This document shows positions 1 through 64,000 of a stretch of DNA of 64,000 nt, piece by piece (positions within the stretch are counted from its first letter, which is position 1; every line of letters starts with the position of its first letter). The translations under genes were made by a program, and so were the position numbers. Source of the stretch: a virus (lineage: Duplodnaviria; Caudoviricetes); IMG/VR virus record IMGVR_UViG_3300028833_000057, positions 192,001 through 256,000 of that record. One strand, 5' to 3'. The notes below the pieces were generated by a model that saw only the letters and a list, made by a program, of their open reading frames with translations, made no database searches and was not told where the DNA came from.

Positions 1-691
1 GAAGGACAGTATCAATACCCTTAATGGTAATATATTTTCCAAGTGCTATTAAATGAGCTTTGTATGGATATGCTCTCGCAACATCTTTAAGTCCATTATC
101 ATCAGATTCAAGAAAGTAATCATTATTACCACTATCATCATTTTCATCTAGTACATATAGTTCAAAATATTTATCTTTCTTATTGTAGATATAAATACCA
201 TCATCATAAATATTTGGAATTTCTGTACAATAGAACTGACGAAATTCAGGATCATTACCCCTGTAGACTGTAAAATTCGTTTCTGCATTTTCGTATTTAG
301 TAATTCTACCTGTAAAGATATCTATATATGTACTATAATTATTATCTAATGTAATTTCAGGAAAATACGTTGTAATACCACTTGCCACAAATTTTTTATC
401 TTTTTGAAATGGAAAATCTTGTGCGGTTTGATATGGAAGTAAATCTGAGTAATTAACATCTACATCATGCGGATCTTTCCAATATTGCAATTCTGCCAAG
501 AATTCTTTGCTAAATGCCGGAGTAAATTCAAATATACCTCCAACAAAGGAATCTTCCATAGGCTCGCATTCATAATCTGTATCGCCTGGATGATATAAAA
601 ACTTAAGAGAAGAATTATCTTTTGTAATCACAATCCCTTTAAAATTGCTAGGTAATTTTGTTTTAATTTTATAAGTGTGTATATTTGCCAT
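1..691 (-). CDS. hypothetical protein (partial, appears to run off window start)
   Basis: ATG at 691 with AAGGA RBS; frame read open by hand for ~90 codons (MANIHTYKIKTKLPSNFKGIV...). Confidence 0.65.
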   Translation of the reverse strand, partial: MANIHTYKIKTKLPSNFKGIVITKDNSSLKFLYHPGDTDYECEPMEDSFVGGIFEFTPAFSKEFLAELQYWKDPHDVDVNYSDLLPYQTAQDFPFQKDKKFVASGITTYFPEITLDNNYSTYIDIFTGRITKYENAETNFTVYRGNDPEFRQFYCTEIPNIYDDGIYIYNKKDKYFELYVLDENDDSGNNDYFLESDDNGLKDVARAYPYKAHLIALGKYITIKGIDTVL

Positions 692-735
692 ATTTGTTCC
701 TTAATAGTTAATTAAGCTAATTATAATATAAAAAA

Positions 736-765
736 TAAAGATAGAGCAAACGCTCTATCTTTATT
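736..765. terminator. intrinsic terminator after tail tube gene
   Basis: ATAAAGATAGAGC-aaac-GCTCTATCTTTAT with flanking A/T tracts. Confidence 0.75.
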
Positions 766-774
766 AATAAACTA

Positions 775-1575
775 TTAAGCTTCAGATTCATTACCAACGT
801 TTTCAGTCTGGAGGCACTGAATCGAGGCAAAGCTACTAAGCACACTGGCAGCATAGTCGAGAACACCAGCACCAAACCAACGGTCTGCTGCAAAGCTCTG
901 TTCGACCTGAACAGCTTCCTGCGTACCCTGAGAATAGTTAAGATGGTTTCTCTGAATCTTAAGCGGCATAACATTGGTGTAGTACGTTGCATCTTCAATA
1001 TCAAGAGAGATATCACGAGCAGTTGTACCAACCTTACCAGCAGAAGGCTTTAAGACAACATAAAGCAATTCGCCAGTATGGTTACGGGCAGAATAGTCAA
1101 CACCATGTTCAGCACAATACGGAGCATAACCAGAGTGAGGGTCACGAATTGACGACACCCAGTAGTTATAAGCACCAGTCACTGGAGAACCAGAGAATTC
1201 ATTGTGCGACATTGTGAAGCCAGTACCCTTAGAACCCATAATGCCAGCAAACTGAGATTCATTAGAGGTGAAACCTACCTGTACAGACACAGGAGAGATT
1301 TCAATATCATCGTTACCTTGGAATGACTTAAGATTCTTTTCAGTAATCCCGGCGAACCAAGGGAACTTTTCTCTAAACCATTTCGGTAAAACAATCCACT
1401 TAATAAAAGCAAAACCATTAACAAGTGGATCCATAGGGAGGGTCTTTGTATTAAAAGAACCCGTATAGAAAGTACCAGTATCGACGTTTTCGGTATTAGC
1501 CACAGCGAAAGTCTGTCCGGAAGCTGCCACACGGGTAAGACCGAAAAGTGTACCTTTTCCTAAAGATGTAGGCAT
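775..1575 (-). CDS. tail tube protein (putative)
   Basis: 266 aa directly downstream of the sheath gene; high-expression codon usage; size and position typical of a myovirus tube. Confidence 0.7.
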   Translation of the reverse strand: MPTSLGKGTLFGLTRVAASGQTFAVANTENVDTGTFYTGSFNTKTLPMDPLVNGFAFIKWIVLPKWFREKFPWFAGITEKNLKSFQGNDDIEISPVSVQVGFTSNESQFAGIMGSKGTGFTMSHNEFSGSPVTGAYNYWVSSIRDPHSGYAPYCAEHGVDYSARNHTGELLYVVLKPSAGKVGTTARDISLDIEDATYYTNVMPLKIQRNHLNYSQGTQEAVQVEQSFAADRWFGAGVLDYAASVLSSFASIQCLQTENVGNESEA

Positions 1576-1605
1576 AAATTTTCCTTTTTGTGAAAGTTAA
1601 AAGAA

Positions 1606-1641
1606 GGGGATAGGATCAGGATCTCTCAAGATCCTATCCCC
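1606..1641 (-). terminator. GC-rich hairpin between sheath and tube genes
   Basis: GGGGATAGGATC...GATCCTATCCCC 12-bp stem followed by a T-rich run on the minus strand. Confidence 0.55.
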
Positions 1642-1655
1642 AATTTCCGTTCAGA

Positions 1656-4600
1656 TTAGCTAGCTCTATTCACGACAAATTCGAACACAAAGCGTTCCAT
1701 GATGTCGATGAAGGCTAAATCAACCTTAACTCTACAGATCTTCTGTTGTCTATCATATGCAGAAGCAGAGACAACCGGGCTGATGTATTCATAACCACCA
1801 GCAAGCACCTTATTATTGGCAATATTATTAAGAGCTTCCTGGAGATGACCACGAATGTCATCCGTAGAGAATTCCATACGATAATTACGTGCTTCCTGTT
1901 CCATCTGTCTCTTAAGCTTCAGAAGCGAACGAACAGCATGAATCATAGACAACGGAGAAGTAATCTTCTGTGAAGTATTTTCCGTAGCGAACATGGTCGC
2001 CTGAGTGTCTTGTTCAATGTAGTTGATCTGATTCTTATACAGTTCAGTCTTTTCAGGTTCGGTCGGGAGCCAAGATACATCGCGGAAGCCCGCAATTGTA
2101 CCACGACGAGGACCAACAAAGTTATAGATTTCTGTATAAGCAGCATCGTTCTGAGGAATCTTAGTAGCAAGGAAGAAAGTCGGCGTAACACGCACAGGCT
2201 TACCTGTCCATTCATCATTGATTCCAAGAGTCTGAGAGAAGATAGACGTAAAGTAAGTATTATATTGCATCTGATCTTTACGCTTAGCAACAGCTTGAGA
2301 AGCATTTGCACAATCATGGTTCATATCAAGAATAGTGACACAATCACCTCTTGTAAGAGCAGCAAGATCGCTCATGGCATTCTTAACCGTGATATCATAG
2401 TTCGCATCCAGCATGACATCAAACACACAAGTCTGTGTATTGGTGACGATAGGATCTGTTGTACCATTATAAGCACGAGTCAAAGCCTGAGTTAGCGTAG
2501 AATTGGTGATAATTTCATCTGTTTCAGGATCGATGGTTTCATAACCCCAACCATTACCTCTAGAACCACCAGCCAGATAGAACACAGCGTTCGAATCGAC
2601 GGTGTTGTAGTAGAATTCAGAAACAAACGGATCGTTATAAATAACTTCACCAGTAGAGTCAGTCAAACTAGTATCCAGATGGCAAAGCTGTGCATCATAA
2701 CCAATAGCGGACATAAGGTCTGTATATGCAACATCTACAAAATCAGTTTCCTTATAATTATCGCCAAAGGTAGCTGCATTCAGTTCATCAAGAGTAATCT
2801 GGTTGAAAATGTACTTAATAACCTTATCGGTGTTCGGCACAATTTCATTACCATCTTCATCCTTAACGGCATCACCATTAGCATCTGTAATCTTGAGCTT
2901 CGTATCAATGAAGTTCTGGAGATTATCATAGTTGGCAACACAGGTCAGGTAAGAAGAATAACGGTTGACCACATCTTCAATGAACAAGCTTTCCTTGGTA
3001 CCAGAAATAGCATCTGGATCAAGAGCCACATCAAAGGATTCACGCACAATTTCAGAAGTATTGCTCTTCTCAATCACGGAGAGAGTAAACATACTCCAAT
3101 CAGGATAAGTATTATTGTACGCATTTTCATAAGTAAGCGATACAGCAAGTCTATTGTACCAAGGACCAGAACCCTTAGGTAAGAATCTAGCAAATTCGAC
3201 AAAGCGAGTGCTAGACAGACGCATATCTGCAGCATCAACAGTCTGAATATTCACACGATTTTCATCAACGACATATCCACGCTTGAAGTCAGCAGGAGTT
3301 GCACCTTCATGAGCGATATTGTCCTTGCTACGATCAGTGAAAGCTGTAGCGCAGAAGCCAATAGCCTTGTAAGTATTTTCAATGTAGGCACTATTAGGAA
3401 CGAAACCAGAATCTTCATAAGTAACCTGATAGTTCTGATTCTTAACATATTCGCTAATAGAGATAGCCTTAAAGGAGATGAGTTCAGTAGTGTCATCCAA
3501 AGAAATGAGTGTAGCACCATTTGCAGTGGAGTAGAAGCTGAGCTTAATGGTGAGATTATAAGAATCACCAGAAGATGTAGCACTAATAGCTGGAGCAATA
3601 TTCCAAACAGGAACAGCATAGTTGTTCTCACCAGTAGGAATAATTACATCCTGATTAGCGGCATTTTCAATCAGCTTTGCAAACACTTCAGGAACTTCGA
3701 TACCTTCAATAACGAATTCAGCATCTGTATTAAGAGCATTACCTTCTTCAGAGCTGTAAAGACCAATAGCCTGCAGATCAGCATCCGTAGAAGATGCAGC
3801 GAAGCCCTTAGTCTCTTCGTCAATAATAGATTCTCTGTACTTCTGTCCAAGATTTCTGATCTGAACATCGGCAAATGTATCTGTAGCCTTCAAAGAAGCC
3901 TTAATCTTCTTAAAGCCTTCCTTTTCAGATTCAGAAGATTCGAACTTAAAGAGCGGAGCAAGATAGCTCAAAGCTCTAACAGCCTTGTTGAAGTCAGCAC
4001 CATTACCCTTAGCATTGAAACTAATTGTAGCAGTTTCATTGAAAATGGTTTCAGTGTTCTTCACCATAGATTCGAGGACTGTGTCATTGGTGAGTTCACC
4101 ATTAGCAGTAACCGGTTTTCTATCTTCTGACTTAGTTTCGTTAAAGATTTCAATATCATCATTGGTCATGTAGAACCCATAAACAGGTTCGCCATTGGAC
4201 GCATAGTTGACATTGTAGGTCTTTACACGTTCGTAAATACCAGTAGACGGAACATCAGTTTCCTCAATTTCACGAATCTGAGCATAAGACGGAGCATTGT
4301 AGTTGTAATAACGAATATAGTTCTTCGTCATTGCAGCAGTCTTATATGGTGTACCATCTTCATAGAAGACTTCATAGCAGTAATGCCATTCAGCTTCAGA
4401 ATTCATAACGGTAAGCTTGAGATTCTGATTTATCAAGCCAAGATTCTTGAAGGCGTAGCTAGCATCTTCAAAGGTCTTTTCATAGCATGGACCATAAAGG
4501 CTCGGATCCATTGTACCAAGCTTATTAAGATCTTCCTGGCTAATGGCAGAAGAACCAGCGGTTAAGCCTTGGTTATTGCCATCCTGAATACCAACTGATC

Positions 4601-5774
4601 CACCACTTGTTTCAGCATAGACATCACCGATTGCAGTAGCTGTAAATGCAGCATTAATATCTTCAGCAATAGAAGCATAATCTCTGTCTTCAGTAACAGC
4701 ATAAACAGCTTTAACATACTTAGGAACAGAGAGAATATTGCTACCAACCACAACGGCGGTGTCTTCAGGAGCAGTTTCATATGCAGCATCGAAACCAGAA
4801 GAAGCCTGAAGAATATAGTTAACTGTAAATGTATCATTGTTAGTAGAAACGTCCCAGCCAATAATATCAGGGGTCTGGTCAACTAAGATAAGGAATGACT
4901 GATAGTCAGCGGCAGTAAAGAAAGCTTCGTACGCAGAAGCATGAGCACCTTCACCGGGGAAATGACGAATGATACCAGTATCAGTCTGGTTTGTAGGATT
5001 GTAATCCGCGATCGTCATTCTGGCATACTTGCCAACAGAGAAAGTATCGTATTTCTGTTCACCACGAAGATGAGCCTTAGCACCGTTAGCAAGAAGATTA
5101 TCAGCATAGCTCATACCAAAGTCAACAGTGACTTCCTTCTTGACAGCCAAAGCTTCCATAGCGGCTTCATTATCATCAGATAATCCATTACCTCTATTGT
5201 AAAGGCTAATGGCATCCTTAGTCATAGTTCCGAGTTTGCTTTCAACACTCAGAATAGCACCGGTTTCTTTATCAGTCTTACCGGCATAGAATTTTTCAAC
5301 AGGAATTGTCGTTCCAGTAGAGAGACCACGAACAAACTTGCGGTTATCATCTTCGGCAGCAACATCTAAATTCCAAAGTTTGACCTGGTCAGAAGTAAGG
5401 GTTAAATTCTTGTATTCCTCTTCATCATTGGTATAGGTTTCTGCATCATTGTAACCAATACCAAGAGATAATGAAGCAAATGTTTCATCATCAGGAACAA
5501 CCCTAATTACCCATAGGCCACCACCAGCACGGAGCCAGTTCATGGCATTCATTCCTGCCTGACCCCACTTCGCAAAGTTAGGTTCACCAAGAGTGAAGAT
5601 AAATTGGGATGCACTAGATATATACATAGCCTCATTAGGCGCACCCTTCTCCGCTTCCAAAGCCACAAACATGTTGTTAAGACCAGCAGCGGTCAGCACA
5701 ACACTTGACGTGTCAATAATCTTGGAAGTTACAGACGGATGGAGATATTTAGGTTCTGTACTCATATATTTCAT
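1656..5774 (-). CDS. tail sheath protein with large central insertion
   Basis: N-terminal YLHPSVTSKIIDTS...GEPNF...GGGLWVIRV and C-terminal GPRRG...LYKNQIN...V-R-LLKLKR...IMERFVFEFVV are sheath-like. Confidence 0.85.
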   Translation of the reverse strand: MKYMSTEPKYLHPSVTSKIIDTSSVVLTAAGLNNMFVALEAEKGAPNEAMYISSASQFIFTLGEPNFAKWGQAGMNAMNWLRAGGGLWVIRVVPDDETFASLSLGIGYNDAETYTNDEEEYKNLTLTSDQVKLWNLDVAAEDDNRKFVRGLSTGTTIPVEKFYAGKTDKETGAILSVESKLGTMTKDAISLYNRGNGLSDDNEAAMEALAVKKEVTVDFGMSYADNLLANGAKAHLRGEQKYDTFSVGKYARMTIADYNPTNQTDTGIIRHFPGEGAHASAYEAFFTAADYQSFLILVDQTPDIIGWDVSTNNDTFTVNYILQASSGFDAAYETAPEDTAVVVGSNILSVPKYVKAVYAVTEDRDYASIAEDINAAFTATAIGDVYAETSGGSVGIQDGNNQGLTAGSSAISQEDLNKLGTMDPSLYGPCYEKTFEDASYAFKNLGLINQNLKLTVMNSEAEWHYCYEVFYEDGTPYKTAAMTKNYIRYYNYNAPSYAQIREIEETDVPSTGIYERVKTYNVNYASNGEPVYGFYMTNDDIEIFNETKSEDRKPVTANGELTNDTVLESMVKNTETIFNETATISFNAKGNGADFNKAVRALSYLAPLFKFESSESEKEGFKKIKASLKATDTFADVQIRNLGQKYRESIIDEETKGFAASSTDADLQAIGLYSSEEGNALNTDAEFVIEGIEVPEVFAKLIENAANQDVIIPTGENNYAVPVWNIAPAISATSSGDSYNLTIKLSFYSTANGATLISLDDTTELISFKAISISEYVKNQNYQVTYEDSGFVPNSAYIENTYKAIGFCATAFTDRSKDNIAHEGATPADFKRGYVVDENRVNIQTVDAADMRLSSTRFVEFARFLPKGSGPWYNRLAVSLTYENAYNNTYPDWSMFTLSVIEKSNTSEIVRESFDVALDPDAISGTKESLFIEDVVNRYSSYLTCVANYDNLQNFIDTKLKITDANGDAVKDEDGNEIVPNTDKVIKYIFNQITLDELNAATFGDNYKETDFVDVAYTDLMSAIGYDAQLCHLDTSLTDSTGEVIYNDPFVSEFYYNTVDSNAVFYLAGGSRGNGWGYETIDPETDEIITNSTLTQALTRAYNGTTDPIVTNTQTCVFDVMLDANYDITVKNAMSDLAALTRGDCVTILDMNHDCANASQAVAKRKDQMQYNTYFTSIFSQTLGINDEWTGKPVRVTPTFFLATKIPQNDAAYTEIYNFVGPRRGTIAGFRDVSWLPTEPEKTELYKNQINYIEQDTQATMFATENTSQKITSPLSMIHAVRSLLKLKRQMEQEARNYRMEFSTDDIRGHLQEALNNIANNKVLAGGYEYISPVVSASAYDRQQKICRVKVDLAFIDIMERFVFEFVVNRAS

Positions 5775-5942
5775 CCTTTTAAGTTAAATTTAATAGCGAA
5801 CATCGCTACGTAATAGAATATCTAATGATTAGTTGACGGGATATTAAACAAAAGTATAAACATTATTAGTTTGATGGATTAATCCCACATTAAGATTAAC
5901 ATTAATTCAAAATAGGGTAAGCCTTAGCTTACCCTTTTAATT

Positions 5943-6665
5943 TTAATAATAAAGCATTTCTTCAGTTGGAGGAACTTTATTCTTTTTACCAAGTTTAGAA
6001 ATAGTAATGGATGATGCTAAAGCAGAATTAATATCTTCAAAAGCTATAGCAGAAAATACTGATGTGGCTTTAGGAATATCACCAATTTTAATAGTAGCAT
6101 ATCCATTTTCATTACCAGTCTTTCCAGCAATGAATCTATATGGCGTATTAAGATCATGTTTATCTCTAGCTAATTCGGACATCGTCATTTCTGAAATAAA
6201 ATCAGGAATGCCTAAACTAGCTTTATTAAAAGCCATGCATTCATTTACCAAAGAAGGTAATGTAGAATATTTAATATCTTGCGGAAGTTTACCATTAATT
6301 AAAAAATTAACAAACTTGTTTAATTCATCTGTAGATGCAACATGCATAGAAGAATTAATAAAAATATCACCATTATATACGGTATATACGCTAAATTCTT
6401 CAGGTTCTTCATCTGGATTAAATGATCTTATTGCCTTAGATACTTCAGAATATTTAAACCCAAGGCTAATAGGAATATTTAATTCATATACCTCCGGCTT
6501 AGAATTTTCATTTGGATAGATCTCTAAGTATACAAATCCCATTGCATAAATAGTATCACCATTTTCAGATGCAAGATTTTTGTCAAAATAGTATGATCTA
6601 ATGTATGTGCATATCTTATAAGCATCACACATATATTCATTATTTACAAGTTTAATTCCATTCAT
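5943..6665 (-). CDS. RNA polymerase beta' C-terminal subunit (split, probably virion RNAP)
   Basis: C-terminal IPKATSVFSAIAFED resembles the beta' SFxSAASFQE motif; late-type motif upstream. Confidence 0.6.
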   Translation of the reverse strand: MNGIKLVNNEYMCDAYKICTYIRSYYFDKNLASENGDTIYAMGFVYLEIYPNENSKPEVYELNIPISLGFKYSEVSKAIRSFNPDEEPEEFSVYTVYNGDIFINSSMHVASTDELNKFVNFLINGKLPQDIKYSTLPSLVNECMAFNKASLGIPDFISEMTMSELARDKHDLNTPYRFIAGKTGNENGYATIKIGDIPKATSVFSAIAFEDINSALASSITISKLGKKNKVPPTEEMLYY

Positions 6666-6732
6666 ATTGGTATCCTTTTACAATACGAAGTTGATATATG
6701 GTAAGCCATGAAGCTTACCATATATCTATAAC

Positions 6733-7560
6733 TTAAATTTCAGGATGATTTGAAATTTCGTTAAGTACAGTTTCATTAAAAGACTGCATAGCTGGAATAA
6801 TATGCTTCATGCAGTTAAAAGATGAATCGTCTTCAGCATAGAGTTCTTCACCACCATGCTTATAGAATAGACCAATAAGATTACAATTAATAGCAATCTG
6901 TTTTACGTATCTTGCTCTTGTAGTCCAGCCATCTTTAGTAACAAGTGCATCAATAGCTAGAACTAGATGTCTCCAGAGATTCTTAGTAACATTTGGTACA
7001 AGTTCTACATTCTTAAGAGAACGAATATCCGGGAACTTTTCAGAACTCTTAGCAAACTTTTTACTCAGACGTTCATAAGCTCCATCTTTAGCATTAGATC
7101 CCTTCTTAGCAGTAGCCTTACTAAAATAAGCATTATTTTTACGATACTTTACAAGGCCTTCATCAACATATATCTTTTTAATAGCATCTAACTCAAAAGC
7201 ATCCTTAAGCATAGAAACAATATCGGCATTTTCTTTAGGAACATTGCCTTCTTGCATAGCTTTAAGAGTTAAATCAGAATCATCATACATTGCAGAGAAT
7301 ACTTTAAAAACATCTTTAAAAGTATGCTTCTCTAGTACTTCTTGAGACTTCTGTATATATTCTTCCGGATCTTCACAGTCTATATCATTAAGCTCTTTTT
7401 TCATAGCTTTAATTTCAGGCGAAGATTCCTCTTCAATAACTTCAGCATCCATAGCTGTAGCAGTATCTAACTTGTATTTTTCTAAATCCACTATATTATT
7501 ACCATCAGATACAACTTCAGGTTTAATAGCTTTATTTTCTTCGTTGGTGGGAGAATTCAT
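6733..7560 (-). CDS. hypothetical protein
   Basis: 275-aa ORF closely spaced with neighbours in the terminase operon. Confidence 0.7.
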   Translation of the reverse strand: MNSPTNEENKAIKPEVVSDGNNIVDLEKYKLDTATAMDAEVIEEESSPEIKAMKKELNDIDCEDPEEYIQKSQEVLEKHTFKDVFKVFSAMYDDSDLTLKAMQEGNVPKENADIVSMLKDAFELDAIKKIYVDEGLVKYRKNNAYFSKATAKKGSNAKDGAYERLSKKFAKSSEKFPDIRSLKNVELVPNVTKNLWRHLVLAIDALVTKDGWTTRARYVKQIAINCNLIGLFYKHGGEELYAEDDSSFNCMKHIIPAMQSFNETVLNEISNHPEI

Positions 7561-7562
7561 AA

Positions 7563-8387
7563 TTATCCTTGTTTTGCGTATGTTTTAAATAGTTTAGACC
7601 TAATCTCCATTACAATCATAGAGAATATATCTGCAGAATTTTCGGGATCAGTCTTTAAGTTTCCAAAATAACGAGAAGATAATTCCTGCACAGAAATTAG
7701 TTCAAGATTTTCTAGAATCACAGCATTATGCCAATAATCTTCAAGATTCTTAGTAATTTCTATTACAGGATCATTTACTTCATATTTGCCTTGAATAATT
7801 TCAGATACTACATTTTCCATCTTATCAAGAATAAGAGCAATACCTGGATTTTTTAATTTCTTTCTTTCTGTCTTTAGAGATAGATCCTTACGGTCACCAT
7901 TTGGCTTAAGATCTGATATGATATCATTTAAATTATCTTCAATAATATTATAGATATAATTGCAGATATTTTCATACCTATAGACCACAAAGAATTCATA
8001 TAAAGCTTGAAGCAATTCTCGACCTTCAGTATACATCAAGTCTTCTGAAAGATTCAAAGCAGTACTATTAGGATCTATACCCAAATAGTTCTTAAATGTC
8101 GCAAACATTTCATGCATGCATTGAGACATGAATAGCTTAACTGTATTAGCCTCTTCAAATCTGCTTTCTTCTTCAGATTTATAATTAAGTAGAGATAATT
8201 GCGATAATACAGATGAGAGTTTGTCATCAGCAGTACCATAAGAAATCTTATCAAGATTTGCTAGCTGCTCTTGAAGTGCAGAATATTCAACTTGAATATC
8301 TGAGTTTATCACAAAAGATGGGCTTAATAACTGGCTTGATACTTTTTCTTCAAACTCATCATAAGTTTCGTTAAGTTTCGCTTTCAT
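7563..8387 (-). CDS. hypothetical protein
   Basis: 274-aa ORF starting 4 nt after the terminase stop. Confidence 0.7.
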   Translation of the reverse strand: MKAKLNETYDEFEEKVSSQLLSPSFVINSDIQVEYSALQEQLANLDKISYGTADDKLSSVLSQLSLLNYKSEEESRFEEANTVKLFMSQCMHEMFATFKNYLGIDPNSTALNLSEDLMYTEGRELLQALYEFFVVYRYENICNYIYNIIEDNLNDIISDLKPNGDRKDLSLKTERKKLKNPGIALILDKMENVVSEIIQGKYEVNDPVIEITKNLEDYWHNAVILENLELISVQELSSRYFGNLKTDPENSADIFSMIVMEIRSKLFKTYAKQG

Positions 8388-8391
8388 ATAT

Positions 8392-10329
8392 CTACCTATT
8401 TAGATTAAAAATATTCTTAGCTTTATTCTTAGATTTAGTTTTGGAGACTTCCGCGGAGTCTATTCTAGTTATAAAAGACCTAGAAGGTCTCACTATAATT
8501 CGTGTAGGATCATCTTCTTCATCCTTCACTAAATTGTTTTTCCTGATGTATATTCTATTTTTGAAAAAGTTATAAGTAGAACAAGTCATAGCATAACGTC
8601 CAATCAAAAAAGAAAAGACATTATCGTCATGACAACCATCGGCATGTTCAATTTTACCAGTATTCTTTCTTTCCATAGTCTTAAGCTCTTTATTAATATT
8701 CGGTAAGACTATATCTTCTGGATTTTCATTTACTATCTTAAATAGCATATCTATCATAACATCACGGCTTTTGGGCGTAGTATCTATACCATAAACACGC
8801 TGTTTATTATCACTGATATCTTTGAACTTTTCGCCTGGTTTTACTTTAGACTTATCTTCATAGAATAATCTCATACGAGTCGAAGGCTTTTTAGCTAGCT
8901 TCTGTATTATAGCTAGACCATAAGAGTTTCTTTCTATAACTATACATGAATTAACAAAGACTTTTGTAGCAATATATTCAATGTAATCGCCAAATTCATC
9001 TACATCAATTCTATTATTTGCAAAGAATCCTATAGGCTTACCCGTTATCATACTAAATACGGTCATCACAGAACTATCAAGGCCAAGACCACCAGAACAG
9101 TCATTAGAAAGCATTACTGGTTCATAGAAATCTATTGGCTCCATTAAATAAAGCTTTCTGCCTTTAAATCCAGTATTAAACGGTATGAATTTTTCAAATG
9201 GAACTGTATATGCTCTTACTTGTTCAAGTTCGTCTTCAGAGAACGGAGAGTTATCGGATGATAATGTCCATTCAAGATCTATTTCTCTTTTAATGGTTAA
9301 TTTATCATAGTTACAAAGACGCTTTTGTTCTTCATACCATTTTTCGTCTTTACCAAGTTGTCTCCAAGAAAATTCTATATGTACAAAGTTATTCTCAGAA
9401 TGATCATGGACATATTGAGAAAGTTGATCTTCAGGGCAATCATATACTTCTTTCTCATCAAATGGCATAGCCATATCAAACATCATCTTACAATATTGAC
9501 CTTCTGGAAGGTCTATAGAATTTGGAGTAGTTGTAAGGATCTTAAAACTTGGATTTCCATTTTCAAGAGCTACTTCTCTAGCCTTAGATACTGCAAATGT
9601 AGAAGCATTATATATTACTTTATTATAAGGAGTGAATGCCCATTCATCGCCCCAGAAAATAGGAACGGTACAACCACGACCAAGCTTGTCAGCAACATCT
9701 GCAGAATTTGCACTAGGCATGACTTGAATTTCATTACCACGCTTAGACAAATAGAATATTTCACTATTGTCTTTATCTTCAACTGCAGTAGAATCTTTAA
9801 GCCAATATGGAATATAAGGATCAATAAATTCGGTAATACGTTTTAAATTTAAGGATGCATCAGATTGCTTTTTATTGAAAAGAAGAATATTGCTATTCAT
9901 TGCACCGAATCTTAATAACCAATCAAAAATAGCTGCTGCACCAATAGATTTACCATTTTGACGGGGCATCATTAAGGAGGTATCTATATTATGTAATACA
10001 CAATATGTTAAAGCTAAATTACCACGATTAAGAATATATCTTGTAGTACCACCGGGTACTTTAATTGTACATATTTCACGAAGATAGTACCAAGGATTAA
10101 TAATACATTCTCTCAATACTTTTGCTTTAATCCATTTATCAGGATTTTTCATAGATAATGGATCAATGTTTGCAAGATCTTTATCATATAAAGCCAGAAA
10201 GAACTTATTGTTCTTAATACCCATACTTTTTAGAAACTTATACATCTTAAGAAAAGATTTATTTTTAGTTTCTATTTGGTAATATACCTGATCTGGCATC
10301 ATCATCTGTGGTTCAAATACTTCTGACAT
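8392..10329 (-). CDS. terL: terminase large subunit
   Basis: Walker A PRQNGKS, Walker B FWGDE, motif III TTTPN, nuclease motifs NDCSGG and HDD. Confidence 0.92.
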   Translation of the reverse strand: MSEVFEPQMMMPDQVYYQIETKNKSFLKMYKFLKSMGIKNNKFFLALYDKDLANIDPLSMKNPDKWIKAKVLRECIINPWYYLREICTIKVPGGTTRYILNRGNLALTYCVLHNIDTSLMMPRQNGKSIGAAAIFDWLLRFGAMNSNILLFNKKQSDASLNLKRITEFIDPYIPYWLKDSTAVEDKDNSEIFYLSKRGNEIQVMPSANSADVADKLGRGCTVPIFWGDEWAFTPYNKVIYNASTFAVSKAREVALENGNPSFKILTTTPNSIDLPEGQYCKMMFDMAMPFDEKEVYDCPEDQLSQYVHDHSENNFVHIEFSWRQLGKDEKWYEEQKRLCNYDKLTIKREIDLEWTLSSDNSPFSEDELEQVRAYTVPFEKFIPFNTGFKGRKLYLMEPIDFYEPVMLSNDCSGGLGLDSSVMTVFSMITGKPIGFFANNRIDVDEFGDYIEYIATKVFVNSCIVIERNSYGLAIIQKLAKKPSTRMRLFYEDKSKVKPGEKFKDISDNKQRVYGIDTTPKSRDVMIDMLFKIVNENPEDIVLPNINKELKTMERKNTGKIEHADGCHDDNVFSFLIGRYAMTCSTYNFFKNRIYIRKNNLVKDEEDDPTRIIVRPSRSFITRIDSAEVSKTKSKNKAKNIFNLNR

Positions 10330-10379
10330 AAAACCTCAATAAATAACGATAAGAGAATGTCTCTTACCGTTATATCTCA

Positions 10380-10703
10380 TTATTTATGGTGTCTAAATGA
10401 TTTATCTGAATGGATAACTTTATTAGATACTTTCTCTAGATCAATATTTCTTTCTTCCGAATTCTTAAAAGTATAATCTATACTACCCTCTGGAGTAAAG
10501 CATATATTGACATAACCATGGTAATCATCGCCATACTCTATCTCAATCATATTATTTGAGGTAATGCCCATCTCCCAATCTTCAGTATCAACTCCTTTAT
10601 TTTCAACTCTATCTAAGAAATCTTCAACAAGCTTAAATACTTTTTCAGACGGCTTTTCACTGTATGTTTTATATTTTTCGAGTACTTCTCGAATGTATGA
10701 CAT
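10380..10703 (-). CDS. hypothetical protein
   Basis: 107-aa ORF with AAGGA RBS. Confidence 0.65.
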   Translation of the reverse strand: MSYIREVLEKYKTYSEKPSEKVFKLVEDFLDRVENKGVDTEDWEMGITSNNMIEIEYGDDYHGYVNICFTPEGSIDYTFKNSEERNIDLEKVSNKVIHSDKSFRHHK

Positions 10704-10772
10704 GGTTTTAATCCTTAAGGTTAATATGTAATATACATTATTAAGTTATAAAGGTTATTCTTACTTTATAGC

Positions 10773-11375
10773 TTATGTCTTTATAAGGATAAGTCTAGCC
10801 TCATAAGATACTGAATCTGAATCAAAATTACAATGGTCTAACATATTGAGAACCATTGAGATTTGTGATGATAATCTGTGAGCAGTTTCATATGCGATAA
10901 AGTTCTTATTATTTTTTTCAAGAAGTTCTTTATTAATCGGAAATGTCAGTGGATTATATGATGCTTTGACATTTCCATCATCATCGTATTTATCATCATC
11001 AGGTACGTCCTCATACAAATCTGTAATTAAATAGCATCCCAATGCAGTATAAATACTCTTTAGCTCAGTGATATAGTTGCTTTCAATTTTATTTAGTAAG
11101 TGCGATAAATATTTAAGATCTATAGATCTAATATCATTATATCCTTCATCTAAATTTTTAAATATCATCTTGAATTCCGAAGATAATGAACTAGAATCTT
11201 CCATATCTGCTAAACTTTCAATATTAAGATCGCCATAAATACTTAAGCGTTCAAGATCATATTTAAGATCTTCATTAATACAACTAAGATCACAATTTTT
11301 ATTTATGCAAAATAAATGCCAATTGTTTTTATTTTTTTCTTTATATTCTATATAGACTTCTGTATAAGATGACAT
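10773..11375 (-). CDS. hypothetical protein
   Basis: 200-aa ORF with GAGGT RBS. Confidence 0.7.
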   Translation of the reverse strand: MSSYTEVYIEYKEKNKNNWHLFCINKNCDLSCINEDLKYDLERLSIYGDLNIESLADMEDSSSLSSEFKMIFKNLDEGYNDIRSIDLKYLSHLLNKIESNYITELKSIYTALGCYLITDLYEDVPDDDKYDDDGNVKASYNPLTFPINKELLEKNNKNFIAYETAHRLSSQISMVLNMLDHCNFDSDSVSYEARLILIKT

Positions 11376-11444
11376 ATTGTACCTCTTTATTTAATTAAAT
11401 GTAAAAAATATAGAATTACCATTTAAGGTAATTCTATATCTAAA

Positions 11445-12437
11445 TTATTGAGCAGCACTAAGCATTTCATTGAATTTTGATTTTAATTCATTTAGGTATT
11501 GTTCAGCTGCTTCTTGATTGTCAAATGGTTTTAAAGAAGCAAGTATATTATTGTAACAGAATGACATGATTTTAGAAGATAACGTTATATGATTTGTAAT
11601 TGCTTCTCTACGTTTACTAACTATATCTCTGCACGCGTCAGTAAGAACCTTAGAATCAAGACCTTTTTCTTTTGCTTTATTTTCTATAGAGTCTATGTTA
11701 CGGGCAACATTTTCCATTTGATGTTCATTAGATGCTTTTATGTGTTCAAGTTCTTTACCCATTCTTTCAAGAGTCATATTTATACTCTCAATCTCATCTA
11801 AATGACGATTTCTGTTTGGATATGCTTTTACTTGTACAGCATTAATTGAATCTTTTATAGATTTAATGTATTCATTCTGAGAATTTGCTTTTTCCTTTTC
11901 AACAATATTGGAAAATTCTTCAAGAATTTTATTTATATTGCCTGCATCGTTTTGCTGCATAATAGCATCTTCAAATTTAAAAAGTGTAGCGTTAATATTA
12001 TTGAATCTTTTTACTACAAAAGAATCTGGAACATAATCTATGTTGGCTATATAATAAACCATAGAAGAACTAGACCCAGCTGCTTCTGTAGCTTTATTTT
12101 CTTCATTAGGCTTAGCATTAGTATTATTTTCTTCACCAGGTTTGCCAGAAATCTTCTCTTTAATTTTCTGATACATTCCTCTAATAAAAGAAATAAGCTT
12201 ATTAAATAAATTGACAATAATATCTTTAACTTTAAGTGCAAAGGCTTTTAAAGCTCCACCAACTTTCTTAGCAACATCTGCCAATCCTTCATTGGCAATA
12301 ATAGAATAATAATCAATATTAAGGCTACATAATGTAGAATAATATTCCTGTGATGAATTCATTATAGTATTCATGAGTTCAAAATAACTACAAGTTTCTG
12401 TAGCCATAAGATTATGACGTAAATGATCTAAATACAT
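11445..12437 (-). CDS. putative internal head protein (paralog family, ANE/G site)
   Basis: Propeptide, then IANEGL, then amphipathic Lys/Phe helix; resembles ORFs at 39281, 49964 and 51007. Confidence 0.65.
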   Translation of the reverse strand: MYLDHLRHNLMATETCSYFELMNTIMNSSQEYYSTLCSLNIDYYSIIANEGLADVAKKVGGALKAFALKVKDIIVNLFNKLISFIRGMYQKIKEKISGKPGEENNTNAKPNEENKATEAAGSSSSMVYYIANIDYVPDSFVVKRFNNINATLFKFEDAIMQQNDAGNINKILEEFSNIVEKEKANSQNEYIKSIKDSINAVQVKAYPNRNRHLDEIESINMTLERMGKELEHIKASNEHQMENVARNIDSIENKAKEKGLDSKVLTDACRDIVSKRREAITNHITLSSKIMSFCYNNILASLKPFDNQEAAEQYLNELKSKFNEMLSAAQ

Positions 12438-12500
12438 AAAATCCTCTTTAAAAATATTTATAATAATATGTAAAAAAAAAAATAAGGGAAATATTATCCC

Positions 12501-13016
12501 TTATGGTTGTACAATTGTAGCACTATCAAAATATAATCCGGGATAAGACCATCCCATATTTGCAAGTTTCTTATATAATTTCTTGCCTTTATCTGTAAGC
12601 TTAAAATCAAATAATTCTGTACTATTTGCTAATACCCAAGTGAATTTACTATCTGAATCAAGTGGCATATATGAAGAGTATGCAAGCTTCAAACAAAAAC
12701 CTTTAGCTTTTGCTGCTTTCATAATCTGAATAGCAACTTTTGCAAGAGATACTGAAGCTTTGCAAGCATTAAATGTCTTAAAAGGCTTATTCTCATATAC
12801 AACATAATTGCTAATAGTACCGACAATTCCAAAATCGCATTCGCTATTTAGACCATCGGTACCACCACGTAATTCAATATACTTCTTGGATAACTTTTCA
12901 AATTTTTCAATAAGATCAGATCCAGCAATATCTTTTAAAACCGGAATAGGTATACACATTGTTAGATCATCTTTTGTCATAAAGAATTTATCTTCTATTT
13001 TAACCTTTGAAGACAT
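12501..13016 (-). CDS. hypothetical protein
   Basis: 171-aa ORF with GGAG RBS. Confidence 0.65.
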   Translation of the reverse strand: MSSKVKIEDKFFMTKDDLTMCIPIPVLKDIAGSDLIEKFEKLSKKYIELRGGTDGLNSECDFGIVGTISNYVVYENKPFKTFNACKASVSLAKVAIQIMKAAKAKGFCLKLAYSSYMPLDSDSKFTWVLANSTELFDFKLTDKGKKLYKKLANMGWSYPGLYFDSATIVQP

Positions 13017-13383
13017 AGGGCTTTTTCTCCCTTACTAAAAGTGTCTTATTAATTAAATAATGGCGAAGGACTTTAGAATATTTCTTAGGAATAGCCTTGG
13101 GTATAATCTCATTATTTTCCAATTTCTTTTGCCAATAAAGCCAAGAATTATATTCTACGCCATAAATCTCTTTAAAATCTTGTCTATATACTATTAACTG
13201 ATTCTTAGCTTTTTCTTTATGTTTTTGATAAAATCTAGCAGCTCTAGCTGCTTGACTTTCTTTAGGAGTAAGTTTTGGCTTTGGTGCTGGTGTTGTCACA
13301 TTCTTTTGAATAGCCAACATCTTTTCCCAAGAACTAGCAGTTTTCATTTTTGCTATTTGTTGTGCGGTTAACTTTTTTGTCAT
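13000..13383 (-). CDS. small basic hypothetical protein
   Basis: Lys/Arg-rich 127-aa ORF with ATGA overlap to the upstream gene. Confidence 0.65.
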   Translation of the reverse strand: MTKKLTAQQIAKMKTASSWEKMLAIQKNVTTPAPKPKLTPKESQAARAARFYQKHKEKAKNQLIVYRQDFKEIYGVEYNSWLYWQKKLENNEIIPKAIPKKYSKVLRHYLINKTLLVREKKPYVFKG

Positions 13384-13775
13384 GTATTTTCCAGTATTCC
13401 AGATAGAAGTTGATTCCTGATTGCTTCTAATGTTTCTTCATTAAAATCAATAGTATCTCTAACATTACTTAGATCGCTTAAAATTTGAGATCTTCGATCA
13501 TGTTCTCTTATAGATTCGTCACTAAAATAATCTGCATATTCTTCTAAGGCTGTACGTGTGTTTATATAATGCCTAGTGGATAAAAATTCTAATAAACCAA
13601 GTGCACATTTGTCACATAGTACATTATTACGATTTAGTGGTGTCATATTTCTATTTGAAAGTATCATAAATGTACCTTCATTAGCTTTTAATCTGGCACC
13701 ACATATACAAAATTCTTTATTAATCGTCAGGTTTTCCGGACGAAATATGTTCTTCTTTTTCAGTTCTTCTGACAT
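13380..13775 (-). CDS. hypothetical protein with CxC/CxxC (possible Zn binding)
   Basis: FCICG...LCDKC. Confidence 0.6.
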   Translation of the reverse strand: MSEELKKKNIFRPENLTINKEFCICGARLKANEGTFMILSNRNMTPLNRNNVLCDKCALGLLEFLSTRHYINTRTALEEYADYFSDESIREHDRRSQILSDLSNVRDTIDFNEETLEAIRNQLLSGILENT

Positions 13776-13971
13776 GATGAGTATTCCCTGCTATAATAAG
13801 AGATGTAATAATATATGCAATCAAAAATCTATATGCCCAATGAATATCAAAGATTATTCCAACAAACTTGTAAAATATATAAATTATGCATGACAAAACT
13901 AGAATAAGATTCAGTTTAGGAATCCCATACTTTTCAACGCACTTTATATTTTCATCATTCTTATTTTCCAT
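13720..13971 (-). CDS. small membrane protein
   Basis: Two hydrophobic segments; GAGGA RBS before ATG at 13971. Confidence 0.5.
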   Translation of the reverse strand: MENKNDENIKCVEKYGIPKLNLILVLSCIIYIFYKFVGIIFDIHWAYRFLIAYIITSLIIAGNTHHVRRTEKEEHISSGKPDD

Positions 13972-14040
13972 ACTTCCTCGCAAATGAAAAATTAATGAAT
14001 CATGGAGAACCATGATTCATTAATTAATATAAGAGTCTAA

Positions 14041-15870
14041 TTAGACTTCCGTGTCAGTCGGGAGGTAGCTAGAAGTACCAGCGAAGCTATATTCACGATA
14101 GCTGTTGTTGGTAATCACGATACGGCCCTGGCATGCAAGGATCTTCTCAAAGGCATAACGTCTATGAGCAATGATACCCGGCACGTTCTGAGCATTCGGG
14201 TTGAGGTAGCCGTTACCCGGCTGTTCAACCGTGAAGCTGTACGGGAAGAACTTCATCGTCATCTGGTCTTCAGCAGTCGGGATGAAGTACACACGGAGGT
14301 TGCCCTGCGGAACGTTCGGAGAGGACACAACGTTGTAGTTGTAAGCACCACGGAACGTACCAGTAGCATACTGCGTAGGAACGCCAGCCATTTCACGACC
14401 ATTACCTTCGAAAGACCAAGTCACTTCAGGAATGAGCATGGTATCGAGCGGGTTGCCGAGAATCACGAAGTAACCAACTTCGAAGTGGAGATGGTTAATG
14501 AGATCCTGAGCAAGATGATCGAGGACGATTCTGATTTCCTTTCTCCATTCAGAAGGCGGAATCAGAGTATTGCCAACCGGCTTGGCAGAGAACTTACGGA
14601 TAAAGCGACCGTTAGACTTGGTAAGGAATTCATCTGTGGTTTCATCAATGAACTTGATACCATCAAGGTCAAGCTTCTGAGCGAGAGTATTGGAGATGAT
14701 GTCAACAACCTTGGTCACACCAGAGAAAGAATACATCTTCAGAAGGTCAGTAATGTATTCATTCGGCACAGTGGCACTGATGTGCGGAGCAGTAGCGACA
14801 TGCACTTCCTTATCAATCACGTCGAAGTTGACTTCAGTCGTGTAGTTGTTCATAACAGAGGACACGAAGGCATCGATAACAACGTATTCAACCTTGCCAC
14901 CAACAGAAGTGATGGTGAAACGACCAGACTGGAGATCAGCTTCAGCAAAGATCGTATCAATGATTTCAACCTTAACCTTCGGATCGGCACCAGTAATACC
15001 GAGAGAAGCAGAATCAACTTCGAGCTCAAGACGAACGAGATCCTTGAAGGAGTTGTTACGAGTAGCCATGTTGATCTTGACTTCAGCAATGAGGTCAGCA
15101 TCTGAAAGCTTCTCGCCATCAACTTCGATATCAGCAGCAGTCTTACCAGCAACAACAGCACCATTATAAATAACGGTAGAAGTCTTTGCAAACTTCACCT
15201 GACGGACAGAAATGTCACGGTCAAGTTCGTCATTGTCCCTAACCTTATCGATAGCTTCAGCATAACCATCATTGGTAGCATTAGTATCGAAATCGGTAGC
15301 AGTGTCCTTGCCGAGTTCGTCAAGGGTCTTACCAGTGAGCAGGTTCACAGAAGCGAAACCGCCGGTAAGAGCGATAGGAACATCCTTAGCAAGCTGGATC
15401 TTGGCAACAGCGTCACCAAACTTGTCGAGATCTTCAGGCACGAAGAGCTTCTTGCCATCAGAGTTACGGATCCACGGCTGGAGGTAAGTAATCGTGAACT
15501 TCGGCTGTTCGACAGCTTCAGTCGGAAGAGCCTTCGGCATAGCGAGCTTAGCCCAAGACTTACGAAGCATCGGGTTAGCAAGGTAAGACATCGGAGCGAT
15601 GTTACCGAGAGAAGCAGATTCGAGGGCAACTTCACGGTTGTTGTTAGCCATGATCTTGAAGTTATCAGCATCATCCTGATTGAATTCTTCAGCAAGCATG
15701 TCAACGTAACGAGAGAAGTAAGAGTCGTCACGGAGAACTTCCTGGAAGCCATCACCGAAGATGTTGATGTCCTGAGCCTTAAATTCATCATAAGTATTAT
15801 GAAGAATCTGGCTAAAGCCGTCATTGACGGACGCATTCGGGCGCGCAGCCTTTGTATACATAATAGCCAT
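14041..15870 (-). CDS. major capsid protein precursor
   Basis: 609 aa with the strongest high-expression codon bias in the window; propeptide ending VALE/S; C-terminal YNVVSSPNVP...HRRYAFE resembles jumbo-phage MCPs. Confidence 0.8.
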   Translation of the reverse strand: MAIMYTKAARPNASVNDGFSQILHNTYDEFKAQDINIFGDGFQEVLRDDSYFSRYVDMLAEEFNQDDADNFKIMANNNREVALESASLGNIAPMSYLANPMLRKSWAKLAMPKALPTEAVEQPKFTITYLQPWIRNSDGKKLFVPEDLDKFGDAVAKIQLAKDVPIALTGGFASVNLLTGKTLDELGKDTATDFDTNATNDGYAEAIDKVRDNDELDRDISVRQVKFAKTSTVIYNGAVVAGKTAADIEVDGEKLSDADLIAEVKINMATRNNSFKDLVRLELEVDSASLGITGADPKVKVEIIDTIFAEADLQSGRFTITSVGGKVEYVVIDAFVSSVMNNYTTEVNFDVIDKEVHVATAPHISATVPNEYITDLLKMYSFSGVTKVVDIISNTLAQKLDLDGIKFIDETTDEFLTKSNGRFIRKFSAKPVGNTLIPPSEWRKEIRIVLDHLAQDLINHLHFEVGYFVILGNPLDTMLIPEVTWSFEGNGREMAGVPTQYATGTFRGAYNYNVVSSPNVPQGNLRVYFIPTAEDQMTMKFFPYSFTVEQPGNGYLNPNAQNVPGIIAHRRYAFEKILACQGRIVITNNSYREYSFAGTSSYLPTDTEV

Positions 15871-16120
15871 AGTATTACCTATATAGATTATTGTGTTTGC
15901 TTCCGGGGAAATCCTAAACTAACCCTATAGTCAACGTGTGGCTACATTTATAACGAGTTAGACAGAAGCGATTCTAATATTGAGTTAGATTGGAGTTGTG
16001 TAAAGTTTAATAATTTTGCGTCGTATGGCTATTATTTTAGAAATTTTCATAAATTGTATATAAATAAATAACTAAATAATTTACTTATAAAAAAAATAAA
16101 AGCTCTAATGAGCTTTTATT

Positions 16121-16498
16121 TTAAACTAGAGTATAATATTCGACAATATATGCTATATTTTCATTAGCATCAACACCACGCCAATAATTTCCATCTTCTT
16201 CAATGTCATCATCAGGTTCTATTGATCCTTGATCTTCAAGTTCTTTTATAGCAGTTTTAAATGCTCGCTTACACTGTTTTTCACCGCCTATAGCTACAAT
16301 TCTTACATCAGGGTCTTCTCTACTTGCACCATAAGCTTTAACTATAGTAGTTACATATAGATGCTCTACATGTTTTTTATACATAAATGCAGATCCATCT
16401 AATCTATTTTCATCATGATATGCCTTAGCAGTATCTGAATCTAAACAGATAAAAGTATTTGGATCTTTAGTTACTAATGTTATTGATAATTTGGGCAT
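16121..16498 (-). CDS. hypothetical protein
   Basis: 125-aa ORF with GGAG RBS. Confidence 0.65.
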   Translation of the reverse strand: MPKLSITLVTKDPNTFICLDSDTAKAYHDENRLDGSAFMYKKHVEHLYVTTIVKAYGASREDPDVRIVAIGGEKQCKRAFKTAIKELEDQGSIEPDDDIEEDGNYWRGVDANENIAYIVEYYTLV

Positions 16499-16511
16499 AA
16501 AACATTCACTC

Positions 16512-16832
16512 CTATTTCATCATGTCTTTAATATATTCTAATGCCTTATCAAAAATCTCTTCATTTTCGCATACTCTTGTATCATAAAAAATACTTCCAG
16601 TTTCATATGCATTAGGAAATCCTAATTCTTCGAAGTAATTCCCTGCTTTACAACGACGGGAACTTCCCTGAAAATCAAACATGAAACCATGATCAGTTTC
16701 TGATTGCCTTACATGTAAACTACAACCTTTTGCTTCTACATTAATAGTCTTAAAAGGTGGTTGATCTATCTCATCTTTATTTTCGTCAACTTCTACTTTG
16801 AAGTATTTTGCAAGTTTATTTATATTTACCAT
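16512..16832 (-). CDS. hypothetical protein
   Basis: 106-aa ORF with AGGAG RBS; TTATATTAA motif upstream. Confidence 0.65.
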   Translation of the reverse strand: MVNINKLAKYFKVEVDENKDEIDQPPFKTINVEAKGCSLHVRQSETDHGFMFDFQGSSRRCKAGNYFEELGFPNAYETGSIFYDTRVCENEEIFDKALEYIKDMMK

Positions 16833-16915
16833 AATGGCTCCTGGAATATATAACGAAATTGTTATACGATATTTAATATAAAAGAGATATAGGGACTACC
16901 TATATCTCTTCTAAA

Positions 16916-17704
16916 TTATTTTTGAGGGTTTTGTTTTGCTTTTCTGACTTTTTCAAGCGCAGCAACAAACGTCTGAATTTTCTTATTAATAATTTCATAT
17001 AATTCTTCAAGCTTTTCTTTATCTGCAGTCTTGAAATTTAAAGCCATAGCAAATTCAAGCTGACCAGATGTCTTAATTAATTCTTGCTTAATTCGAAGTA
17101 CTACATTTCGATCTTCAATGCTTAAGGCATAATCTATGAACCCCTGCATACCATTAATAAGACTTTCAGTCATTGCAGCTAGTCTTTTATAATTCTTAAA
17201 TAGATGAATTCTTTCACTTATATCCTTATTCTTTTCATCTTTTTCTTCTTCATTTTTATGTGGTTCAACATTACCCGAACCACCTGCTGGTGTAGAGCTA
17301 CCACCGCCACCAGCATCTGGATCAGATCCTTTAGTGTAATCTGGATCATTACCTTCATCACTACCAGCATCTGGGTTGCTATCATCTCCACCTGCATTGG
17401 CATCAGGATCGCTTTCAGAATCTTTATCATTACCACCGGCATCAGGATCATTATTTTTATCATCATTGCCAGCATCAGGATCATTATCTGCGTCATCATC
17501 GTCTGCACCAGCATCTGGATCATTCGCATCTGCTTCAAGTGCATTAGAAAAAGTACTAGCAAATTCATTACTGAATTTATCTAACTCATTAGCAAAATTT
17601 ATCGTTTTGGAGTTAAATAATTCCTGAATAGCATCTGAACGATCCATTTCGGACATATTCATAAAGTTGTATAAGAATTCATCATTCATAGTGTACCCTT
17701 GCAA
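16916..17704 (-). CDS. acidic repeat protein, putative head component
   Basis: ALE/AD site followed by ~7 (N/S)DPDAG-like repeats and a helical C-terminus. Confidence 0.6.
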   Translation of the reverse strand: MQGYTMNDEFLYNFMNMSEMDRSDAIQELFNSKTINFANELDKFSNEFASTFSNALEADANDPDAGADDDDADNDPDAGNDDKNNDPDAGGNDKDSESDPDANAGGDDSNPDAGSDEGNDPDYTKGSDPDAGGGGSSTPAGGSGNVEPHKNEEEKDEKNKDISERIHLFKNYKRLAAMTESLINGMQGFIDYALSIEDRNVVLRIKQELIKTSGQLEFAMALNFKTADKEKLEELYEIINKKIQTFVAALEKVRKAKQNPQK

Positions 17705-17746
17705 AAATAATGTGCAAGAGAATTTCTCTCTTGCACTTTAGTTAAA

Positions 17747-18052
17747 TTACTTAGACATCTTTTCCTTCAGAGCCTTAGCATTGCGGAAAGAAACGCTAGA
17801 GCTGGCCTGAATATCGACGTAGGTCTTCTTGATCGGATCATAACCCTTGCGAGCCGGACGATCCTGCTTCTTGAAGACACCGAAACCATCGATACGAACG
17901 GTCTTCTTTTCCTTGATATGATCAGTGACAGCATCAAAGACAGCCTTGATAGCGGTGGCAGCTTCAATCTGAGTAATCTTCAAAGTAGAAGCCACTGCAC
18001 GACGGAGTTCAGTAGCCGGAGAATATTTCTTGGAAGTTTGCTTGTTAGCCAT
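17747..18052 (-). CDS. hup: HU/IHF family DNA-binding protein
   Basis: VRIDGFGVF...RPARKGYDP...VSFR...LKE signature. Confidence 0.93.
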   Translation of the reverse strand: MANKQTSKKYSPATELRRAVASTLKITQIEAATAIKAVFDAVTDHIKEKKTVRIDGFGVFKKQDRPARKGYDPIKKTYVDIQASSSVSFRNAKALKEKMSK

Positions 18053-18185
18053 AATTGTATCCTTTGTTTTTGGATGTGAATGAATTTCAATTTAGTGTTT
18101 TATTCGTAAATAATGAATTTTATATTATAAATAGAAAATTCTTATTAACGAACATATCAATTGTTCAACCTCAAGGAGATACTCA

Positions 18186-19664
18186 ATGAGTATGTTAACA
18201 GAATGGTATGCTCAATACCAGGCTAAAAATCCCGAAGTATTTAATGAGAATTTCATATTTAATAGAGATAAAGAAGAAAATATGAAATCCATCTTAGAAT
18301 CCATAGCCATGGCTCTAGAATCTATTCCTAACATTAAGTTCACTGGCTGTGAAATTGAAGAGGACGAATCTAAGTTTACGGATTTGCATAAGATTGAAGA
18401 ATCAAGATTGATCCAAGCAACCTTATCTTTCCATATAGAGTGCGAAGATTCTGCTACAGGTGAAATTGAGAAACAAGATGTATCTATAAAATTGTTATTA
18501 CCCAAGCTTATAGATAATTTCTATTATAAGTTAAATGGGGTAAGATATTATGCCATTTATCAAATGATTGATAAAGGTACATTCAATATCAATAACGGCT
18601 ACTCTCTTGGCCTCAAAACTATGTTAATGCCGTTTATGCTAAATCGTAACGACATTGAAATTATCGACCTAGAAGGTGAAGTTCATAAGGGTCGATTAAT
18701 GGAACTGGATGTTTTTAGAAGAAAAGTAAATATCCTATTATACTTTATATCTGAATGTGGTCTTGAAGAAACATTACAGTTCTTTGGTCATCATGAATCT
18801 ATTAGATTAAGTGATAGACCTGAATCTGAAGAGGACGAAATAGGTTTTGAACTGCGCAAGAAATTACTTTACTTGCATGTTAAAAAAGAATTCTTAGATG
18901 AGGATAATTGGTTTGTATCTTCACTAGTTCATCTCTTTATAAAGAGCAAATGTAGTTCCATAGAAGAAGCATCTCATCCCGACTTCTGGAATTACATCTT
19001 AGGTAAAATTTATACACCAAACAAAGACCAGGCAATTAAGAAAGCATATAAGATTCATTGTTCCGTCCGTCGTATTCTAGATAGTTGTACTGTTGAAAAT
19101 ATGGTACATGTTGATCCAAGAGATAAAAAATCTATCTATCATATCTTTAGATGGATGCTAATCTATTTCGATCAGTTATCTAGAGAAGACAATATGGATC
19201 TAAAGAATAAGCGCTTAAGACTTTTCGAATATATACTTTACCCGTTAACGAAAAAGCTTTCAACAGAAACGTACAGATGCTTAAATACAAAGAAACTCAC
19301 AATGAAAACATTGCTGTCTATCTTTAGTAATATTAAGCCAAATCTATGTACAAGACAACTAATTACAAGCGAACTTCTTAGATATGTTAACTGTGTTAAT
19401 TGCTTAGACTTATTCTCTTCTGCAATGAAAATTACACAGAGTGGGCCTCAAGGTTTATCTAGTACAAACGTACAGACAAGATACAGAGGTCTTCATCCGT
19501 CTTATATAGGTAAAGTTGGACTTCATGCAGCATCTGCAGGTGATCCCGGTATGGTACTGACTATGACGCCATTTGCCCAACTCGACGGTCTGTTCTTTGA
19601 TAAAACGATTCAATATAGAACGGATAAGAACTTACCAGATGATATTCATCTTCTTGAGTTCTAA
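18186..19664 (+). CDS. RNA polymerase beta N-terminal subunit (split)
   Basis: LPKL...YKLNGVRYYAIYQ and RGLHPSYIGKV...GDPG resemble beta FxINGxExV and RDVHPSHYGR motifs. Confidence 0.85.
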   Translation: MSMLTEWYAQYQAKNPEVFNENFIFNRDKEENMKSILESIAMALESIPNIKFTGCEIEEDESKFTDLHKIEESRLIQATLSFHIECEDSATGEIEKQDVSIKLLLPKLIDNFYYKLNGVRYYAIYQMIDKGTFNINNGYSLGLKTMLMPFMLNRNDIEIIDLEGEVHKGRLMELDVFRRKVNILLYFISECGLEETLQFFGHHESIRLSDRPESEEDEIGFELRKKLLYLHVKKEFLDEDNWFVSSLVHLFIKSKCSSIEEASHPDFWNYILGKIYTPNKDQAIKKAYKIHCSVRRILDSCTVENMVHVDPRDKKSIYHIFRWMLIYFDQLSREDNMDLKNKRLRLFEYILYPLTKKLSTETYRCLNTKKLTMKTLLSIFSNIKPNLCTRQLITSELLRYVNCVNCLDLFSSAMKITQSGPQGLSSTNVQTRYRGLHPSYIGKVGLHAASAGDPGMVLTMTPFAQLDGLFFDKTIQYRTDKNLPDDIHLLEF

Positions 19665-19688
19665 TAAAAATAAAATAGCAGACAACTG

Positions 19689-19958
19689 CTATTTTATTTT
19701 TTCAGCAATATGAATACAATTCATACAATTAGAGTAATGATTAGGAAAGCTCCAGCATGTCCAACATCTATCACAAGACTGCCTTGCTTTTTCTATTTTT
19801 CGCATCATTATATTTTTAGGATCATTACGTTCCTTCAAATATGCAGCTTTTCTTCTTTCATATATCTCTTTATTTTCTTCTGAAACAAAAAAGAAATTCC
19901 AAGAATCCGGATCTGCTATCCGCACGATATTATTACTATCGTCTGTAGGTTGATGCAT
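19689..19958 (-). CDS. hypothetical Cys-rich protein
   Basis: CxxCxxC...CxxC C-terminus. Confidence 0.55.
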   Translation of the reverse strand: MHQPTDDSNNIVRIADPDSWNFFFVSEENKEIYERRKAAYLKERNDPKNIMMRKIEKARQSCDRCWTCWSFPNHYSNCMNCIHIAEKIK

Positions 19959-19959
19959 A

Positions 19960-21075
19960 CTAATTCCTCAATTTAATTGGATCATATTTCATTGAAAGAG
20001 TTTGAATACGAACATCGCCGGAAATTGCGATATATTCAATTATACCGTTATTTAAAACGCCTTTAAAGCATGTATATTTCTTTCTCTGATAAGTAATTAC
20101 GCATATGCCCATTTTAATAATTCTCAGGAATGATTCTTTTGCACCGTCAATAAAGCTATTAAAATCATCATCTGTATCAAATGTAATTATATGCGTATCA
20201 TTACTCTGAATATAAATACTACCAGTGTTTATATCATAATTTACCATTAAACCTAAATTCTTACGACTATTATCATCAAGCATATAATTTATATCATCAA
20301 TAGTACTTCTTAATTTCATAAGATCTACTTTGACTTTATTTACGCTATCTTTAACTTTTAGCTTTAATTTATTATCTTGGTGATAAGATTTAACGGTAAT
20401 ATTATTACCTATGCCATCATTAAGATTAACTTTTAAGTTAAATTGAGATATACCTTTATAATCTGTAATCTTTGTATCACTTTCAGACATAATCGGTTCT
20501 ATATCATAAGTATTGATACACATAAAATCTGCATCTGCATTTATGTCTGCAAAGCTTACTATTTTATTATAAAGTACAATTAAATCTCCATAGCCATCTA
20601 AATTGATAATGTAATTTTTATTATCAAAATTTTCCATAAATGGCATGGTATCTATAAATTTATAGAATCCTTCTTCAAAATCAAAAAATGCATATCTTAG
20701 ATTTACTTTTCCAAGATTAGTTTGATAAATAATTTTACCTTCCGGCGTTACATTAAATCTTACAATTATGATAGATTTATTATTTACTGCTTTATATTTT
20801 ATCAAATTAGCTTCTCTTGGAGCATATAATAATGATATACATATATTATCTGCTTCTGTAGATACTTCGCCTTTATTTAATACTTCTACATACTTTAAAT
20901 AAAGGCGTTTATTACCATTTAAAGGATAAACTTCAGTAATTGGCATATTTCCTTGTGAAAAATATTCCAATACTTTATACATTTTTTTCCAATGGTATCT
21001 TAAGAGATATAAGTCATAAGGCTTATAATCTCTTATCCATCCTAATAGTAAGAGTAATTTACGTAGTGTTTTCAT
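19960..21075 (-). CDS. hypothetical protein
   Basis: 371-aa ORF. Confidence 0.65.
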   Translation of the reverse strand: MKTLRKLLLLLGWIRDYKPYDLYLLRYHWKKMYKVLEYFSQGNMPITEVYPLNGNKRLYLKYVEVLNKGEVSTEADNICISLLYAPREANLIKYKAVNNKSIIIVRFNVTPEGKIIYQTNLGKVNLRYAFFDFEEGFYKFIDTMPFMENFDNKNYIINLDGYGDLIVLYNKIVSFADINADADFMCINTYDIEPIMSESDTKITDYKGISQFNLKVNLNDGIGNNITVKSYHQDNKLKLKVKDSVNKVKVDLMKLRSTIDDINYMLDDNSRKNLGLMVNYDINTGSIYIQSNDTHIITFDTDDDFNSFIDGAKESFLRIIKMGICVITYQRKKYTCFKGVLNNGIIEYIAISGDVRIQTLSMKYDPIKLRN

Positions 21076-21161
21076 ATTGCTTTGTTGGTTAGATCAAGAT
21101 TATGTTAAATACCAAGAATAATTACTTTAGGCTGCAAAAACGAAAATTTCGCATAATAATC

Positions 21162-21253
21162 TTAAATAATTTTAAATAAATATTTTTAAATAAAAATATT
21201 AAAAAATAAATAATAAAAATATATTTAAAAATATAATAATAAAAATTTTTAAA
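21162..21253. other. 92-bp tract containing only A and T
   Basis: No G or C between 21162 and 21253, in a divergent intergenic region. Confidence 0.9.
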
Positions 21254-21298
21254 CTTAAATATGATAAGAAAAATATTCAAAATTAATAGGATAAATTT

Positions 21299-22480
21299 AT
21301 GGCTTCTTCTAAATGTTTTATAGAATTAGATCCCTATATAAAAGCTTCTTTATCTAAACCTGAAAATTTAAAAAAGCTTTTAAATCATATTAGAGATTAT
21401 TTAGGTAAAAATGCACAATTATTAGCAAAAGCATCAGTGGAAGAAAAACCTGGATTTTCTGTTAATGAAGATCAGCAGATAGTATTTGATTGTATGGGTA
21501 TTGATAGACCTATGGTACTTGATGTTCTTACTAGAACGACGCAAAATGATGTACATAAAGGTTGGGCAGTATGGCAAGGTGAACAGTACTTGGCTTTTGC
21601 AATGTGTATTAGATATTTTGAAAAGACAAAGAACAAGCAAGCATCACAGTTAATGCAGTTATATTTTGACATGCTTTGGTATAATGCATTGCATCGTAAG
21701 TACTTTAAGTATCCTCCAAAACATGAAGTAATGGAATATACAATTGCAAATTTATCAAATAAATATGATATTAAGCGTATTGGAAATCTTATAGGTACTT
21801 TAAGAAAAATCTCAGATAATAATCATAAAAATGCATTATCAAGATTGTTATCTAATGAAGATGACAAGATATTTGTATATCAACGAGATCTTAGAACACG
21901 TCTTAATGGATTTATTAAAGCATTATCTATACAATATTATGCAAACTATGAACAAGGCAATTATCTTAATGTAGATAAAGATAAAAATTCTGATGACGAA
22001 GGTAATGAATATTCAGTAGATAGAAAATCAGATTCTGCGGCACTTTACAATGCAGCAGAAAGTTTTAGTTTATGGTTTGTTACTAATAGACTTAATGATC
22101 GTTTAGTTAAGATCTGTTCAGGAATTAGTCCTGAAATATCTCCCTTTAAATTCTCATCTGTTTTGAATGGAATTAAAGAAGATACAAAAGGTCGTTTAAA
22201 AAATATAGTTATAGGATTACTTGAACAGCTTAGTGATATTCATGGCGATGCTACATTTAGAGCAATACATACGAAAGAGTTTCCTATATTCTGTATCCGT
22301 ATGTTATCGAAATCTAATTCCAAGAATGAATCTATAAATATGGTAAAGAATAATATAGATAGTTTACTAAATGATTATTGTAGTACATTTAAGACTACAA
22401 AAAGAGAAGCAACCAAGATTAATTATAGAAAGGCCTTGATGTCTTATATAGCATTTGGTATTCAGCTTCAAAGAAAATAA
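21299..22480 (+). CDS. hypothetical protein (helical)
   Basis: 393-aa ORF with AGGA RBS and terminator downstream. Confidence 0.75.
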   Translation: MASSKCFIELDPYIKASLSKPENLKKLLNHIRDYLGKNAQLLAKASVEEKPGFSVNEDQQIVFDCMGIDRPMVLDVLTRTTQNDVHKGWAVWQGEQYLAFAMCIRYFEKTKNKQASQLMQLYFDMLWYNALHRKYFKYPPKHEVMEYTIANLSNKYDIKRIGNLIGTLRKISDNNHKNALSRLLSNEDDKIFVYQRDLRTRLNGFIKALSIQYYANYEQGNYLNVDKDKNSDDEGNEYSVDRKSDSAALYNAAESFSLWFVTNRLNDRLVKICSGISPEISPFKFSSVLNGIKEDTKGRLKNIVIGLLEQLSDIHGDATFRAIHTKEFPIFCIRMLSKSNSKNESINMVKNNIDSLLNDYCSTFKTTKREATKINYRKALMSYIAFGIQLQRK

Positions 22481-22485
22481 ATAAA

Positions 22486-22519
22486 ATAAACTAGCTTGAG
22501 TTCTCTCAAGCTAGTTTAT
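22486..22519. terminator. intrinsic terminator
   Basis: ATAAACTAGCTTGAG-ttct-CTCAAGCTAGTTTAT. Confidence 0.7.
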
Positions 22520-22727
22520 CAACATAAGTCAAACAAAATGCAAAGGAACAATATCACAAGGAAGACATTGTTATAGGGGAAGGTCCCCTCTTATTGCTAA
22601 GAGGGGACGAATTCACCCGCCAACAAAGGAGCCATATGGCTCAATTTTTAGTTATATATAACTAAAAATTTTTTATAATGTTAAATTCTTGACCTAAAAA
22701 CTTCAAATTGTTTTAATAGGTTGCTTT

Positions 22728-23600
22728 ATGAACGAATTTCTTGATTTTAAAGGCGAAGTCTCGTTATATCGAGATGGAGTTTTAAAATGGACAAGAAGCA
22801 ATAAGATAACTTATCAAGGTAGAGCTGCTCTTCTTAAAGGATTATCTCATTCTTTGTCTATAAATAAAACTCGTGGTAATAATTTTACGGATAGTATCGA
22901 TGTAAATTCTTACCTTTGTGGCGTTGCATTTGGTTCCGGTGGTACCATGAATGGTAGCGTTCTTAATTGTAATACATCATATCATGATGTAGGGCTGTAT
23001 AAGCCTGTTCCAATTAGACAATTAAACGAGACTCAATATCGAAACGAAGATGATACCTATAAAAAAGATTTAAATAATTATATTGCTTTTGCAGATGAAA
23101 ACGTAAAATATTATATAGATAATAGTCGGCAAATAGATGCAAATATAGATATTCATAAATATCTTTATTTTAAAAAGATTTCTGAGATTACATCTGTAAA
23201 TTCAATGACAATGAAAGATAGCACAAACAATTTTTCATTTGAATCTTCGTTTATAACTTTTAGTATATCTATAGATCAAAGCGATTTTAAAGTACCTAGT
23301 GCAAATGTTACATCTATAAGTGAACTTGGTTTATATCTTGGTACATTAAAATATGATGTAGCTCAGATTGAAAGAGAATCAGAAATTGATCCTGAAATAA
23401 AAGAAAAGTTTGATCCAAGACTTAGATGTCAAGACGGTAATGACATGCTTTATCGTCAACAACAGTATGAAGCAAAAAAGCATAATTGCTCATATTTCAT
23501 TAGTGGATCATTACCGGTAATGTTCTCTCATATAACTTTCCCGGCTGAAGATATACTTGAACCTAAAGATTTGACTTTTAAATACTCAATATTTGTATAA
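22728..23600 (+). CDS. putative baseplate/fibre-attachment protein
   Basis: N-terminal FKGEV...NKITYQGR and ISELGL motifs typical of tail-collar/baseplate proteins; paralogous to the next gene. Confidence 0.55.
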   Translation: MNEFLDFKGEVSLYRDGVLKWTRSNKITYQGRAALLKGLSHSLSINKTRGNNFTDSIDVNSYLCGVAFGSGGTMNGSVLNCNTSYHDVGLYKPVPIRQLNETQYRNEDDTYKKDLNNYIAFADENVKYYIDNSRQIDANIDIHKYLYFKKISEITSVNSMTMKDSTNNFSFESSFITFSISIDQSDFKVPSANVTSISELGLYLGTLKYDVAQIERESEIDPEIKEKFDPRLRCQDGNDMLYRQQQYEAKKHNCSYFISGSLPVMFSHITFPAEDILEPKDLTFKYSIFV

Positions 23601-23609
23601 GGTGGATAT

Positions 23610-24374
23610 ATGCACGATAGTTTAAAATTCAGAGGTGAAGTCATAGCTCGTAATAAAGCTACAGGTGAGATTCTATTTAAACAGCATAACTGTATTGTTG
23701 AAGGCGGTAGACTCATGACCTTAGCTAAAGCTATGGGTCTTGAAAATGGTAAGATGACACAGTTAGGTGCGGCTATAGATAATCCTGAATTAAAAGCTTG
23801 GTTTACTGGTATCGATCCTAATTCGGAATCTGAAGAATCTCATAGACAGGGTAACTCTGGTGATTATAGTATAATGTACTATAAAGTAGGTTATGATACT
23901 ACTGATAATGGTATAAGTCATCCTTTATCTGTAAATACACAAGCAACAGATATATCTGATCTTAGAAATTCTTGGTATGTAGATGAAGTAGATTACTTTA
24001 CTACAGATGATAAGCAAAAGGATGATATCCCGGAACAGTATTATACTGGTGATGATAGGTATCCTTGGCCTGAAGAAGATGTTATCCAGCCTATTATTAA
24101 CCAAGCTAAAGATTTTGATACTATATTCTTAAGATATAAGTTGCCATTAAAGATGCCAGATACTAGTATTGATAATGATGATATTCATGATCTTGGTTGG
24201 CATAATGTAGACCTTACAGTTCCTTATGTAACGGTAAACGAACTTGGGCTATTTATGTCCTGTAATGCCGAAAAAGATACGGAAAACTGGTTACTATTCT
24301 CGCTATTAAAGTTCCCTCCGATTACTCTACAGGCAGAAATGGAAGTAGAGTTCGAATATAGAATATATGGCTAA
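23610..24374 (+). CDS. putative baseplate/fibre-attachment protein (paralog)
   Basis: FRGEV...NCIVEGGR, VNELGL and C-terminal FEYRIY mirror the 22728 gene. Confidence 0.55.
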   Translation: MHDSLKFRGEVIARNKATGEILFKQHNCIVEGGRLMTLAKAMGLENGKMTQLGAAIDNPELKAWFTGIDPNSESEESHRQGNSGDYSIMYYKVGYDTTDNGISHPLSVNTQATDISDLRNSWYVDEVDYFTTDDKQKDDIPEQYYTGDDRYPWPEEDVIQPIINQAKDFDTIFLRYKLPLKMPDTSIDNDDIHDLGWHNVDLTVPYVTVNELGLFMSCNAEKDTENWLLFSLLKFPPITLQAEMEVEFEYRIYG

Positions 24375-25587
24375 TGTAAGAAAACAATTATCCGAAGATG
24401 GGATTAGAACCCTCTTATCGTTAAAGCACGACGATATAACGGCAGATTGGATGCGAGATAACTTTGCAGTTATAGATGGAAAACCTGCAAAATATAATTT
24501 TACTGATGAGTTTGATCTTACTGTAGAAGATGCAGAAAAAATATCTTTACCTAAAATAGATAAAGATATTACAACTACTGCAGGACGATTCTTAGTGAAT
24601 TATTTTTTGCTTGGTTGTGCTGAATATACAAAGTATTATACATTTATTAATGAGCCTTGGAATAAGAAGGTCATAGGTAAAGTTTCTGCAGCAATGTGCG
24701 ATCTACTTCTAGAGCAGAAAATTACTGGATTAACTTTTGAAGACTTTATTAATAGACAACAGTGGATGGGCTTTGCATTTAACTCATGGCTTAATCCAAG
24801 TCTTACTATGGATTTCTATAAAACACATCCAGAAGTCCAAAGACAGCTTGAAGCAGATATTGCAGCAAATAAAGATAAAGTAGATGCTACTGATATTAAC
24901 ACGTGTATTGCAATTACAGATAGAGCTGTTAATAAATTCAAAGAGATAGTTAAAGACTCACCATCTGCTGACTGGCAGACATCGGGTGCAAGTAAGAATG
25001 TTCTTGCACCTATGGTTGTATGTCGTGGTTTATATGCAGAATCTAAAGACAAGAACAAATTACATTTTGTTAAATCTAATCTACAAGATGGTATCGAAAA
25101 AGATGAGATTCCAGCATACGTAGATATTGGTATTGGCGGTGCTTGTTCCCGTGGTGTTGATACACAACAAGGTGGTTATGTTCGTAAGAAGTTTAATTCT
25201 GCATTTGCACATGTTAAGTTAGCCGATCCTGGTACTGATTGTAAGACAAAGTATGGTCTAATGGTCTTAATTACCAAAGAAAGCAAGAGTAGAATTTATC
25301 TTAGATATTGTGAATATCAAGGTAAAGAATACTTGCTAGATAATGCCAATCTTAAGCTATTAGAAGGAAAGCTTGTAAAGCTTAGATCGCCAATGTTCTG
25401 TACTAGTGATGATATCTGTAATAAATGTGCAGGTGAGTTCTATTATAGAATGGGTAGCCGAAATGTTGGTTTACTTGCCTCATCATTAGCTGGTGCACTA
25501 CTTAATCTAGCACTTAAGGGTTTCCATGAAGCTACGATTGCCGCAGTGGATATAAACTTAGATAAGTATGCGAGACGTATTAAATAA
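24367..25587 (+). CDS. RNA polymerase beta' middle subunit (split)
   Basis: Bridge helix TQQGGYVRKK (cf. TAxSGYLTRR), DCKT, RSPMFC...ICNKC Zn site, trigger loop LKGFH. Confidence 0.88.
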   Translation: MANVRKQLSEDGIRTLLSLKHDDITADWMRDNFAVIDGKPAKYNFTDEFDLTVEDAEKISLPKIDKDITTTAGRFLVNYFLLGCAEYTKYYTFINEPWNKKVIGKVSAAMCDLLLEQKITGLTFEDFINRQQWMGFAFNSWLNPSLTMDFYKTHPEVQRQLEADIAANKDKVDATDINTCIAITDRAVNKFKEIVKDSPSADWQTSGASKNVLAPMVVCRGLYAESKDKNKLHFVKSNLQDGIEKDEIPAYVDIGIGGACSRGVDTQQGGYVRKKFNSAFAHVKLADPGTDCKTKYGLMVLITKESKSRIYLRYCEYQGKEYLLDNANLKLLEGKLVKLRSPMFCTSDDICNKCAGEFYYRMGSRNVGLLASSLAGALLNLALKGFHEATIAAVDINLDKYARRIK

Positions 25588-25650
25588 TGGCCCTTTAAAA
25601 TCATAGAAATTCAGTTACCTCAACTGTAAATTACTAACATGAGAGGTAAT

Positions 25651-25794
25651 ATGACAGAACATATGAGATACGGCGAAGGTGTAAGATTCGAACGTCTTAG
25701 AAGAATTACTGGATATTTAGTCGGTGATTATTCTTCCCGTTTTAATGATGCTAAACGTGCTGAAGTAGAAGATAGAGTAACGCATGGTTATTAA
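25651..25794 (+). CDS. stand-alone NrdD C-terminal glycyl-radical peptide (47 aa)
   Basis: Hand translation MTEHMRYGEGVRFERLRRITGYLVGDYSSRFNDAKRAEVEDRVTHGY; GAGGT RBS; terminator immediately downstream. Confidence 0.85.
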   Translation: MTEHMRYGEGVRFERLRRITGYLVGDYSSRFNDAKRAEVEDRVTHGY

Positions 25795-25798
25795 AATA

Positions 25799-25827
25799 AA
25801 ATCCTAGAGGTCAAACCTCTAGGATTT
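25799..25827. terminator. bidirectional intrinsic terminator
   Basis: AAATCCTAGAGG-tcaaa-CCTCTAGGATTT between convergent genes. Confidence 0.75.
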
Positions 25828-25830
25828 ATT

Positions 25831-26736
25831 TTATTTTTCAAAATGCGATTTATCTGGAAATTTAGCTTTAAGCATTTCTTCAATAGTATTCCAGCATGAA
25901 TAATTTGCCTTTATTCCGTCATTGAGACATACACAAGGATGGTTCGCATTAATCATATCTTGTATTGTATCAAATGAGATGCTATCTTTTACTAATAAAA
26001 AGCCCTTATGATCTATAGGCTTATGTATTGTATTTCCTTTGTATGCAGAAATATAATAAAACATCCATTCATTAATATTCTTGGATGCTCTAAACTTAGA
26101 CATACTCATAGTGCTAAGAATAGTACGACCATAATTTTTCCATACTTCATCCCAGTCAGATTTTAAGTATGGTTGAGCTAAATGCCAGTCGGCATATTTA
26201 ATCATCTTTCCAGAATTTACATACTTATTAAAATGCTTTACAGAGTTATACCTAATATGACTCCAAAGATCATTAGTACGAATTTTATAATCCTCATTTA
26301 GTATCTGGATGAAATTTACGGCTTTATTTCCAATAAAGTATCTATCTTCTGTATTAGGAATAGTAAATAGCATATCATCATTATTTACGATAAAATGATC
26401 AGATAAACCTGGAATTTTATTTACAAGTGGTATAATTACACCTGAATTAAATGTGGGCAACAAATTCTTAGGTATATAATCTTTATGATATACAATATTT
26501 AATTTTTCTGCCCGAGGATCTAACCATTCAGGAATCTGTGTCTTAAATGCTAAAACTAGATGTATTTTATTTATCCAAGGAAGATTCTTTTCTATGCTCC
26601 GCAGCTGATACTTAAGTGTATTCGTCTCTCTAAACCTTGCACTTCGTTTTGGATTTGTCCTATATAGACTATGATAATATAACCAATGTGGATCATTACT
26701 ATTTACATACGGAAGAACTATATCAATAGGTGTCAT
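25831..26736 (-). CDS. Stealth family hexose-1-phosphate transferase
   Basis: CR1 PIDIVLPYVNSNDPHW; CR2 LKYQLRSIEKNLPWI...LPTFNS...IPGLSDHFIVNNDD; CR4 CLND...FPDKSHFE. Confidence 0.9.
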   Translation of the reverse strand: MTPIDIVLPYVNSNDPHWLYYHSLYRTNPKRSARFRETNTLKYQLRSIEKNLPWINKIHLVLAFKTQIPEWLDPRAEKLNIVYHKDYIPKNLLPTFNSGVIIPLVNKIPGLSDHFIVNNDDMLFTIPNTEDRYFIGNKAVNFIQILNEDYKIRTNDLWSHIRYNSVKHFNKYVNSGKMIKYADWHLAQPYLKSDWDEVWKNYGRTILSTMSMSKFRASKNINEWMFYYISAYKGNTIHKPIDHKGFLLVKDSISFDTIQDMINANHPCVCLNDGIKANYSCWNTIEEMLKAKFPDKSHFEK

Positions 26737-26814
26737 AATAAGCCTTTTCTTTAAGTTTACAATATAATGTATATATTGTTATATTAAGAAATGACCCATT
26801 AAAGGAGTTAAATA

Positions 26815-28194
26815 ATGGCTGAAGAACCATTAAAAAAGTACAATTATTCTATTATCGTAAACCATGGTGATACGAATAAATTCGGATGTAGCCGGAGATG
26901 CGAATACTGCAACTGGCAGCGTCTTAGAAACTTTGGAAAATCCTTGCCAGATATCACTAATCAAAATTTTGATGATGCCAAGGGTTATATAACAATATCT
27001 GGAGGTGGCGATCCATTATGGAGTGGAAATCAAAGGTCTGTAATGGATTATATACCATTTCTAGTTACACAAATCATAGCTAAAGGACACAAGCCAAGAA
27101 TTATTACAAGGGAAGTGTCCAACTTTAAAGCTGTAACTGAAGAAACACATGCAAATATTTACTTATCATTATCCTATGATGAGATTGTTATAAAAGAAAT
27201 TCTTGCTAATCATGAATTATCTAATTTTATAATAGGTTTAGCAAAAAAGCAACTTATAGAAATGACTATAGTTGCCGGTGCAGAACTTGATCTGCGTCAG
27301 ATAGGTTTGCCAATATTTGAAATTTGCAAATTACAAGACACATTAGGAATTAAATTCCCTATAACCATCCGTGAAAATCTTAGAAGCATAAAGTATCTTA
27401 AGAAAGATTATATACATAAAGTATTAGAGCATATTCGAAAGAATATTTTAAACTATGAGCCAGATATTAGATGGCTTCCAGCTAAAGTGTGTTTAGATGA
27501 TAATATCTATATTATTGCACCACACAAATGTTTTGGCTATCATGTAAAACTTTATGGCAACGAGATTACTCCTAATTACGTTGAAGCGTTTAATCTGTTA
27601 AGTAATAATCAGCACTATATGGTATTTGGTAGTGTCGCTAGATATATTGCAACATATCAGTACTTGCAAAATTGCGAGCTAAAGATACCTATATACATGC
27701 CAGAGTATCATGATATCGATGTATTTGTTGAAGAAGGTTATTTAAATAATCTTATAGAAAAACTTAGTGCATTGGGATTTACTAGAAATAAGCGTATATC
27801 TGAACATAAAATACGTATTTATCATCCTCTTGATACTGCATTTTCTATTGATATAAATCTTGTTCAGAATATAGATATTGCAAAAGTTATAGTTTCAGAA
27901 GCGCTATACAATATAAATCGTATAGGCATTCTTAATGGAGATCTACTAATATTTAAAGGATTTGATTACACAGATCTTCTAACATTTAAGGCTAGAGAAT
28001 TACCACATAGATGGGATTATTTAAACTTCAATCGTAGAGATAAGAGTGAAGAAAAGATGTTCACAAAATTATCAACACGTGGTTGGAAAATATATCGTAT
28101 GTCCATTTTCGGCAGAATTCTCCAAGCATATTATAAAATACAAGCACATGTAAAAAGATATTTCCAGAAAAGGAAAAATAAAAATGGAAAATGA
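26815..28194 (+). CDS. radical SAM / nucleotidyltransferase fusion protein
   Basis: CSRRCEYC and ISGGGDP in the N-half; FGSVARY...DIDVFV...IDINLV Pol-beta-type NTase motifs in the C-half. Confidence 0.7.
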   Translation: MAEEPLKKYNYSIIVNHGDTNKFGCSRRCEYCNWQRLRNFGKSLPDITNQNFDDAKGYITISGGGDPLWSGNQRSVMDYIPFLVTQIIAKGHKPRIITREVSNFKAVTEETHANIYLSLSYDEIVIKEILANHELSNFIIGLAKKQLIEMTIVAGAELDLRQIGLPIFEICKLQDTLGIKFPITIRENLRSIKYLKKDYIHKVLEHIRKNILNYEPDIRWLPAKVCLDDNIYIIAPHKCFGYHVKLYGNEITPNYVEAFNLLSNNQHYMVFGSVARYIATYQYLQNCELKIPIYMPEYHDIDVFVEEGYLNNLIEKLSALGFTRNKRISEHKIRIYHPLDTAFSIDINLVQNIDIAKVIVSEALYNINRIGILNGDLLIFKGFDYTDLLTFKARELPHRWDYLNFNRRDKSEEKMFTKLSTRGWKIYRMSIFGRILQAYYKIQAHVKRYFQKRKNKNGK

Positions 28195-28375
28195 CTTTGA
28201 AGAAATGTACTTTGTAATCTTAGATCATGAAACAAGTAAAGTAGTTTTTAAGAAAATACCTATTCCTAAAAACTGTCCAGACGTAGAAGACTATTTGGAT
28301 AGAAATCATATAGCTAAGCGAACTGAATGTAGCTTTATGTGTTCGCCAAATCCTATTGACATTGTTTATGAGTAA
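28184..28375 (+). CDS. hypothetical protein
   Basis: 63-aa ORF overlapping the upstream stop, followed by a terminator. Confidence 0.55.
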   Translation: MENDFEEMYFVILDHETSKVVFKKIPIPKNCPDVEDYLDRNHIAKRTECSFMCSPNPIDIVYE

Positions 28376-28380
28376 ATAAA

Positions 28381-28410
28381 AAATAAGTAAGCCAGATGGC
28401 TTACTTATTT
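28381..28410. terminator. bidirectional intrinsic terminator
   Basis: AAATAAGTAAGCCA-ga-TGGCTTACTTATTT plus poly-T. Confidence 0.75.
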
Positions 28411-28417
28411 TTTTTTT

Positions 28418-29116
28418 TTAATCTAAGAATCTCCATGCGTCAATAGCGGCTTTACAGTCATTGCAACATTTCATCAATTTAAGTGTAGCATGATCAATTC
28501 TATGCAGATCTCTTTCTTCGATTTCTTCAAGATAACATGTACCTTTTTTTAAATCGGCATGCCATATCTTTTTTACTTCATTTGTAATAGGTTGTGATGC
28601 TGGACATTCCGTTTGATGTCCTGCAGGATTAATATACGCAATATTCTCAAATCCATGAGTGGCATGATCTGGATTTTCTTTATTATAACCTATTACATGA
28701 TATTTTATATTATTTGCAAGACAGTATTCTTCCTTAATGTCTCTTTCCAACTTATCTACTATAAGTATTTCATCATAATATTTTGGAAAATTATTATATT
28801 GATGGTATGCTGCTACTCGTTTTACATTTTCATAAGACTTTATAGGAAGCATACCATTAGTTTTTATTAACACTGTATATGCATGTCTAGATAGCCATTG
28901 GCAAAGCTCATCTATTCCTTTGTATAATGCGGGTTCACCACCTGTAAGCTCTATAACCCATGAAATATCTATATTTCTTTCTATAAATGGAATTAATTCC
29001 GAATTATTTAAAGGAAATTTAGGTGGAGCCGAATTCCTCCATTGCTTCATAGGGCAATGCTCACAAGCTAAATTGCATTTATTCGTTAATGCAATCTGTA
29101 AAAAGTTTTTATGCAT
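28418..29116 (-). CDS. radical SAM protein
   Basis: CNLACEHC, IELTGGEP, KTNG, extra C-terminal cysteines; ATG at 29116 follows the fibre gene stop. Confidence 0.8.
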   Translation of the reverse strand: MHKNFLQIALTNKCNLACEHCPMKQWRNSAPPKFPLNNSELIPFIERNIDISWVIELTGGEPALYKGIDELCQWLSRHAYTVLIKTNGMLPIKSYENVKRVAAYHQYNNFPKYYDEILIVDKLERDIKEEYCLANNIKYHVIGYNKENPDHATHGFENIAYINPAGHQTECPASQPITNEVKKIWHADLKKGTCYLEEIEERDLHRIDHATLKLMKCCNDCKAAIDAWRFLD

Positions 29117-29121
29117 AGATA

Positions 29122-30120
29122 TTACTGATATGAAGAACCTTGAGGTAATATGACACACTGCTTACCAAATATGCGTAAAGTATATCTATGTTCAATACCT
29201 TGATCAGGAAGATTTATCGTTGAATTTAAATCAGGTAGAACTACTTTCCACATATCTGTTAACTCTTGGGTATTATCTACATTTCTAAAGTTTACAGTCA
29301 TCGTTTTATTAGAGCTTACGGTATTTTTACCTATTAAAGTAAGCCTAATATCAAGATTATAAGCTTCACGGGCTTCTAAATTTGGTAAGCATACTTTAAG
29401 ATAACAGTATCTTACTGACGCTGAATTATTAATTTCTACAGCTATATCTTGAGTAGCATTATTAGTAATATTTTTAAGTACTAATGAAACATCACCAGAT
29501 GTACCAACTACTTCGGCAGATATATCAAATGCCTTTATATATGGAATTATTTTTTTCCATTTAGGTTCAACGTCAGTTTCGCCTACATTAGTTGGAACTA
29601 AAGTTAATATGTGATATTTATTCTCAGACGCCGTATATGTAGGATACTTGTCCATCCATTGTATTTGTGATAAAGAATTGGTACGTTGTAATACCTTACC
29701 TACTGTGGATGCTGCATTAGAAACATTTGGATTAAGATCTTCAGGGATAGGAGCCAATATTCCTAATATGCTATTATCTTGGCTGCATGTTAAATAATGA
29801 AAAGACCCATCGCCTAAATATTCAAAATCAAGTGATGGTATATCATGTACTGATCCTCGATATTGATGATGTTTTAAGATGGGCATATCAATATCTTCCC
29901 ATTCAGTATGATCTGATCCAGTTACTATATTTCCATTATTATCTAGCTCTATCTTTTTAATGGTCTGCTTTGCATGATTTGTTGTTATGGTAGCATTATT
30001 AATGGATGAACTACCGGAATTCTTTTTTCCTGCCAAAGCAGTAGATATCTTAGACTTTATACTACTAAGAATTGAGTATAAACTTCCAACGTTTAAAATA
30101 TGATAATCTGTTTTTGCCAT
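29122..30120 (-). CDS. putative tail fibre-associated protein
   Basis: GKVLQ...QW and HILTL...PKW fibre-type repeats; operon with 30130. Confidence 0.5.
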   Translation of the reverse strand: MAKTDYHILNVGSLYSILSSIKSKISTALAGKKNSGSSSINNATITTNHAKQTIKKIELDNNGNIVTGSDHTEWEDIDMPILKHHQYRGSVHDIPSLDFEYLGDGSFHYLTCSQDNSILGILAPIPEDLNPNVSNAASTVGKVLQRTNSLSQIQWMDKYPTYTASENKYHILTLVPTNVGETDVEPKWKKIIPYIKAFDISAEVVGTSGDVSLVLKNITNNATQDIAVEINNSASVRYCYLKVCLPNLEAREAYNLDIRLTLIGKNTVSSNKTMTVNFRNVDNTQELTDMWKVVLPDLNSTINLPDQGIEHRYTLRIFGKQCVILPQGSSYQ

Positions 30121-30129
30121 AAATATACC

Positions 30130-31656
30130 TTATAAATTATTAAAAAGTGCAGTGCATGCATCAATATCATTACTATCAACGAGCTGTAATGATAATGTCT
30201 TAGCAACAGTGTGAGACGAAGATGATTCAGTAAGTGATAATCCATTATTCGTACTTGCTAAGGAGACAGTTTCTAAATTACTGTGGATTGTGTAATTAGT
30301 ATGACCATCGGCTGCAGTAGAAGATGACAAATCAATATTGTCACCTTGAGTAATAGTACTTTTTGCAGCGGTAACCTTGCTATCTACTTCAGATTTGACG
30401 TAATAGTTACTTAAATCAATCTTACCGCCAAAATCATTCCATCTATATACCGGACTGTCATCTGTACCAGTATTAACACAACCAACGTCTTCTTCTGGAC
30501 TTACTTCTATAGAGTAACTTGCACCAGCAGAATCTGTTAAATTGATAGTAGTCTTTTCAGTAAGACCTATCACATTATAGACTTCACCAAGTCTATTTGT
30601 GCTGGGAGCTAGAGCTTCAAGTTGAGATCTAGTAATATTACCCTTTGGTTTATAGACAGAATGTATTGCAGCCTCAATAGCATCATTACGATTATTTACT
30701 TCTGTATTAATTGCAGTTTCAATAGCCGTATTACGATTATTTACTTCTGTGTTAATTGCAGTTTCAATAGCTGTATTACGATTAGTAACTTCTGTATTAA
30801 TTGCATTTGTAATAGCATCGGCTAAGGCACTTTCAGCACCCATTGCTCTATCTTTTTCTGTTTCTATCAGTCCTTCTAAACGAGTATCTTCATTTGTTCT
30901 ATTTGTTATTTCTATAGTTAAAGAAGACTGTAATGCTGTATCGGCTGATTTTCTAGCAGTTGTTTCTGCTGTGTCTGCTGATTCTCTAGCTATACGTTCA
31001 TTATTAATATCTGTATTAATCTTGTCAATAATATTCTTCCATGGGAATGTATTATCAACAAAACGCTGTTGCCACCCATCCGGTGTATATGTGGTTTTGT
31101 AATCACTAATATTTACAAAACGTTCAAAGTACTTATTCGTACTTGTAGAAGAAATAGGATCTGTACTTACCTGCGAATCAACTAAAACATCCTTGAGCCA
31201 TATAGTACCTGTACCATTAATTCTACCAGTACCAGATATTTTACAATATGCATAGAAAGCATTATTTCCTATTGTAAGTGTCTTGCCGTTAAAATCAAGT
31301 ACAGAGCTTATGCCTAGAATATCTTTATTACCGCTAATGGTAATATTTTCTTCTAGTCTAATATCTTTTGCCAAGAATATTGTACGTATACTTACATCAG
31401 ATAATGCCTTGCTTAGTTCACTATATTCTAGGATTACAGCGTCTGCTACCTTTTCAATGAAGTCATAGGCTGGTAAGATAACATTCTTACCATTTTCTTC
31501 ACCTTCTTTGATATTTATACCAACTATATATGAGTTAGTATAATCTGGGTAATTATCATCTTTAGTCCATTTCTTAAGATTCTGACCTTTATTTTCATTT
31601 ATCTTTCGTATAGATGCATCAGAAATCTTCGTTAAACTTTCTGGATATACTGCCAT
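30130..31656 (-). CDS. putative tail fibre protein
   Basis: Beta-helix-like segment, E..R...D coiled-coil repeats, YKPKG...GEVYNV...WNDFGG..DLSNYY fibre motifs. Confidence 0.7.
   Translation of the reverse strand: MAVYPESLTKISDASIRKINENKGQNLKKWTKDDNYPDYTNSYIVGINIKEGEENGKNVILPAYDFIEKVADAVILEYSELSKALSDVSIRTIFLAKDIRLEENITISGNKDILGISSVLDFNGKTLTIGNNAFYAYCKISGTGRINGTGTIWLKDVLVDSQVSTDPISSTSTNKYFERFVNISDYKTTYTPDGWQQRFVDNTFPWKNIIDKINTDINNERIARESADTAETTARKSADTALQSSLTIEITNRTNEDTRLEGLIETEKDRAMGAESALADAITNAINTEVTNRNTAIETAINTEVNNRNTAIETAINTEVNNRNDAIEAAIHSVYKPKGNITRSQLEALAPSTNRLGEVYNVIGLTEKTTINLTDSAGASYSIEVSPEEDVGCVNTGTDDSPVYRWNDFGGKIDLSNYYVKSEVDSKVTAAKSTITQGDNIDLSSSTAADGHTNYTIHSNLETVSLASTNNGLSLTESSSSHTVAKTLSLQLVDSNDIDACTALFNNL
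30665..30816 (-). repeat. 45-bp tandem repeat (~3.4 copies) encoding INTEVNNRNTAIETA
   Basis: Unit TTACGATTATTTACTTCTGTATTAATTGCAGTTTCAATAGCCGTA repeated with few substitutions. Confidence 0.9.
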
Positions 31657-31716
31657 ATAATACCTTTAAATAAAAAATTTATACCAAATTGGAAGTTCCA
31701 ATTTGGTATATTTCTA

Positions 31717-31911
31717 TTATCTAATAACATCTTCAACTTTACGTTCTCTTGTCAAAGCTGGCATATCTGCATGTTCATCTGGATGCTCTGCAAGTAGTAC
31801 TGATTTAGGATCTGCTTCTTCAACAAGAACATCACTAACAAAACGCCTATGAATGTCTTGAATCCTAATAGGACATGATTCACCACTATAAACTGATTTA
31901 TAAAATGCCAT
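31717..31911 (-). CDS. hypothetical protein
   Basis: 64-aa ORF with plausible start context. Confidence 0.5.
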   Translation of the reverse strand: MAFYKSVYSGESCPIRIQDIHRRFVSDVLVEEADPKSVLLAEHPDEHADMPALTRERKVEDVIR

Positions 31912-31959
31912 ATAAATACCGTTGTTAAATTCATTTAAAAGTTATCTTTATATTAAATA

Positions 31960-33666
31960 ATGCAACTTAATGTAGGATTTGAATTATATATTAAGAAATG
32001 CAATAACATGAGGCAACAACTTATGAAATCTGAAGAATTGCAAGATGAACTTGTCATGTGGTATCCTACGAAAGTGGGTTGCTCACAAGATGAACGTGAT
32101 AAGGACTACTCAACTCTTGTGGAAGAGATTACTAAATTTCCACGTGTTGCAGTTGTCAATATAATTAATAATTCTGATGGAACATTCCACACTATTGGCT
32201 TTGTACCTCTTAAGAGAGATGATAATTTTTCAGAAGAAGATATTATCACTGGAATAGAAGATTATGCATGTCTCTATAGCGAAGATGACAGTTGTTACGA
32301 TCCGGCAGAAATCTTTGATCATGAAGATTACAGCATAGAATTCTATAATACAGAAGCAGAATCTGAACTTCAGAAAGTATTAGATTACCTCGATTGTATA
32401 TTTGCATCTGAAAATTTCGAGGTAACTATTAGCGGTACTGAAGATGAAACGGAAGAAGGATTCTGCGATACAATCAAGGAAATGAATTCGTCGTTATATT
32501 TGGCTCTTGCGGATGATCCGGATAGTGAATTAGTAATTATCGCTGCCGAAGATATTACGGAGTTTGAAAATAAAACTATAGATCATCTTCCTATTCTATT
32601 TAGTGATGTCTTCAAAAATGTTAAATTTGCAGAAATTGGCAGTCTCAAGACTGATAAAGATGTCGTAGAAAATACGCCATATGCAAGTGAAGATTTTATT
32701 CTTGAAGATGTGCTTAGAAATAAATTTGGTGATGATTGGTATGATGAAAAATCTGGAGAAAATTCTAATGCCGATGAAGGTCCTAGCTACGGTGAAGAAG
32801 AATCTTCAGATAATGATGAATACCCACCTGAACCAGATGAAGTACCTGAAGAAGAAAGACCAGTAGAACATCTAGTAATTACTACCGATGCCTATAAAGC
32901 CGGTAAAAATATTCAGACAGAAAATAAGAAAGAAGTTATTATAAATGTTCCTAAAATCACACACACTCAAAACCAAAAGGATATGAAAATGAACTTGTTT
33001 GGAAAGTTGAATTTCAAGCCGGTTACGGCAGCCGTTACCTTCGATGGTCTTCTCGCCATCGATGTGAACACCAATGAAGCCGAAGCTACTCAGTACAAGG
33101 CTGTGAATGCCAACGATGAACTCGTTGACGTTCTTGACGAAACGATCGCCATGGAACTTCCTCTGTTGATGCCCGTCATGGGTCAGGCTCCGGAAGTTGG
33201 CGACTATGTCCAGCAGGGTGGCGTTTGGTACAAGATCTTGGACGACAAGACCGCTCTCAACATGGTTAACGGTACTACCGCTGGCCTGAAGATGACGTTC
33301 ACTCAGTTCTTCAAGAGCTCTGTCTTCTACCGTGCCATGATCAATCCGTCCAACATGATGAGCAATGGTCTCATGATGGCTATGCTCATGAATGGTGACG
33401 GTGCCAATGGCAATTTCGACATGAAGTCGCTCATGATGCTGTCCATGATGAATGGCCAGAACGGTGATTTCATGAAGAATCCCATGTTCCTGATGTTCCT
33501 GCTTGGCGATCAGAAGGAAGGTGGCTTCGACATGAAGACGCTCGCAATGATGTCCATGTTCAATGGTGGTGCAAACCCCTTTGCTAACATGTTTGGCAAT
33601 GTTGCTTCTGCAGAAAAGGCTGCTCCGGCTGCAGCTGCTCCGGCTCGTCCGAATCGCCGCAAGTAG
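31960..33666 (+). CDS. bipartite protein: acidic N-half plus Met-rich low-complexity C-half (start uncertain; likely internal start near 32989)
   Basis: Abrupt codon-usage change and AAGGAT RBS at 32977-32982. Confidence 0.7.
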   Translation: MQLNVGFELYIKKCNNMRQQLMKSEELQDELVMWYPTKVGCSQDERDKDYSTLVEEITKFPRVAVVNIINNSDGTFHTIGFVPLKRDDNFSEEDIITGIEDYACLYSEDDSCYDPAEIFDHEDYSIEFYNTEAESELQKVLDYLDCIFASENFEVTISGTEDETEEGFCDTIKEMNSSLYLALADDPDSELVIIAAEDITEFENKTIDHLPILFSDVFKNVKFAEIGSLKTDKDVVENTPYASEDFILEDVLRNKFGDDWYDEKSGENSNADEGPSYGEEESSDNDEYPPEPDEVPEEERPVEHLVITTDAYKAGKNIQTENKKEVIINVPKITHTQNQKDMKMNLFGKLNFKPVTAAVTFDGLLAIDVNTNEAEATQYKAVNANDELVDVLDETIAMELPLLMPVMGQAPEVGDYVQQGGVWYKILDDKTALNMVNGTTAGLKMTFTQFFKSSVFYRAMINPSNMMSNGLMMAMLMNGDGANGNFDMKSLMMLSMMNGQNGDFMKNPMFLMFLLGDQKEGGFDMKTLAMMSMFNGGANPFANMFGNVASAEKAAPAAAAPARPNRRK

Positions 33667-33749
33667 TCGAAAAGTCTAGTCTGGGTTAACTAGAGATAGA
33701 CCATAATAAAGACGGATATCTGCAAGGATATCCGTTTTTATTTTTTTTT

Positions 33750-34190
33750 TTATTTAAGTAAGCAATCAATAATTTCCCTATATGGATTATTAATAAATGA
33801 GAAAGATTGATTATTAATAATAATACGATCTGGGAAAATTTCCACTTGCTTATTAAATAATTTTGATATAGCTTCAAAGAATATATACGGGATTATATTC
33901 AAATTTATAGAAAGAGTATTATTTTCTATATCATCTATAACCTTCATAAATACTGCATGACTAAAATCATCTATCTTAGATTGGAATCTTTCATCTTCAT
34001 CATAGATAGAAAATTCAGCATAAAAGTTTTTAAAAGGTGATATAGCTAAGCAAGAAGTATTTCCTGGTAGCTTTACTATTACTCGATCCTTATTAAATGG
34101 ATTTATTCCTTCAGGGTCATAGATTTTTACTACTACACCTTTATCTTGTAAGGCTTCAAGTATTTTTTGATTTAATTCAGATATATTCAT
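33750..34190 (-). CDS. hypothetical protein
   Basis: 146-aa ORF with AAGGA RBS. Confidence 0.65.
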   Translation of the reverse strand: MNISELNQKILEALQDKGVVVKIYDPEGINPFNKDRVIVKLPGNTSCLAISPFKNFYAEFSIYDEDERFQSKIDDFSHAVFMKVIDDIENNTLSINLNIIPYIFFEAISKLFNKQVEIFPDRIIINNQSFSFINNPYREIIDCLLK

Positions 34191-34214
34191 ATTTGTTCCT
34201 TTGCATTTTGAATA

Positions 34215-36959
34215 TTATATATCCTTAGTTTCATTAGATGTACTAGAAACCATTACAGGGCCACCTACAACGCTTATAACTACATCCTTCTTATATAATG
34301 GATACTTACTTACTTCTTCAGAAGTAGGTGTTATTACTCTACAGAAAAGTTGTTCTTTAAAGGATAAACTATTCTCGTAATTTCCATATCCACCATCTTG
34401 AGGAACATTGTCAAAACGCTTATCGGTGTCGATTACTAGCATTCCATTGTTATCTAGATAGGATTTCTGATTTGCAATCTTAGTTATAGAAACTTGTACT
34501 TCATCAAGTACTCGTTCATGAGTAGTATTGGCAAGATTTAATCCTATACGATCTGTGTCAAAATATGGTTGTGATATTTTTTTACTGGGATCGTGCAACC
34601 ATGGATATTTACCAGTAAAGATATATTCGCCTAATATTTTCTTACGGTGAATATCGCCAGTAAATATATCATGCATTTGTATAGTAGATTGGCCTTTATT
34701 TGTAAGATCATAAACTGTACCACTACTATGTAACTGTACCGTATAAGATTTTAGGTAATCTAATAACTTTACTGCATATATGATGATATAATCTTGTAAG
34801 AATGCTTTGAAGTTTACATCTTCTGTTAATTTAGTTTTCTTTCCATTAGGGGGAGGACTATAAACATATACATCTGATAGAGTATACATTATATCATCAT
34901 ATAGATTCATTAGTAGATCCATTCTAGTTTTCTTATCACCTAGAATTGCATCTGCAATTTTATTATATGCCTTAGGATGATTCAATATGAGATATTCCTC
35001 TATAGACATATTCTCATAATAACCATATCTATTTGAAAATTCATTTCTAGATTCAAATAGTGCTTCTTCATTCTTTATTAGAAGGGCGTGTTCAATTATA
35101 GTCTTTAGCCAAGGTACATGCTTAAACTTATCGACTTCAATATTATTATCTTTAAGCCATGAATATAATATTTCTGCATATGAATCTTCATGACCAGTTG
35201 GCGAGACTAATGACCTATTTTCATAGTACCTATTTATTTTTGATATCAGCGATGATAGTAGAGCATCGGCAGGAAATTCTTCAGAGTTTTCTGGGATATC
35301 TATTCCGGTAATATCATCATCATCGTAAGATACTGCCATTAAAGCATTATTTAAGCCCTTGAGTACCTCAAAGTTATCTTTAAAATGTTGAGCAAATCCA
35401 TAGTACAAGAAGTTATTATTACTTTTTGTACTCTTTAAAGATGAGTCAAATTCATAATCCTCTTTCTGCCAATAATTATAATTATTTTTATTGTATACGT
35501 CTAAAGTAAGGCTCTTGTACTTATTATTTTCTTTATATACATTATTTAAGTCATATAAGTACGTAGCTAATACAGTAGATATATTCTTTGCATTTGGAGG
35601 AATATCATCGGATATATTGGTATCGATATTCATCTTTGTAAGATATAATGCACAGGCAAATAATCCGAATAAATCAAGTGAAGGATCTTTTAATGAATTT
35701 GATCTTATTGGGAAACTATTTTTTGTTTCGTGAAGCATGCTAAAGAATAATAGAAGACCTTGGACATCAGGAATATTAGCTATTTCAGTATTTATAGCTA
35801 TATATTTAGATTCAATGTAAGATCTATCTCCTATTTTATCTTTAACTACATCGGCATCATAAGACTGATTCCAATATGCATCTTTACTAGTTATATCTTC
35901 GAAAGGTATCTTTATGATATCTTCGGCAGGAGTTTCCCCTAGATATTTTTCTACATCATATACATCATATGGAACTTTTACAAAGTAAAGATTTGCACTT
36001 TCTTTATGTTCTTTATACTCTTCATAAGACATTGTACCATTATTAAACGCTTCTTTCTCAGATTCACTAAATCCTAGATCACGGCACAAATAGTATTTGT
36101 ATATTTTAGCAATATTATTATTAAAAATGTCTTCTGTTATGATTTTATATACATTATCTGTACCCTTATTCTTAATAAGAGCACGAATATTACGTAATAC
36201 TCTTAACTGGAATTCCAGTGGAAGATCATTTAGGAATGTAATACCGAAACTGTATAGTGCATTTCTTATATCATACTGATCAAGTAGATCGTAGCTAAAT
36301 TGTTTTTGTAATTCAGTATCTAAATATGAGAATATTGTCATTAATGTAATAAACAGGCAGTTAAATTTACGATGCATATCATCATACATTGATGCCTGGT
36401 TTTCCATTACACTTGCAAACCATTCTCTATTTTCAGTATAGAGATCTAAGAAAACTTCTGCGTTTACATCTTCCGGTAAATAATTCTCATCATAGTCAAG
36501 AATAGAATAATCTTTAGCATTTCTAGTGGTCATTATATCTAGGCCATAGTAACAATATAATCCACGATAATATGCATTAAGCTCAAAGATATTCCCCATA
36601 TATGGTGGATCAACCATCTGCTTATTCTTATTATGAACCGATCCTCTAACTTCTTTAAACCGCGACTCACTATCTGCTACATATTTAGTATTAAGCTCAT
36701 ATGCGTCAATAAAGAATTGCTGACCATCGGGCATTAAGTTATATTCATTAAGATCTTCAGGAAAACCTTTCCTATCGTATTTATAGATATATGGTAAAGA
36801 ATCATTTCTGCAGGATATATAATAGTTACTAAGTTCTACTGACTCTGGAGTTTCATAGCTATTGGCTAGATTCTGATTTTTAAATAAAAAGGTTTTCGCC
36901 CAGTTTATTAGATCTTTAAGCTTTTTAGCTTGTCTTTCTTCATATACGGCTCTTGACAT
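34215..36959 (-). CDS. putative baseplate/virion structural protein
   Basis: 914 aa; LYSFG...LIKNKGT motif like baseplate wedge proteins; late-type motif at 36986. Confidence 0.55.
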   Translation of the reverse strand: MSRAVYEERQAKKLKDLINWAKTFLFKNQNLANSYETPESVELSNYYISCRNDSLPYIYKYDRKGFPEDLNEYNLMPDGQQFFIDAYELNTKYVADSESRFKEVRGSVHNKNKQMVDPPYMGNIFELNAYYRGLYCYYGLDIMTTRNAKDYSILDYDENYLPEDVNAEVFLDLYTENREWFASVMENQASMYDDMHRKFNCLFITLMTIFSYLDTELQKQFSYDLLDQYDIRNALYSFGITFLNDLPLEFQLRVLRNIRALIKNKGTDNVYKIITEDIFNNNIAKIYKYYLCRDLGFSESEKEAFNNGTMSYEEYKEHKESANLYFVKVPYDVYDVEKYLGETPAEDIIKIPFEDITSKDAYWNQSYDADVVKDKIGDRSYIESKYIAINTEIANIPDVQGLLLFFSMLHETKNSFPIRSNSLKDPSLDLFGLFACALYLTKMNIDTNISDDIPPNAKNISTVLATYLYDLNNVYKENNKYKSLTLDVYNKNNYNYWQKEDYEFDSSLKSTKSNNNFLYYGFAQHFKDNFEVLKGLNNALMAVSYDDDDITGIDIPENSEEFPADALLSSLISKINRYYENRSLVSPTGHEDSYAEILYSWLKDNNIEVDKFKHVPWLKTIIEHALLIKNEEALFESRNEFSNRYGYYENMSIEEYLILNHPKAYNKIADAILGDKKTRMDLLMNLYDDIMYTLSDVYVYSPPPNGKKTKLTEDVNFKAFLQDYIIIYAVKLLDYLKSYTVQLHSSGTVYDLTNKGQSTIQMHDIFTGDIHRKKILGEYIFTGKYPWLHDPSKKISQPYFDTDRIGLNLANTTHERVLDEVQVSITKIANQKSYLDNNGMLVIDTDKRFDNVPQDGGYGNYENSLSFKEQLFCRVITPTSEEVSKYPLYKKDVVISVVGGPVMVSSTSNETKDI

Positions 36960-37053
36960 ATGTAATATTCCATATTAAAATTTAACAATAGTAAGTTTAA
37001 GCTTAGAAATTTTGTAAAAAAAAAAATAATGGCATATAGCCATTATTTTAATA

Positions 37054-37833
37054 TTAAGAAATACTATGCGCCGTATCAAACATGCTTTGTAGAATAGAAC
37101 GATACAACTCATAAGGAACAAGTTCGCCTTTATTTAAGTAATCAAGTATATTAGAATCTACTTTAAATGGAGTATATTCTGTAGTAAATTCATTACCTCT
37201 TCTTAAGAATACAGGAAGATTTACATCTATACCATTTGGACAATCGCTTTTATCAAAAGTTTCGATCTTTAGCAATTCTTTATATGCAACTAATAAGTAT
37301 ATATGTGGACGACCAATTTCTTGATCAATACCATATTTTTCAAGATACTTCTTTACCGGCATATAGAATTCTCTTTCTATGGTATATACATAATCTTTAA
37401 GAGAATGCATATCAAATTTCTTAGCAATATAAAGAAGATACATCTTATTAAATAAGATATGATTAGAATCTTTATATCTTCGACCATATCTACAATCAGC
37501 TGCATTATTATACTGAACTTCACTTAGCATAGTATTACCATATGCATAAGATGCTATTAATAATGCTAATGATGCATTTGAATATATCGCATAATCTGTA
37601 TCTGTAATATCTTTTACATAGCTATAATTAAATGCTTTATAGTATTCATTATCTTTTGGCATGTCAACTTTTATATCATCTCTTTTGGGTGGATTGATGA
37701 TATTATGCTTCTTTAATGAATTTAATGCCGTATCTAAGATACTTTTTCCTAGTATTGCTGTTATTAAATATGGATCAGAACCATATTGCTTTCTAAATGG
37801 CTCAGCTCCAAAAAGGTTGTCTAAGTTTACCAT
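37054..37833 (-). CDS. hypothetical protein
   Basis: 259-aa ORF downstream of the helicase. Confidence 0.65.
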   Translation of the reverse strand: MVNLDNLFGAEPFRKQYGSDPYLITAILGKSILDTALNSLKKHNIINPPKRDDIKVDMPKDNEYYKAFNYSYVKDITDTDYAIYSNASLALLIASYAYGNTMLSEVQYNNAADCRYGRRYKDSNHILFNKMYLLYIAKKFDMHSLKDYVYTIEREFYMPVKKYLEKYGIDQEIGRPHIYLLVAYKELLKIETFDKSDCPNGIDVNLPVFLRRGNEFTTEYTPFKVDSNILDYLNKGELVPYELYRSILQSMFDTAHSIS

Positions 37834-37840
37834 TGTTTTC

Positions 37841-39205
37841 CTAACGGTTTAAGAGTATGTCTTCAAAATAATTTATATCGTCTCTAGATAAACATTCTGT
37901 AATAGTAATAAACTTAGCTGCACGAGTTATAGCGGTATAGTGCATTTGTCTAAGTTCATTTGGATGTGAAAAACACTGAATATATAAGACATTATCCCAT
38001 TCACTACCTTGACTTTTATGAACAGTACATGCATAACCAAAGTCAAAATAATCAATTTCTGAACGGGCTTTATTATGAAATTTTTCTACAGCTTCAGAGA
38101 AGGTTCCTGGTGGATAGAATGGCACCATAGATGCTATAATATCTTTTACAGTATATCCAGCTTCAGTATCAAAATCGAATGTAAAAGTACCTTTTAATTT
38201 ATCAATATTCTTAACTTCTCTGACGTAGCCTTGTAAACCATTGACGAGCTTGTGCTCATAATTATTTCTAGTACACATCAACTTATCACCTACAACTGGA
38301 ATATTACCACTAAAACCATTTATAAATCTACATGATTGGTTTAGGATATCTCTAAGGTGATTTGTACTACATAAAATCTGATCAGAATTTCTATAAAACT
38401 CTGGAAAGTTCTCGATTACATCTGTAGGACTTACTACTGCAATTTCTGTAGAGTCGGCATATTTGCGAATGATATTGTCCAATTTAACTCTTGGTGCTGG
38501 ATCATCAATAATATCAGATGCTAGAGATATGATTGGGCTATCTCCACCTTGTCTATGGATTTTTTCCAAGACAAAATCCGGATTTGTAATTCTACTATTA
38601 GAACCTTTAACTGGTGGAAGCTGATGATGGTCTCCTATATACAATACTGGAATCTCAAATGATTCCAAGTCTGTAATCTGTTCATCATTAATTAAGCTTG
38701 CTTCATCACAGACTATAAGTTTAATTCCAGCAAGTTCTTCAAAACTGCGTTTTATAAATGTTACTTCAGTCTTAGGCATTCGTGTACTAGCAATTGTACG
38801 CCTAGCTTCAATATCATTTGTAAAAATATCTTGAGCATCCTCTCCAGCATCAATTCGATTTGAGATTTCATTTATTGAAATTCTATTTGAATTGAAAATT
38901 GAAAACTTTGGTTTCTTAGCTTCTCTTTGACGTTCTTCAGCTTCTTCTTTTGGTATATAGATCAACTTGTGCATAGTAACGGCATCTAATATGCCTTTCT
39001 TACGCATGACCATTGAAGCTTTTCCAGTTGGAGCTATGAATGCTACTTCACCGTCTATAGCTAGATTTTCAACCGCCATCTTTACTATCGACGATTTTCC
39101 TGTACCTGCTCTTCCAGCTAATACGAAATATTTCTTAGGTAATAATGAATACCATTTACAAATTTCTGAAATGGCTTCTTCTTGGATTGGGTCTAGTTTG
39201 AACAT
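37841..39205 (-). CDS. SF1 helicase, RecD/Dda-like
   Basis: GRAGTGKS, APTGKA, DEAS, GDHHQLPPV, HRQ, YACTVHKSQGSEW, YTAITRA; AAGGAG RBS before ATG 39205. Confidence 0.92.
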   Translation of the reverse strand: MFKLDPIQEEAISEICKWYSLLPKKYFVLAGRAGTGKSSIVKMAVENLAIDGEVAFIAPTGKASMVMRKKGILDAVTMHKLIYIPKEEAEERQREAKKPKFSIFNSNRISINEISNRIDAGEDAQDIFTNDIEARRTIASTRMPKTEVTFIKRSFEELAGIKLIVCDEASLINDEQITDLESFEIPVLYIGDHHQLPPVKGSNSRITNPDFVLEKIHRQGGDSPIISLASDIIDDPAPRVKLDNIIRKYADSTEIAVVSPTDVIENFPEFYRNSDQILCSTNHLRDILNQSCRFINGFSGNIPVVGDKLMCTRNNYEHKLVNGLQGYVREVKNIDKLKGTFTFDFDTEAGYTVKDIIASMVPFYPPGTFSEAVEKFHNKARSEIDYFDFGYACTVHKSQGSEWDNVLYIQCFSHPNELRQMHYTAITRAAKFITITECLSRDDINYFEDILLNR

Positions 39206-39227
39206 AATCTCCTTTAGATTACTTAAT

Positions 39228-39236
39228 TTAATATAA
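39228..39236 (-). promoter_or_regulatory. early-type motif TTATATTAA (example)
   Basis: Same 9-mer upstream of many non-structural genes. Confidence 0.6.
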
Positions 39237-39244
39237 TAATACCT

Positions 39245-39257
39245 ATACATTATATTG
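39245..39257 (+). promoter_or_regulatory. late-type promoter motif ATACATTATATTG (example)
   Basis: Identical 13-mer also upstream of the genes starting at 26736, 50914 and 51960. Confidence 0.7.
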
Positions 39258-39280
39258 ACAATAAATAAAGGACATTAATT

Positions 39281-40195
39281 ATGTACTTAGATTATCTAAA
39301 AATTAATCAGGAAAGAGTTTCTTATTCTGATTTTATGCTCGCTTGCATTGAAAGTACTAATGAACTTAATACAGAATTATTTAATATCCAAAAAAGATTT
39401 ATTATGGCTACAGAAGGAGCTTCTGAAGTTCTTAGTGCTGTAATTGAAAAAATTAAAGCTTTCTTTAGAGCTGTTGGTAAGTTCCTCAAGTCTATTGCTT
39501 CAAAACTTAGTGCATTTATTAATTTCATAATTGATAAAGTAAGAAATATATTCTTAAAAATTAAAAATGGAGTTTCTGCCGCTAAAGAAGATGTTAAGGA
39601 TAAAGATAAATTTTATATAGATATTCGTAATGCAGTAACTGGTATTTGTTTTAAAAGCAGCTTAACCCCTCCGTCTTTTATATTTTCAATGATTAATTCT
39701 GCTAAAGATGAAGAAGATTTTGAATCTTATCATAAGTCGTTTGAAAAAGAAATGACTGAATATACACAATATGCAAGTAATATTAAAAATATTATTAAAA
39801 ATGGCATAACTGTTATTCAAAATGCAGTCTTAGACAATGTAAAAAGCTGTGAACGATCAGTTAATAGTAGTCTTGAGAATATGCAGAAAATTGTTAATAG
39901 AGTAGAAAAAGATTTAGATTATTTTGATAAAGATGAAACAGTTGCAGACTTAGTTAAATATCATGAAGATGATCAGGAATGGATGAAAGAATATGTTTCA
40001 TTAGTTAAAGAATATAAGCGTACGACATCTTTATATATGGGAATAACATCTTTTATTTCTAAAACCATGTATAGCCTTATCATAAATGGTTTAAGAAAAT
40101 ACAGTACCAGAGATGAAGCTATAGCTGCAAAAAATACGCTTGTAGAAAATCTCATATCGGGCATTGACGCTCTTAATTTTGAAGATAAAAAATAG
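39281..40195 (+). CDS. putative internal head protein (paralog family, ATE/G site)
   Basis: MYLD N-terminus like the 11445 gene; MATEGA followed by an amphipathic helix. Confidence 0.65.
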   Translation: MYLDYLKINQERVSYSDFMLACIESTNELNTELFNIQKRFIMATEGASEVLSAVIEKIKAFFRAVGKFLKSIASKLSAFINFIIDKVRNIFLKIKNGVSAAKEDVKDKDKFYIDIRNAVTGICFKSSLTPPSFIFSMINSAKDEEDFESYHKSFEKEMTEYTQYASNIKNIIKNGITVIQNAVLDNVKSCERSVNSSLENMQKIVNRVEKDLDYFDKDETVADLVKYHEDDQEWMKEYVSLVKEYKRTTSLYMGITSFISKTMYSLIINGLRKYSTRDEAIAAKNTLVENLISGIDALNFEDKK

Positions 40196-40285
40196 TTAAT
40201 CTTTATAATAGAAATACCTTCATGGTATTTCTATTATTTTTATACAGTCCAACATTTCAATGTATTTAGAAATGAAGGAAAGAGT

Positions 40286-41179
40286 ATGAGTACCAATTAT
40301 TCTCTTATTTTAGGCAGTCATGATCTTAACGGAAAAATGAAGGCTATTGTGCTATCTAATGAAGATCCAAAGAATCTAGGCCGTGTTGGAGTATATATTC
40401 CTCGTGTTATGGGATTAATTCCCAATGGTACTTCTGCTGAAGAAGATACTGATATAATAGAAAAAAGTATAGAATCCAAATATACTGAAGACATGGATTT
40501 AAAGGGTAAAGGTTCTTTAGATAAGGTAAACTTTATCTGGGCTAGACCTTTTATGTATGGGTATAATAATGATGGCGTATCTGGTGGCGAATGGAAAATA
40601 CCTCCAGTTGGTGCCCGTGTTATTGTGGAATTCATAGATGCTAATCCTCAAGAATTGTATTACTTTCCATTTGCTCCATATGATGAAGATACTGGATTTG
40701 AATTTGATCCATATGAAACTGAAGGCACTGGTACTGTTAGCATCGAAGTCTTGTATAAAAGTTTAAAGCGTAATATTGTATTATTTGATTCCACAGATGA
40801 TAAGGATATCTTTGTTATAAAGATGAAATCAGGGATGACTTTCCAGTTAGATGCAAAGAATAATACAATAGAATTTTATACTAATGATAAAGAAACGCAC
40901 ATTACTGTAGATGGTGGTGATGTTACTGTAGAAAATAAAGGTAATACAGTAGTGAATACTAAAGGTAATGTAGACATAAATGCTGAAGGAAATATTAATG
41001 CAGTTGCATCAGGAAATGCTACAGTAAAGGGTAAGAGCGTAGAAGTTATAGGTACTACTGATATTACACTTAAAAGTCCAGATGGTAGTTTATGGCATCC
41101 TAACTCTATGACAGTTTGTCCATTTATTAATGTAACACATTGTCTTCTAACTTCTATTAAAGGTGGTACAGCGTTATGA
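40286..41179 (+). CDS. baseplate central spike (gp5/VgrG-like OB-fold plus beta-helix)
   Basis: DPKNLGRVGVYIP...WARP...IPPVGARVIVEF and C-terminal V-x-G-N repeats. Confidence 0.85.
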   Translation: MSTNYSLILGSHDLNGKMKAIVLSNEDPKNLGRVGVYIPRVMGLIPNGTSAEEDTDIIEKSIESKYTEDMDLKGKGSLDKVNFIWARPFMYGYNNDGVSGGEWKIPPVGARVIVEFIDANPQELYYFPFAPYDEDTGFEFDPYETEGTGTVSIEVLYKSLKRNIVLFDSTDDKDIFVIKMKSGMTFQLDAKNNTIEFYTNDKETHITVDGGDVTVENKGNTVVNTKGNVDINAEGNINAVASGNATVKGKSVEVIGTTDITLKSPDGSLWHPNSMTVCPFINVTHCLLTSIKGGTAL

Positions 41180-42393
41180 TGACTCCAGCTGAAAAATTCG
41201 TTTCCATGTTAGAAACGAATATGGCTGATTATATGGATACACTAAAGGATGATGATGGTAAATATACAGCTACTGCAGATACTACAAAGCTGCAGAATAT
41301 CTTTAATAGTACATTAAAAGATTTTCTTGAGACTTATCTTCAAGTAGATATTATATGGGTGGGGGCCTCAACAACAGTGCCAGTTACTCCCGATCCATTT
41401 GTAGGTGATATTGGATATACCATAACATTTTCATCCATGAATGTATTACCATTATCACCACCGGTACCCATTCCTCCAGATCCTGCTGTTGCTGAGATGA
41501 CATTTGATAAATGGATAAGTGTTCAGCTTAAGACCGGTATGGTGCAAATACCTACTGAAAAATTGTTTCAAGTTACGCCTTTAATGCTTAATCCTGCTGG
41601 ACAAATTGTTACAGCATTTTCTACAATAGCTAATGGCCAACCTCCAAAGGACAATGAAGAAAGCAGAGCCATGACTAAGAAGGCATACAAGCAAGTATTT
41701 GATAGTCTAACGATGGTGATGTTTAATCCTATTCCTTCTGCTGGAATTCATAATACTATATACTCTGGCACAATGAGTATGTCAAATTTATATTTTAAAC
41801 CTATTACTGAAACTTCAGAGACACACCCAGAGACAATATATACAGTTACACCAAATCATGAAATAAAATTCTTGAATGCAGATACTAAAGCACCTTCAGA
41901 AATGATAGATGTTTTTAATAAAGAATATGGTTATAAAACTGAAGAATTAGCTTTAACTGCCGCTAATGAAGCTACAAGAACACCTTATGCATATAAAGAA
42001 TCAACCATAGAAGAAGAATCTACGAAGATACCTCGTGAAATGTATATAGACGAATATTCAGGTGATCCAGATTTTAATCCAGATGTACCAGAAGATCAGC
42101 CTGTAACTGTAAAAAGATATTTTGTTACTAGCATATCTGCAACATCTACAATGCCAAAACTTTATGTACTCAGAACTTTAACATCAGAAGGATATAATGT
42201 ATCTGAAGGCAGTAAGTGCAAAGTACAAATAGTATTCCAAGAAGAAAGTGAAAATACTAAATGGGATACATATTACAAAATAGTTGACGTAAAATTAGAT
42301 GATACTTCAATTACTGGCGATTCAGATCTAATTTATGAGACTGGTGAAATTACTTCTAATTGTAATCTTACAGTATATCTAGAAACAAAATAG
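41176..42393 (+). CDS. putative virion/baseplate protein
   Basis: 405 aa overlapping the spike gene stop. Confidence 0.55.
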   Translation: MMTPAEKFVSMLETNMADYMDTLKDDDGKYTATADTTKLQNIFNSTLKDFLETYLQVDIIWVGASTTVPVTPDPFVGDIGYTITFSSMNVLPLSPPVPIPPDPAVAEMTFDKWISVQLKTGMVQIPTEKLFQVTPLMLNPAGQIVTAFSTIANGQPPKDNEESRAMTKKAYKQVFDSLTMVMFNPIPSAGIHNTIYSGTMSMSNLYFKPITETSETHPETIYTVTPNHEIKFLNADTKAPSEMIDVFNKEYGYKTEELALTAANEATRTPYAYKESTIEEESTKIPREMYIDEYSGDPDFNPDVPEDQPVTVKRYFVTSISATSTMPKLYVLRTLTSEGYNVSEGSKCKVQIVFQEESENTKWDTYYKIVDVKLDDTSITGDSDLIYETGEITSNCNLTVYLETK

Positions 42394-42400
42394 GTAAATT

Positions 42401-43006
42401 ATGTCCGAGACCTCTCCATTTAGAATAATGAATTATGTGGATGTAATTCCACCTAATATGCTAGATAAAGGTTTTATCATGGCACCATTTTCAGCTATGG
42501 TATATCAGCCTAAAAGATTTAGATATCCAATCTTACTTAAGAAAAATAATAAGTATATGTGGAATCTAATAATGGACTATTATTATAATGATCTTAGAAG
42601 ATTGGAAGTTCCATTTCACTATTGTATAGAAAAAGTAGTGAATGAATGGGATATTCATGTAGGCATGGCAGCATGCAATAGATCCTGGTGGATTAAAGAA
42701 TTGTGTAATCTTAATCTTTTGCCGCATGAATTTATAAATTGTAAACTAATATGCTTCTGTGATGACTTTTATTATGATATACCTGACGAACGTATGTATA
42801 GACGTTTATGGAACAATATTTTTTCATCATGGATGAGAACAACTGGAAAAGACCAGAGATTCATACATTATATTGATGAAATCTTAGATTGGGATTTGTA
42901 TCATGAGCTATATAGAACTAAAAAAGTTCCATATTTGATTAATCGTGGTACATTCTTTAATCGTCATATTTTTGATCAGACTAGAGTGTTCTATAGAAAG
43001 TATTAA
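42401..43006 (+). CDS. hypothetical protein (weak amidase-like PFHYCI motif)
   Basis: In the baseplate operon; motif resemblance only. Confidence 0.5.
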   Translation: MSETSPFRIMNYVDVIPPNMLDKGFIMAPFSAMVYQPKRFRYPILLKKNNKYMWNLIMDYYYNDLRRLEVPFHYCIEKVVNEWDIHVGMAACNRSWWIKELCNLNLLPHEFINCKLICFCDDFYYDIPDERMYRRLWNNIFSSWMRTTGKDQRFIHYIDEILDWDLYHELYRTKKVPYLINRGTFFNRHIFDQTRVFYRKY

Positions 43007-43014
43007 GGTATATT

Positions 43015-43449
43015 ATGATTAATATTAGGGATTCAAGTTTAAGTATAACTATTGGCGAAAATATCATTGATAGTAAAAATAATGATGCTACTATTAGTCG
43101 TGAGACATCAAAATATAATTTTGGAGAAATTATATTTGATAATCCATCAATAATTCCTAGACAATTTTGGGATCTATTTGAAAGTACAAAGACACAACAG
43201 GAAGTACCTCCAGAAATGAAATATAACCCAGAATCATTTGCTAGAAAGTTTTATAATACTGCTGACTTATGGTGGTTTGTATTACTATCAAATAATATGA
43301 CTACACATAGAGAATTTAAAAATGATTGGGCTTATGCATGTGATAGTAAAACAGTAGATATACTTAAAGATTTACTAGAAGCTACATCTGTAGCAATAAA
43401 TAAGACTATAAAATTAGAAGATCTTACACTTTATCCAATCAAAGTGTAA
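43015..43449 (+). CDS. baseplate wedge protein, T4 gp53/LysM-like
   Basis: YNPESFARKFYNTADLWWFVLLSN motif. Confidence 0.75.
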   Translation: MINIRDSSLSITIGENIIDSKNNDATISRETSKYNFGEIIFDNPSIIPRQFWDLFESTKTQQEVPPEMKYNPESFARKFYNTADLWWFVLLSNNMTTHREFKNDWAYACDSKTVDILKDLLEATSVAINKTIKLEDLTLYPIKV

Positions 43450-43454
43450 ATAAA

Positions 43455-43485
43455 ATACCTATGAGAGAACTTCTCTCATAGGTAT
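43455..43485. terminator. bidirectional intrinsic terminator
   Basis: ATACCTATGAGAG-aactt-CTCTCATAGGTAT. Confidence 0.75.
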
Positions 43486-43492
43486 CTTTATA

Positions 43493-45511
43493 TTAGTCAT
43501 TAGCAGTAGACCAAAGATCATTATATGTATCAGGATTAAAGTCTTCGTACTTCACTTCTTTAGGTGGAACCATCTGATAGAAAGATTCCAAAGCCTTTAC
43601 AGATTCAGCACTAAGTTCTTCAACATCCTTTACATTAGATTCCTTAAATGCTTCATATTTAGTATTGAAGTTAGGAACAATTCTTGCATTAAACTTAAGA
43701 ATCTGATACTTCTTACCTTTATCTTCAGCAATAGCATTAAACTCTTCAGGTTCAAGTTTAGACTTAGCAAATAATGCTTCAGATTCTGCCTTAAGCAATT
43801 CAATATTATTATGCAGAATATTAGTAGCATCCGTAATACATTCCTTAATCATATTATTAATGAAATCGGAAGTACCACCAATATTATTGTAGAAATCAAC
43901 TCCACCATCAACAACTGCCTTAACACCATCGCTGAATGCATATCTACGAATATACTTTGCAGCTATAGTAGTAGCCGTAACAAGGTCAGAGCTACAGCCA
44001 ACTGTACGGTAATCTTTACCAAAGACAATTTCTTCAGCAACCATACCGGCAACTGCAACTGTAATAAAGTTCTTCATAGTCACACGAGTGTGTCTAATCT
44101 GATGAGTATTAATATAACCGGCTGCAACATAACTATCTGCAATCACAGAAACGATTGCTGCAGGGACAGCATTAAATAACTCAGCATAGACAATAGCATG
44201 ACCTGATTCATGAACAGATGTACATCTACGTTCATCTTCATCACGTGCCATACGAAGCATAGCTTCATCAACTGGACCAATACTAAAGAATTTTCTACCA
44301 TCATCAGTATTTACAGTATGATCACTTTCATCATAAGATAAAGTAATTGCTGTCGGCATATCCTTAGTATTTTCATCAGTTTCAATATTGAAAATAATCT
44401 GAGGAATTACAGTATATAGCATGCTGGTAATTGTGCTAAATACTGGACGTGCACCTTGAGTTGGGAAAACACCATTTCTATAGATTGCCTTATAGACTGA
44501 AGGATCAAATGTAATATCTACATTAGAAATCTTTTTAGTATTTTCTTTTAGCTGCTCAAGAGCCTGGACAATTATCTTTCTATAACCAGCTTTACTGATG
44601 GAATAGAAGATAATATGATTATTGCCAAGTCTGGCAATTTGTTCAGGGAATAAGAATTCGCTTAGACCACGTTTTACATCGAATATTGTAATATCCTTGC
44701 AACTTTCGTGAATAACATCGGCATCGATATCAACTCTAGCGGATTCTGTCGCCATTGCAAACACGCCATCAAGATTACCGCAAATGATGAATACGCATTT
44801 TGAGAAATCTAATTCAAAGACGGTATTAGAGAAATTCTTTAGTGTAGCTTCAGCCACTGAGAGCATATCGGCTTCAGACATTGACATAATCTCAAGCAAT
44901 GGCTTCTTAATCTTAAAGATTTTAGCATATCTAATGGCAGAATATACAGAATCTTTCCAAGGAGCAATGCATCTCTTTTCTCTAGATACAGACGGATTAA
45001 GACTTGCTTTAATATGAGCGACCATGCTTATAATATCGGTCTTATCTATTTCTTCATGAATCTTTCCTGAAGAAAGAATTTCCCATAACTTTCCGTCTGT
45101 TGCAGCACGATTATTAAACATGCCTTTAGTAACCAGATTCTGGAATTCATCAAGCATTATAATGCCATCAATTTCTGTGGTAGAAGAATCTGAATTAACT
45201 ATTAGACGAGTAAAGTCACTAAGAATGTTACCCATGCCATTCTTTGTATCTATACAAACGGATGTAAAGACATTGCTTAGACCTAAGCCTTTAACAAACT
45301 CACGAACCATCTGAGTTTTACCAACGCCAGTCATACCCCATATATTTATAACAAGAGGGCGCTGTAATAACTCTTTGGCAGCATACCAAGGAGCCAACAT
45401 ATTAGCAAACTGGTCAATTTGTGCATGGCAATCAACTAATTTCTGCTTAATATCTTCTTTAACGGTATTAAGCTTTTCTAGTTTTGCCTTAGCATTTTTA
45501 ATATTTGCCAT
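43493..45511 (-). CDS. AAA+ ATPase fused to M41 (FtsH-type) zinc protease
   Basis: GMTGVGKT, MLDEFQ, PEQIARL, GARP; then HESGH, AGMVAEE, GCSSDL; no transmembrane segment. Confidence 0.85.
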   Translation of the reverse strand: MANIKNAKAKLEKLNTVKEDIKQKLVDCHAQIDQFANMLAPWYAAKELLQRPLVINIWGMTGVGKTQMVREFVKGLGLSNVFTSVCIDTKNGMGNILSDFTRLIVNSDSSTTEIDGIIMLDEFQNLVTKGMFNNRAATDGKLWEILSSGKIHEEIDKTDIISMVAHIKASLNPSVSREKRCIAPWKDSVYSAIRYAKIFKIKKPLLEIMSMSEADMLSVAEATLKNFSNTVFELDFSKCVFIICGNLDGVFAMATESARVDIDADVIHESCKDITIFDVKRGLSEFLFPEQIARLGNNHIIFYSISKAGYRKIIVQALEQLKENTKKISNVDITFDPSVYKAIYRNGVFPTQGARPVFSTITSMLYTVIPQIIFNIETDENTKDMPTAITLSYDESDHTVNTDDGRKFFSIGPVDEAMLRMARDEDERRCTSVHESGHAIVYAELFNAVPAAIVSVIADSYVAAGYINTHQIRHTRVTMKNFITVAVAGMVAEEIVFGKDYRTVGCSSDLVTATTIAAKYIRRYAFSDGVKAVVDGGVDFYNNIGGTSDFINNMIKECITDATNILHNNIELLKAESEALFAKSKLEPEEFNAIAEDKGKKYQILKFNARIVPNFNTKYEAFKESNVKDVEELSAESVKALESFYQMVPPKEVKYEDFNPDTYNDLWSTAND

Positions 45512-45623
45512 AATGCAATCCTTTCAAAAAATTATAAATTTACAATAGTAAGTTTTCGATTTTAAGAATTTGCAATACAAAATTCGAAAACATGAAATTG
45601 TATTATTTAACAAGGATATAACC

Positions 45624-46376
45624 ATGCTAAAAGCTTTAAACTTATCACATGAAGACGTATTAGCTTATATGTGCGATAAGCCATCTGAGCTTACTCGTGT
45701 TATGAATATGGCTAGTGCTGTAGCTCTTGAAGGTGCAGATCTATCTAAATTTAAATTTAATGAAGAAGATAGTAAAGTTATTTTATCTGTTATTGATAAT
45801 CTTGAAACTAAGATTGAAGCAATTAAAGATAGAACTATTGCATCGGAATCTCCTAACTGGATCATAGAAATGCTTACAGAAGATCGTTCTAAATGGCCTA
45901 GAGAGTTTTCTGAACGCATTAATAATGCTGCATCTGTAGCAAAAATTATGAAAATCATTGATGATATCGATGATAAAATTCAGGAAATTAAGGATTCCTT
46001 AGATGATGAGATCACTCTTAAGAGCTTTACTCGTAAAGCAATTAAAGCTGGTGTAATCGTTGCATCTTTATCTAACCCTATCACAGCAGTTGCTGCTGCT
46101 GGTGCTGCTGCCGTTAACTCTGTGGCTATTGATAAAGGTAAACAGAAGCTTCGTCTTGTTATGAATGAACTTTATAACATTCGTAGAAAAGCTGTTGCTC
46201 GTCGTGAAGAACTGAGAAAGCAAGAATACTCTAATGATCCGAACCACGATACTTATGATAAGACTAAGAATGAGGATAGTGGCTATGGTCAGACGACTGG
46301 AATTGATGATGATGACGCGGAGGAAAGTGCCGATGTCGCATCCTTCAAGATGATAGATAAACTTTTAGACATGTAG
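45624..46376 (+). CDS. putative internal head protein (ALE/G site)
   Basis: AAGGAT RBS before ATG 45624; VALEGA; late-type motif at 45589. Confidence 0.6.
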   Translation: MLKALNLSHEDVLAYMCDKPSELTRVMNMASAVALEGADLSKFKFNEEDSKVILSVIDNLETKIEAIKDRTIASESPNWIIEMLTEDRSKWPREFSERINNAASVAKIMKIIDDIDDKIQEIKDSLDDEITLKSFTRKAIKAGVIVASLSNPITAVAAAGAAAVNSVAIDKGKQKLRLVMNELYNIRRKAVARREELRKQEYSNDPNHDTYDKTKNEDSGYGQTTGIDDDDAEESADVASFKMIDKLLDM

Positions 46377-46383
46377 AGGATCT

Positions 46384-47238
46384 ATGCCAGAAACGAAGAA
46401 CATACAGCCGGTAGAAGAGCCTAATGCTACTGATAAAGAAAATGAAGATATGACTGTAGCCAACGGTAAAGGAAAGCAGTGTTGTAAGTTTGTAGCAATT
46501 CAGAACTATCAAGACCTGTATTCCTCGTTGCTAATAGCTTCCTCTAATTATCAGAATAAAAATTCGTTAGAAGGATTATATAAGCTTACTGAAAAGCTTT
46601 ATGATTCGGCAGTTATGGCTTGGGATGCTATGATGGAATCTCCTGATGAAGCTCTTAAGTCTTTAGGCAATGCTACTCCAGAAAATATTAATGTAGAAAA
46701 ATTAATGGCTATGGAATGCTGCGCATGTCTTCCTGTCTGTTCAGTAATGAATGGTACAGCTGAAGCCATAGCTATTATTAATGATTGGAAGACAAAAGTT
46801 CGTGATATTCAGAGCAAACTCAGAGTTAGAATTAACTCTCTTAAGTTAGATGCTGAAAAGATTACCGAAACTGAACAGAAGACTTCTAATGCATTTAATA
46901 ATATCTTATTCTTCATTACACATGATCCAGCTTATCATGGTGATCAGTTAATGAGATCATGTAAAGAATGTCCTAATGTTGGTGAAATGACCACCAGGCT
47001 GGCCAAATTGCAGGCTATGTTAGACACATTTACTGATTCTGATGATAATGATGCCAATAATGCAAGATATGGATTTGGCAACTATAAAAAGTATCCAGCA
47101 GTGGGGGCTATTAATTATAGATGTACCAATATTCCAAATCTATACAAGTGGAAATCTGTTGTAGGAAGATGTCAAGAAATTCTAAGACTTAGGAATTCGA
47201 CAAATCCAGAAGATCAGCGGAGGCTTCAATATGTATAA
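46384..47238 (+). CDS. hypothetical protein, possible head protein
   Basis: SLEG and AME sites; same operon. Confidence 0.6.
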   Translation: MPETKNIQPVEEPNATDKENEDMTVANGKGKQCCKFVAIQNYQDLYSSLLIASSNYQNKNSLEGLYKLTEKLYDSAVMAWDAMMESPDEALKSLGNATPENINVEKLMAMECCACLPVCSVMNGTAEAIAIINDWKTKVRDIQSKLRVRINSLKLDAEKITETEQKTSNAFNNILFFITHDPAYHGDQLMRSCKECPNVGEMTTRLAKLQAMLDTFTDSDDNDANNARYGFGNYKKYPAVGAINYRCTNIPNLYKWKSVVGRCQEILRLRNSTNPEDQRRLQYV

Positions 47239-47839
47239 TGATACAATTATAGATAGACAGCTCGCCGTAAAGAATATTGTATCGGCTCTTTCAACCGGTA
47301 TTAATTCATGGCTAGATAAGGTGTCGATTTTAGCCATTTCGACACCCTCTGCTAATAAATTAAATGATATTCAAGAAAGATTACATTCAATGAAGTCTTC
47401 GTTATATTCTAAAGAATATAAACCAGTTATAGCTATCTTAGCTACAGATGCTATCATTGATGATCCTAAAGATTTAAATTCCTTGTCAAATAATGATATT
47501 AAGTATTATTTAAAACAAACAGATACTAAAGTTATTAATAAAATAGCTGCTTTAGAAGAATATATTGATGATAGATCCAAGAGACTTAATTTCTTAAAGA
47601 CACCAGAAGGTTTATTTAAGGTTTCTAAGTTCTCTGATTTAAGATCAATGTTAGATAAGTTGTATACTTCTATTGAAAATACAAAGAGAAGAGAAGTATG
47701 TAGTTATCTTGCTAATGAAGCTGCGTTTATTAATCGCAATATATCTAATATGGAATTTAAGGATAAGACAGTTCTACAAGATATGGGTAGAAATATTGTT
47801 AGAAAGTCCGTATTTAAATGTAGATTATTGAGTGTTTAA
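47231..47839 (+). CDS. hypothetical protein
   Basis: 202-aa overlapping ORF. Confidence 0.65.
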   Translation: MYNDTIIDRQLAVKNIVSALSTGINSWLDKVSILAISTPSANKLNDIQERLHSMKSSLYSKEYKPVIAILATDAIIDDPKDLNSLSNNDIKYYLKQTDTKVINKIAALEEYIDDRSKRLNFLKTPEGLFKVSKFSDLRSMLDKLYTSIENTKRREVCSYLANEAAFINRNISNMEFKDKTVLQDMGRNIVRKSVFKCRLLSV

Positions 47840-47895
47840 TTCAAAATCCCTTAGCATAAAGCTAAGGGATATTTATTTTTATATTAAGTAATGAT

Positions 47896-48621
47896 ATGAT
47901 TGTACATACAGAACTTCGATTTATAGATCCTCTATTAGAGCTACTCTTAAGAAGATCATTGACTCTATTTTTAACTAAAATGGAGCATACTTATTATAGA
48001 CGAAAGCATAAGCTATATTATCGTAATGCTTATGCTTCAAGAACAAATTGGTCCAATCCACATACAAAAGTTGAAATTGGAAACATCAATGAATCTAATG
48101 AGCATGTTATGGCTATAAGATTCAGAATGGATACAAATGGTTTTTATTGTAAGTATCTTACTACACATGGAACGATATTTAATAAAGACTATGCCGATGA
48201 TTTACATTATGATACTAATTCGCATATGAGATACAATTGTCCAGATTTTGTAAAGCATTATAAAGGAATGTCCTTTATAGATAAGCTATTGGCCAATCCT
48301 AAAGATTATCTTGTAACTAGAATTCATACTGATATACGACGTGATATGGATACTTTTGAAAATACTGTAAAAATATTTAATAATGAAGATTATATAGATC
48401 CAATTATGCATACACCTATACATCGTACATTCTTCGATCATATAAATCTAGTTACTCCTAAAGATTTATTTATGTCTAATGAACCTTTATCAAAGGTAAT
48501 TTCACAATCAACGATTATAGGTTTACATAATTTAAATACATATTTTGAGCATTATAATTTTGATAAGAATAAATATAATGCTGCAATTAGATATGGAAAT
48601 TATTTATATTCTTTGTTATAA
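47896..48621 (+). CDS. hypothetical protein
   Basis: 241-aa ORF; TTATATTAA motif upstream. Confidence 0.6.
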   Translation: MIVHTELRFIDPLLELLLRRSLTLFLTKMEHTYYRRKHKLYYRNAYASRTNWSNPHTKVEIGNINESNEHVMAIRFRMDTNGFYCKYLTTHGTIFNKDYADDLHYDTNSHMRYNCPDFVKHYKGMSFIDKLLANPKDYLVTRIHTDIRRDMDTFENTVKIFNNEDYIDPIMHTPIHRTFFDHINLVTPKDLFMSNEPLSKVISQSTIIGLHNLNTYFEHYNFDKNKYNAAIRYGNYLYSLL

Positions 48622-48654
48622 ATAAACCTTCACATAGAATATACTGGAGTTAAT

Positions 48655-49104
48655 ATGGTAACAAGCGAACTCTTGGGTAAATTAATTAATTCTAAAGAAA
48701 ATAAAAAATTAGCTGATAAGCTAGTGACGGATATCACCAGTGAGTATTATCATAATTTTTCTGGAAAATTTTTCCACTTTAGAATTAATGGAAGTACTGC
48801 TATTAATAATGAAGATGTGGTAAAAGAATTTAATAGCTTACCAGATAATCTACGTAAACTATTTCTAGATATGTTTATAAAAGGTAATTTTATGTATCCT
48901 TCAGATAAAGAAGATAATCCGTACAAATATCAGAAAATATATAATAATATTATTATTGCTACCAAAGCTTTTATAAATAGTGTTAATATGACTATCGAAA
49001 AATTATGTGCTACTGAAGCATGGCATAGAAATGCATCACTTAATTATCGTGGATATAATGGCTATGATGATTATATAAATCTAAATTCGAATAGATACTA
49101 CTAA
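48655..49104 (+). CDS. hypothetical protein
   Basis: 149-aa ORF with GGAG RBS. Confidence 0.65.
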   Translation: MVTSELLGKLINSKENKKLADKLVTDITSEYYHNFSGKFFHFRINGSTAINNEDVVKEFNSLPDNLRKLFLDMFIKGNFMYPSDKEDNPYKYQKIYNNIIIATKAFINSVNMTIEKLCATEAWHRNASLNYRGYNGYDDYINLNSNRYY

Positions 49105-49127
49105 ACAACACCGGAGATTAGAATATC

Positions 49128-49793
49128 ATGGGAATGGATATTTCCTTCTATGTCTTTCAATCTGAAAAGCATCTCAAGGCTTATTCAGATGCAAGTTATG
49201 AATTAAATAAGTTAACTGCAGATCTTGGCGAAAAATATAAAGATAAATTTGATAAGGCATATGAGTCTGCAATTTTTGATGATGAAGATATGCCGCAGAT
49301 TTATAGCGAAGAAGAGCAGAAGGAATATGATGCTTTAATGCTATCAGTGGAATCAAATGAAGGCAAAGAACTAAAATTCCTTTACGGCGATTCATTTGCG
49401 TCAATGATTCCTGCTTACTTTAGAAAGTATCATAAAAATCTTCTAGTTAACTGGTGGGATTCTCATTATACGCATTTAATAATATCTGAAGATATTATTG
49501 ATGATTTGATCAATAAAACAGAAGAAGTATTGAAGTTTCCTGAAAAGGCAATGGAGATTCTTCCAGTATTAGATATTTATGAAGTATATGGTAAATCTGA
49601 TGACGATCCTGAAGAATATCGTTACGGAGCTTACCAAGTTATTGATGGAAAAATCTATGCAGACAAGAATATATCTGCTGATGATAATGTATATATCAGA
49701 GAGATTGGTAAGTACAATATAGCCTTTAAACAAGTCAAAGAACTTCTCAATGCGAATCCTAATATCATTCTAGCATATTATGAATCACTTTAA
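49128..49793 (+). CDS. hypothetical phage protein (MGMD... family)
   Basis: MGMDISFY N-terminus, YFRK..H motif. Confidence 0.7.
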   Translation: MGMDISFYVFQSEKHLKAYSDASYELNKLTADLGEKYKDKFDKAYESAIFDDEDMPQIYSEEEQKEYDALMLSVESNEGKELKFLYGDSFASMIPAYFRKYHKNLLVNWWDSHYTHLIISEDIIDDLINKTEEVLKFPEKAMEILPVLDIYEVYGKSDDDPEEYRYGAYQVIDGKIYADKNISADDNVYIREIGKYNIAFKQVKELLNANPNIILAYYESL

Positions 49794-49794
49794 T

Positions 49795-49880
49795 GGAAGT
49801 GTGGCCGAGTGGTTTAAGGCTGCTGATTTGAAATCAGCCGTAGCTAATCACTACCGTGGGTTCGAATCCTACCACTTCCT
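49795..49880 (+). tRNA. tRNA-Ser(TGA)
   Basis: GGAAGTG/CACTTCC acceptor, GCTGA-TT-TGA-AA-TCAGC anticodon arm, long variable arm, TTCGAAT T-loop; no encoded CCA. Confidence 0.92.
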
Positions 49881-49963
49881 CTGAAATGAGTATACCTAAA
49901 AGTATACTCATTTTTTTTTAATAAAATAAAGATATAGCTTTAATGCTATATCTTTATTAATTT

Positions 49964-50914
49964 TTATTCATCAAATATAGAACTGATCTTAGATTTATAT
50001 TCTTCAAGTGCAGATTTAGCTGCATCTTCGGAATTAAATCCAAGGAAAGGTACTAATGAAAAATTTAAAACTGTAATTCTATTCATTATAGACAATGTTT
50101 TAGTACACATTAGTGAAATCTTTTGTACAATTTCTTTAAGAAGGGATACTTGATCAGAGGTGTATTCTTTATTATTACTTAAAGAATTTATAGTAGCATC
50201 CAATCTCTTAACAGATAAGGTAAGTATTTTAAATGATGTATCGGATATATCTTTATATTTATCAAGATATTTATCTAAAAACTCAGGATACTTCGCTGCT
50301 GGTACTCTATTCACATGTACTTTATTGGCTCTACTTATTATACTACTCTTGAGATTATTATTAAAGGCATCATAATGTCTTATAATTTCCTTATGCATAG
50401 AAGATATTTCTTCAGGTTGGAAGCTGCCAACTTTTTCAATGTCTTTTATTAATTCATTTAATTCCTCTGTCATACTTTTAACGTCACCAAATGCTACTTC
50501 GGCTCCATCAGCATAGTATCTAATATCATGAATGCCTTCGTAATATTCATTTTGGTCAGCAGCTTCGTGTGCAGGTTCTGTTTTATCTTCTTTAGATTTT
50601 GTATTATTTCCATCTTTCTTTTTAGAAAGCTTGGCTTTAATTGCATTAATTCTTTTAGATATAAATTCTTTAATTTTATTATATGCAGTTACAATAAAAT
50701 TCTTTATTTTCTTTACAAGTTCTTTAATAAAATTCCATGCAGCCAATGCATACTTTTTTGCATTATCAGTAAAAGCTTCATTAGCTAAAGCATAGTAATT
50801 TGCAGATTCATTACTAACCTTTAATGCACTTTCACTTTTTATAACAGAAGCCAACTGACTATTTAAGTCTTCTGACGATTCAATTATAAATGATAGTATA
50901 TCTGAATATAGCAT
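49964..50914 (-). CDS. putative internal head protein (paralog family)
   Basis: SNESA...LANEA...PAHEAA; clearly paralogous to the 51007 gene. Confidence 0.7.
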   Translation of the reverse strand: MLYSDILSFIIESSEDLNSQLASVIKSESALKVSNESANYYALANEAFTDNAKKYALAAWNFIKELVKKIKNFIVTAYNKIKEFISKRINAIKAKLSKKKDGNNTKSKEDKTEPAHEAADQNEYYEGIHDIRYYADGAEVAFGDVKSMTEELNELIKDIEKVGSFQPEEISSMHKEIIRHYDAFNNNLKSSIISRANKVHVNRVPAAKYPEFLDKYLDKYKDISDTSFKILTLSVKRLDATINSLSNNKEYTSDQVSLLKEIVQKISLMCTKTLSIMNRITVLNFSLVPFLGFNSEDAAKSALEEYKSKISSIFDE

Positions 50915-51006
50915 ATATTTCCTCTTTAAAAATTTATTACAATATAATGTATAAGAATAAAATAAAAATATAGACTCTTGTAGGAGTCTATATTTTTTTT
51001 TTATAA

Positions 51007-51960
51007 TTAATCGGCTAACATAGCCTTAACTTTTTCATCAATCTTATTAGTAACTTCTTCATACTTTTCTTTAGCTGCTTCAGGAGTAGCAAATCCAGAC
51101 ACAGGCATAAGTTCTAGCCTGACGTTAATCATATACTGTCTAACACCATTATACTTAGCTATGAATGAAGTAAACGTCGAGCAAAGTGTCTTAGCCACAG
51201 CAAGATTCTTTTCAGGATAATCTGCCATATTAGAGGCTTTTTGAACACCCTTTTCGAATCCATCAAGCATATGCTGTATAAGCTGATAGCATTTATCTTC
51301 AAGCTTGGTATAACCAGCAATAAGTTTTGAAGCCAAATCAGGATATTGAGAAGCTGGCACTTTCTGTACAGAGGATAACATAGCGTTAGCGTTTCTAAAG
51401 GTCTGATCATAGTACTTAGAAGACTTCATAAGTGCTATATAATTTTCAATACCCTTAAGTTCTTCATCATTCATGTCTTTCATGCCAGCAATGACTTCAC
51501 CAAATTCCATTTCCTTTGCGGTTTCATTCATAACCTTGATGGATTCGTCATAAATTGCCGGATGGGCTACACCGTAATAGTACACGACATCTTCAGCAGC
51601 TTCATGAGCTGGTTCTGCTTTAGCTTCTTCAGGCTTCTGACCTTCAGCAGGAGCACCTGCATCCTTTTTACTAAATCTTGCTCTAATAGCAGCAACACGC
51701 TTTTGGAAGAATTCCTTAACATGCTTAAAAGCATTAAGTATGAATGTTTTAATCTTATTAAGAATGTCCTTAATAAATTTCCAAACTTTACCAGCGTATT
51801 CTCTTACCTTATCGCTAAGACCTTCGTTAGCTAAAGAATAAAAGACTGCAGACTCATTACTAATGCTGGTCGCAAATTTGTATTTCATGACTTCTGCATA
51901 AGTTTTGTTGATGTCTTCTGTAGAAGTTATTGTGTAGAGTAAAATATCTGAATAGGTCAT
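51007..51960 (-). CDS. putative internal head protein (paralog family)
   Basis: SNESA...LANEGL...PAHEAA; late-type motif at 51983. Confidence 0.7.
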   Translation of the reverse strand: MTYSDILLYTITSTEDINKTYAEVMKYKFATSISNESAVFYSLANEGLSDKVREYAGKVWKFIKDILNKIKTFILNAFKHVKEFFQKRVAAIRARFSKKDAGAPAEGQKPEEAKAEPAHEAAEDVVYYYGVAHPAIYDESIKVMNETAKEMEFGEVIAGMKDMNDEELKGIENYIALMKSSKYYDQTFRNANAMLSSVQKVPASQYPDLASKLIAGYTKLEDKCYQLIQHMLDGFEKGVQKASNMADYPEKNLAVAKTLCSTFTSFIAKYNGVRQYMINVRLELMPVSGFATPEAAKEKYEEVTNKIDEKVKAMLAD

Positions 51961-52115
51961 ATAAGAATCCTTTTGTTAAATACAATATAATGTATTGAAA
52001 AATATTAAAAAAGTTATATATTCTTTATGAGTATATAACTTTATTCTTAGTTAATAAAATCTTATTTAGTCGTTATATTTTTCTACATTTTATTGATTCA
52101 GAAGAAGGAGTTTAT

Positions 52116-52820
52116 ATGGAAACTGGTGAAGGATCTTCAGAAGAGAAAATATATACAAAGCCCTCGGGAATACCCGTATATGCATCTATTATTATAGTTA
52201 TATCTATGATAATATCGACATTGTATACTATAAATAATAAGAATAAAGAGATTATCGAATATAAAAAAGAAATAGAGACTATTACTGCAAAATCTATTTC
52301 AGATAGTATATACTTTAAAAAGTCTATTCATGAAAAAGATAGTTTATATCAAGTTCAACTAAAAGAACTTAGAACTGAGTCTGAAAAGAAGTCTGAAAAT
52401 GTGTCTACTTCTAAAACCATTACACGAATTGTATACAAAGATAGCATAAAGGAAATATACAGTGAAAATACGGAAAGTAATGTGGAATATATTAGAGAAA
52501 TTTCTATGCTCCGTGATTCCATTTCTAATCTTGCTGTTCGTGAATATTCTGCTGAAACAGTGTACGTGGAAAAGCTTAGGATTGATACAGTAAGCGTATA
52601 TACGGAAGCTGAAAGTAAGGTAGAAACGAAGATCAATACAAAAAAGAAATCATGGAATATTTATGCTGAAGCTAATGGCTTCATAAATACAGATATAGAT
52701 TTCTCTTATGATATTGAAATAGGTGGGAAAATATTTCTTACCAATAATCTATATGGAAAGATGGGTCTAGGATATAATAGTAAGCCTAGAGCTAATCTAG
52801 GAATTGGAATTGAATTCTAA
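52116..52820 (+). CDS. membrane-anchored coiled-coil protein with beta-strand C-terminus (possible lysis/spanin-like)
   Basis: N-terminal TM helix, coiled coil, alternating beta strands ending ANLGIGIEF. Confidence 0.55.
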   Translation: METGEGSSEEKIYTKPSGIPVYASIIIVISMIISTLYTINNKNKEIIEYKKEIETITAKSISDSIYFKKSIHEKDSLYQVQLKELRTESEKKSENVSTSKTITRIVYKDSIKEIYSENTESNVEYIREISMLRDSISNLAVREYSAETVYVEKLRIDTVSVYTEAESKVETKINTKKKSWNIYAEANGFINTDIDFSYDIEIGGKIFLTNNLYGKMGLGYNSKPRANLGIGIEF

Positions 52821-52829
52821 AAAAAAAAA

Positions 52830-52855
52830 TGCCATGGGAACGAATTCCCATGGCA
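52830..52855 (-). terminator. intrinsic terminator ending the 54036-52857 transcript
   Basis: TGCCATGGGAA-cgaa-TTCCCATGGCA with a T11 tail on the minus strand. Confidence 0.85.
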
Positions 52856-52856
52856 C

Positions 52857-53154
52857 TAAAACCTAGTTATCAATTATTAAAGATACGATGAAACTAAATC
52901 CAAATCGAAATCAAAAACCAGATTCCCAGCAAAAGCAAAAGCAATGATAGGAATTTTGGGAATCTGTAAAGTGGCATCGAAAGTTGGGGTCGAACCAACG
53001 TATCTCCAGCTTACAAAGCTAGTGCTCAACCTACTGAGCTATTTCGATAATTGGGGCCAATCACTTAGCCTTACAGTCATTAAAAGTTGTATCTTTAATA
53101 ATCAAATCTAGCTAACGAAGTAGACAAGCTCCAAGCGTTAGCTCCTAGGTTTTA
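52857..53154 (-). ncRNA. putative structured ncRNA with hexamer repeats and embedded tRNA-Thr
   Basis: Perfect inverted repeats 52857-66/53145-54, 52873-86/53089-102, 52919-28/52957-66 and 53110-17/53136-43. Confidence 0.65.
52972..53048 (-). tRNA. tRNA-Thr(TGT), CCA encoded
   Basis: ATCGAAA/TTTCGAT acceptor, CTAGC-TT-TGT-AA-GCTGG anticodon arm, GGTTCGAC T-loop, 3' GCCA. Confidence 0.85.
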
Positions 53155-53169
53155 TCTCCTTCCCATCCT

Positions 53170-54036
53170 CTAGTAATTCTTCACGAAATTGTAGATATCT
53201 TGAAGATTATCGGGAATGATAATCTTCAGGTCTGCAATTCGCTGAATTTCATTGATGGTTTCCTGCGAATGTTCAGCAGTCTTAGTTTTAAACCAAGAAT
53301 CGTATTCGTTGAACTTCATACGATATTCTGCAAGAAGACGATCGTTCTCCTTCGTCATCTTCTCGTTAATGGAGTGTTTAATTCCATTAAGTTCAGCCTG
53401 GATGCTGCGGAACTGTTCTTGAAGCTGCATGAATACCTTGTCGATCTCTTCCATAGGGATCGATGAAGAGTATACAGCAACAGTGAGAGAAGGAGTTCCC
53501 ACGCCAGATACGTCCTGCTTACCCATCTGAGCTTTTACAGTTTTTCTTGCTCTATTGAAAGAACCATCAGGATGGATAATCTTTCCAATATTTGCAGCTT
53601 GTGCTTCAAGCTCCAAATACTTCTGTCTTTCGCCAACTGACATCTGGTTGATGATATCATCTTCAGAGACCTTCTCAAGATCCGGGCGTTCCATGCACTT
53701 CTCGCCCTTTTCACAGAGCCATCTGAATATATCTCGATTACGAAGATCGGTTTGAGCCTTTTCCTTTGCATCGATCGCTTCGCGCAACCATGCATTGAGA
53801 GCTTTTAACTTACCAACCTTCTCCAATTCGGCAATCTTGGTATTGAGCCATTCAAGGCTCTTACCAGCTTCAACAAGAATTGGATCAGCACCAGCAACCT
53901 TGTAGGTTACATTCACAAATGTGAAGTCGTTCAGTTCTCTTTGAATTCCCTCAAAGATCTCCTTCGACTTGTTTGCTATGAAGTTCGCAGAAGTACTGGT
54001 GAGGCCTTTCTCACCAAAATAAACCTTATTGAACAT
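53170..54036 (-). CDS. coiled-coil protein (GLTSTSAN N-terminal motif)
   Basis: 288 aa, heptad-rich, high-expression codons, AAGGAG RBS, TTATATTAA upstream. Confidence 0.8.
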   Translation of the reverse strand: MFNKVYFGEKGLTSTSANFIANKSKEIFEGIQRELNDFTFVNVTYKVAGADPILVEAGKSLEWLNTKIAELEKVGKLKALNAWLREAIDAKEKAQTDLRNRDIFRWLCEKGEKCMERPDLEKVSEDDIINQMSVGERQKYLELEAQAANIGKIIHPDGSFNRARKTVKAQMGKQDVSGVGTPSLTVAVYSSSIPMEEIDKVFMQLQEQFRSIQAELNGIKHSINEKMTKENDRLLAEYRMKFNEYDSWFKTKTAEHSQETINEIQRIADLKIIIPDNLQDIYNFVKNY

Positions 54037-54088
54037 TTTTACTCCTTGTTAAAGATTAAGTTGAAAAGGTTCAAAATTTAATATAATA

Positions 54089-54559
54089 CTAAAAATTACC
54101 ATCAGCTACTTGAAGGCAAGTATAACCTAATTCGCGCCATTTGGCAACCATAGAGTTACGGTCTTCAAGAATATAGCAAATGTTATATTCAGGATGTTCC
54201 TTTAATAAAGCATTAAGTAATTCAGGCTTAACTTCCGTATCATGGCGAGTATCACCATCTTTACGGAAAAGCATATGTAAAGGAGTATACTGGGTATTTA
54301 CCAAGTGATGCTTCATCCATGCTATAGTCTTTTCCTTAATACTTTCACGCCTACCGGAACAGAATATAATATCATAATAGGTAGATAATTCTTCTACTAA
54401 TTGAATAATTGCTGGAATAGGTTTATCTTCTAAACAAGATTCATAAAATGCATCCCAGTTCGGAGTTTCTAAGTCAGTAATATACTTTTTAGCACGTTCC
54501 GAACAATCGGCTATTGTACCATCGATATCAACGACGATAATGTATTTTTGTTTACTCAT
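54089..54559 (-). CDS. HAD phosphatase (polynucleotide 3'-phosphatase/PNKP-like domain)
   Basis: VDIDGTIAD, SGR, R..D.R.D...K, EDR motifs. Confidence 0.88.
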   Translation of the reverse strand: MSKQKYIIVVDIDGTIADCSERAKKYITDLETPNWDAFYESCLEDKPIPAIIQLVEELSTYYDIIFCSGRRESIKEKTIAWMKHHLVNTQYTPLHMLFRKDGDTRHDTEVKPELLNALLKEHPEYNICYILEDRNSMVAKWRELGYTCLQVADGNF

Positions 54560-54653
54560 GATTTATCTCCATAAGAGTTCAAAATTTAATATAAAAAATA
54601 AATTCTATACAGATAACTAATTAATGAAGAAAAGCCTGCAAAAAGGAGAAATT

Positions 54654-55295
54654 ATGGTTCCCGTAATTATATCGGATATTGATGAAGTAGTATTTAATAT
54701 TACTCCTAAATGGACACAAAGAATTATGCATAATGTTATGCTATTTCAAAGAATTAGAAATTATGAACCTATATTTGCGTATAATAAGAGCTTTGATGAA
54801 TTATATAAATCAACGCAAGAAAGACCAGAATATGATTTATGTAATTGGCTAATGCTTCCTAGACGAGCAAGAGCGCTTGCATATACTTTATATGCAGATG
54901 ATGAAAAATTTTACCACGATCTTCCACTTACAAAATTCGGAACGAATTTACTTTCTGGTGGAAAACATAGAAAGATAATATTCTTATCACATATCTTAGG
55001 CAGACCTTGTGATGAATCTAAAAAAGAAATGATCTTTCATCATTTTAAAAATTGTGATATCGAATATTATACATTATTTAATGGATTCAGTAAAGGTGAT
55101 AAAATAAATGAAATCTGTCCAGATTTCTCTGTATTTATTGATGATCATCCAGATAATATCAAAGATGTTATGGAAAAGTGCGGAGATGAAAAAAAGAAGT
55201 TTCTCTTTCCGTTGAAAGGGTATAATGCTAATATGATAACAGATCTAGAGAAACTTGTAAAGGAAAAGAAGTTAAATCTCGCAGTTATGGATTAG
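54654..55295 (+). CDS. HAD 5'(3')-deoxyribonucleotidase-like protein
   Basis: SDIDEV...K...FIDDHP.N...YN; AAGGAG RBS before ATG 54654. Confidence 0.75.
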   Translation: MVPVIISDIDEVVFNITPKWTQRIMHNVMLFQRIRNYEPIFAYNKSFDELYKSTQERPEYDLCNWLMLPRRARALAYTLYADDEKFYHDLPLTKFGTNLLSGGKHRKIIFLSHILGRPCDESKKEMIFHHFKNCDIEYYTLFNGFSKGDKINEICPDFSVFIDDHPDNIKDVMEKCGDEKKKFLFPLKGYNANMITDLEKLVKEKKLNLAVMD

Positions 55296-55468
55296 TAATT
55301 ACCTTCTGAATAATGAATAATCACAGCAAGAGTAGTTGGACCTATATGACTTTCGCCATTAAGTGGTATGATATTCTTAACGCTGTGATCTTTTATAAAA
55401 TCATTTATCTTTTCTTCCAATTTCTCATATGTAATATCTGAAATAATTTTTACTTTTGTGTGAACCAT
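55292..55468 (-). CDS. small protein (58 aa) not in ORF track
   Basis: MVHTKVKIISDITYEKLEEKINDFIKDHSVKNII...; AGGAG RBS; TTATATTAA at 55496. Confidence 0.6.
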   Translation of the reverse strand: MVHTKVKIISDITYEKLEEKINDFIKDHSVKNIIPLNGESHIGPTTLAVIIHYSEGNY

Positions 55469-55542
55469 TTTTACTCCTATTAGTATACTCTCATCTTAAT
55501 ATAAAAATAAAGAATATCTCAAAGAGATATTCTTTATTAATT

Positions 55543-55998
55543 CTAACTGATTTGGATAGACACTTTATCTTTACACTGGAAATCATCATTTCCCCAATGT
55601 GTTCCAGCAAATAAGCCTAAGAAGAAATCGGCTATAGATGCATGTTTACGATCTTGACCAGAAGCTCTTAAAAGACCTCTAAAGAAGTCATCACATTCTT
55701 CTCTATTAAAGATCTTAAATCCTTTCCATGCATATAGAGCATCATGGACTACACCTGATAGATTATATAATTCATTCTTAGGATCCCAGTTTTTAAGGAA
55801 CCATCTTAGGCATTTGGGAACACTTAGTCCATCACAGATATATCCTCTATCAAAAGTCATAAGCATACGTTTCTTCTTTCCATCTTGCATAAATGGAACC
55901 AAGATCCAAGCTTTATCTTTTAATTTAAACCTATTGTAAGATGTATCCCAATTAAAAAAAGAATACTGTATTTCATTTGTAATAACAGATACTGCCAT
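55543..55998 (-). CDS. DUF1353 family protein
   Basis: GYICDGLSVP...VVHDALY...REECD..F; AAGGAT RBS before ATG 55998. Confidence 0.8.
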   Translation of the reverse strand: MAVSVITNEIQYSFFNWDTSYNRFKLKDKAWILVPFMQDGKKKRMLMTFDRGYICDGLSVPKCLRWFLKNWDPKNELYNLSGVVHDALYAWKGFKIFNREECDDFFRGLLRASGQDRKHASIADFFLGLFAGTHWGNDDFQCKDKVSIQIS

Positions 55999-56082
55999 AA
56001 TATATCCTTTGTTGAACATTCAATATTATGTCAAAAAAGAAAGAGCCAAGTATAAAACTTAGCTCTTAAATTCAACAAGATC

Positions 56083-57174
56083 CTACTCAATATAAGAGAA
56101 TGCCTGTCCTTCACCGAAGTATTTTTCGATGATAGAAACGACATTTTCCTTATTGATGATTTCAAAGTTCTTGCTGGGCACAGTATACCCAGCATGTTCA
56201 TTGAAAATCCTGCGTGCAGTCTCATGCTTAAAGAGTTCTTTATACTCTTCTTGAGCAGCAAACTGCTTACGGATGATATCAATTCGTTCATCCGTAACAT
56301 GTTGTCTGACATTTGCCAAGAGATCCTGCATGAGTGGAAGCACCTCTTTGGGCTTATCACTCATAGACAAGAATGTTGGCAATCTTCCACCCATTTCAAG
56401 CAGGATACCACCAGTCATGTATACAAGACCGCGTTTCTCACGCAGTTCCTGCATAAAGGGCGACTGAAGACCTTCCGAAAGTGCATTGATAGCACTAGCC
56501 AGAAGAAGTGATTCATCTGGATTGCGACACGGTTTGTTTGCAGTAATCCAGATGGTCTTCTGCGGATTTCCGGTTTCCTTCTCAAAGGAAGGTTCACCAG
56601 AAATCCTCTCGATCTGAGGGAAGATATGCGGGTACAGCTCTTCATGGCTTTCACCTTCAAGCATCGAATTCGGTCCAATAGACAAAATCCAAGGCCTGGT
56701 AAAGATCTCCTTACAGTTGTAAAGATAATCTTCGTATTTAAATGCATTCACACCAGACTCAATGCCAGTGCTGCCATAAAAGTCAAAATTATCCCACAAC
56801 ATGTGGTGCAATGCCGCACGGATGGGTTGAGAGAATACCATACCAATTTCTTGGCAAACCGTATTTTTTTCGTTCTCAAAAGTAGCCTTATCCACAGGCT
56901 TTCCATGGATAATAGCCTTCGAGAGTTCCTCAGCCAGCGGCTCAATGTTCTTAGTGAGTCCTGAGAACTGGATCACCATGTTCTCATTGGAGGTATGCGC
57001 CTCCTCACTAATATCACCGGCCTGGAGAGCATCCCTCAAGTGCTTATAATGGTGGCACAAGAGATGTTCCAAGAGATGAGATGTACCCCTGATGCTCTTA
57101 CGCTCACTAAGCGGAGAGCAATTATCGTAGACAAAACAAAGTTTCGAATACGGTAAAGAGTTCTGAATATGCAT
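56083..57174 (-). CDS. M16 family (insulinase-like) zinc peptidase
   Basis: GTSHLLEH, ENEKNTVCQE, S..MQELREKRGLVY. Confidence 0.9.
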   Translation of the reverse strand: MHIQNSLPYSKLCFVYDNCSPLSERKSIRGTSHLLEHLLCHHYKHLRDALQAGDISEEAHTSNENMVIQFSGLTKNIEPLAEELSKAIIHGKPVDKATFENEKNTVCQEIGMVFSQPIRAALHHMLWDNFDFYGSTGIESGVNAFKYEDYLYNCKEIFTRPWILSIGPNSMLEGESHEELYPHIFPQIERISGEPSFEKETGNPQKTIWITANKPCRNPDESLLLASAINALSEGLQSPFMQELREKRGLVYMTGGILLEMGGRLPTFLSMSDKPKEVLPLMQDLLANVRQHVTDERIDIIRKQFAAQEEYKELFKHETARRIFNEHAGYTVPSKNFEIINKENVVSIIEKYFGEGQAFSYIE

Positions 57175-57284
57175 TGATGACTCCTTGTTAAGTTAAACTT
57201 ACATATTCTATTTTATAATATAAAGAATCATCAAAAAAATTAACGGAAGAAAAAATATAAGGCTTTATAGCCTTATATTTCTCT

Positions 57285-57599
57285 TTATATCTCTATTTGT
57301 GAGCCATATAACCAATGAGATTTAAGAATTATTTTTATAAAATTCCATTTCGCAATAGATATGATATCTTTTCCGGTAATATTTTTACGTGACAATAGAT
57401 TATTCTTGGCAAGTTCTAAATTTTTATAAGCATAATTATCTGGATTTTTAGGTTTTTTATTGTTTATTTCATTTTCTAAATTATTCATAAAACGTTCAGC
57501 AAAAATAAAACATTCGAAGCATGCACCTCCAATGATCTTATCTTTGATATATGACTCTTTAAAGTGATCATAAGATTTTTTATCTTTTAGCAGTAGCAT
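57285..57599 (-). CDS. hypothetical protein
   Basis: 104-aa ORF with GAGGA RBS. Confidence 0.65.
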   Translation of the reverse strand: MLLLKDKKSYDHFKESYIKDKIIGGACFECFIFAERFMNNLENEINNKKPKNPDNYAYKNLELAKNNLLSRKNITGKDIISIAKWNFIKIILKSHWLYGSQIEI

Positions 57600-57830
57600 A
57601 ATATCCTCTTATTTAATTATTATTCTATAATTTAATATAATATGCAGGATAAAAATTTTACAAAAAAAAAAAATCTCTATAGCCTTATATGGACTATAGA
57701 GATATTTTTCAGTGTTATGCTACTTTGCACCATTAGTTTAACAGATTATGACACTTGTATGTTTAGGGAATAATTTTGTGTGATAAGGTCTTATTAAACT
57801 AACTAGTTCGTTAAGCTAGATCTACACTAG

Positions 57831-57902
57831 AGCCTAATGAATGATTCGAACACTCGACATATACATTACAAATGTATCGTTCTACCACTGAACTAATTAG
57901 GC
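57831..57902 (-). tRNA. tRNA-Thr(TGT)
   Basis: GCCTAAT/ATTAGGC acceptor, ATACA-TT-TGT-AA-TGTAT anticodon arm. Confidence 0.88.
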
Positions 57903-58101
57903 GGAACCTTAACATAAGTACTGACTAAATCCACCCCTCGGTGCGATAGAGCCATCGTCATCACTGACTACTTCAAGGCCATTCAACTAATCTATATGAA
58001 ATACAAATTAGTCTGACCACTTATGTTAAGGCATTTAAAAGTTATTGGAGATATATCGGTGTGTGTGGGATTGGATCCTTTTTGAAGATATATCCCCAAT
58101 A

Positions 58102-58174
58102 TTGGAATGGTGGGGTTCGAACCCGCGACCCACGCCTTAAAAGGGCGTTGCTCTACCAACTGAGCTACATTCCA
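58102..58174 (-). tRNA. tRNA-Lys(TTT)
   Basis: TGGAATG/CATTCCA acceptor, ACGCC-CT-TTT-AA-GGCGT anticodon arm. Confidence 0.9.
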
Positions 58175-58181
58175 TAGCATA

Positions 58182-58255
58182 TCGGAATAGCCGGATTCGA
58201 ACCGACGACATCTTGCTCCCAAAGCAAGCGCTCTACCAGACTGAGCTACATTCCG
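58182..58255 (-). tRNA. tRNA-Pro(TGG)
   Basis: CGGAATG/TATTCCG acceptor, CTTGC-TT-TGG-GA-GCAAG anticodon arm. Confidence 0.93.
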
Positions 58256-58350
58256 TAAAGAGCTTAGGGATGGAGGAAACAAACCACCCCTAAGCCTTTT
58301 CACCTTTCAAAAGGATACCCTTTCGGATACCAGAATTTAATATAATGATA

Positions 58351-58608
58351 TTAATTATTCATCAACGCATTCTGAAGAACGTAACCTTCAAGTTCCCAGA
58401 CCTTATTTTCAATGCGTTCTCTACAAATCTGCTCACCAAGATTCTGATCATAATTTGCCGGGTCTACACATGAGCTAGACTCACAGATCACAAATCCATT
58501 CGGAAGAGTACAGCAAACAACTGTAGTCTTTTCACCCATCTTAATGCTTTCAAACTTTGAAGCATCCAAGATCGCCTTAATATCTTCTGGCGTAATTCTA
58601 TTCTTCAT
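58351..58608 (-). CDS. Gp49/Gp66-family phage protein
   Basis: TTVVCCTLPNGF...SSCVDPANYD..LG..IC...VWELEGY; AAGGA RBS before ATG 58608. Confidence 0.85.
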   Translation of the reverse strand: MKNRITPEDIKAILDASKFESIKMGEKTTVVCCTLPNGFVICESSSCVDPANYDQNLGEQICRERIENKVWELEGYVLQNALMNN

Positions 58609-58636
58609 ATAGCATCCTTTGTTGAATGAAAAAAAA

Positions 58637-58842
58637 ATATACCCGTATACGGTGGGAATCGAACCCACATTTCCCATCTATAAGGTGAGATTCGAACTCA
58701 CGTGGCGTTGTTAACGTCTTCACGGTTTCCCCCAAGTCAACAGTTTGCTCAAGTCAACTCTGTGTAAGCATAGTATCAGAACTTACAGGGTAATAGGTTT
58801 GCTTGTATCCGGCCTTGCATACTTTACAGTATAGAGGTATAT
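58637..58842 (-). ncRNA. tRNA-like element with two tandem T-arms
   Basis: GTGAG-TTCGAAT-CTCAC and GTGGG-TTCGATT-CCCAC; ends pair (ATATACC/GGTATAT). Confidence 0.55.
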
Positions 58843-58860
58843 TGTAGAATCTAAAAATAA

Positions 58861-58944
58861 TAGCTAAGGTGAGACTTGAACTCACACGATGTTGCCATCA
58901 AGGGATTTTAAGTCCCCAGTGTCTACCACTTCCACCACTCAGCC
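58861..58944 (-). tRNA. tRNA-Leu(TAA)
   Basis: GGGGA-CT-TAA-AA-TCCCT anticodon arm, long variable arm. Confidence 0.92.
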
Positions 58945-58954
58945 ATGTAAGATA

Positions 58955-59191
58955 TTACTTCTTACCTTTCAATTTTAAATTTGCTTTCTGCCAATCTGAA
59001 ACTGTTTTATATTTCTTTTCTTCACTAGACCAATCAGTGCAAGTAAACTGCCAACCTGGATCTCTATCAATTCTTTCTACACATGCATCACAAAATTTAG
59101 TTGTAAATAATGAACCATCTTTTAAAGATTCAGTTTGTACCCTTTTAGGTTCCTTATCAAAGGGACGACAGCATTTACTGCATATGAACAT
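58955..59191 (-). CDS. small Zn-finger-like protein
   Basis: CSKC...CDAC, located between two tRNAs. Confidence 0.6.
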   Translation of the reverse strand: MFICSKCCRPFDKEPKRVQTESLKDGSLFTTKFCDACVERIDRDPGWQFTCTDWSSEEKKYKTVSDWQKANLKLKGKK

Positions 59192-59195
59192 ATAG

Positions 59196-59277
59196 TACCT
59201 AATGTAAGACTCGAACTTACACTTCTTGCGAAACTTGCTCCTAAGGCAAGCGTGTCTACCAATTCCACCAATTAGGC
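59196..59277 (-). tRNA. tRNA-Leu(TAG)
   Basis: CTTGC-CT-TAG-GA-GCAAG anticodon arm, variable arm. Confidence 0.92.
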
Positions 59278-59286
59278 GGGAAATTA

Positions 59287-59493
59287 TTAAACTCTTACAC
59301 CATGCAATGTATTCATACTACACCCTCAAAAGGGTTCTCTTCAAGCATTAGCAACAGTCTTAAGGGAATTCATAAGGGAAGTTGCATTGATTTCCGATTA
59401 GCATCCTACATGAGATCCTTGCAAGGCATTACGGAATTTTATAGTCCGTCCTGTAGTTTCCTTATGTAATCAGTTCGTAGTATTAGAGTTTAA
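59287..59493 (-). ncRNA. putative ~207-nt multi-stem ncRNA
   Basis: Nested inverted repeats (see findings). Confidence 0.6.
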
Positions 59494-59654
59494 ACACTTC
59501 ACAATCGTACCTAACCTATAATCAAAAGGTTTCATCTGTTTAGAAGTTGCGCTAACTTTATGAGGTAAAAGTATATCCATGTACGGGAACATAGATAAAG
59601 ATGGAGTCAAACCATCTAGCGGATACCATTGTGTAAAACTTATTAAAATCTTAG

Positions 59655-59727
59655 CTGCTTCACATGGACTCGAACCATGGACAAGCGGATTAACAGTCCG
59701 CTGCTCTACCAACTGAGCTATGAAGCA
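59655..59727 (-). tRNA. tRNA-Asn(GTT)
   Basis: TGCTTCA/TGAAGCA acceptor, GCGGA-CT-GTT-AA-TCCGC anticodon arm, G73. Confidence 0.94.
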
Positions 59728-59748
59728 ATTTATAATTTGTTATAAAAA

Positions 59749-59822
59749 TGGACAGACTCGGACTTGAACCGAGAACCCGCAGGTTATGAGTCTGCTGCGC
59801 TAACCAATTGTGCCATCTGTCC
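59749..59822 (-). tRNA. tRNA with CAT anticodon (elongator Met or Ile2)
   Basis: GGACAGA/TCTGTCC acceptor, CT-CAT-AA loop; lacks initiator features. Confidence 0.88.
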
Positions 59823-60172
59823 ATTGTGATTCTCTAGAACGTGGATTTCAGGAAAATCTATGACAAATTTTATCTAGAGAATCACTTTATAAAAATTAGT
59901 GGCTAATTGCTGGAGACACAACCTAGGAAGACTTGCAGAATAACTAGGTCACAACAATTAGCCAGAAATGAAAACTGAGTAGAGTAAAACGCAGGATGTA
60001 AGGGATTACTTTCTTAGTTGAATTCTACTCAGTCCTCTTCACACAACTCTAACGAGCAACATATTTGCAACGTCAAAGGAGGTTCATGGAAAATATTTGA
60101 CGATCTTTCTTCGTCAATACTAAATTATAATCGTTCAGCACATTTTGATTACTACCAGGGCCGTACCAGCTG

Positions 60173-60251
60173 TGGATCAACGGAGATTCGAACTCCGAAC
60201 TTTCTCATGCTTTGCAACTTGAGAGTGCTTTACCAATTAAGCTAAAGACCC
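60173..60251 (-). tRNA. non-canonical tRNA-Ala-like (G3:U70, expanded anticodon loop)
   Basis: GGGTC/GATCC-A acceptor, normal D and T arms, 12-nt loop AGTTGCAAAGCA. Confidence 0.6.
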
Positions 60252-60446
60252 ATGACTTTCTAATCTAGCATATTATAAGAGATGATTAAAGGTACCTACA
60301 TCTCTTATAAAACTTCTAGTAATGCTATAGGGATGCACAGTCTGGCTAAAGGCTATGCATCCCATAGCACCCCTTCTCAACTATGTGAGCGACATATTCG
60401 CAACACAACGGAGTTCTTCAAAATTTAATATATCAATGAAACTATA

Positions 60447-61229
60447 TTAGAATGGAAGATCATCAGCTTCTTCTTCGCTATACTGAGGAGCTGCTGCTTG
60501 CTGCTGAGGAGCAGCATTACCAGAATTAGCCCAAGACTGTGCAGTAGACGCACCTCTACGAGAAGGCGCTCTAGGAGCAGATGTACCACTGGTATTCTGA
60601 CCACCATTATAATTATCGCCACGGTTCGGCTTGTGATCCATAGGAGATACAAGCACACGACACATTTCATTTACAAATTCACAGAATGTGTCAAAAGACG
60701 GATTTTCTACAAAGATAGTTGCTTCTGCATTTGCATCTGTAGAATTGAAACCTTGGAGATTAATATTTTCAAAATAGAAGGAATGTGTATAAGAAATTTC
60801 CTTGCTGTTATTATCTGCCTTACCAACATAGATAATAACACCATCCTTCATATCTTCTTCTTCAGTAGCAGATCCGTCAATCAAACGGAAATGACTACCA
60901 TGGAAAGAGATTTCCATGTCAAGGATTTCTTTAGCCTTATAATGCATAAGAACCTTGCGAAGAACCTGACAATCTTCTGCAGACAATGACATATAGATAG
61001 CATTGTCGTAATCGTATGTTTGTTCACCCTTCTTAGGAGTTCTGCCACGCATGTCATTGAAAACTGCTGCAATAGAGAGGGTAGCATAAGCACGACCGAA
61101 GCCAGCAGTGGCATAGCCAAGCTGCATAGCACCAGTCTTATTATTGAACAAAGTCGTACACTTGGTACGAACATAGTTCGGTTTATCTTGTGTATTGTTA
61201 TTCGAATTCTGCTGATACGAATTAGCCAT
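60447..61229 (-). CDS. putative single-stranded DNA-binding protein
   Basis: Disordered tail ending EEEADDLPF; directly downstream of the DNA polymerase gene. Confidence 0.65.
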   Translation of the reverse strand: MANSYQQNSNNNTQDKPNYVRTKCTTLFNNKTGAMQLGYATAGFGRAYATLSIAAVFNDMRGRTPKKGEQTYDYDNAIYMSLSAEDCQVLRKVLMHYKAKEILDMEISFHGSHFRLIDGSATEEEDMKDGVIIYVGKADNNSKEISYTHSFYFENINLQGFNSTDANAEATIFVENPSFDTFCEFVNEMCRVLVSPMDHKPNRGDNYNGGQNTSGTSAPRAPSRRGASTAQSWANSGNAAPQQQAAAPQYSEEEADDLPF

Positions 61230-61237
61230 ATTTGTCC

Positions 61238-63181
61238 TTAAAGGTTAACGAAAGTTGAAAATTGTTTTGTAGATACGCCAGTAGGTATCATCTGGAAACC
61301 AATACTTTCCATAATTGGATACGCTGCCTTTGTATTATCAGTGACAATTTTATTTATATCTATCAATGGAATAAGTTCTTCAGGTATAACTTTTAACTTT
61401 TTAGGCAAAGCTATAGAATTTATACCAGATTTATAATATTCCGTATCGGATAATGTCCTTACAATCGCTTCATAAAATTCCGGGAATTTATCCTTGATAC
61501 AGTATGCATCCTCTGGTCTGCATATAGGCTTTAAATCCAGAGTATTTAGTTTTGAGTATGGTTGAATCAGATTTTCTGGATGAGCATTATTCCAGAATCT
61601 AACAGCCTTTACAATAGCATTAGAAGTAGGATCCTTATAGACTGATATATTAGAGTATTTACCTGGTTTAATATACTCTGTACTTCTTTCATGTACAAGA
61701 GAATTATAAACTATTTCTTCATACTCTACAAATTTTCTAAGCACAGTCTTAGGATTGATATCCTTCTTCAAAAGAATTTCATTCATAAGTACATCATAGA
61801 AATACTTACGAGTCTTAATATTCGTAGACACTTTCTTAATAGGCAAACCCTTAATTTCATCCTGTAAAGGATCAAGGATATTGCCTTCTTGAACCATTAT
61901 GATGGTAGAATAGTTCTTCTTATTCTTAGTCATAGCAACACGTTTGAATAAGAATTCAGACTTCATGTTAATCCTAGGTTGATACTGCTTACTGACGTTA
62001 AATCCACCAGTAACAGCATTAAGAATATCCTGAATTACATTAGCTACAATATTATTAATAATATGAGCAGATGCAATCTTGTGCATAGGATGATCTAGAT
62101 CTAGTCCATCAAAATTATTTTCAAAGTAATCTACAAATCTACCAAGATAAGTAAATAGCGAGTCAGAGTCTACTAGAAGAATATTCATACGTTTCATATT
62201 CTTCACTATCTGTGCTCTGTTATATCTGATAAATGGATGAGCCACAAAACTTCTAACAAGACCAACTAGTTTCTTTAGAGGTTCGGCAATTTCCTCCGGT
62301 GGTTCATTTGGATTAGTGAAGTTATAAGAATAGCAATTAGATAATATCTCTTGAATCTTTTGCTGAGATAAGAATTCATAAAGATTATTAGTATAATATA
62401 CTCTATTTCTGAATTCTTGATCCATATTCATACATGTAGCAAGAATATCTGGATCATCTTTATCTAATTCATACGATAATTTCTTATTCTTAATATAAGA
62501 ATACAATATCTCACCAGTAATCTTATTTGGATCATCTAGCCATTCACTAATGGTTTCTGGGAACCTTTCTACATAAATCTGACATTCTTCAATGAAACGA
62601 TAGAATGCATCTTTTGTTTCAAATGTAAGATTATTTTCCATTAAGCCTTCAAGGTACATAATACCAGAAGTAATAACAGCATATCCACAATATGTGGTAG
62701 AAGGGCCGATAAATGGATTAGCAAATACATAATTTTCTTCGCCACTAGCACCATATTCAGCATTAGAAATAAGTTTGAAGAGAAGCTGTCTGATTCTATG
62801 AATCATGTATTCACGCTTGTCTGCGTCATTAACATGCTCAAACATCATGGCTTTTTCTTTTTTACGGTTATTCTGCATTGCAATAAGGAATTTAATAAGA
62901 GGCGATTCATTATTGTCATGCTTTTCAAACAGAGTACCATAACCAGTCATGATATATTTATCTTCATACATATCATCTAACACATCAAGCACACGCTTTT
63001 CTGTTACAGTATGCTTATAGTTATTATGTATGACGATTTCTTCATTTACGTCCGGTCTAGATAGCCTTTCTTTAATAATCTGCTGAAGATTTGCTTCTAC
63101 AGATTCAGGCATAGGCTTATTATATCTCGCAAGATATAACTTCCTTGCAGACTCAACGTATGCATTTAGAAATGTACTCAT
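61238..63181 (-). CDS. family B DNA polymerase, C-terminal (fingers/palm/thumb) subunit of a split enzyme
   Basis: KLISNAEYG (motif B), VDSDSLF (motif C), KKNY; GAGGT RBS before ATG 63181; no exonuclease or motif A seen. Confidence 0.85.
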   Translation of the reverse strand: MSTFLNAYVESARKLYLARYNKPMPESVEANLQQIIKERLSRPDVNEEIVIHNNYKHTVTEKRVLDVLDDMYEDKYIMTGYGTLFEKHDNNESPLIKFLIAMQNNRKKEKAMMFEHVNDADKREYMIHRIRQLLFKLISNAEYGASGEENYVFANPFIGPSTTYCGYAVITSGIMYLEGLMENNLTFETKDAFYRFIEECQIYVERFPETISEWLDDPNKITGEILYSYIKNKKLSYELDKDDPDILATCMNMDQEFRNRVYYTNNLYEFLSQQKIQEILSNCYSYNFTNPNEPPEEIAEPLKKLVGLVRSFVAHPFIRYNRAQIVKNMKRMNILLVDSDSLFTYLGRFVDYFENNFDGLDLDHPMHKIASAHIINNIVANVIQDILNAVTGGFNVSKQYQPRINMKSEFLFKRVAMTKNKKNYSTIIMVQEGNILDPLQDEIKGLPIKKVSTNIKTRKYFYDVLMNEILLKKDINPKTVLRKFVEYEEIVYNSLVHERSTEYIKPGKYSNISVYKDPTSNAIVKAVRFWNNAHPENLIQPYSKLNTLDLKPICRPEDAYCIKDKFPEFYEAIVRTLSDTEYYKSGINSIALPKKLKVIPEELIPLIDINKIVTDNTKAAYPIMESIGFQMIPTGVSTKQFSTFVNL

Positions 63182-63262
63182 GTTTACCTCTTGATTCATG
63201 GAAAAGTTAGCAGACAAGAATAATAGGCTTCAAAAGTGTGGTATATTCATGCCGTCTAACAT

Positions 63263-63308
63263 CTAAATGCGAACAAATTAACAAACTAAATGCGAACAAA
63301 TTAACAAA
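63263..63308. repeat. perfect 23-bp tandem duplication
   Basis: CTAAATGCGAACAAATTAACAAA x2. Confidence 0.95.
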
Positions 63309-63317
63309 GGAAGCTTT

Positions 63318-64000
63318 ATGAGCTTAATGTCTGAATTCAGAAAAGAAGCAGATAAAAAATCTGATATGCAAGCCAAAGAAGAAATCATTTCCATCCCGAC
63401 TGGTTATGATATTGCGGATTTATCTAATGCTACAAGAGATTACTCCACTGGTAATATTGATGCTGGCATGCGTGAAGGTCATATTATAGGTGCAGCTGGC
63501 CCTTCTGGAGCTGGTAAAACTACATTCCTTCATAATCTTGCATTTGGAATGATTAAAAGATTTGAGAATGGAACTCTTGAAGACATGGATGCCGAACACA
63601 GCCATAATCGTCAACGTATGAAGTTCCTTTATACTAAAGGTGATCCTAGCCTTGAAGACAAATTTGAAGAACAGGTTAGTAAGCCTTATAACCTTAATGT
63701 TTATCTCGATGATGTCAATGAAAGATTCCATGAAATTTATGATTTCAAGACAAAGCATCGTAAGGAACTTGAAGAAGAGTTTACAACCTTAGACGGTCGT
63801 AAGCAAAGAGTAATGGCACCAACTATTATTTTCATTGATTCTATTGCGGCACTTTTCTCTCGTAAACAGGCCGAAGCTATAGAATCTGGTGAAATGGATA
63901 GTAATATGGCTGGATCTCAGCAAGCTATTACAAATAATGCTTTCTTTAAGAAGACATCTAATATGGCCTTTGATGCAAATATTTATCTATTTGTCATTGG
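63318..64000 (+). CDS. RecA/UvsX-like recombinase (partial, runs off window end)
   Basis: IPTGYDIAD...GPSGAGKTT...DAEH...IFIDSIAA; AAGGA RBS. Confidence 0.85.
   Translation, partial: MSLMSEFRKEADKKSDMQAKEEIISIPTGYDIADLSNATRDYSTGNIDAGMREGHIIGAAGPSGAGKTTFLHNLAFGMIKRFENGTLEDMDAEHSHNRQRMKFLYTKGDPSLEDKFEEQVSKPYNLNVYLDDVNERFHEIYDFKTKHRKELEEEFTTLDGRKQRVMAPTIIFIDSIAALFSRKQAEAIESGEMDSNMAGSQQAITNNAFFKKTSNMAFDANIYLFVI

What the first reader, a model, noticed from the sequence alone, without database searches (positions are those of the whole stretch)
52830..54086. Coiled-coil gene plus a ~300-nt nested ncRNA with hexamer repeats that has a complete tRNA built into it: candidate undescribed RNA-protein system
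Seen: directly after the stop of the 288-aa coiled-coil gene (53170-54036, with its own TTATATTAA motif) and before a strong terminator, the DNA forms perfect stems. An outer 10-bp stem (52857-66/53145-54) encloses an 8-bp hairpin (53110-17/53136-43) and a 14-bp stem (52873-86/53089-102). Inside the 14-bp stem are a 10-bp hairpin (52919-28/52957-66) and a complete CCA-encoding tRNA-Thr(TGT). The unpaired parts are 6-nt periodic on the transcribed strand: UUUUGC UUUUGC in the hairpin loop, and GGUUUU UGAUUU CGAUUU GGAUUU AGUUU next to it. A second, ordinary tRNA-Thr(TGT) exists at 57831, so the embedded one is redundant for decoding. Inference: the oligomeric coiled-coil protein binds the hexamer tracts of its own 3' RNA. 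The tRNA would be an insertion into a tolerant loop or a processing signal that gives a two-piece RNA.
Basis: partly seen in the sequence, partly recalled or inferred. Interest (0 to 1): 0.85.

Follow-up and report, generated by a model that had tools for sequence, protein, structure and literature searches.

The report
Conserved protein gene with partner RNA
A rumen jumbo phage carries a gene for an unknown dimer-forming protein that is always followed by its own elaborately folded RNA. The same gene-plus-RNA pair is widespread in gut Bacteroidales and their phages, matches no described family, and the tRNA inside it here is an optional extra.

Summary
Every stem, the tRNA, the terminator and the 6-nt periodicity are at the stated coordinates. 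The structure is a member of a large RNA family absent from Rfam.

The 288-aa protein belongs to a family of about 1,180 clusters at 50% identity, with no Pfam, PHROG, PADLOC, NCBIfam or PDB relative. It is found in jumbo and crAss-sized phages and in Bacteroidales chromosomes.

A covariance model built only from 10 Muribaculaceae sequences hits 146 of 171 family loci. Each locus has one hit, always just downstream of the gene on the same strand, and the window scores 49 bits.
- 94.9% of pair cells are paired, against 55.8% when shuffled.
- All 16 pairs show double changes.

In 121 Muribaculaceae-family genomes the RNA and the intact gene occur in the same 8 genomes, always adjacent.

The core is a hairpin carrying two U-rich hexamers, then five GNUNUY hexamers, then a long closing helix. 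The tRNA is a clade-specific insert whose anticodon shifts (UGU, AGU, CAU, UAU, GCU, ACU) and whose CCA is encoded.

Rumen RNA libraries hold the locus. A homodimer prediction passes its controls. Protein-RNA binding and function remain untested. This scan has no note of the module on other DNA.

The parts
54078..54086 (-). TTATATTAA motif 42 nt upstream of the start codon; candidate phage promoter element
   Evidence: 13 copies in the window against 5.8 expected (1 of 100 shuffles reaches 13). Several lie just upstream of gene starts. Function not tested.
53170..54036 (-). Gene for the 288-aa family protein (long helices plus small beta elements, predicted homodimer, unknown function)
   Evidence: ORF. 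Homologues: 169; 1,178 clusters at 50% identity. AF2 pLDDT 89.5. No Pfam, PHROG, PADLOC, NCBIfam or PDB relative. Dimer score 0.42 against best control 0.00.
53145..53154 (-). P1 5' arm (outer helix), 15 nt after the stop codon
   Evidence: I7. One compensatory C-G to U-A change in relatives.
53110..53143 (-). P2 hairpin; its loop holds GGAGCUUGUCU, which recurs in a Bacteroidales MAG relative
   Evidence: I11. Compensatory changes at three pairs. The loop motif is also in L009.
53089..53105 (-). P3 5' arm (long closing helix)
   Evidence: (I2). It reaches 17 bp with G-U pairs. A closing helix of 12 bp or more lies right after the tract in 44 of 82 non-identical loci, against about 10% with shuffled partners.
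53055..53070 (-). P4 small hairpin before the tRNA (clade-specific)
   Evidence: RNAalifold columns 100-117, with compensatory changes.
52972..53048 (-). Embedded tRNA, anticodon UGU, encoded CCA, A1-U72 and G73; an optional insert
   Evidence: ARAGORN. Rfam tRNA 61.5 bits. Cloverleaf kept with covariation. Only 1 of the genome's 10 tRNAs has an encoded CCA. The anticodon differs among relatives.
52919..52966 (-). P5 core hairpin; the 3' half of its loop (52929-52944) holds two U-rich hexamers, UUGCUUUUGCUUUUGC
   Evidence: I6. R1 hit 52889-52967, 49.1 bits, E 3.5e-9. Covariation.
52889..52918 (-). Single-stranded tract of five GNUNUY hexamers linking P5 to the 3' arm of P3
   Evidence: Sequence. 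Family logo. Not a conserved ORF. Only one such site in the 267.8-kb genome.
52870..52886 (-). P3 3' arm
52857..52866 (-). P1 3' arm
   Evidence: An RNA-library contig carries an Illumina adapter joined at 52863.
52818..52856 (-). Intrinsic terminator (hairpin of 11-13 bp, then a T run)
   Evidence: (I3). Conserved in close relatives.

Best explanation
This is a self-contained two-part genetic module. It consists of a gene for a roughly 290-aa helical protein that probably forms a symmetric dimer, and directly after its stop codon a structured non-coding RNA of about 250-330 nt, transcribed in the same direction.

Shown:
- The RNA is a real, conserved, covarying structure.
- It is inherited strictly together with the gene.
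- It occurs once per genome.
- Its DNA stretch is present in rumen RNA libraries.

The RNA is closed by a long helix (P3, here also P1). Inside lie a variable region (here a small hairpin plus a tRNA ending in CCA), a core hairpin (P5) whose loop carries two U-rich hexamers, and about 30 nt of single strand made of five GNUNUY hexamers.

Inferred:
- The protein assembles on its own transcript, with the periodic hexamers and the GA(G)CUUG-type loop motifs as the binding platform, giving a ribonucleoprotein.
- The tRNA or tRNA-like units that recur inside or just behind the RNA act as processing punctuation (RNase P) or as a functional tRNA module.
- The particle acts in tRNA or RNA metabolism during phage-host conflict.

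The cellular function is unknown.
For: - **Homology of the RNA.** Model R1, built from 10 Muribaculaceae sequences only, hits 81 of 100 and 65 of 71 sources. Each source has one hit, always on the gene's strand and downstream of it. There were no other hits in about 1 Mb searched on both strands. The window scores 49.1 bits.
- **Covariation.** 94.9% of cells are paired, against 55.8% when shuffled and 35-50% when partners are slid. All 16 pairs have double changes. The covariation score is 0.74 against 0.14. Among five close relatives, 22 of 92 pairs have compensatory changes across P1-P5 and the tRNA.
- **Linkage.** Five whole genomes have one hit each, at the gene. In 121 Muribaculaceae-family genomes the RNA is in 8 and the intact gene is in the same 8, with the RNA 150-280 nt downstream.
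- **No other shared partner.** No other protein family is shared across the loci.
- **Selection.** The RNA region is as conserved at the nucleotide level as the gene.
- **Hexamer logo.** It has two free positions, and no conserved reading frame runs through it.
- **Dimer.** ipSAE 0.42 against best control 0.00. That mark was reached by 20 of 30 solved homomers and 1 of 23 monomers. The runs share at least 87% of contacts and partner pLDDT is at least 84.
- **RNA libraries.** Sheep and bovine rumen RNA libraries from three studies hold the locus. One contig spans gene plus RNA (52863-54176).
- **Context.** tRNAs lie within 2.5 kb in 73 of 171 loci and a tmRNA in 20.
Against: - No direct test of protein-RNA binding was possible.
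- The protein is acidic (median pI 5.8), unlike many RNA-coating proteins.
- It shows no recognisable RNA-binding fold. Fold and profile searches returned only generic helical matches.
- The dimer score sits exactly at the pass mark, and my own alignment was used.
- The RNA-library data are contigs. They cannot prove transcription, ends or abundance. The higher depth over the RNA could reflect k-mers shared among related strains.
- The RNA-repair neighbours are clade-specific: a PNKP phosphatase here, and a PNK-like kinase plus Thg1-like gene in one MAG clade. They may be coincidental.
Confidence: 0.55

Rival explanations
1. A toxin-antitoxin-like or defence and counter-defence module. The protein is an effector held in check or guided by the co-encoded RNA, functionally like type III toxin-antitoxin pairs. 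Bacterial copies would be a small defence or stress island under a WYL-WCX regulator, and phage copies a captured version. This overlaps the main explanation, because it also needs a protein-RNA complex, but it assigns a specific role.
For: - Patchy distribution: 8 of 121 family genomes.
- A compact island among housekeeping genes in a complete Muribaculaceae chromosome.
- A divergently oriented WYL-WCX regulator in 11 bacterial loci. The PADLOC WYL models list it as a Cas-associated signalling protein.
- Presence in both phages and hosts.
- A repeat-bearing RNA next to a protein gene.
Against: - No real PADLOC hit for the protein.
- The RNA lies downstream of the gene, not upstream.
- The repeats are 6 nt, not about 36 nt.
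- No ToxN/AbiQ-type Pfam match or other nuclease fold was found.
- Toxicity is untested.
Confidence: 0.15
2. An independent small RNA, or a 3' UTR element acting in cis. It would stabilise or regulate the upstream mRNA, or act as a separate regulatory or sponge RNA for a host factor that binds U-rich RNA, without forming a stable complex with the encoded protein.
For: - The RNA starts within 1-15 nt of the stop codon and ends at a terminator.
- U-rich single strands are common sites for host RNA-binding proteins and RNases (general knowledge).
- The encoded protein is acidic.
Against: A purely cis stabiliser rarely needs about 300 nt with five or more covarying helices. The strict 1:1 co-inheritance with one protein family, from 27% to 100% identity and across unrelated contexts, points to a functional tie with the protein itself.
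Confidence: 0.2
3. The flanking stems are only a processing scaffold for a phage tRNA. Leader and trailer would pair to give an RNase III-type site, as around rRNAs, and there would be no separate RNA function.
For: In the window, P1 and P3 bracket a good tRNA.
Against: The same RNA, with P5, the hexamers and the closing helix, occurs without any tRNA in most relatives. Examples are L009, L013, L034, L062, L116 and L155. The most conserved parts are P5 and the tract, not the tRNA.
Confidence: 0.03
4. The periodic tract encodes a small hydrophobic peptide. GNY NUY would read as Val/Ala/Asp/Gly followed by Leu/Phe/Ile/Val.
For: The tract cannot contain a stop in that frame. The U to C shifts at positions 3 and 6 in GC-richer genomes resemble synonymous change.
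Against: - An upstream in-frame ATG is present in only 23 of 83 loci.
- The nearest upstream in-frame stop lies inside the hairpin in 61 of 83.
- Lengths are erratic, and there are in-frame stops in L015.
- The only possible start in the window lies inside the tRNA.
- The loop hexamers fall in a different frame from the tract hexamers.
- The flanking stem covaries as RNA.
Confidence: 0.03

Closest known systems
GOLLD and ROOL RNAs (large ornate RNAs of phages and prophages)
   Same: Phage-borne structured RNAs of unknown function that sit near tRNA islands. tRNAs are sometimes present inside the GOLLD linker region (bioRxiv 10.1101/2024.12.08.627333). Rumen and gut habitat.
   Different: No match to their Rfam models at E up to 1. 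This RNA is much smaller, about 300 nt. GOLLD and ROOL are described as RNA-only assemblies with no identified protein partner, whereas this RNA is always encoded behind one specific protein gene, and it also occurs in bacterial chromosomes outside prophages.
Ro60 (Rsr) with Y-RNA-like YrlA
   Same: A protein gene with an adjacent non-coding RNA that combines a protein-binding module and a tRNA-like module. Sometimes next to RNA-repair genes (my knowledge of the rsr-yrlA-rtcB operon).
   Different: The protein has no TROVE domain or other Pfam match. The YrlA model does not hit this locus; its only weak hit in the window overlaps two ordinary tRNAs at 58119-58234. Here the tRNA part is optional.
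Type III toxin-antitoxin pairs (ToxIN-like)
   Same: A compact protein plus repeat-bearing RNA pair, found in both phages and bacteria.
   Different: The RNA is downstream, not upstream. The repeats are 6 nt inside a large folded RNA, not tandem units of about 36 nt. No Pfam or PADLOC match to known toxins.
tRNA-punctuated non-coding RNAs (MALAT1-mascRNA; the stable RNAs in the T4 tRNA cluster)
   Same: A tRNA or tRNA-like unit fused to a non-coding RNA, where RNase P and 3' processing define the RNA's ends. Small stable RNAs of unknown role are co-encoded with phage tRNAs (my knowledge).
   Different: No homology was tested or expected. Processing at the tRNA borders is not shown here, and contigs run through both borders.

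Membership tests
tRNA (the embedded element only) | Cloverleaf with 7-nt anticodon loop and T-loop, recognised by tRNA models | tested here: met
   ARAGORN tRNA-Thr(tgt). Rfam RF00005, 61.5 bits against a gathering score of 29. Cloverleaf kept with compensatory changes.
tRNA (the embedded element only) | Acceptor identity that fits the anticodon (for Thr: G1-C72, C2-G71 in the E. coli rules) | tested here: not met
   A1-U72, U2-A71, C3-G70 and G73. G or N at 73 followed by CCA is kept while the anticodon changes among relatives. Charging was not tested.
GOLLD (Rfam) / ROOL (Rfam) | Match to the family covariance model | tested here: not met
   cmscan against all 4,227 Rfam families at E up to 1. 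Nothing but tRNA and tmRNA in the window region and in 11 diverse loci.
Y-RNA-like (YrlA) with Ro60 | YrlA model match at the locus, and a TROVE-domain protein next to it | tested here: not met
   No YrlA hit at the locus. No Pfam domain in the protein or in 29 relatives.
tmRNA | tmRNA model or ARAGORN tmRNA call | tested here: not met
   None at this locus. Genuine tmRNAs lie next to the module in 20 relatives as separate genes.
Type III toxin-antitoxin | Tandem RNA repeats of about 34-36 nt upstream of a ToxN/AbiQ-type endoribonuclease gene | tested here: not met
   RNA downstream with 6-nt repeats. No Pfam or PADLOC match.
Intrinsic terminator (the 3' end only) | GC-rich hairpin followed by a T run | tested here: met
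   52828-52857, 13 pairs, then at least 10 T.
The new protein-RNA module (this report) | Family protein gene followed on the same strand, within about 100-330 nt, by the P5 hairpin, GNUNUY x5 and a closing helix | tested here: met
   Window hit of model R1 at 49.1 bits. Anatomy.

The most novel reading that the evidence does not exclude
A previously unrecognised class of ribonucleoprotein, common in gut and rumen Bacteroidales and their phages. A dimeric protein would read an array of GNUNUY hexamers on a dedicated structured RNA that carries, or is followed by, CCA-ended tRNA or tRNA-like modules. The particle would work on or with tRNAs, for example as a decoy, store or presentation platform in conflicts over tRNA integrity. 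tRNA-3'-end-cleaving effectors are reported from a Bacteroidales Cas12a3 (bioRxiv 10.64898/2026.01.16.699850), which would make such a role plausible but is not evidence for it.
Probability: 0.12. Interest if true: 0.9.

Novelty: categorically new. Interest (0 to 1): 0.78.

Why it matters
If the pairing is functional, it adds a new protein-RNA system to two much-studied groups: the gut Bacteroidales and their crAss-like and jumbo phages. It gives a testable handle on why phages place unexplained structured RNAs in their tRNA clusters, a question open since the T4 stable RNAs and revived by GOLLD and ROOL.

The module is small, about 1.2 kb. It has a clear sequence code (G1, U3, U5 in a 6-nt register). 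It also occurs in bacteria deposited as isolate assemblies (Muribaculaceae MF13079 and Isolate-036, Prevotella sp. 885), so binding, structure and phenotype experiments should be possible without a phage host system.

Even the cautious reading gives a new, well-supported RNA family and protein family for the databases.

Tried and rejected
- **megablast of 52000-56000 against phage records:** no match.
- **Single-protein scan of IMG/VR:** nothing. The alignment-based scan worked.
- **Fold and profile searches:** Foldseek against PDB and BFVD, VIA-align wide, the ESM Atlas and a PDB profile search returned only the protein's own uncharacterised family or generic helical proteins. This does not show that the fold is new.
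- **PADLOC and NCBIfam:** no real hit.
- **First regular expressions for the tract:** too strict.
- **Strict IUPAC pattern on the own genome:** it missed even the true site.
- **Pattern scan of IMG/VR for motif-only copies:** unspecific. 114 of 116 stretches were simple coding repeats, so it could not test whether the RNA occurs without the gene. The covariance-model search of whole genomes did that job instead.
- **MAFFT and RNAalifold on 42 diverse cores:** no structure, because the 5' arms were misaligned. Solved by seeding a model from one clade.
- **Small-ORF reading of the tract:** rejected.
- **tRNA-processing-scaffold reading:** rejected because homologues without a tRNA exist.
- **Depth in small-RNA libraries:** contig depth was 14-44 over 52856-53098 and 3.6-6 further upstream. 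I do not count this as evidence of accumulation. Contig depth is unreliable, and the conserved RNA may pool k-mers from several strains. Contig ends at 52851-52863 and near 53098 are hints only.
- **RNA-repair link:** the phage's PNK-like kinase (genome 168 kb) and a sub-threshold RNA-ligase match (132 kb) lie far from the module, and no CCA-adding enzyme or T4 Rnl1-type ligase was found. The link stays weak.
- **Unread preprint:** one on coevolutionary mining of ncRNA-protein systems (10.64898/2026.09.22.753630) could not be opened. I cannot exclude that it, or the unnamed candidate lists of PMC10690425 and PMC8040213, already contain this motif.
Full report
**Setting.** The window is part of a 267.8-kb virus record with 33% G+C. 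It has phiKZ-type internal-head-protein matches and a tRNA cluster. The nearest relatives come from sheep, cattle, yak and buffalo rumen assemblies. It is therefore a rumen jumbo phage, most likely of a Bacteroidales host.

The 288-aa ORF 53170-54036(-) is there. ARAGORN and Rfam both call a tRNA-Thr(UGU) at 52972-53048(-). A 13-pair terminator with a T run closes the region. The minimum-energy fold of 52820-53175(-) reproduces the nested design, with z = -5.2. A second tRNA-Thr(UGU) lies at 57830-57902.

**Close relatives.** The protein has 169 relatives in the first search. I fetched contigs for relatives at 92, 78, 76 and 61% identity.
- All carry the same RNA after the gene.
- RNAalifold on five sequences gives P1, P2, P3, a small hairpin P4, the tRNA cloverleaf, P5 and the terminator. 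22 of 92 pairs keep pairing through changes on both sides.
- The RNA region is as conserved at the nucleotide level as the coding region: 69-86% against 63-89%.
- The anticodon of the embedded tRNA differs: UGU in the window, AGU, CAU and UAU in the relatives. The tRNA body and a 3' N-CCA stay.

**Distant relatives change the picture.**
- Alignment-based scans gave 80 viral loci and 80 bacterial loci. Many viral contigs are 90-100 kb gut contigs, the size of crAss-like genomes; some are jumbo phages. The bacterial loci are mainly Muribaculaceae, Prevotella and other Bacteroidales, with a few binned as Firmicutes or archaea.
- A profile search of 1.84 billion representatives finds 1,178 clusters at 50% identity (649 at E below 1e-30). 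Nearly all are 280-320 aa with no fusions.
- Reading the DNA after the gene in diverse loci shows one constant core:
  - a hairpin whose stem sequence differs everywhere;
  - two U-rich hexamers at the 3' end of its loop;
  - directly after the stem, about five hexamers with G at position 1.
- The tRNA is not constant:
  - It lies inside the RNA in the jumbo-phage clade (anticodons UGU, AGU, CAU, UAU, GCU, ACU and one malformed loop) and in one other case that ARAGORN calls (L088). L067 has a tRNA-Thr(ggt) 64 nt after the stop, but my detector placed no core there. In L053 I only saw a tRNA-like stretch by eye.
  - A tRNA or odd tRNA-like unit follows within about 30 nt in the crAss-sized clade.
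  - Most bacterial copies have none.

**Statistics on the core.**
- A simple detector (five G-phased U-rich hexamers abutted by a stem of at least 7 bp) finds the core in 142 of 171 loci. Reverse-complement and shuffled controls give 8-9.
- A stem of at least 10 bp abuts the tract in 73 of 154 loci, against 4% at random positions.
- The logo is G1 (98%), N2, U3 (about 90%), N4, U5 (95%), Y6. My score treated positions 2-6 alike, so the contrast among those positions is informative.
- A long closing helix begins right after the fifth hexamer. It is at least 12 bp in 44 of 82 non-identical loci, against about 10% with shuffled partners, and reaches 17-19 bp in several phage clades and in the window.

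**A formal model.** I aligned 10 Muribaculaceae cores and wrote in P5 plus two inner helices, P5a and P5b. These flank an internal loop with G-A on both strands, which I saw by eye. I then built covariance model R1.
- R1 hits 81 of 100 and 65 of 71 sources. Each has one hit, always on the gene's strand just downstream, with nothing elsewhere in about 1 Mb. The window scores 49.1 bits, E 3.5e-9.
- Several of the 25 misses are truncated loci or C-rich variants in which the motif is still visible by eye.
- On the resulting alignment:

| Measure | Observed | Control |
|---|---|---|
| Cells paired | 94.9% | 55.8% shuffled; 35-50% with partners slid |
| Pairs with double changes | 16 of 16 | - |
| Covariation score | 0.74 | 0.14 |

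- The alignment is fitted to the model, which favours pairing. The margin over the slid controls is nonetheless large.

**Linkage.**
- Clustering all neighbouring ORFs shows no protein family shared across the loci except the 288-aa family itself.
- In five whole bacterial genomes R1 hits once each, at the gene.
- In 121 genomes of the Muribaculaceae family the RNA is in 8. The intact protein gene is in the same 8, plus one 49-aa fragment elsewhere. The RNA always lies 150-280 nt downstream on the same strand.
- The own phage genome has a single copy.
- The module is therefore gene plus RNA, patchily distributed and mobile between contexts.

**Context.**
- In phages it tends to sit in or next to tRNA arrays. 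tRNAs lie within 2.5 kb in 73 of 171 loci and a tmRNA in 20.
- In the window the upstream gene is a PNKP-type 3'-phosphatase domain, an arrangement shared by 7 close loci.
- In one Bacteroidales MAG clade a PNK-like kinase and a Thg1-like gene follow the RNA.
- In 11 bacterial loci a WYL-WCX regulator lies divergently upstream. One of these is a complete Muribaculaceae chromosome, where the island sits among housekeeping genes.
- These neighbours suggest RNA or tRNA metabolism and regulated expression, but none is universal. The phage's kinase and a weak ligase match lie far away.

**The protein.**
- AF2 gives a confident model (pLDDT 89.5): a 75-residue helix, further long helices and small beta elements.
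- Invariant residues are mostly polar: T15, N18, N22, K25, E26, R85, E86, R137, H155, Q206, R210, N217, K271.
- No fold, profile or family search gives a known relative.
- A two-copy prediction passes its controls:
  - Score 0.42 against best control 0.00. That mark was reached by 20 of 30 solved homomers and 1 of 23 monomers.
  - The runs share at least 87% of contacts, and partner pLDDT is at least 84.
  - My own alignment was used, so these counts hold only roughly.
  - The interface is symmetric and includes a shared beta sheet, residues 40-45 with 187-192.
- The family is acidic, with median pI 5.8.

**Not a peptide gene.** The hexamers could be read as GNY NUY codons. However:
- an in-frame ATG occurs in only 23 of 83 loci;
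- an in-frame stop lies inside the hairpin in 61 of 83;
- lengths are erratic;
- in the window the only possible start lies inside the tRNA.

**RNA evidence.** Rumen RNA libraries of three studies hold the stretch.
- One metatranscriptome contig covers 52863-54176, which is the gene plus the RNA. An Illumina adapter is joined at 52863, which hints at a preferred fragment end just before the terminator hairpin.
- Two small-RNA libraries have contigs over 52856-53098 that run uncut through both tRNA borders.
- These are contigs, not reads. They show presence in RNA libraries and continuity, not ends, strand or abundance.

**The embedded tRNA.**
- It scores as a good tRNA, but it has A1-U72, U2-A71 and G73.
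- It is the only one of the genome's ten tRNAs with an encoded CCA.
- All embedded tRNAs of the jumbo-phage clade encode CCA. Only 2 of 90 other tRNAs in the loci do.
- All full anticodons in this clade end in U36 with A37, so they would read ANN codons.
- A 77-nt 'tRNA-Ser' without a long variable arm, and loops that ARAGORN cannot read, suggest that decoding identity is not what is conserved.
- From established knowledge, CCA is an anti-determinant for RNase Z. The encoded CCA may therefore keep the tRNA joined to the downstream core. This is inference.

**Verdict.** It is a widespread, tightly linked protein-RNA pair with no described relative, of which the window holds a tRNA-bearing variant. 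That the protein binds the hexamer array is the most economical reading, but it is untested and the mechanism is open. The nearest known things (GOLLD/ROOL, Ro60-YrlA, type III toxin-antitoxin pairs) each fail their defining tests here. I could not open one 2026 preprint on ncRNA-protein mining, and large unnamed candidate lists exist, so prior listing as an anonymous candidate cannot be excluded.

Noticed in passing
window 52972-53048 against the other nine tRNAs of the genome (window 49795-59823 and genome position 134123): Only the embedded tRNA encodes 3' CCA. Across related loci, all embedded tRNAs of the jumbo-phage clade encode CCA, but only 2 of 90 other tRNAs do. No CCA-adding enzyme gene was found in the phage.
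   Followed up: partly
L015, L019-L031, L042, L044 (crAss-sized gut phage contigs), about 30 nt after the hexamer tract: A 70-nt tRNA-like unit that ARAGORN reads with a two-base 'anticodon' (tt). It ends in ACACCA and follows the closing helix of the RNA directly. The same loci have two or three tRNAs and a tmRNA just upstream of the protein gene.
   Followed up: partly
window 54089-54559 (-): A stand-alone PNKP-type HAD 3'-phosphatase domain (156 aa) with no kinase or ligase domain. A PNK-like AAA_33 gene lies about 78 kb away (genome 168177-168461), and a sub-threshold RNA-ligase match lies at genome 131979-132512, near tRNA-Arg.
   Followed up: partly
L009 4528-5777 (Bacteroidales MAG, yak omasum): A PNK-like kinase (AAA_33) and a Thg1-like gene with a Thg1 C-terminal domain lie directly after the RNA. 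This looks like an RNA 5'-end repair pair next to the module, in one clade only.
   Followed up: no
G001:C1:2461567-2462433 (= L155, complete Muribaculaceae chromosome): The family gene has one in-frame TGA. It may be a pseudogene, a sequencing error or recoding. The RNA behind it is intact (84.9 bits).
   Followed up: no
window 60173-60251 (-): Rfam's tRNA model scores 40.9 bits here, but ARAGORN calls no tRNA. It could be a tenth tRNA or a tRNA-like element in the cluster.
   Followed up: no
window 49964-50914 and 51007-51960 (-): Two adjacent paralogous genes (316 and 317 aa) with weak matches to phiKZ-type internal head proteins.
   Followed up: no
window, 13 sites including 54078, 54586, 55496, 57632, 58337: TTATATTAA occurs 13 times against 5.8 expected, mostly on the minus strand shortly upstream of gene starts. 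It is a candidate phage promoter motif.
   Followed up: partly
inside the P5 loop of most relatives (for example L108 3604-3634, L123, L015): A covarying 4-bp helix encloses an internal loop with G-A on both strands (UGAWG / YGGAG) and a 2-3-bp helix capped by UUGAYU. This could be a kink-turn-like or tandem G-A motif. A similar GA(G)CUUG string recurs in the first hairpin after the stop codon.
   Followed up: partly
L123 (binned as Methanobacteriaceae), L126 (Paenibacillus), L098 and L136 (Erysipelotrichaceae): The module also appears in MAGs outside Bacteroidota. L123 is AT-rich with phage-like tRNA arrays, so some of these may be phage contigs mis-binned into MAGs.
   Followed up: no

Follow-up and report, generated by a model that had tools for sequence, protein, structure and literature searches.

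Phage tRNA clusters are usually annotated as tRNA genes with empty spacers between them. The tRNA array described here, which extends from 60432 to 57673 on the minus strand of a 64,000-nt stretch (the window) from the genome of an uncultured 268-kb jumbo phage, raises the question of what such spacers can encode. Nearly all of its inter-tRNA DNA consists of self-contained RNA modules closed by long stems, and these spacers are as constrained as the tRNAs. We regard it as reasonably probable that the array is a phage tRNA operon in which stem-closed modules (10–17 bp) between the tRNAs are released as stable RNAs after processing.

For comparison, about 15 related metagenomic contigs were used, which have the gene order and most modules in common with the window; individual loci are given as L numbers. 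Elements were checked by folding and by inverted repeats, and z-scores were calculated against dinucleotide shuffles. Rfam searches were carried out at the gathering score and at E-values up to 10.

Genes, modules and transcription signals

The features of the array are listed in Table 1. None of its tRNAs carries an encoded CCA. ARAGORN, which missed the odd tRNA tX in a plain run, recognised it only when a 5-nt intron was assumed; tX is 96–99% identical across five relatives. No Pfam family matched the 78-aa CxxC protein, and its ORF as query for more relatives led to one further cluster only. Genes for a DNA polymerase and an SSB-like protein are located just upstream of the array.

Table 1. 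Features of the tRNA array, listed from its head to its end (window coordinates).
Feature	Positions	Strand	Basis or remark
Promoter-like motif TATATTAAA, head of array	60424-60432	-	putative function
E1, leader hairpin, apical motif UUGCG-AAUAUG-UCGC, enclosed by CUCC/GGGG helix	60376-60413	-	fold
E2, ~19-bp hairpin, semi-conserved UUAGCCAGA loop	60321-60371	-	fold, covariation
E3, 12-bp perfect hairpin, 14-nt loop, extended by outer stem	60266-60319	-	fold
tX, odd tRNA, G3:U70, 12-nt anticodon loop	60173-60251	-	Rfam, 40.9 bits
E4, spacer with 7-bp hairpin (60097-60117) and E1-like hairpin (~60038-60091)	60038-60172	-	fold
E5, ~60-nt unit, 11–14 bp closing stem	59974-60033	-	fold
E6, 65-nt unit, inner ACCUAG/CUAGGU hairpin	59900-59964	-	fold, inverted repeats
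E7, 13-bp perfect stem, 34-nt loop	59826-59885	-	fold, inverted repeats
tRNA-Met (CAU), without encoded CCA	59748-59823	-	ARAGORN, Rfam
tRNA-Asn (GUU), without encoded CCA	59654-59727	-	ARAGORN, Rfam
E8, 134-nt multibranched RNA, 10-bp closing stem around four-way junction	59500-59633	-	alignment, fold
E9, 207-nt multibranched module, variable-cargo slot	59287-59493	-	fold
tRNA-Leu (UAG)	59195-59277	-	ARAGORN, Rfam
78-aa CxxC...CxxC protein gene	58955-59191	-	ORF; kept in relatives
tRNA-Leu (UAA)	58860-58945	-	ARAGORN, Rfam
E10, tRNA-derived RNA of ~205 nt, 14-bp closing stem (13/14 bp paired)	58628-58842	-	fold
Phage_gp49_66 family protein gene, within array	58351-58614	-	Pfam PF13876, E 7.8e-25
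Second TATATTAAA copy, ahead of Pro-Lys-Thr part	58336-58344	-	same position in L001, L013
E11, 12–13 bp hairpin	58261-58296	-	covarying in 5 loci, G.U pairs included
tRNA-Pro (UGG)	58182-58255	-	ARAGORN, Rfam
tRNA-Lys (UUU), discriminator A at 58102	58102-58174	-	ARAGORN, Rfam
E12, 15-bp stem (one G.U), 29-nt C/A-rich loop	58043-58101	-	fold, inverted repeats
E13, 125-nt module, 13-bp perfect closing stem, conserved core hairpin	57907-58031	-	fold, inverted repeats
tRNA-Thr (UGU)	57830-57902	-	ARAGORN, Rfam
Intrinsic terminator, 12-bp stem then at least 10 U, ends array	57673-57703	-	terminator scan
Third TATATTAAA copy	57631-57639	-	motif scan

Outside the comparison set, a distant blastn search with 57700-60450 against an annotated phage collection (50,697 records) gave matches on tRNAs only, covering at most 8% of the query per record. 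No relative was found in IMG/VR via a single protein or alignment, and a host search with a GC-rich M16 peptidase gene yielded no relative among genome contigs.

The promoter-like motifs facing the array, which the sequence-only reading had taken for early-type ones and placed at 60425-33 and 58337-45, were found on the minus strand with coordinates shifted by one base. In nine related loci the copy that heads the array does not vary, in contrast to its flanks, and 16 nt of identical sequence are found again at 54070-54085 and at 54578-54593. The motif count in the window (10 against 5.9 expected) is not significant; nine of the ten copies are on the minus strand. Sigma-70-like sites in the array are not more frequent than by chance. 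A hairpin homologous to the terminator directly follows tRNA-Thr in L001, L010, L013 and L014. The terminator scan of the minus strand gave two other matches, inside E4 and E8 and with weak U tails, and except for the U-run after E10 no internal terminators were found in the array. The modules were rejected as intrinsic terminators on the basis of missing U-runs and loops of 14–40 nt or more, the exceptions being 57673-57703 and E10 with its U-run behind a long-range stem.

By pausing or attenuating transcription, a series of hairpins might adjust how much of the downstream tRNAs is made relative to the upstream ones. In E10, the closing stem is followed by nine U and then by a gene so close that a promoter would not fit in between, and this could make it a leaky terminator of this kind; since a U-run is present only there and at the final terminator, and many other loops have 29–40 nt, unlike terminators, we find attenuation scarcely credible as an explanation of the array.

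Folding, strand bias and covariation

All ten stem-closed elements named by the sequence-only reading are present on the tRNA strand, most of them with ends within 1–3 nt; the proposed 60266-60327 became 60266-60319, and 60324-60368 became 60321-60371. Folding z-scores were -6.5 for 57903-58101, -5.4 for 59824-60172 and -5.2 for 60252-60430, and weaker for 59278-59653 (-2.9) and 58630-58859 (-0.7), neither of which stands out. The 757-nt leader of the distant L005, homologous in position only, reached -14.4. When strictly perfect stems of 11 bp or more are counted, the array does not stand out from the rest of the genome; the case rests on folding energy together with conservation and covariation.

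The further claim that stem mismatches become G:U pairs on the minus strand was borne out by 19 G.U against 2 A.C internal mismatches (binomial p = 2e-4) in a set of 73 distinct stems that were located, with Watson-Crick seeds only, in the non-coding spacers of the window and its relatives. The sense strand was the more stable one in 31 of 34 spacers, with a total of -2487 vs -2158 kcal/mol. This bias and the sense-strand folding indicate that selection acts on the minus-strand RNA. Comparison across related phages, which had been suggested as a check, revealed that stems are kept by compensating mutations: in E12, the E5 slot and E11, most stem positions differ with pairing retained, the covariation being drawn from few lineages with some near-identical rows.

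Palindromes of this type could also act as DNA, in the form of cruciforms, replication or recombination sites, or small mobile palindromic elements. Their arms are long and often perfect, replication genes are nearby, and whole hairpins have been precisely deleted or inserted between relatives. Selection on DNA would, however, be expected to yield equal numbers of G.T and A.C instead of 19 to 2, and it does not account for the better folding of the sense strand in 31 of the 34 spacers. The modules are also single copy in the genome, without a common repeat unit, and the multibranched E8, E9 and E13 are not simple palindromes, which makes a DNA-level role extremely unlikely. Direct repeats in the array are limited to a T-arm family (E10, tRNA-Leu), the 5′ ends of tRNA-Lys and tRNA-Pro, and a 16-nt repeat internal to E12. 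A CRISPR-like or other repeat array was rejected, as no repeated unit separates unique spacers.

Conserved and exchangeable modules

In the leader, the CUCC/GGGG helix of E1 has two compensatory pairs (alignment A3), and in E2 both sides are changed in 7 of 16 pairs with 99% of cells paired (7 loci), compared with 41–60% in slid controls. For E1 and E2 together, 9 of 30 pairs are compensatory and 98.1% of cells are paired vs 88.3% in shuffled and 41–60% in slid controls. E3 is kept in L001, L003, L010 and L011 with a compensatory A-U to G-C change. E4 is 77–93% identical in five relatives, in which the E1 apical motif recurs. At the position of E5, an anchored comparison of six loci revealed other stems with a common CUAG base, while E6 is an extra module of the window without a blast homolog among the relatives. 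E7 ends 2 nt short of tRNA-Met, has three compensatory pairs, and its loop sequence is kept in L001, L010 and L006.

E8 was found in nine loci and has a mean column identity of 91% including loops (7 loci). Its junction includes a T-arm-like hairpin (5-bp stem, loop UUUGACU), and the interior also contains a conserved single strand and one further hairpin. Of its 38 pairs, with 99.1% of cells paired, 31 are invariant and five, in helices 2 and 5, are compensatory, all from one lineage (L012/L013). A pattern scan of IMG/VR for E8 gave 0 matches. It was rejected as a hammerhead: the CUGAUGA-like stretch varies at core positions (CAGAUGA in the window, GCGAUGA in L013), and GAAA is absent behind stem II.

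The next module, E9, is limited to the window, L003 and L010 according to blast among the relatives, its closing stem having three compensatory pairs (3 sequences); elsewhere the slot contains an unrelated 95-nt module or a bare hairpin, depending on the relative.

E10 is clearly a derived copy of the neighbouring tRNA-Leu(UAA) that has lost the anticodon loop, judging from a local alignment z-score of 7.4 and a 30-nt repeat with 80% identity. It has two T-arms in the window vs one in relatives, and its homologs in L001, L010 (two tandem copies), L012, L013 and L014 have covarying closing stems, T-stems and internal hairpins. All 13 IMG/VR matches to its 5′ motif, and likewise all five to the E13 core, were attributed to chance; for both, nhmmer found nothing beyond the pattern, and there were no tRNA neighbours.

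E11 ends about 5 nt short of tRNA-Pro and is accompanied by a smaller hairpin at ~58310-58328. E12 begins at discriminator +1 of the upstream tRNA in four loci. It was compared end-anchored, since MAFFT had misaligned the variable stems; in five homologs 69 of 70 stem cells are paired though 10 of 14 positions vary, the changes being compensated. Its loop motif AAACAUCC..AARCAC is kept even in the distant relatives L005, L008 and L009, and survives in relatives whose flanking SSB-like protein is only 54–57% identical. E12 is cleanly missing from L001. E13 ends 4 nt short of tRNA-Thr; its core is kept in L001, L010 and L014, where the closing stem is altered yet paired, and the module is missing from L013.

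The origin of E10, the T-arm-like hairpin of E8, and the gain and loss of tRNAs, ORFs and an intron between relatives would all suit a fast-evolving tRNA island in which the modules are decaying tRNA genes without RNA function. We consider such neutral debris very improbable, because decay would neither keep stems of 10–17 bp paired via many compensatory changes nor produce the 19:2 ratio of G.U to A.C and the column identity of E8. The Rfam search proposed by the sequence-only reading, run on the window and 11 loci, yielded only tRNAs and one group I intron. The tRNA model (RF00005) was silent on E8, E9, E12 and E13 at E up to 10, and together with the ARAGORN cloverleaf it gave no match in E10 or any other of these spacers. 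ARAGORN and Rfam gave no tmRNA. There is no Rfam match for at least five RNA families (E1/E2, E8, E10, E12 and E13).

A purely cis-acting role has more in its favour: the stems would act as insulators that prevent wrong pairing of spacer RNA with adjacent tRNAs, would guide RNase P, RNase Z or a nuclease specific for double strands to its site, and would shield the precursor; once processing is complete, the spacers would be degraded. The closing stem stays constant while cargo is swapped, lost or inserted within loops, the stem sequences of E5, E6 and E12 change freely, and each module adjoins a tRNA or another module. Unpaired sequence is conserved, however, in the loops and joining strand of E8, the loop of E7, the loop motif of E12 and the core of E13; this argues against pure insulators, which need no conserved single strands. 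Most stems also have 12–17 bp (E2 ~19 bp), less than the about two helical turns typical of RNase III sites, and no RNase III match was found in the phage genome; a host enzyme may act on them. Taken for the array as a whole, a cis-only role is possible, though we rate it as unlikely. For some modules, insulation or protection may be the whole role: the turnover of cargo (E9 replaced, E12 and E13 absent in places, E6 unique) implies that not every module is essential.

Proposed processing and known counterparts

The sequence-only reading had deduced a polycistronic precursor from which tRNA processing releases small RNAs. Its structural part held: selection on the tRNA strand maintains the spacers as RNA structures, one conserved promoter-like motif precedes them and one clear intrinsic terminator follows, and modules abut tRNA ends so closely that cuts by RNase P and RNase Z would leave stem-locked RNA ends. 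The release of discrete RNAs is the predicted part, and the operon probably also yields stable small RNAs.

In the proposed mechanism, transcription from one phage promoter or from two (TATATTAAA at 60432 and 58344) would give long precursors that contain nine tRNAs (eight are listed in Table 1), about 13 modules and two genes for small proteins. Host RNase P would cut the 5′ end of each tRNA and, because no tRNA encodes CCA, an RNase Z-type enzyme would cut just past each discriminator; a CCA-adding enzyme had no match in the phage genome. These cuts would fall 0–5 nt from the stems of the tRNA-adjacent modules E7, E11, E12 and E13, and the short AU-rich linkers between neighbouring modules are candidate sites for RNase Y or RNase E. 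All nucleases named are assumptions, and a hairpin right at the RNase Z site might hinder rather than help this enzyme. With both ends buried in a helix, the released RNAs should resist exonucleases and build up. Modules with conserved sequence (E8, the E13 core, the E12 loop motif, the E1/E2 leader and E10) would probably act in trans, on a protein or a complementary RNA, while the fast-changing ones (E5, E6 and the E9 slot) may do no more than insulate tRNA folding and shield the RNA ends. The search for antisense targets in the phage genome gave only chance-level 13–14-mers, apart from the shared promoter motif.

A bolder version, which we put forward as speculative and on balance doubtful, is that the operon also serves as a small-RNA factory: early in infection, the tRNA-processing enzymes of the host would release from it a dozen RNAs resistant to exonucleases. 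The conserved ~15-nt seed of E12 (AAACAUCC..AARCAC), displayed in an open loop whose stem scaffold evolves freely, would pair with a host RNA, and E10 and E8 would serve as decoy or bait for host proteins that read tRNA shape, e.g. defence nucleases that cleave tRNAs, or enzymes of processing and modification. In that case the array would belong to a counter-defence island, beside a Tad4-like anti-defence gene.

If the modules accumulate, the locus would represent a naturally occurring polycistronic array of tRNAs and small RNAs in a phage, stem-closed modules touching tRNA ends would provide a simple rule for finding phage small RNAs, and an uncultured clade of jumbo phages would supply candidate RNAs for host takeover or counter-defence.

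The T4 RNAs C and D (species 1 and 2; rnaC, rnaD) are located in the T4 tRNA cluster and are made from tRNA precursors by host tRNA-processing enzymes. They are the closest precedent, being likewise small structured non-tRNA RNAs among phage tRNA genes and on the tRNA strand. There is no sequence similarity to rnaC or rnaD, as the distant blastn search of 50,697 phage records gave tRNA matches only. Instead of two RNAs at one end of the cluster as in T4, there are about 13 modules of several unrelated types interleaved with the tRNAs, several of them closed by long stems touching tRNA ends. RNAC and RNAD are stable RNAs validated by Northern blots, with a function reported as unknown (PMC9697503), for which this comparative and richer example may be helpful.

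E10 resembles YrlA and YrlB (RF02553) in its plan of a long end-to-end closing stem and a tRNA-like T-arm. The phage RNAs Yrl1 and Yrl2 are bound by a phage Ro60 (PMC12135203). Here, a Y RNA-like assignment was rejected: the best RF02553 scores, 33.8 and 21.6 bits vs a cut-off of 69, both fall across genuine tRNA pairs. Neither TROVE/Ro60 (PF05731) nor RtcB was found in the complete 268-kb record, whereas control genomes gave matches for PF05731; a host Ro60 is possible.

Spacers of bacterial tRNA operons also give rise to RNAs, e.g. the 3′ external transcribed spacer of E. coli glyW-cysT-leuZ, which is an sRNA sponge. The modules are like these in their proposed origin as by-products of tRNA precursor processing. 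In contrast to such single short spacers, which pair with Hfq-dependent sRNAs, there are many stem-closed modules here, for which no antisense target stood out in the phage genome.

In the tRNA-miRNA units of murid gammaherpesvirus 68 and in mitochondrial tRNA punctuation, tRNA shapes mark the cuts by which adjacent hairpins or mRNAs are released. Those systems are eukaryotic or organellar, with other enzymes and downstream pathways, and nothing here points to a miRNA-like pathway. The likeness to tRNA punctuation lies in the 78-aa ORF, which is bracketed by the two tRNA-Leu genes, starting 3 nt past tRNA-Leu(UAG) and ending 9 nt short of tRNA-Leu(UAA).

Layout and genomic setting of the array

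The IMG/VR virus record from which the window is taken (bases 192001-256000) has 267,826 bp and a completeness rating of 100%; it belongs to an AT-rich jumbo phage (~30-35% G+C). By folding and inverted-repeat analysis, all ten stem-closed elements that the sequence-only reading had proposed between the tRNA genes were recovered in their places, to within 1-3 nt. The structured non-tRNA modules were numbered E1 to E13 in minus-strand reading order.

Array items 1-12 and adjoining genes, all on the minus strand (window positions)
Feature	Position	Remarks
Divergent family-B DNA polymerase gene		directly upstream of array; PF20286
260-aa SSB-like gene	60447-61229	directly upstream of array; no Pfam match
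1. TATATTAAA motif, then hairpins E1, E2, E3	from 60432	
2. Odd tRNA	60251-60173	
3. Spacer E4, then E5, E6, E7		three ~60-nt units (E5-E7)
4. tRNA-Met, tRNA-Asn		
5. E8, E9		134 nt; 207 nt
6. tRNA-Leu(UAG), 78-aa ORF, tRNA-Leu(UAA)	58955-59191 (ORF)	ORF zinc-ribbon-like, CxxC...CxxC
7. E10, then U-run		~205 nt
8. Phage_gp49_66 ORF		
9. Second copy of TATATTAAA motif, then E11		
10. tRNA-Pro, tRNA-Lys		
11. E12, E13		59 nt; 125 nt
12. tRNA-Thr, then strong intrinsic terminator	ends 57673	
104-aa ORF	57285-57599	directly past array terminator
Peptidase M16-like gene	56083-57174	43-48% G+C

An acidic DDLPF tail is the reason for calling the 260-aa protein SSB-like. Downstream of the array, the 104-aa ORF product shares 33% identity with a protein of the related metagenomic locus L001. 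Against Pfam Tad4 (a type I Thoeris inhibitor), the L001 protein hits at 9.4e-16 and the window protein reaches only 13.7 bits. An anti-defence gene adjoining the array is thereby likely. The peptidase M16-like gene, in a genome region of ~30% G+C, is kept in relatives, and a search for a close bacterial relative found none.

Sigma-70-type promoter matches were not commoner in the array than in shuffled sequences. Many TATATTAA sites are distributed over the whole phage genome (G000), e.g. at 54070-54085, 54578-54593 and 60417-60432, with a TTCGTAAAATTTCT-like box ~11 nt upstream in common and an A-N3-TG box downstream. Many of them come after terminators, 16 identical bases are common to three sites, and they look like a bipartite promoter class specific to the phage. 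Strong ribosome-binding sites of the AGGAGG type close to many promoter-like motifs hint at a Bacillota-like host, which the search with the M16 gene did not identify.

The odd tRNA has a G3:U70 pair and a 12-nt anticodon loop, scores 40.9 bits with Rfam and is called by ARAGORN only if a 5-nt intron is permitted. Nothing else in the region is as conserved (96-99% identity in L001, L002, L003, L010 and L011). Also, E1 (60376-60413) and part of E4 (60038-60091) have in common a minus-strand hairpin with the apical motif UUGCR-AAUAUG-YYGC, preceded by a (C)CUCC tract; the CUCC of E1 forms a helix with a GGGG further downstream. In the window, ACCUCCUUU of E4 is identical to the Bacillota-type 16S rRNA 3′ tail, an identity not kept in relatives.

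Folding and covariation of the spacers

Compared with dinucleotide shuffles, fold z-scores of -6.5, -5.4 and -5.2 were obtained in three spacers and a moderate -2.9 in the E8+E9 spacer, while the energy of E10 on its own was unexceptional (z -0.7). When only perfect stems of 11 bp or more were counted, the array did not stand out within the genome. Since energy is uneven across spacers and the strict stem count unexceptional, the comparative evidence is decisive.

For counting mismatches, stems were searched in non-coding spacers with Watson-Crick seeds only, so that neither wobble type was favoured. Inside the 73 distinct stems found, 19 G.U but only 2 A.C mismatches were present (p = 2e-4); an earlier, looser stem pass had given 33 versus 7. 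The sense strand gave the more stable fold in 31 of 34 spacers. Together, the G.U bias and the sense-strand stability show selection on RNA of tRNA sense and not on DNA palindromes.

Relatives comprised about 15 loci, i.e. the contigs of SSB-like homologs (41-86% protein identity) and seven JGI metagenome loci; samples that yielded related contigs are ERZ27303936, SRR5371369, SRR12118744 and SRR18460294 and the JGI projects Ga0310690, Ga0326511 and Ga0310786. The best loci (L001, L010, L013 and L014) keep the gene order of the window, apart from gains and losses of tRNAs, ORFs and modules, and most spacers align to relatives by blastn at 67-93% identity. In E1/E2, 9 of 30 pairs are altered on both sides and 98.1% of cells are paired, versus 88.3% after shuffling and 41-60% with the partner slid; E2 alone has compensatory changes in 7 of its 16 pairs. 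E8, with a mean column identity of 91% across seven loci, has 38 pairs, 99.1% paired cells and five compensatory pairs, the latter confined to helices 2 and 5 and to a single lineage, the other helices being invariant. Three compensatory pairs each were found in E7, whose loop is kept in closer relatives, and in the closing stem of E9 (n=3 sequences only). For E12, the comparison was anchored at both ends (MAFFT alignment misplaces the stems); the five homologs all start with UAUUG or GUUGA, and 69 of 70 cells are paired despite differences at 10 of the 14 stem positions. The same end-anchored comparison revealed stems that vary yet remain paired in the E5 slot and in E11. In E13, the core hairpin is kept with compensatory changes, and the closing stem differs in sequence in each relative with complete pairing in every one.

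Module ends, conserved modules and turnover

Encoded CCA is absent from every tRNA of the array; in Bacillota-like hosts, tRNAs without CCA are processed by RNase Z. The first base of E12 (58101) directly follows the tRNA-Lys discriminator (58102), and its homologs in L010, L013 and L014 start at the equivalent base past tRNA-Pro or tRNA-Lys. At their other side, E7 ends 2 nt before tRNA-Met, E13 4 nt before tRNA-Thr and E11 ~5 nt before tRNA-Pro. Between adjacent modules lie short AU-rich linkers, of which the E12-E13 linker AACUUUUAAAUG is conserved. Because of this placement at tRNA borders, cuts by RNase P and RNase Z-type enzymes would leave RNAs with both ends in a long helix. The data fit a polycistronic tRNA operon with spacers under selection for independent folding into stem-closed RNAs, whose release would fall to the tRNA-processing enzymes of the host; transcription, cleavage and accumulation of these RNAs are what we infer from sequence.

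The 78-aa ORF, kept in relatives and without known family, starts 3 nt past tRNA-Leu(UAG) and stops 9 nt short of tRNA-Leu(UAA), so that any Shine-Dalgarno sequence would fall within the acceptor stem of a tRNA, suggestive of a tRNA-punctuated mRNA that is nearly leaderless.

Several modules are fluid. E6 was present only in the window among the loci compared, E12 is cleanly absent from L001 and E13 from L013. The content of the E9 slot varies: it is the 207-nt E9 in three loci, a stem-closed module of ~95 nt without relation to E9 in L001 and L014, and in L012 and L013 nothing but a 9-bp hairpin with a stem matching the E9 closing stem. This suggests insertion of cargo into hairpin loops, or its loss from them. 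In the distant locus L005, a 757-nt leader upstream of tRNA-Met (1182-1938) contains ~11 long hairpins (z -14.4); the architecture thus outlives the sequences. One 13-nt arm of this leader (AGUCCGCUGCCAG) is reused by three overlapping hairpins and could form alternative structures.

Fluid modules may be mere insulators, and the main rival explanation extends such a role to the whole set, every module being a cis-acting insulator or processing element. Beside this stand constraints beyond pairing: in E8, loops and a joining strand of ~18 nt are conserved, and the E7 loop, the E13 core and the E12 loop motif AAACAUCC..AARCAC are constrained in sequence. The E12 motif also occurs in the relatives L005, L008 and L009 (54-57% identity in the SSB-like protein), at another operon position and within the open loop of a hairpin with a long stem. 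We regard a purely cis-acting role of all modules as rather unlikely and find it reasonably probable that at least the sequence-conserved ones accumulate and act in trans.

In relatives, E10 is an RNA of ~190 nt with a closing stem of 10-14 bp. Its internal hairpins covary, and a GAUACUA-type loop is conserved in one of them; a canonical T-arm abuts the 3′ strand, after which comes a U-run. E10 is duplicated in tandem in L010 and L012, and two T-arms are present in the window copy. The 3′ two-thirds of E10 align to the adjacent tRNA-Leu(UAA) with loss of the anticodon loop (z 7.4), and the T-arm regions form a single direct-repeat family (80% identity); judged by these alignments, E10 is tRNA-derived. 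A T-arm-like hairpin is also present in E8.

The tRNA-Met of relatives carries an anticodon-loop insert of ~265-300 nt in L005 (1967-2234), L001 (~11350-11736), L007 and L012. The L005 insert is a group I intron (Rfam 60.6 bits), the other three genes are read as intron-containing by ARAGORN, and the window tRNA-Met is without intron. Furthermore, a PDDEXK_5 nuclease-like gene lies between tRNA-Met and tRNA-Asn in L003 (3379-4017), and ORFs of 133 and 187 aa lie between two tRNA-Leu genes in L001 (12132-12533 and 12772-13335). Such extra ORFs fit a tRNA island rich in mobile genes.

Comparison with known RNA families

Rfam searches of the window and 11 loci detected tRNAs only, plus the L005 intron, and neither ARAGORN nor Rfam found a tmRNA. 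An identity as YrlA was rejected, as model scores span tRNA pairs only and stay below threshold. Ro60/TROVE, RtcB, RNase III and CCA-adding enzyme had no match in the phage genome, and control genomes matched. The modules, each single copy in the genome, do not form a repeat array. Pattern scans of IMG/VR for E8, the E13 core and the E10 5′ motif gave nothing beyond chance matches, and no antisense target stands out within the phage genome. In distant blastn searches of 50,697 phage records, matches to the array were tRNAs only.

The closest precedent is RNA C and RNA D of phage T4, the genes of which sit in the T4 tRNA cluster. The same blastn searches revealed no sequence relation to them, and in contrast to these the array has many elements of several types, which are interspersed with the tRNAs and touch tRNA ends. 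RNA C and RNA D are stable, Northern-validated RNAs with a function still unknown (PMC9697503). Phage Y RNAs (PMC12135203) have their general plan in common with E10, but their defining partner protein was not found in this genome. The array holds several RNA families, apparently undescribed.

What the first reader, a model, noticed from the sequence alone, without database searches (positions are those of the whole stretch)
59287..59493. ~207-nt multibranched RNA with possible pseudoknot
Seen: nested pairs 59287-95/59485-93 (9 bp), 59315-21/59477-83, 59371-77/59460-66, 59406-10/59452-56 and 59431-35/59445-49, plus hairpins 59322-35 and 59417-26. A crossing ATGCAA (59302-07)/TTGCAT (59382-87) complement could form a pseudoknot. 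There is no credible ORF, and RNase P and tmRNA signatures are absent. Inference: a novel compact ncRNA, possibly catalytic.
Basis: partly seen in the sequence, partly recalled or inferred. Interest (0 to 1): 0.7.

Follow-up and report, generated by a model that had tools for sequence, protein, structure and literature searches.

The report
Optional structured RNA in phage tRNA operon
The 207-base fold is real and is conserved in one related rumen jumbo phage, but it is an optional branched insert in the loop of a spacer hairpin of the phage's tRNA operon, next to a better-supported small RNA, and nothing suggests that it is catalytic.

Summary
The window is part of a 268-kb rumen jumbo phage. 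Bases 59287-59493 lie in a minus-strand tRNA cluster, between tRNA-Asn and tRNA-Leu(UAG). The single-sequence fold (z -3.3 and -2.6) is not exceptional, because 12-18% of random windows of this genome fold as well.

Five related contigs decide the case:
- One lineage (L002) carries the same element at 83% identity, against 64% at neutral sites. It has a 40-nt invariant block and four compensatory pairs, and no ORF is conserved.
- Two relatives (L006, L009) and an RNA-library contig have only a 9-bp terminator-like hairpin plus a U-tract at this site.
- L007, a near-twin of L002, has an unrelated 102-nt stem-closed insert there.

The outer stem is therefore a conserved spacer hairpin, and the roughly 190-nt interior is an optional, selectively constrained branched domain. 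The proposed pseudoknot and one helix fail in the relative. No Rfam family matches. Immediately upstream (59491-59640) lies a structured RNA that is present and covarying in all five sequences compared.

Verdict: a lineage-specific accessory ncRNA domain of unknown function. Its transcription and strand are not shown, and there is no sign of catalysis.

The parts
59287..59493 (-). The element as reported: outer 9-bp stem plus a branched interior of about 190 nt. The strand is taken from context (all flanking tRNAs and genes are on -); the fold alone does not resolve it.
59278..59490 (-). The exact segment missing in L006, L009 and one RNA-library contig (27 nt there instead) and replaced by 102 unrelated nt in L007.
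   Evidence: (joint 59277->59491)
59485..59493 (-). 5' strand of the outer stem; it pairs with 59287-59295. The pairing is kept through compensatory changes: AAACUCU/AGAGUUU (window), AAACUCC/GGAGUUU (L002), AAACCCU/AGGGUUU (L006, L009). L007 has AAGAUCC/GGAUCUU.
59287..59295 (-). 3' strand of the outer stem.
59278..59286 (-). U/A-rich tail between the outer stem and tRNA-Leu. It is a cleaner U-tract in the relatives, and the short L006 allele is flagged terminator-like.
59477..59483 (-). 5' strand of the inner closing stem; it pairs with 59315-59321. Invariant in L002, so uninformative.
59464..59471 (-). Two compensatory pairs (C-G to U-A, U-A to C-G) between window and L002.
59365..59395 (-). 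Hairpin GGAA.UCA / UGA.UUCC. The stem is invariant and the loop carries the changes.
59301..59340 (-). 40-nt run identical in window and L002. It includes hairpin 59322-59335 and the 3' strand of the inner stem.
59296..59311 (-). 3'-terminal small hairpin that needs two U-G pairs, so it can form on the minus strand only. One U-G changes to U-A in L002.
59491..59640 (-). Adjacent conserved structured RNA ('RNA-U'), present upstream of tRNA-Leu(UAG) in all five sequences compared. It has a 10-bp closing helix, a junction of hairpins and 5 compensatory pairs, and is single-copy. It matches no Rfam family.
59195..59277 (-). tRNA-Leu(UAG), starting 10 nt after the outer stem.
59654..59727 (-). tRNA-Asn(GUU), upstream neighbour of the spacer.

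Best explanation
The segment is an accessory, branched RNA domain nested in the apical loop of a conserved spacer hairpin of a jumbo-phage tRNA operon, read on the minus strand. The operon order is tRNA-Met, tRNA-Asn, a conserved roughly 150-nt structured RNA (RNA-U), then a hairpin with a U-rich tail, then tRNA-Leu(UAG). In some relatives that hairpin is a plain 9-bp terminator-like stem-loop. In the window and in L002 its 4-nt loop is replaced by about 190 nt that fold on themselves, so the outer stem can still close. Shown: the fold, its conservation above the neutral rate, compensatory changes in two helices, the absence of a conserved ORF, and the presence, absence and replacement among relatives. 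Inferred: the domain is co-transcribed with the tRNAs. RNase P cutting at the 5' end of tRNA-Leu would release RNA-U plus the domain as a stable RNA of about 350 nt whose 3' end is protected by the outer stem. The domain would then act through sequence-specific binding of a protein or RNA, not through catalysis. A side effect could be weaker termination before tRNA-Leu. It is dispensable, because close relatives lack or replace it.
For: Context: a 267,826-bp virus record with a minus-strand tRNA cluster, and no Rfam family at E<=10. Homologue: L002 (identical to L003, L005, L011) carries it. Constraint: 153 of 184 ungapped interior columns are identical (83%), against 64% at four-fold sites of the neighbouring polymerase, binomial P 8e-9. 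There is a 40-nt invariant run, and differences fall in 7 of 92 paired columns against 31 of 99 unpaired columns. Structure: the consensus fold is -36.9 kcal/mol against -20.3 +/- 3.8 for column shuffles, with 0 of 300 as good and 4 compensatory pairs. The outer stem is kept with different sequences in the short and long alleles. Its short form is flagged terminator-like. Indels of 1-2 nt and the lack of a shared ORF exclude coding. Other spacers of the cluster are likewise made of stem-closed modules with compensatory changes and whole-module indels. RNA-U next to it covaries. Both SNPs seen in an RNA-library contig (59411, 59431) fall in unpaired consensus positions.
Against: Only two independent copies exist, so covariation rests on one comparison, and the consensus was optimised on the same pair. 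The single-sequence z-score is within this genome's background. The strand is unresolved: the plus-strand consensus is nearly as good (-34.9 kcal/mol, 5 compensatory pairs). The RNA libraries gave only contigs at flat low depth, which cannot show transcription, ends or strand. The identity above neutral could partly reflect an old recombinational transfer between lineages instead of selection. The element is dispensable in close relatives.
Confidence: 0.45

Rival explanations
1. It is a DNA-level cassette with no RNA function of its own: a piece shuffled in and out of a recombination hot spot of the tRNA cluster, for example by gene conversion driven by free-standing endonuclease genes. The palindromic ends would matter only as DNA.
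For: The site has three states in close relatives, and L002 and L007 differ there completely although their polymerase genes are 98.3% identical. Whole tRNAs, ORFs and hairpin modules come and go around it, and L009 has a PD-(D/E)XK gene in the cluster.
Against: It is single-copy in the genome and absent elsewhere. The 'empty' site keeps the stem, so the inverted ends are not part of a mobile unit, and no target duplication is seen. The interior is conserved above the neutral rate, with changes concentrated in unpaired positions.
Confidence: 0.17
2. The functional molecule is a plus-strand RNA, antisense to the tRNA operon transcript.
For: The plus strand folds slightly better as a single sequence (z -3.28 against -2.58). 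Its consensus has 5 compensatory pairs, reached by 0 of 300 shuffles. The change at 59431 keeps first-reader pair 59431/59449 as G-U on plus only.
Against: All tRNAs and genes from 55.5 kb to 63.2 kb are on the minus strand. No promoter-like site faces this way next to the element. Three one-sided changes stay paired, and the hairpin 59296-59311 exists at all, only if G-U pairs form on minus.
Confidence: 0.1
3. It is a neutral spacer whose folding is a by-product of the hairpin-rich composition of this genome. Its similarity to L002 would reflect a later transfer, not selection.
For: The genome-wide z background is strongly negative. Only two copies are known, and the element is dispensable in relatives.
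Against: The identity is blocky: a 40-nt perfect run beside patches of clustered changes and indels. There are compensatory changes in two helices, and the consensus fold is far better than column shuffles.
Confidence: 0.1
4. It is a novel self-cleaving or otherwise catalytic RNA.
For: Its size, its branched fold and its 40-nt invariant block are compatible with a ribozyme core.
Against: No hammerhead, twister, pistol, hatchet, HDV-like, group I, group II or RNase P model matches even at E<=10. The proposed pseudoknot is broken in the homologue. Relatives do without it. No observation speaks for cleavage.
Confidence: 0.04
5. It is a small protein-coding gene.
For: There is a 55-aa ATG ORF at 59302-59469 on the + strand.
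Against: L002 has 1- and 2-nt indels inside it and no corresponding ORF of 20 aa or more. There is no Pfam or PHROG match, and no minus-strand ORF of 20 aa or more lies inside the element.
Confidence: 0.02

Closest known systems
Phage T4 stable RNAs 'species 1' and 'species 2' (rnaC, rnaD) of the T4 tRNA gene cluster (from my own knowledge, not checked here)
   Same: A non-tRNA, non-coding, structured RNA of one to two hundred nucleotides, encoded on the same strand inside a phage tRNA cluster, with unknown function.
   Different: No sequence or structure comparison could be made, because no reference sequence was at hand. Here the element is nested in a hairpin loop and is optional among close relatives. 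Its expression and processing are not shown.
Intrinsic (Rho-independent) terminator or 3'-protective hairpin
   Same: The outer stem plus U-rich tail is homologous to a 9-bp stem, 4-nt loop and U-tract hairpin in L006 and L009, which a consensus scan flags as terminator-like.
   Different: In the window the loop is 189 nt and branched and the U-tract is interrupted, so the scan does not flag it. tRNA-Leu starts 10 nt downstream, so full termination here would silence it.
Variable expansion domains in hairpins of conserved structured RNAs (for example variable stems of RNase P RNA or tmRNA)
   Same: A conserved core (RNA-U plus the basal stem) carries an apical part of very different length in relatives: a 4-nt loop, an insert of about 100 nt, or about 190 nt.
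   Different: The 102-nt insert in L007 and the window's roughly 190-nt interior show no sequence similarity. That looks like replacement, not gradual expansion.
ROOL and GOLLD, large ornate RNAs that often sit next to tRNAs in phages (Rfam families)
   Same: Rumen phage origin and a position beside tRNA genes.
   Different: Neither Rfam model matches, nor does any other. The whole spacer is only 376 nt, shorter than either family.

Membership tests
Any Rfam 15 family (RNase P, tmRNA, group I/II introns, small self-cleaving ribozymes, ROOL, GOLLD, T-box, YrlA and others) | Covariance-model score at or above the family's gathering threshold | tested here: not met
   No hit in 59278-59653 at gathering thresholds. 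At E<=10 only noise appears: SNORA21, mir-500 and snoU6-53 at 12-18 bits.
tRNA / tmRNA | Cloverleaf with anticodon loop and T-arm recognised by ARAGORN or the Rfam tRNA model | tested here: not met
   ARAGORN at default settings finds nothing in the spacer. A relaxed-threshold 'tRNA-Ser' call at 59568-59641 is not reproduced in L002, L006 or L007.
Intrinsic terminator | Short stem-loop (loop of 3-8 nt) followed directly by a U-tract | tested here: not met
   The window version has a 189-nt interior and a broken U-tract and is not flagged. The homologous short allele in L006 is flagged: 9 bp, loop of 4, T-rich tail.
MITE or other small non-autonomous transposon | Terminal inverted repeats belonging to the insert, a target-site duplication, and several dispersed copies | tested here: not met
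   One copy in the 268-kb genome. None elsewhere in the viral, metagenome or genome collections. The sites without the insert keep the inverted repeat.
Self-cleaving ribozyme | Site-specific self-scission | not testable with these tools
   Only model searches were possible, and no known class matches.
Stable RNAs of phage tRNA clusters (T4 rnaC/rnaD type) | Encoded within the tRNA cluster on the tRNA strand | tested here: inconclusive
   The location is met. The strand is favoured by context and G-U pairs but is not proven.
Stable RNAs of phage tRNA clusters (T4 rnaC/rnaD type) | Accumulates as a discrete RNA processed from the tRNA precursor | not testable with these tools
   Only assembled contigs of RNA libraries were available. 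They show presence but not ends, strand or level.
Protein-coding gene | An ORF conserved in homologues | tested here: not met
   no Pfam or PHROG match.

The most novel reading that the evidence does not exclude
RNA-U together with its 3' hairpin is a new class of phage small RNA with an exchangeable apical domain. Related phages plug unrelated structured modules into the same hairpin loop (about 190 nt here, 102 nt in L007, none in L006 and L009). This could retarget the RNA, for example as a decoy against host defence or tRNA-directed nucleases, or tune read-through into tRNA-Leu. The same module-swapping logic would then apply to the other stem-closed spacers of the tRNA cluster.
Probability: 0.12. 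Interest if true: 0.6.

Novelty: new member of a known kind. Interest (0 to 1): 0.33.

Why it matters
Phage tRNA clusters are now read as counter-defence and translation-tuning islands, yet their spacers are seldom annotated. Here the spacers of an uncultured rumen jumbo phage are not filler. They consist of stem-closed RNA modules under selection for pairing, which are gained, lost and swapped between phages whose polymerase genes are 98% identical. The reported element is the largest such module and is constrained in sequence. If it and the neighbouring conserved RNA are expressed, they are new orphan phage ncRNAs with natural knock-out and swap alleles available for comparison. As it stands this is a modest, lineage-restricted finding, not a new ribozyme.

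Tried and rejected
- Known RNA families: Rfam at gathering and at E<=10 on three nested ranges, and on the L007 allele, gave nothing.
- tRNA-like reading: relaxed ARAGORN calls (a tRNA-Ser-like call in RNA-U, and intron-containing tRNA-Leu and tRNA-Cys calls in other spacers) were weak and not reproduced in relatives, so they were rejected.
- Y-RNA idea: the genome has no Ro60/TROVE gene.
- Group I intron idea: rejected by eye because no internal guide sequence pairs with the 5' flank, and there is no Rfam match.
- Promoter idea for the 40-nt invariant block: the block is not repeated elsewhere in the genome, and no sigma-70-like site is flagged there.
- Homology of the L007 insert to the window element: the local alignment score equals the shuffle mean.
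- More homologues: exact-pattern scans of viral contigs, metagenome contigs (only a duplicate of L002) and genome contigs found nothing new. GenBank phages matched only the tRNAs.
- Neighbour-gene route: the polymerase pattern search found nothing in viral contigs. Relatives at 54-63% polymerase identity have no tRNA cluster at this place. Contigs found through the 78-aa neighbour gene stop short of the site.
- Expression: RNA-library contigs cover the region at flat low depth like the neighbouring genes. This shows neither transcription nor its absence.
- Literature: three full-text searches gave no description of this element.

Full report
**Where it lies**

The window is bases 192001-256000 of a 267,826-bp virus record. 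Its B-family polymerase at 61238-63217 (minus strand) is about 32% identical to those of the Bacillus jumbo phages AR9 and PBS1. Near-identical DNA occurs in sheep and cattle rumen samples.

The finding sits in a minus-strand tRNA cluster:
- tRNA-Met, 59823-59748
- tRNA-Asn, 59727-59654
- a 376-nt spacer
- tRNA-Leu(UAG), 59277-59195
- a 78-aa zinc-ribbon-like ORF
- tRNA-Leu(UAA)

The reported element fills the part of the spacer nearest tRNA-Leu.

**Checking the observation**

As a single sequence the segment folds better than its own dinucleotide shuffles, with z -3.28 on the plus strand and -2.58 on the minus strand.

This genome is generally hairpin-rich. I scored 120 random 207-nt windows the same way. 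Their mean z was -1.22, and 17.5% reached -2.58 and 11.7% reached -3.28. The single-sequence statistic therefore proves little.

No Rfam family matches the spacer, even at E<=10 on a 391-nt search. ARAGORN finds no tRNA or tmRNA there.

**Relatives**

Proteins of the same 90% polymerase cluster led to five usable contigs. By polymerase nucleotide identity they form three lineages:
- the window, 85-87% identical to all the others
- L002, L007 and L010, 98-99% identical to each other
- L006 and L009, 97% identical to each other

Four-fold degenerate sites of the polymerase and of the next gene are only 64% identical between the window and L002. That figure is the neutral yardstick used below.

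**The site has three states**

- L002 (identical to L003, L005 and L011) carries the same element as the window.
- L006 and L009 have only a 27-nt stretch in place of window 59278-59490. It holds a 9-bp stem, a 4-nt loop and a U-tract, and a consensus scan flags it as terminator-like. A contig from a bovine RNA library shows the same short form, joining 59277 directly to 59491. On its own that joint is weak, with a 24-nt side, but it agrees with L006 and L009.
- L007 is 98.3% identical to L002 in the polymerase, yet it has an unrelated 102-nt insert at the same place. The insert folds into a stem closing three hairpins and has no similarity to the window element.

In the window, L002, L006 and L009 the same basal stem is kept with compensatory changes: AAACUCU/AGAGUUU, AAACUCC/GGAGUUU and AAACCCU/AGGGUUU. 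L007 also closes with a stem, AAGAUCC/GGAUCUU, whose homology to the others is uncertain. A U-rich tail and tRNA-Leu follow in every case.

It is a conserved spacer hairpin, and the roughly 190 nt between its strands are optional.

**Is the interior functional?**

Window and L002 differ by 1- and 2-nt indels and share no ORF on either strand, so the interior is non-coding.

The interior is conserved above the neutral rate:
- 153 of 184 ungapped columns are identical (83%). Against the 64% yardstick this gives a binomial P of 8e-9.
- There is a 40-nt run without change (59301-59340), beside patches of clustered substitutions.

The structure is also kept. The two-sequence RNAalifold consensus on the minus strand has 55 pairs at -36.9 kcal/mol. 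Column-shuffled alignments give -20.3 +/- 3.8, and none of 300 is as good. Four pairs are compensatory, a count reached by 3% of shuffles. Differences fall in 7 of 92 paired columns against 31 of 99 unpaired columns.

Three caveats apply. There are only two independent copies. The consensus was optimised on the same pair that was used to count. An old recombinational transfer could inflate the identity.

**Strand**

The plus-strand consensus is almost as good, at -34.9 kcal/mol with 5 compensatory pairs. The minus strand is favoured for two reasons. Every flanking gene and tRNA is on it. Also, three one-sided changes stay paired, and the hairpin 59296-59311 can form at all, only if G-U pairs form on that strand. 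This is an inference, not a demonstration.

**Surroundings**

Directly upstream, 59491-59640 (minus strand) is conserved in all five sequences. It always precedes tRNA-Leu(UAG), whichever tRNA lies before it. It folds into a 10-bp closing helix around a junction of hairpins. 98.4% of its pair cells are paired, and five pairs are compensatory between the L006/L009 lineage and the rest. It is single-copy in each genome and matches no Rfam family. This 'RNA-U' is the most consistently conserved ncRNA candidate in the spacer.

The other spacers of the cluster are also built from long, often perfect, inverted repeats that close 30-170 nt. Relatives keep several of these stems through compensatory changes while the interiors or whole modules differ. 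The module at 59895-59969, for example, exists only in the window.

**Interpretation**

The element is best read as an accessory structured RNA domain placed in the loop of the 3' hairpin that follows RNA-U in a polycistronic tRNA transcript. Because it closes on itself, the basal stem can still form.

The next steps are inferences. RNase P cutting at tRNA-Leu would leave RNA-U plus the domain as an RNA of about 350 nt ending in a protective stem. Sequence conservation in loops and single strands suggests binding of a partner. Turning a compact terminator-like hairpin into a long-range stem may also weaken termination before tRNA-Leu.

Nothing points to catalysis. The element is dispensable, because a phage 98% identical to L002 carries something else in its place.

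**Rivals**

The alternatives are a DNA-level recombination cassette, a plus-strand antisense RNA, a neutral spacer, a ribozyme and a small ORF. They are weighed in the Rival explanations section of this report.

**Limits**

- No further homologues were found in the viral, metagenome, genome or GenBank phage collections.
- More distant relatives lack the tRNA cluster at this place.
- RNA-library data were available only as contigs, so transcription, ends and strand remain untested.

Noticed in passing
window 59491-59640 (-); model match 59485-59645: A conserved structured RNA ('RNA-U') precedes tRNA-Leu(UAG) in all five sequences compared. It has 38 consensus pairs, 5 of them compensatory, and a hairpin with a T-loop-like loop (UUUGAAU in the relatives, UUUGACU in the window). 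It is single-copy and matches no Rfam family. It is better supported than the reported element.
   Followed up: yes
window 60173-60251 (-): A tRNA-like gene scores 40.9 bits with the Rfam tRNA model but is not called by ARAGORN. It folds as a cloverleaf whose anticodon arm is a closed stem capped by a GCAA loop, with no 7-nt anticodon loop. It is 97-99% identical in relatives whose neutral sites are about 64% identical, so it may be a tRNA mimic.
   Followed up: partly
window 58636-58843 (-): Another stem-closed module of about 208 nt (18-nt arms, 83% complementary) lies between tRNA-Leu(UAA) and the gp49-like gene. It contains two T-arm-like hairpins (GUGAG-UUCGAAU-CUCAC and GUGGG-UUCGAUU-CCCAC) and ends in a hairpin plus a U-run. 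No tRNA is called, and a relaxed intron-containing call is unconvincing.
   Followed up: partly
window 57600-60500: Nearly every spacer of the tRNA cluster is a long inverted repeat. Examples are 57907-57919/58019-58031 (13 nt, perfect), 58043-58057/58087-58101, 59826-59838/59873-59885 (13 nt, perfect), 59895-59912/59952-59969 and 59974-60001/60006-60033. Several keep pairing through compensatory changes in relatives, and the module at 59895-59969 is present only in the window.
   Followed up: partly
L002 10097-10489; L006 9418-9813 and 10059-10622; L007 10085-10486 and 10725-11288; L009 9406-10044: Relatives carry extra genes inside the cluster that the window lacks: a 130-133-aa ORF between tRNA-Leu(UAG) and the 78-aa ORF, a 187-aa ORF, and in L009 a PD-(D/E)XK_5 protein. 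tRNA content also differs: tRNA-Asn was not called in L006 or L007, tRNA-Lys was called in none of the four relatives scanned, and L009 has tRNA-Ser(GCU). The region is hyperplastic.
   Followed up: no
whole genome (G000): Random 207-nt windows fold markedly better than their dinucleotide shuffles (mean z -1.22, minimum -7.1). This suggests unusually pervasive local secondary structure in this phage genome.
   Followed up: no
window 52972-53048 and 57830-57902 (-): There are two tRNA-Thr(UGU) genes in the window. tRNA-Ser(UGA) at 49795-49881 lies on the opposite strand, away from the main cluster.
   Followed up: no
L002 12074-12361, L003 6543-6830, L007 12265-12552: Relatives encode a 95-aa protein with a Pfam Tad4 (PF25186) hit just past the tRNA cluster. 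The window has a 104-aa ORF in a similar position (57285-57599), and it gave no Pfam or PHROG hit.
   Followed up: no
window 58351-58677 (-): The listed 108-aa ORF of the N4 gp49 / Sf6 gene 66 family probably starts at a later ATG. Relatives mostly have 85-86-aa versions, and the upstream part overlaps the T-arm-like module and a hairpin plus U-run.
   Followed up: no

Follow-up and report, generated by a model that had tools for sequence, protein, structure and literature searches.

In this study, we identified a new family of structured non-coding RNA, here called module C, which is encoded within the tRNA operon of a rumen jumbo phage that has a genome of 268 kb and is of the PBS1/AR9/phiR1-37 type. 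Module C is a multibranched RNA of about 207 nt, located at positions 59287–59493 of the window (the 64,000-nt stretch of DNA analysed here, corresponding to positions 192001–256000 of the 267,826-bp virus record). We hold with high confidence that its fold is a real conserved RNA structure. An earlier sequence-only reading of the same DNA had proposed a novel compact multibranched RNA, and this proposal was supported: compensatory and wobble changes preserve the structure among homologues, and Rfam contains no matching family. The strand, the tRNA-operon setting, an adjoining conserved RNA of about 150 nt and the cassette behaviour had escaped that reading. In broad terms, the family belongs to a kind already known, and its three-state cassette is unusual.

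For decades, no function has been found for the structured RNAs of phage tRNA arrays, such as T4 RNAC/RNAD, GOLLD and ROOL. In the present case, a single site occurs in three natural states in close relatives, beside several other undescribed RNAs, and offers a built-in comparison for the role of such RNAs and for the host factor that selects them. At 207 nt, module C is of a convenient size for probing and cryo-EM; its known range is narrow and comprises four sequences.

Genomic setting and transcribed strand

The family B polymerase of the phage is divergent, with its nearest counterparts in the Bacillus phages AR9/PBS1 and the Yersinia phage phiR1-37 (approximately 32% identity), and the public runs that best match the phage are sheep-gut metagenomes. 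Module C is present in a single copy within the phage genome, in a minus-strand tRNA cluster between tRNA-Asn (59654–59727) and tRNA-Leu(UAG) (59195–59277). Its 5′ end is near 59493, and tRNA-Leu(UAG) begins 9 nt beyond the 3′ end of its closing stem, P1. The tRNA-Met(CAU) and tRNA-Asn(GUU) genes (59654–59823, minus strand) belong to the same operon upstream of module C, and a polynucleotide kinase gene lies in the neighbourhood.

At the head of this tRNA/ncRNA operon, we detected the motif TATATTA-N6-G (60419–60432, minus strand), which is present at the equivalent place in seven relatives. Over the whole genome, a G at that offset followed 72 of the 94 non-coding copies of TATATTA vs 16 of the 76 coding copies. 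The AR9 early promoter, which is read by the virion RNA polymerase, has a consensus resembling TATATTA-N6-G (PMC5312081), and the intergenic form of the motif is likely the virion-RNA-polymerase early promoter of this phage. Approximately 70 intergenic sites of this type were found genome-wide, the majority of them on the minus strand. Where the tRNA cluster ends, a hairpin followed by a T run (57673–57703, minus strand) resembles an intrinsic terminator, by pattern match only.

Module C is encoded on the minus strand. This assignment was based on the co-directional tRNAs, the promoter motif, the consensus energy of the four-sequence alignment (−44.4 kcal/mol for the minus strand vs −38.2 kcal/mol for the plus strand) and the one-sided pair changes, which pass through G–U on the minus strand. 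Comparison with shuffled controls gave a divided answer: the module C region folds better than its own shuffles (z of −3.6 for the plus strand and −2.9 for the minus strand), but this is ordinary, as 10 of 60 random 207-nt windows of the phage genome reached z ≤ −2.9 (20 shuffles each). Since such z-scores are commonplace in the phage genome, folding energy alone constitutes no evidence. In the phage copy, the conserved fold described below is approximately 18 kcal/mol less stable than the predicted minimum-energy structure, and in the other copies it is 7–11 kcal/mol less stable.

Homologues and conservation of module C

BLASTN searches of annotated phages and plasmids with module C, or with module C joined to the adjacent block B, yielded chance fragments only, and the matches from DNA-pattern scans of IMG/VR and GTDB were ruled out as chance by nhmmer and covariance models. 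Because the DNA searches of public collections were empty, contigs of relatives were gathered using the 260-aa protein encoded upstream as an anchor; protein-anchored scans of IMG/VR and GTDB gave no relatives, an absence of little weight. The gene for the anchor protein (60447–61229, minus strand) follows the DNA polymerase gene, upstream of the tRNA operon. The protein had no match in Pfam or PHROG, and its predicted structure showed a weak likeness to the DUF3276/PurA/Whirly single-strand binders (TM 0.42–0.46), suggesting that it is possibly the phage SSB.

Three distinct homologues of module C were found, all at the equivalent site: one in L020, one in L022 (shared with L023, L024 and L038) and one in L071. 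These are 81–83% identical to the phage copy, exceeding the 63–67% identity that the neighbouring genes show at their four-fold degenerate sites (for L071, 74.5%). The four copies score 217–273 bits with the model. The alignment comprises these four sequences, with only two deep lineages (the phage vs L020/L022/L071), so that the covariation rests on few events. In the 3′ part of the module, 37 of 39 columns are invariant, with long unpaired stretches. In agreement with the sequence-only reading, there is no credible open reading frame: a 55-aa plus-strand frame (59302–59469) is interrupted by stop codons in all three homologues. Two RNA libraries from a single sheep-gut sample yielded contigs that span module C; because such contigs cannot give the strand, ends or level of a transcript, and DNA is possibly present, the expression of module C is not claimed.

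Comparative fold of module C

The three homologues support a revised fold, in which 99.6% of alignment cells are paired and five pairs show two-sided changes (three in P1 and two in P3). Among the variable pairs, 11 were kept paired and one was broken, and the compensatory and wobble changes fall in P1, P2, P3, P4 and P10. Slid controls of the same model were 33–42% paired. None of 500 shuffles matched its pairing and covariation score, a count that is not a probability; the model was fitted to the same four sequences on which it was scored.

The closing stem P1 (5′ strand 59485–59493, paired with 59287–59295) carries compensatory changes in three of its nine pairs and closes a three-way junction with P2 and the hairpin P10. 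P2 (59476–59483/59315–59322; 8 bp, with one A–U/G–U change) leads into a central junction bearing P3, the tentative helices P7 and P8, and the hairpin P9. P3 (59464–59473/59394–59404) has 10 bp, of which two changed in a compensatory manner, two on one side and none with loss of pairing. A low-depth DNA contig with a U–G to C–G change in P3 (at 59472) fits the revised model; it is possibly an error and was left uncounted. Between P3 and P4 lies a purine-rich bulge of 7 nt, A(A/U)GGAAA (59457–59463), in which GGAAA is invariant in the four copies and which is a possible hinge. A T-box reading of this bulge, with UGGA pairing to the tRNA CCA end, was rejected, since the phage has AGGA and there is no UGGNACC.

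P4 (59449–59456/59406–59415) closes a further three-way junction (59406–59456) with P5 (59445–59448/59432–59435), which has a variable loop, and P6 (59417–59426), an invariant palindrome of 10 nt forming a 3-bp stem with a UGCA loop. On the 3′ side of the central junction (59335–59393), P7 (59385–59390/59370–59374) and P8 (59359–59368/59335–59345) show one wobble each, and the pairings given by RNAalifold in this half differ between the three-sequence and four-sequence runs. The hairpin P9 (59323–59334) has 4 bp, one of which is broken in L071, and a UUUG loop. P10 (59296–59311) has a U–G/U–A change in its stem and an invariant loop containing UGCA (59303–59306). RNAalifold also proposed a helix GGAA-UCA/UGA-UUCC, which is weakened by L071, and a GGAA/UUCC pseudoknot is a candidate.

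The sequence-only reading had listed six complementarities, namely five nested helices and a crossing ATGCAA/TTGCAT pair, and two hairpins; all are present in the phage sequence and entirely Watson–Crick. Its helices 59287–95/59485–93, 59315–21/59477–83 and 59406–10/59452–56 and its hairpins 59322–35 and 59417–26 hold across the homologues, as does the 4-bp core of 59431–35/59445–49, which is found in every copy; the low score of this last helix reflects an alignment shift. The helix 59371–77/59460–66, by comparison, loses two of its seven pairs in three of the four copies, and its place is taken by P3. In these same three copies, the proposed pseudoknot has two mismatches and one gap among six pairs. 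Both are features of the phage sequence only, and 86.5% of cells are paired in the earlier model as a whole over the four-sequence alignment. The 3′ half of this pseudoknot is the P10 loop, which is invariant.

The UGCA of this P10 loop is complementary to the UGCA of the P6 loop (59420–59423). The duplex between the two loops was computed at −4.3 kcal/mol, and the self-duplex of the P6 palindrome at −16.1 kcal/mol. The columns around the palindrome are all invariant (16 of 16) and show no covariation. P6 is a candidate kissing or dimerization loop, and the P6–P10 pair, either intra- or intermolecular, appears a better candidate contact than the pseudoknot proposed before.

Block B and the three alleles of the cassette site

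Directly upstream of module C lies block B (59494–59638, minus strand), a separate conserved RNA of approximately 150 nt, and module C begins immediately past it in all four copies. Block B is 80–88% identical in all close relatives, with five compensatory pairs, and had no Rfam match. It consists, in order, of a tRNA-type T-arm hairpin, a closed acceptor-like stem and a D-like arm, giving it the look of a permuted tRNA with a YrlA-like arrangement. No pairing between block B and module C was predicted, and the two fold independently. Block B is more widely conserved than module C, may contain further pseudoknots and merits separate study. A weak match of the block B model elsewhere in the phage genome (G000:134691–134840) falls within coding sequence and was discarded.

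The spacing from block B to tRNA-Leu falls into three alleles, of 214–215, 106 and 28–29 nt. The longest is module C, the 106-nt allele holds an unrelated cloverleaf of about 95 nt (L018/L030 group) and the shortest is a bare hairpin (L026/L034 group), the 29-nt hairpin being found in ten loci. Each of the three has a similar closing stem, the counterpart of P1, followed by a U-rich spacer. Relatives thus fill one stem either with the 207-nt RNA or with the cloverleaf, or leave it as a bare hairpin, which makes module C an optional, exchangeable cassette; the bare hairpin looks like P1 without its interior. A stem and a U-rich run precede tRNA-Leu in almost all relatives, including L045 and L048, which lack block B. 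The distant relatives L047 and L048 have neither block B nor module C, and L047 has no stem at all ahead of tRNA-Leu.

Block B and the cloverleaf together are 96% identical between L018 and L030, although the upstream gene is 70% identical. In the tree of the upstream protein, L018 groups with L020 and L022 at a fork of weak support, distant from L030, and the alleles at the module C site do not follow this tree, several forks of which are weak. The near-identity of the block despite the diverged gene, together with the discordant tree, indicates that the block moves laterally. The cloverleaf allele itself (L018:11901–12005 and L030:7543–7647) is 98% identical between the two contigs; its first arm is T-loop-like, and it contains a AGCGAAAG stretch one base from the YrlA motif.

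Comparison with known RNA families

In Rfam 15, module C had no match at the gathering threshold, the best score inside it being 12.8 bits (E of 5), and the L020 copy had none at E ≤ 1; relaxing the cut-off to E ≤ 10 brought up tRNAs and chance matches alone, and no known family removes its novelty. Module C is not a member of GOLLD, ROOL, T4 RNAC/RNAD, YrlA, RNase P, tmRNA or the ribozyme classes tested. Its mode of action is probably similar to that of the structured RNAs found in phage tRNA arrays (GOLLD, ROOL and T4 RNAC/RNAD).

GOLLD and ROOL occur near phage tRNA islands and assemble via kissing loops, some of them palindromic (10.1101/2024.12.08.627333). Like these RNAs, module C lies beside phage tRNAs and has a multibranched, protein-free-looking fold, variable modules and palindromic loops able to kiss between chains, and it shares the rumen habitat with ROOL. 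Unlike them, it is far simpler, at about 207 nt vs several hundred (often over 800 for GOLLD), and is optional and exchangeable inside one phage clade. The GOLLD and ROOL models gave no match over 57100–60500 at E ≤ 10. T4 RNAC and RNAD derive from the tRNA region of T4, are processed along with the tRNAs and are late RNAs, whereas module C stands behind an early-promoter motif. Both are small expressed phage RNAs of unknown function (PMC9697503); module C has no DNA similarity to annotated phage records. The candidates of Fremin et al. 2023, compared here by size only, measure 30–151 nt vs about 207 nt.

The theta ribozymes of gut phages are minimal nested double pseudoknots whose cleavage site is no more than 5 nt from the 3′ end of a tRNA (PMC10879173). 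Module C resembles them as a structured RNA next to a gut-phage tRNA, but is much larger and abuts the tRNA 5′ end; on its other side, tRNA-Asn ends at 59654, 161 nt from the start of module C at 59493. No HDV-like Rfam match was obtained, and the comparative fold is of another topology. YrlA RNAs combine a T arm with a closed stem and a D-like arm (PMC4201824), as do block B and the L018/L030 cloverleaf, while module C differs from YrlA in having neither a T-loop nor a sense-strand GNCGAANG motif. The YrlA model matched none of the three modules, and the phage genome contains no Ro60 gene or TROVE domain.

As noted in the sequence-only reading, RNase P and tmRNA signatures are absent. The RNase P elements CR-I GGAAAGUC and CR-V (P4 with a bulged U) are missing from all four copies, without an Rfam match, and ARAGORN found no tmRNA. 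The P3–P7 core of group I introns (GACUA/AUAGUC in order on one strand) is not conserved in module C and no gene is interrupted; the true intron of L048, by comparison, has both elements and scores 60.6 bits. In simple motif scans of the four copies, hammerhead, hairpin, twister and pistol cores were not conserved and had no Rfam match, a CUGAUUA look-alike being confined to the phage copy, and no conserved group II intron motif was found.

Proposed mode of action and alternatives

We propose that module C is released from the early tRNA precursor as a free stable RNA that acts in trans as a protein decoy or scaffold; taken as a whole, we give this mechanism an even chance of being right. It builds on the strand, the operon position behind the early-promoter motif, the selected fold and the optional, exchangeable presence of module C, all of which were observed. 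The virion RNA polymerase would make one early polycistronic minus-strand transcript, from which cleavage by host RNase P at the 5′ end of tRNA-Leu and trimming of the A/U-rich spacers would free module C, with P1 protecting the ends. The long arm P2–P3–P4 may bend at the GGAAA bulge, and the UGCA loops of P6 and P10, which are invariant, may pair within or between molecules to give a compact or dimeric particle. In the weakest step, the particle would act by its shape, binding a host protein as a decoy or scaffold in host takeover or counter-defence without catalysis. Optional, exchanged alleles have the distribution expected of accessory host-specific genes, and this swappable distribution, the polynucleotide kinase and the Tad4-family gene of relatives point, by association only, to a role in host conflict. 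No protein partner is evident, with neither Ro60 nor a reverse transcriptase in the genome.

An unlikely alternative to such a trans-acting RNA is that module C acts in cis, either as a variable domain at the 3′ end of the block B RNA (approximately 360 nt jointly) or as a leader for the processing or stability of tRNA-Leu, in which case only P1 and the U-rich spacer would matter and the interior would tune their effect. The position of module C directly after block B and the stem and U-rich run found ahead of tRNA-Leu even where block B is missing are in favour of this reading; yet block B closes on itself with no predicted pairs to module C, L047 manages without any stem, and the 29-nt hairpin is enough in ten loci while the 190-nt interior is under selection. 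We regard as less probable still that module C represents a new ribozyme class and might, for instance, cut the polycistronic precursor close to tRNA-Leu, in the way that theta ribozymes cleave at the 3′ ends of tRNAs. The size, the multiple junctions and the long invariant unpaired stretches are compatible with a catalytic core, and group I introns occur in tRNA-Met of this clade. However, module C lies 5′ of the tRNA, so that the usual self-cleavage would leave a 5′-OH on the tRNA side, the usual 2′-OH chemistry yielding a 5′-OH on the downstream product. Tests for known ribozyme motifs, from hammerhead to RNase P, and for Rfam matches were negative, and most relatives make the same tRNA without module C. 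Although tRNA-linked ribozymes are known in gut phages (PMC10879173), we obtained no positive support for the earlier suggestion of possible catalysis: no tested ribozyme core is conserved, and module C is absent or replaced in many relatives that keep the tRNA.

A similarly low probability is given to a selfish or hitch-hiking mobile RNA, MITE-like or intron-derived, for which the tRNA operon would be a safe harbour and P1 the terminal inverted repeat. Such an element would account for the patchy presence, the 9-bp inverted ends and the lateral exchange, in a region that is also home to group I introns and PD-(D/E)XK nuclease genes. Against it, there is a single genomic copy at a site that never varies, and the ‘empty’ allele retains the P1 stem and looks like an internal loss rather than an empty target; no target duplication, reverse transcriptase or intron core was seen. 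Least probable of all is that module C has no function of its own, being a spacer that is decaying or folds by chance, or a cluster of hairpins at the DNA level: its z-score is common in the genome, it is lost in many relatives and P9 is broken in L071, but compensatory and wobble changes are spread over five helices, the wobbles are G–U on the transcribed strand and the identity exceeds that at silent sites. The trans-acting particle may also be placed in a wider and rather speculative scheme, which we consider doubtful, where the tRNA operon would be an array of exchangeable stem-closed RNA ‘accessory genes’ freed by host tRNA processing, and module C an RNA-only effector of counter-defence or host takeover whose palindromic UGCA loops would drive its self-assembly; a new class of ribozyme is the less likely variant of this scheme.

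Other RNA modules in the tRNA cluster

The tRNA cluster is a mosaic of RNA modules. An optional structured-looking module of approximately 170 nt lies upstream of block B in L022 (7506–7672), L020 (4098–4263), L030 (7217–7400) and L071 (about 2760–2925) and is absent from the window; its L022 and L030 versions differ by apparent compensatory changes. A group I intron occupies the anticodon loop of tRNA-Met(CAU) in L048 (1967–2242; 60.6 bits) and L071 (about 1805–2070), and probably also in L018 (11389–11707) and L027 (about 7441), while the tRNA-Met of the phage itself is intron-free. Free-standing PD-(D/E)XK_5 nuclease genes lie beside the tRNA-Met intron in L020, L027 and L071, an arrangement reminiscent of the tRNA-fMet intron of cyanobacteria with its homing endonuclease.

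The first module of the operon (60255–60440, minus strand) contains conserved long hairpins, one with a TTAGCCA loop, a motif that recurs in unrelated hairpins of L047 and L048. Next to it is an atypical tRNA-like gene (60173–60251, minus strand), which scores 40.9 bits with the Rfam tRNA model, requires a 5-nt ‘intron’ in the ARAGORN call, has an enlarged anticodon loop and is conserved in both L020 and L071. Between the tRNAs, further long non-coding hairpins at 59826–60170 and 57903–58100 (minus strand) are partly conserved and partly replaced in relatives. The spacer at 58680–58858 (minus strand) ends with a T-arm-like hairpin, is approximately 68% identical in relatives and is possibly a degenerate tRNA or another tRNA mimic.

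After the tRNA cluster, one slot is filled by an unassigned 104-aa frame in the phage (57285–57599, minus strand) vs a Tad4-family gene in relatives (L018:14312–14599 and L022:10121–10408), and is followed by M16 peptidase and polynucleotide kinase genes. Another conserved non-coding block, absent from the window, was found in the two most distant relatives (L047, about 50–260, and L048, about 1400–1560).
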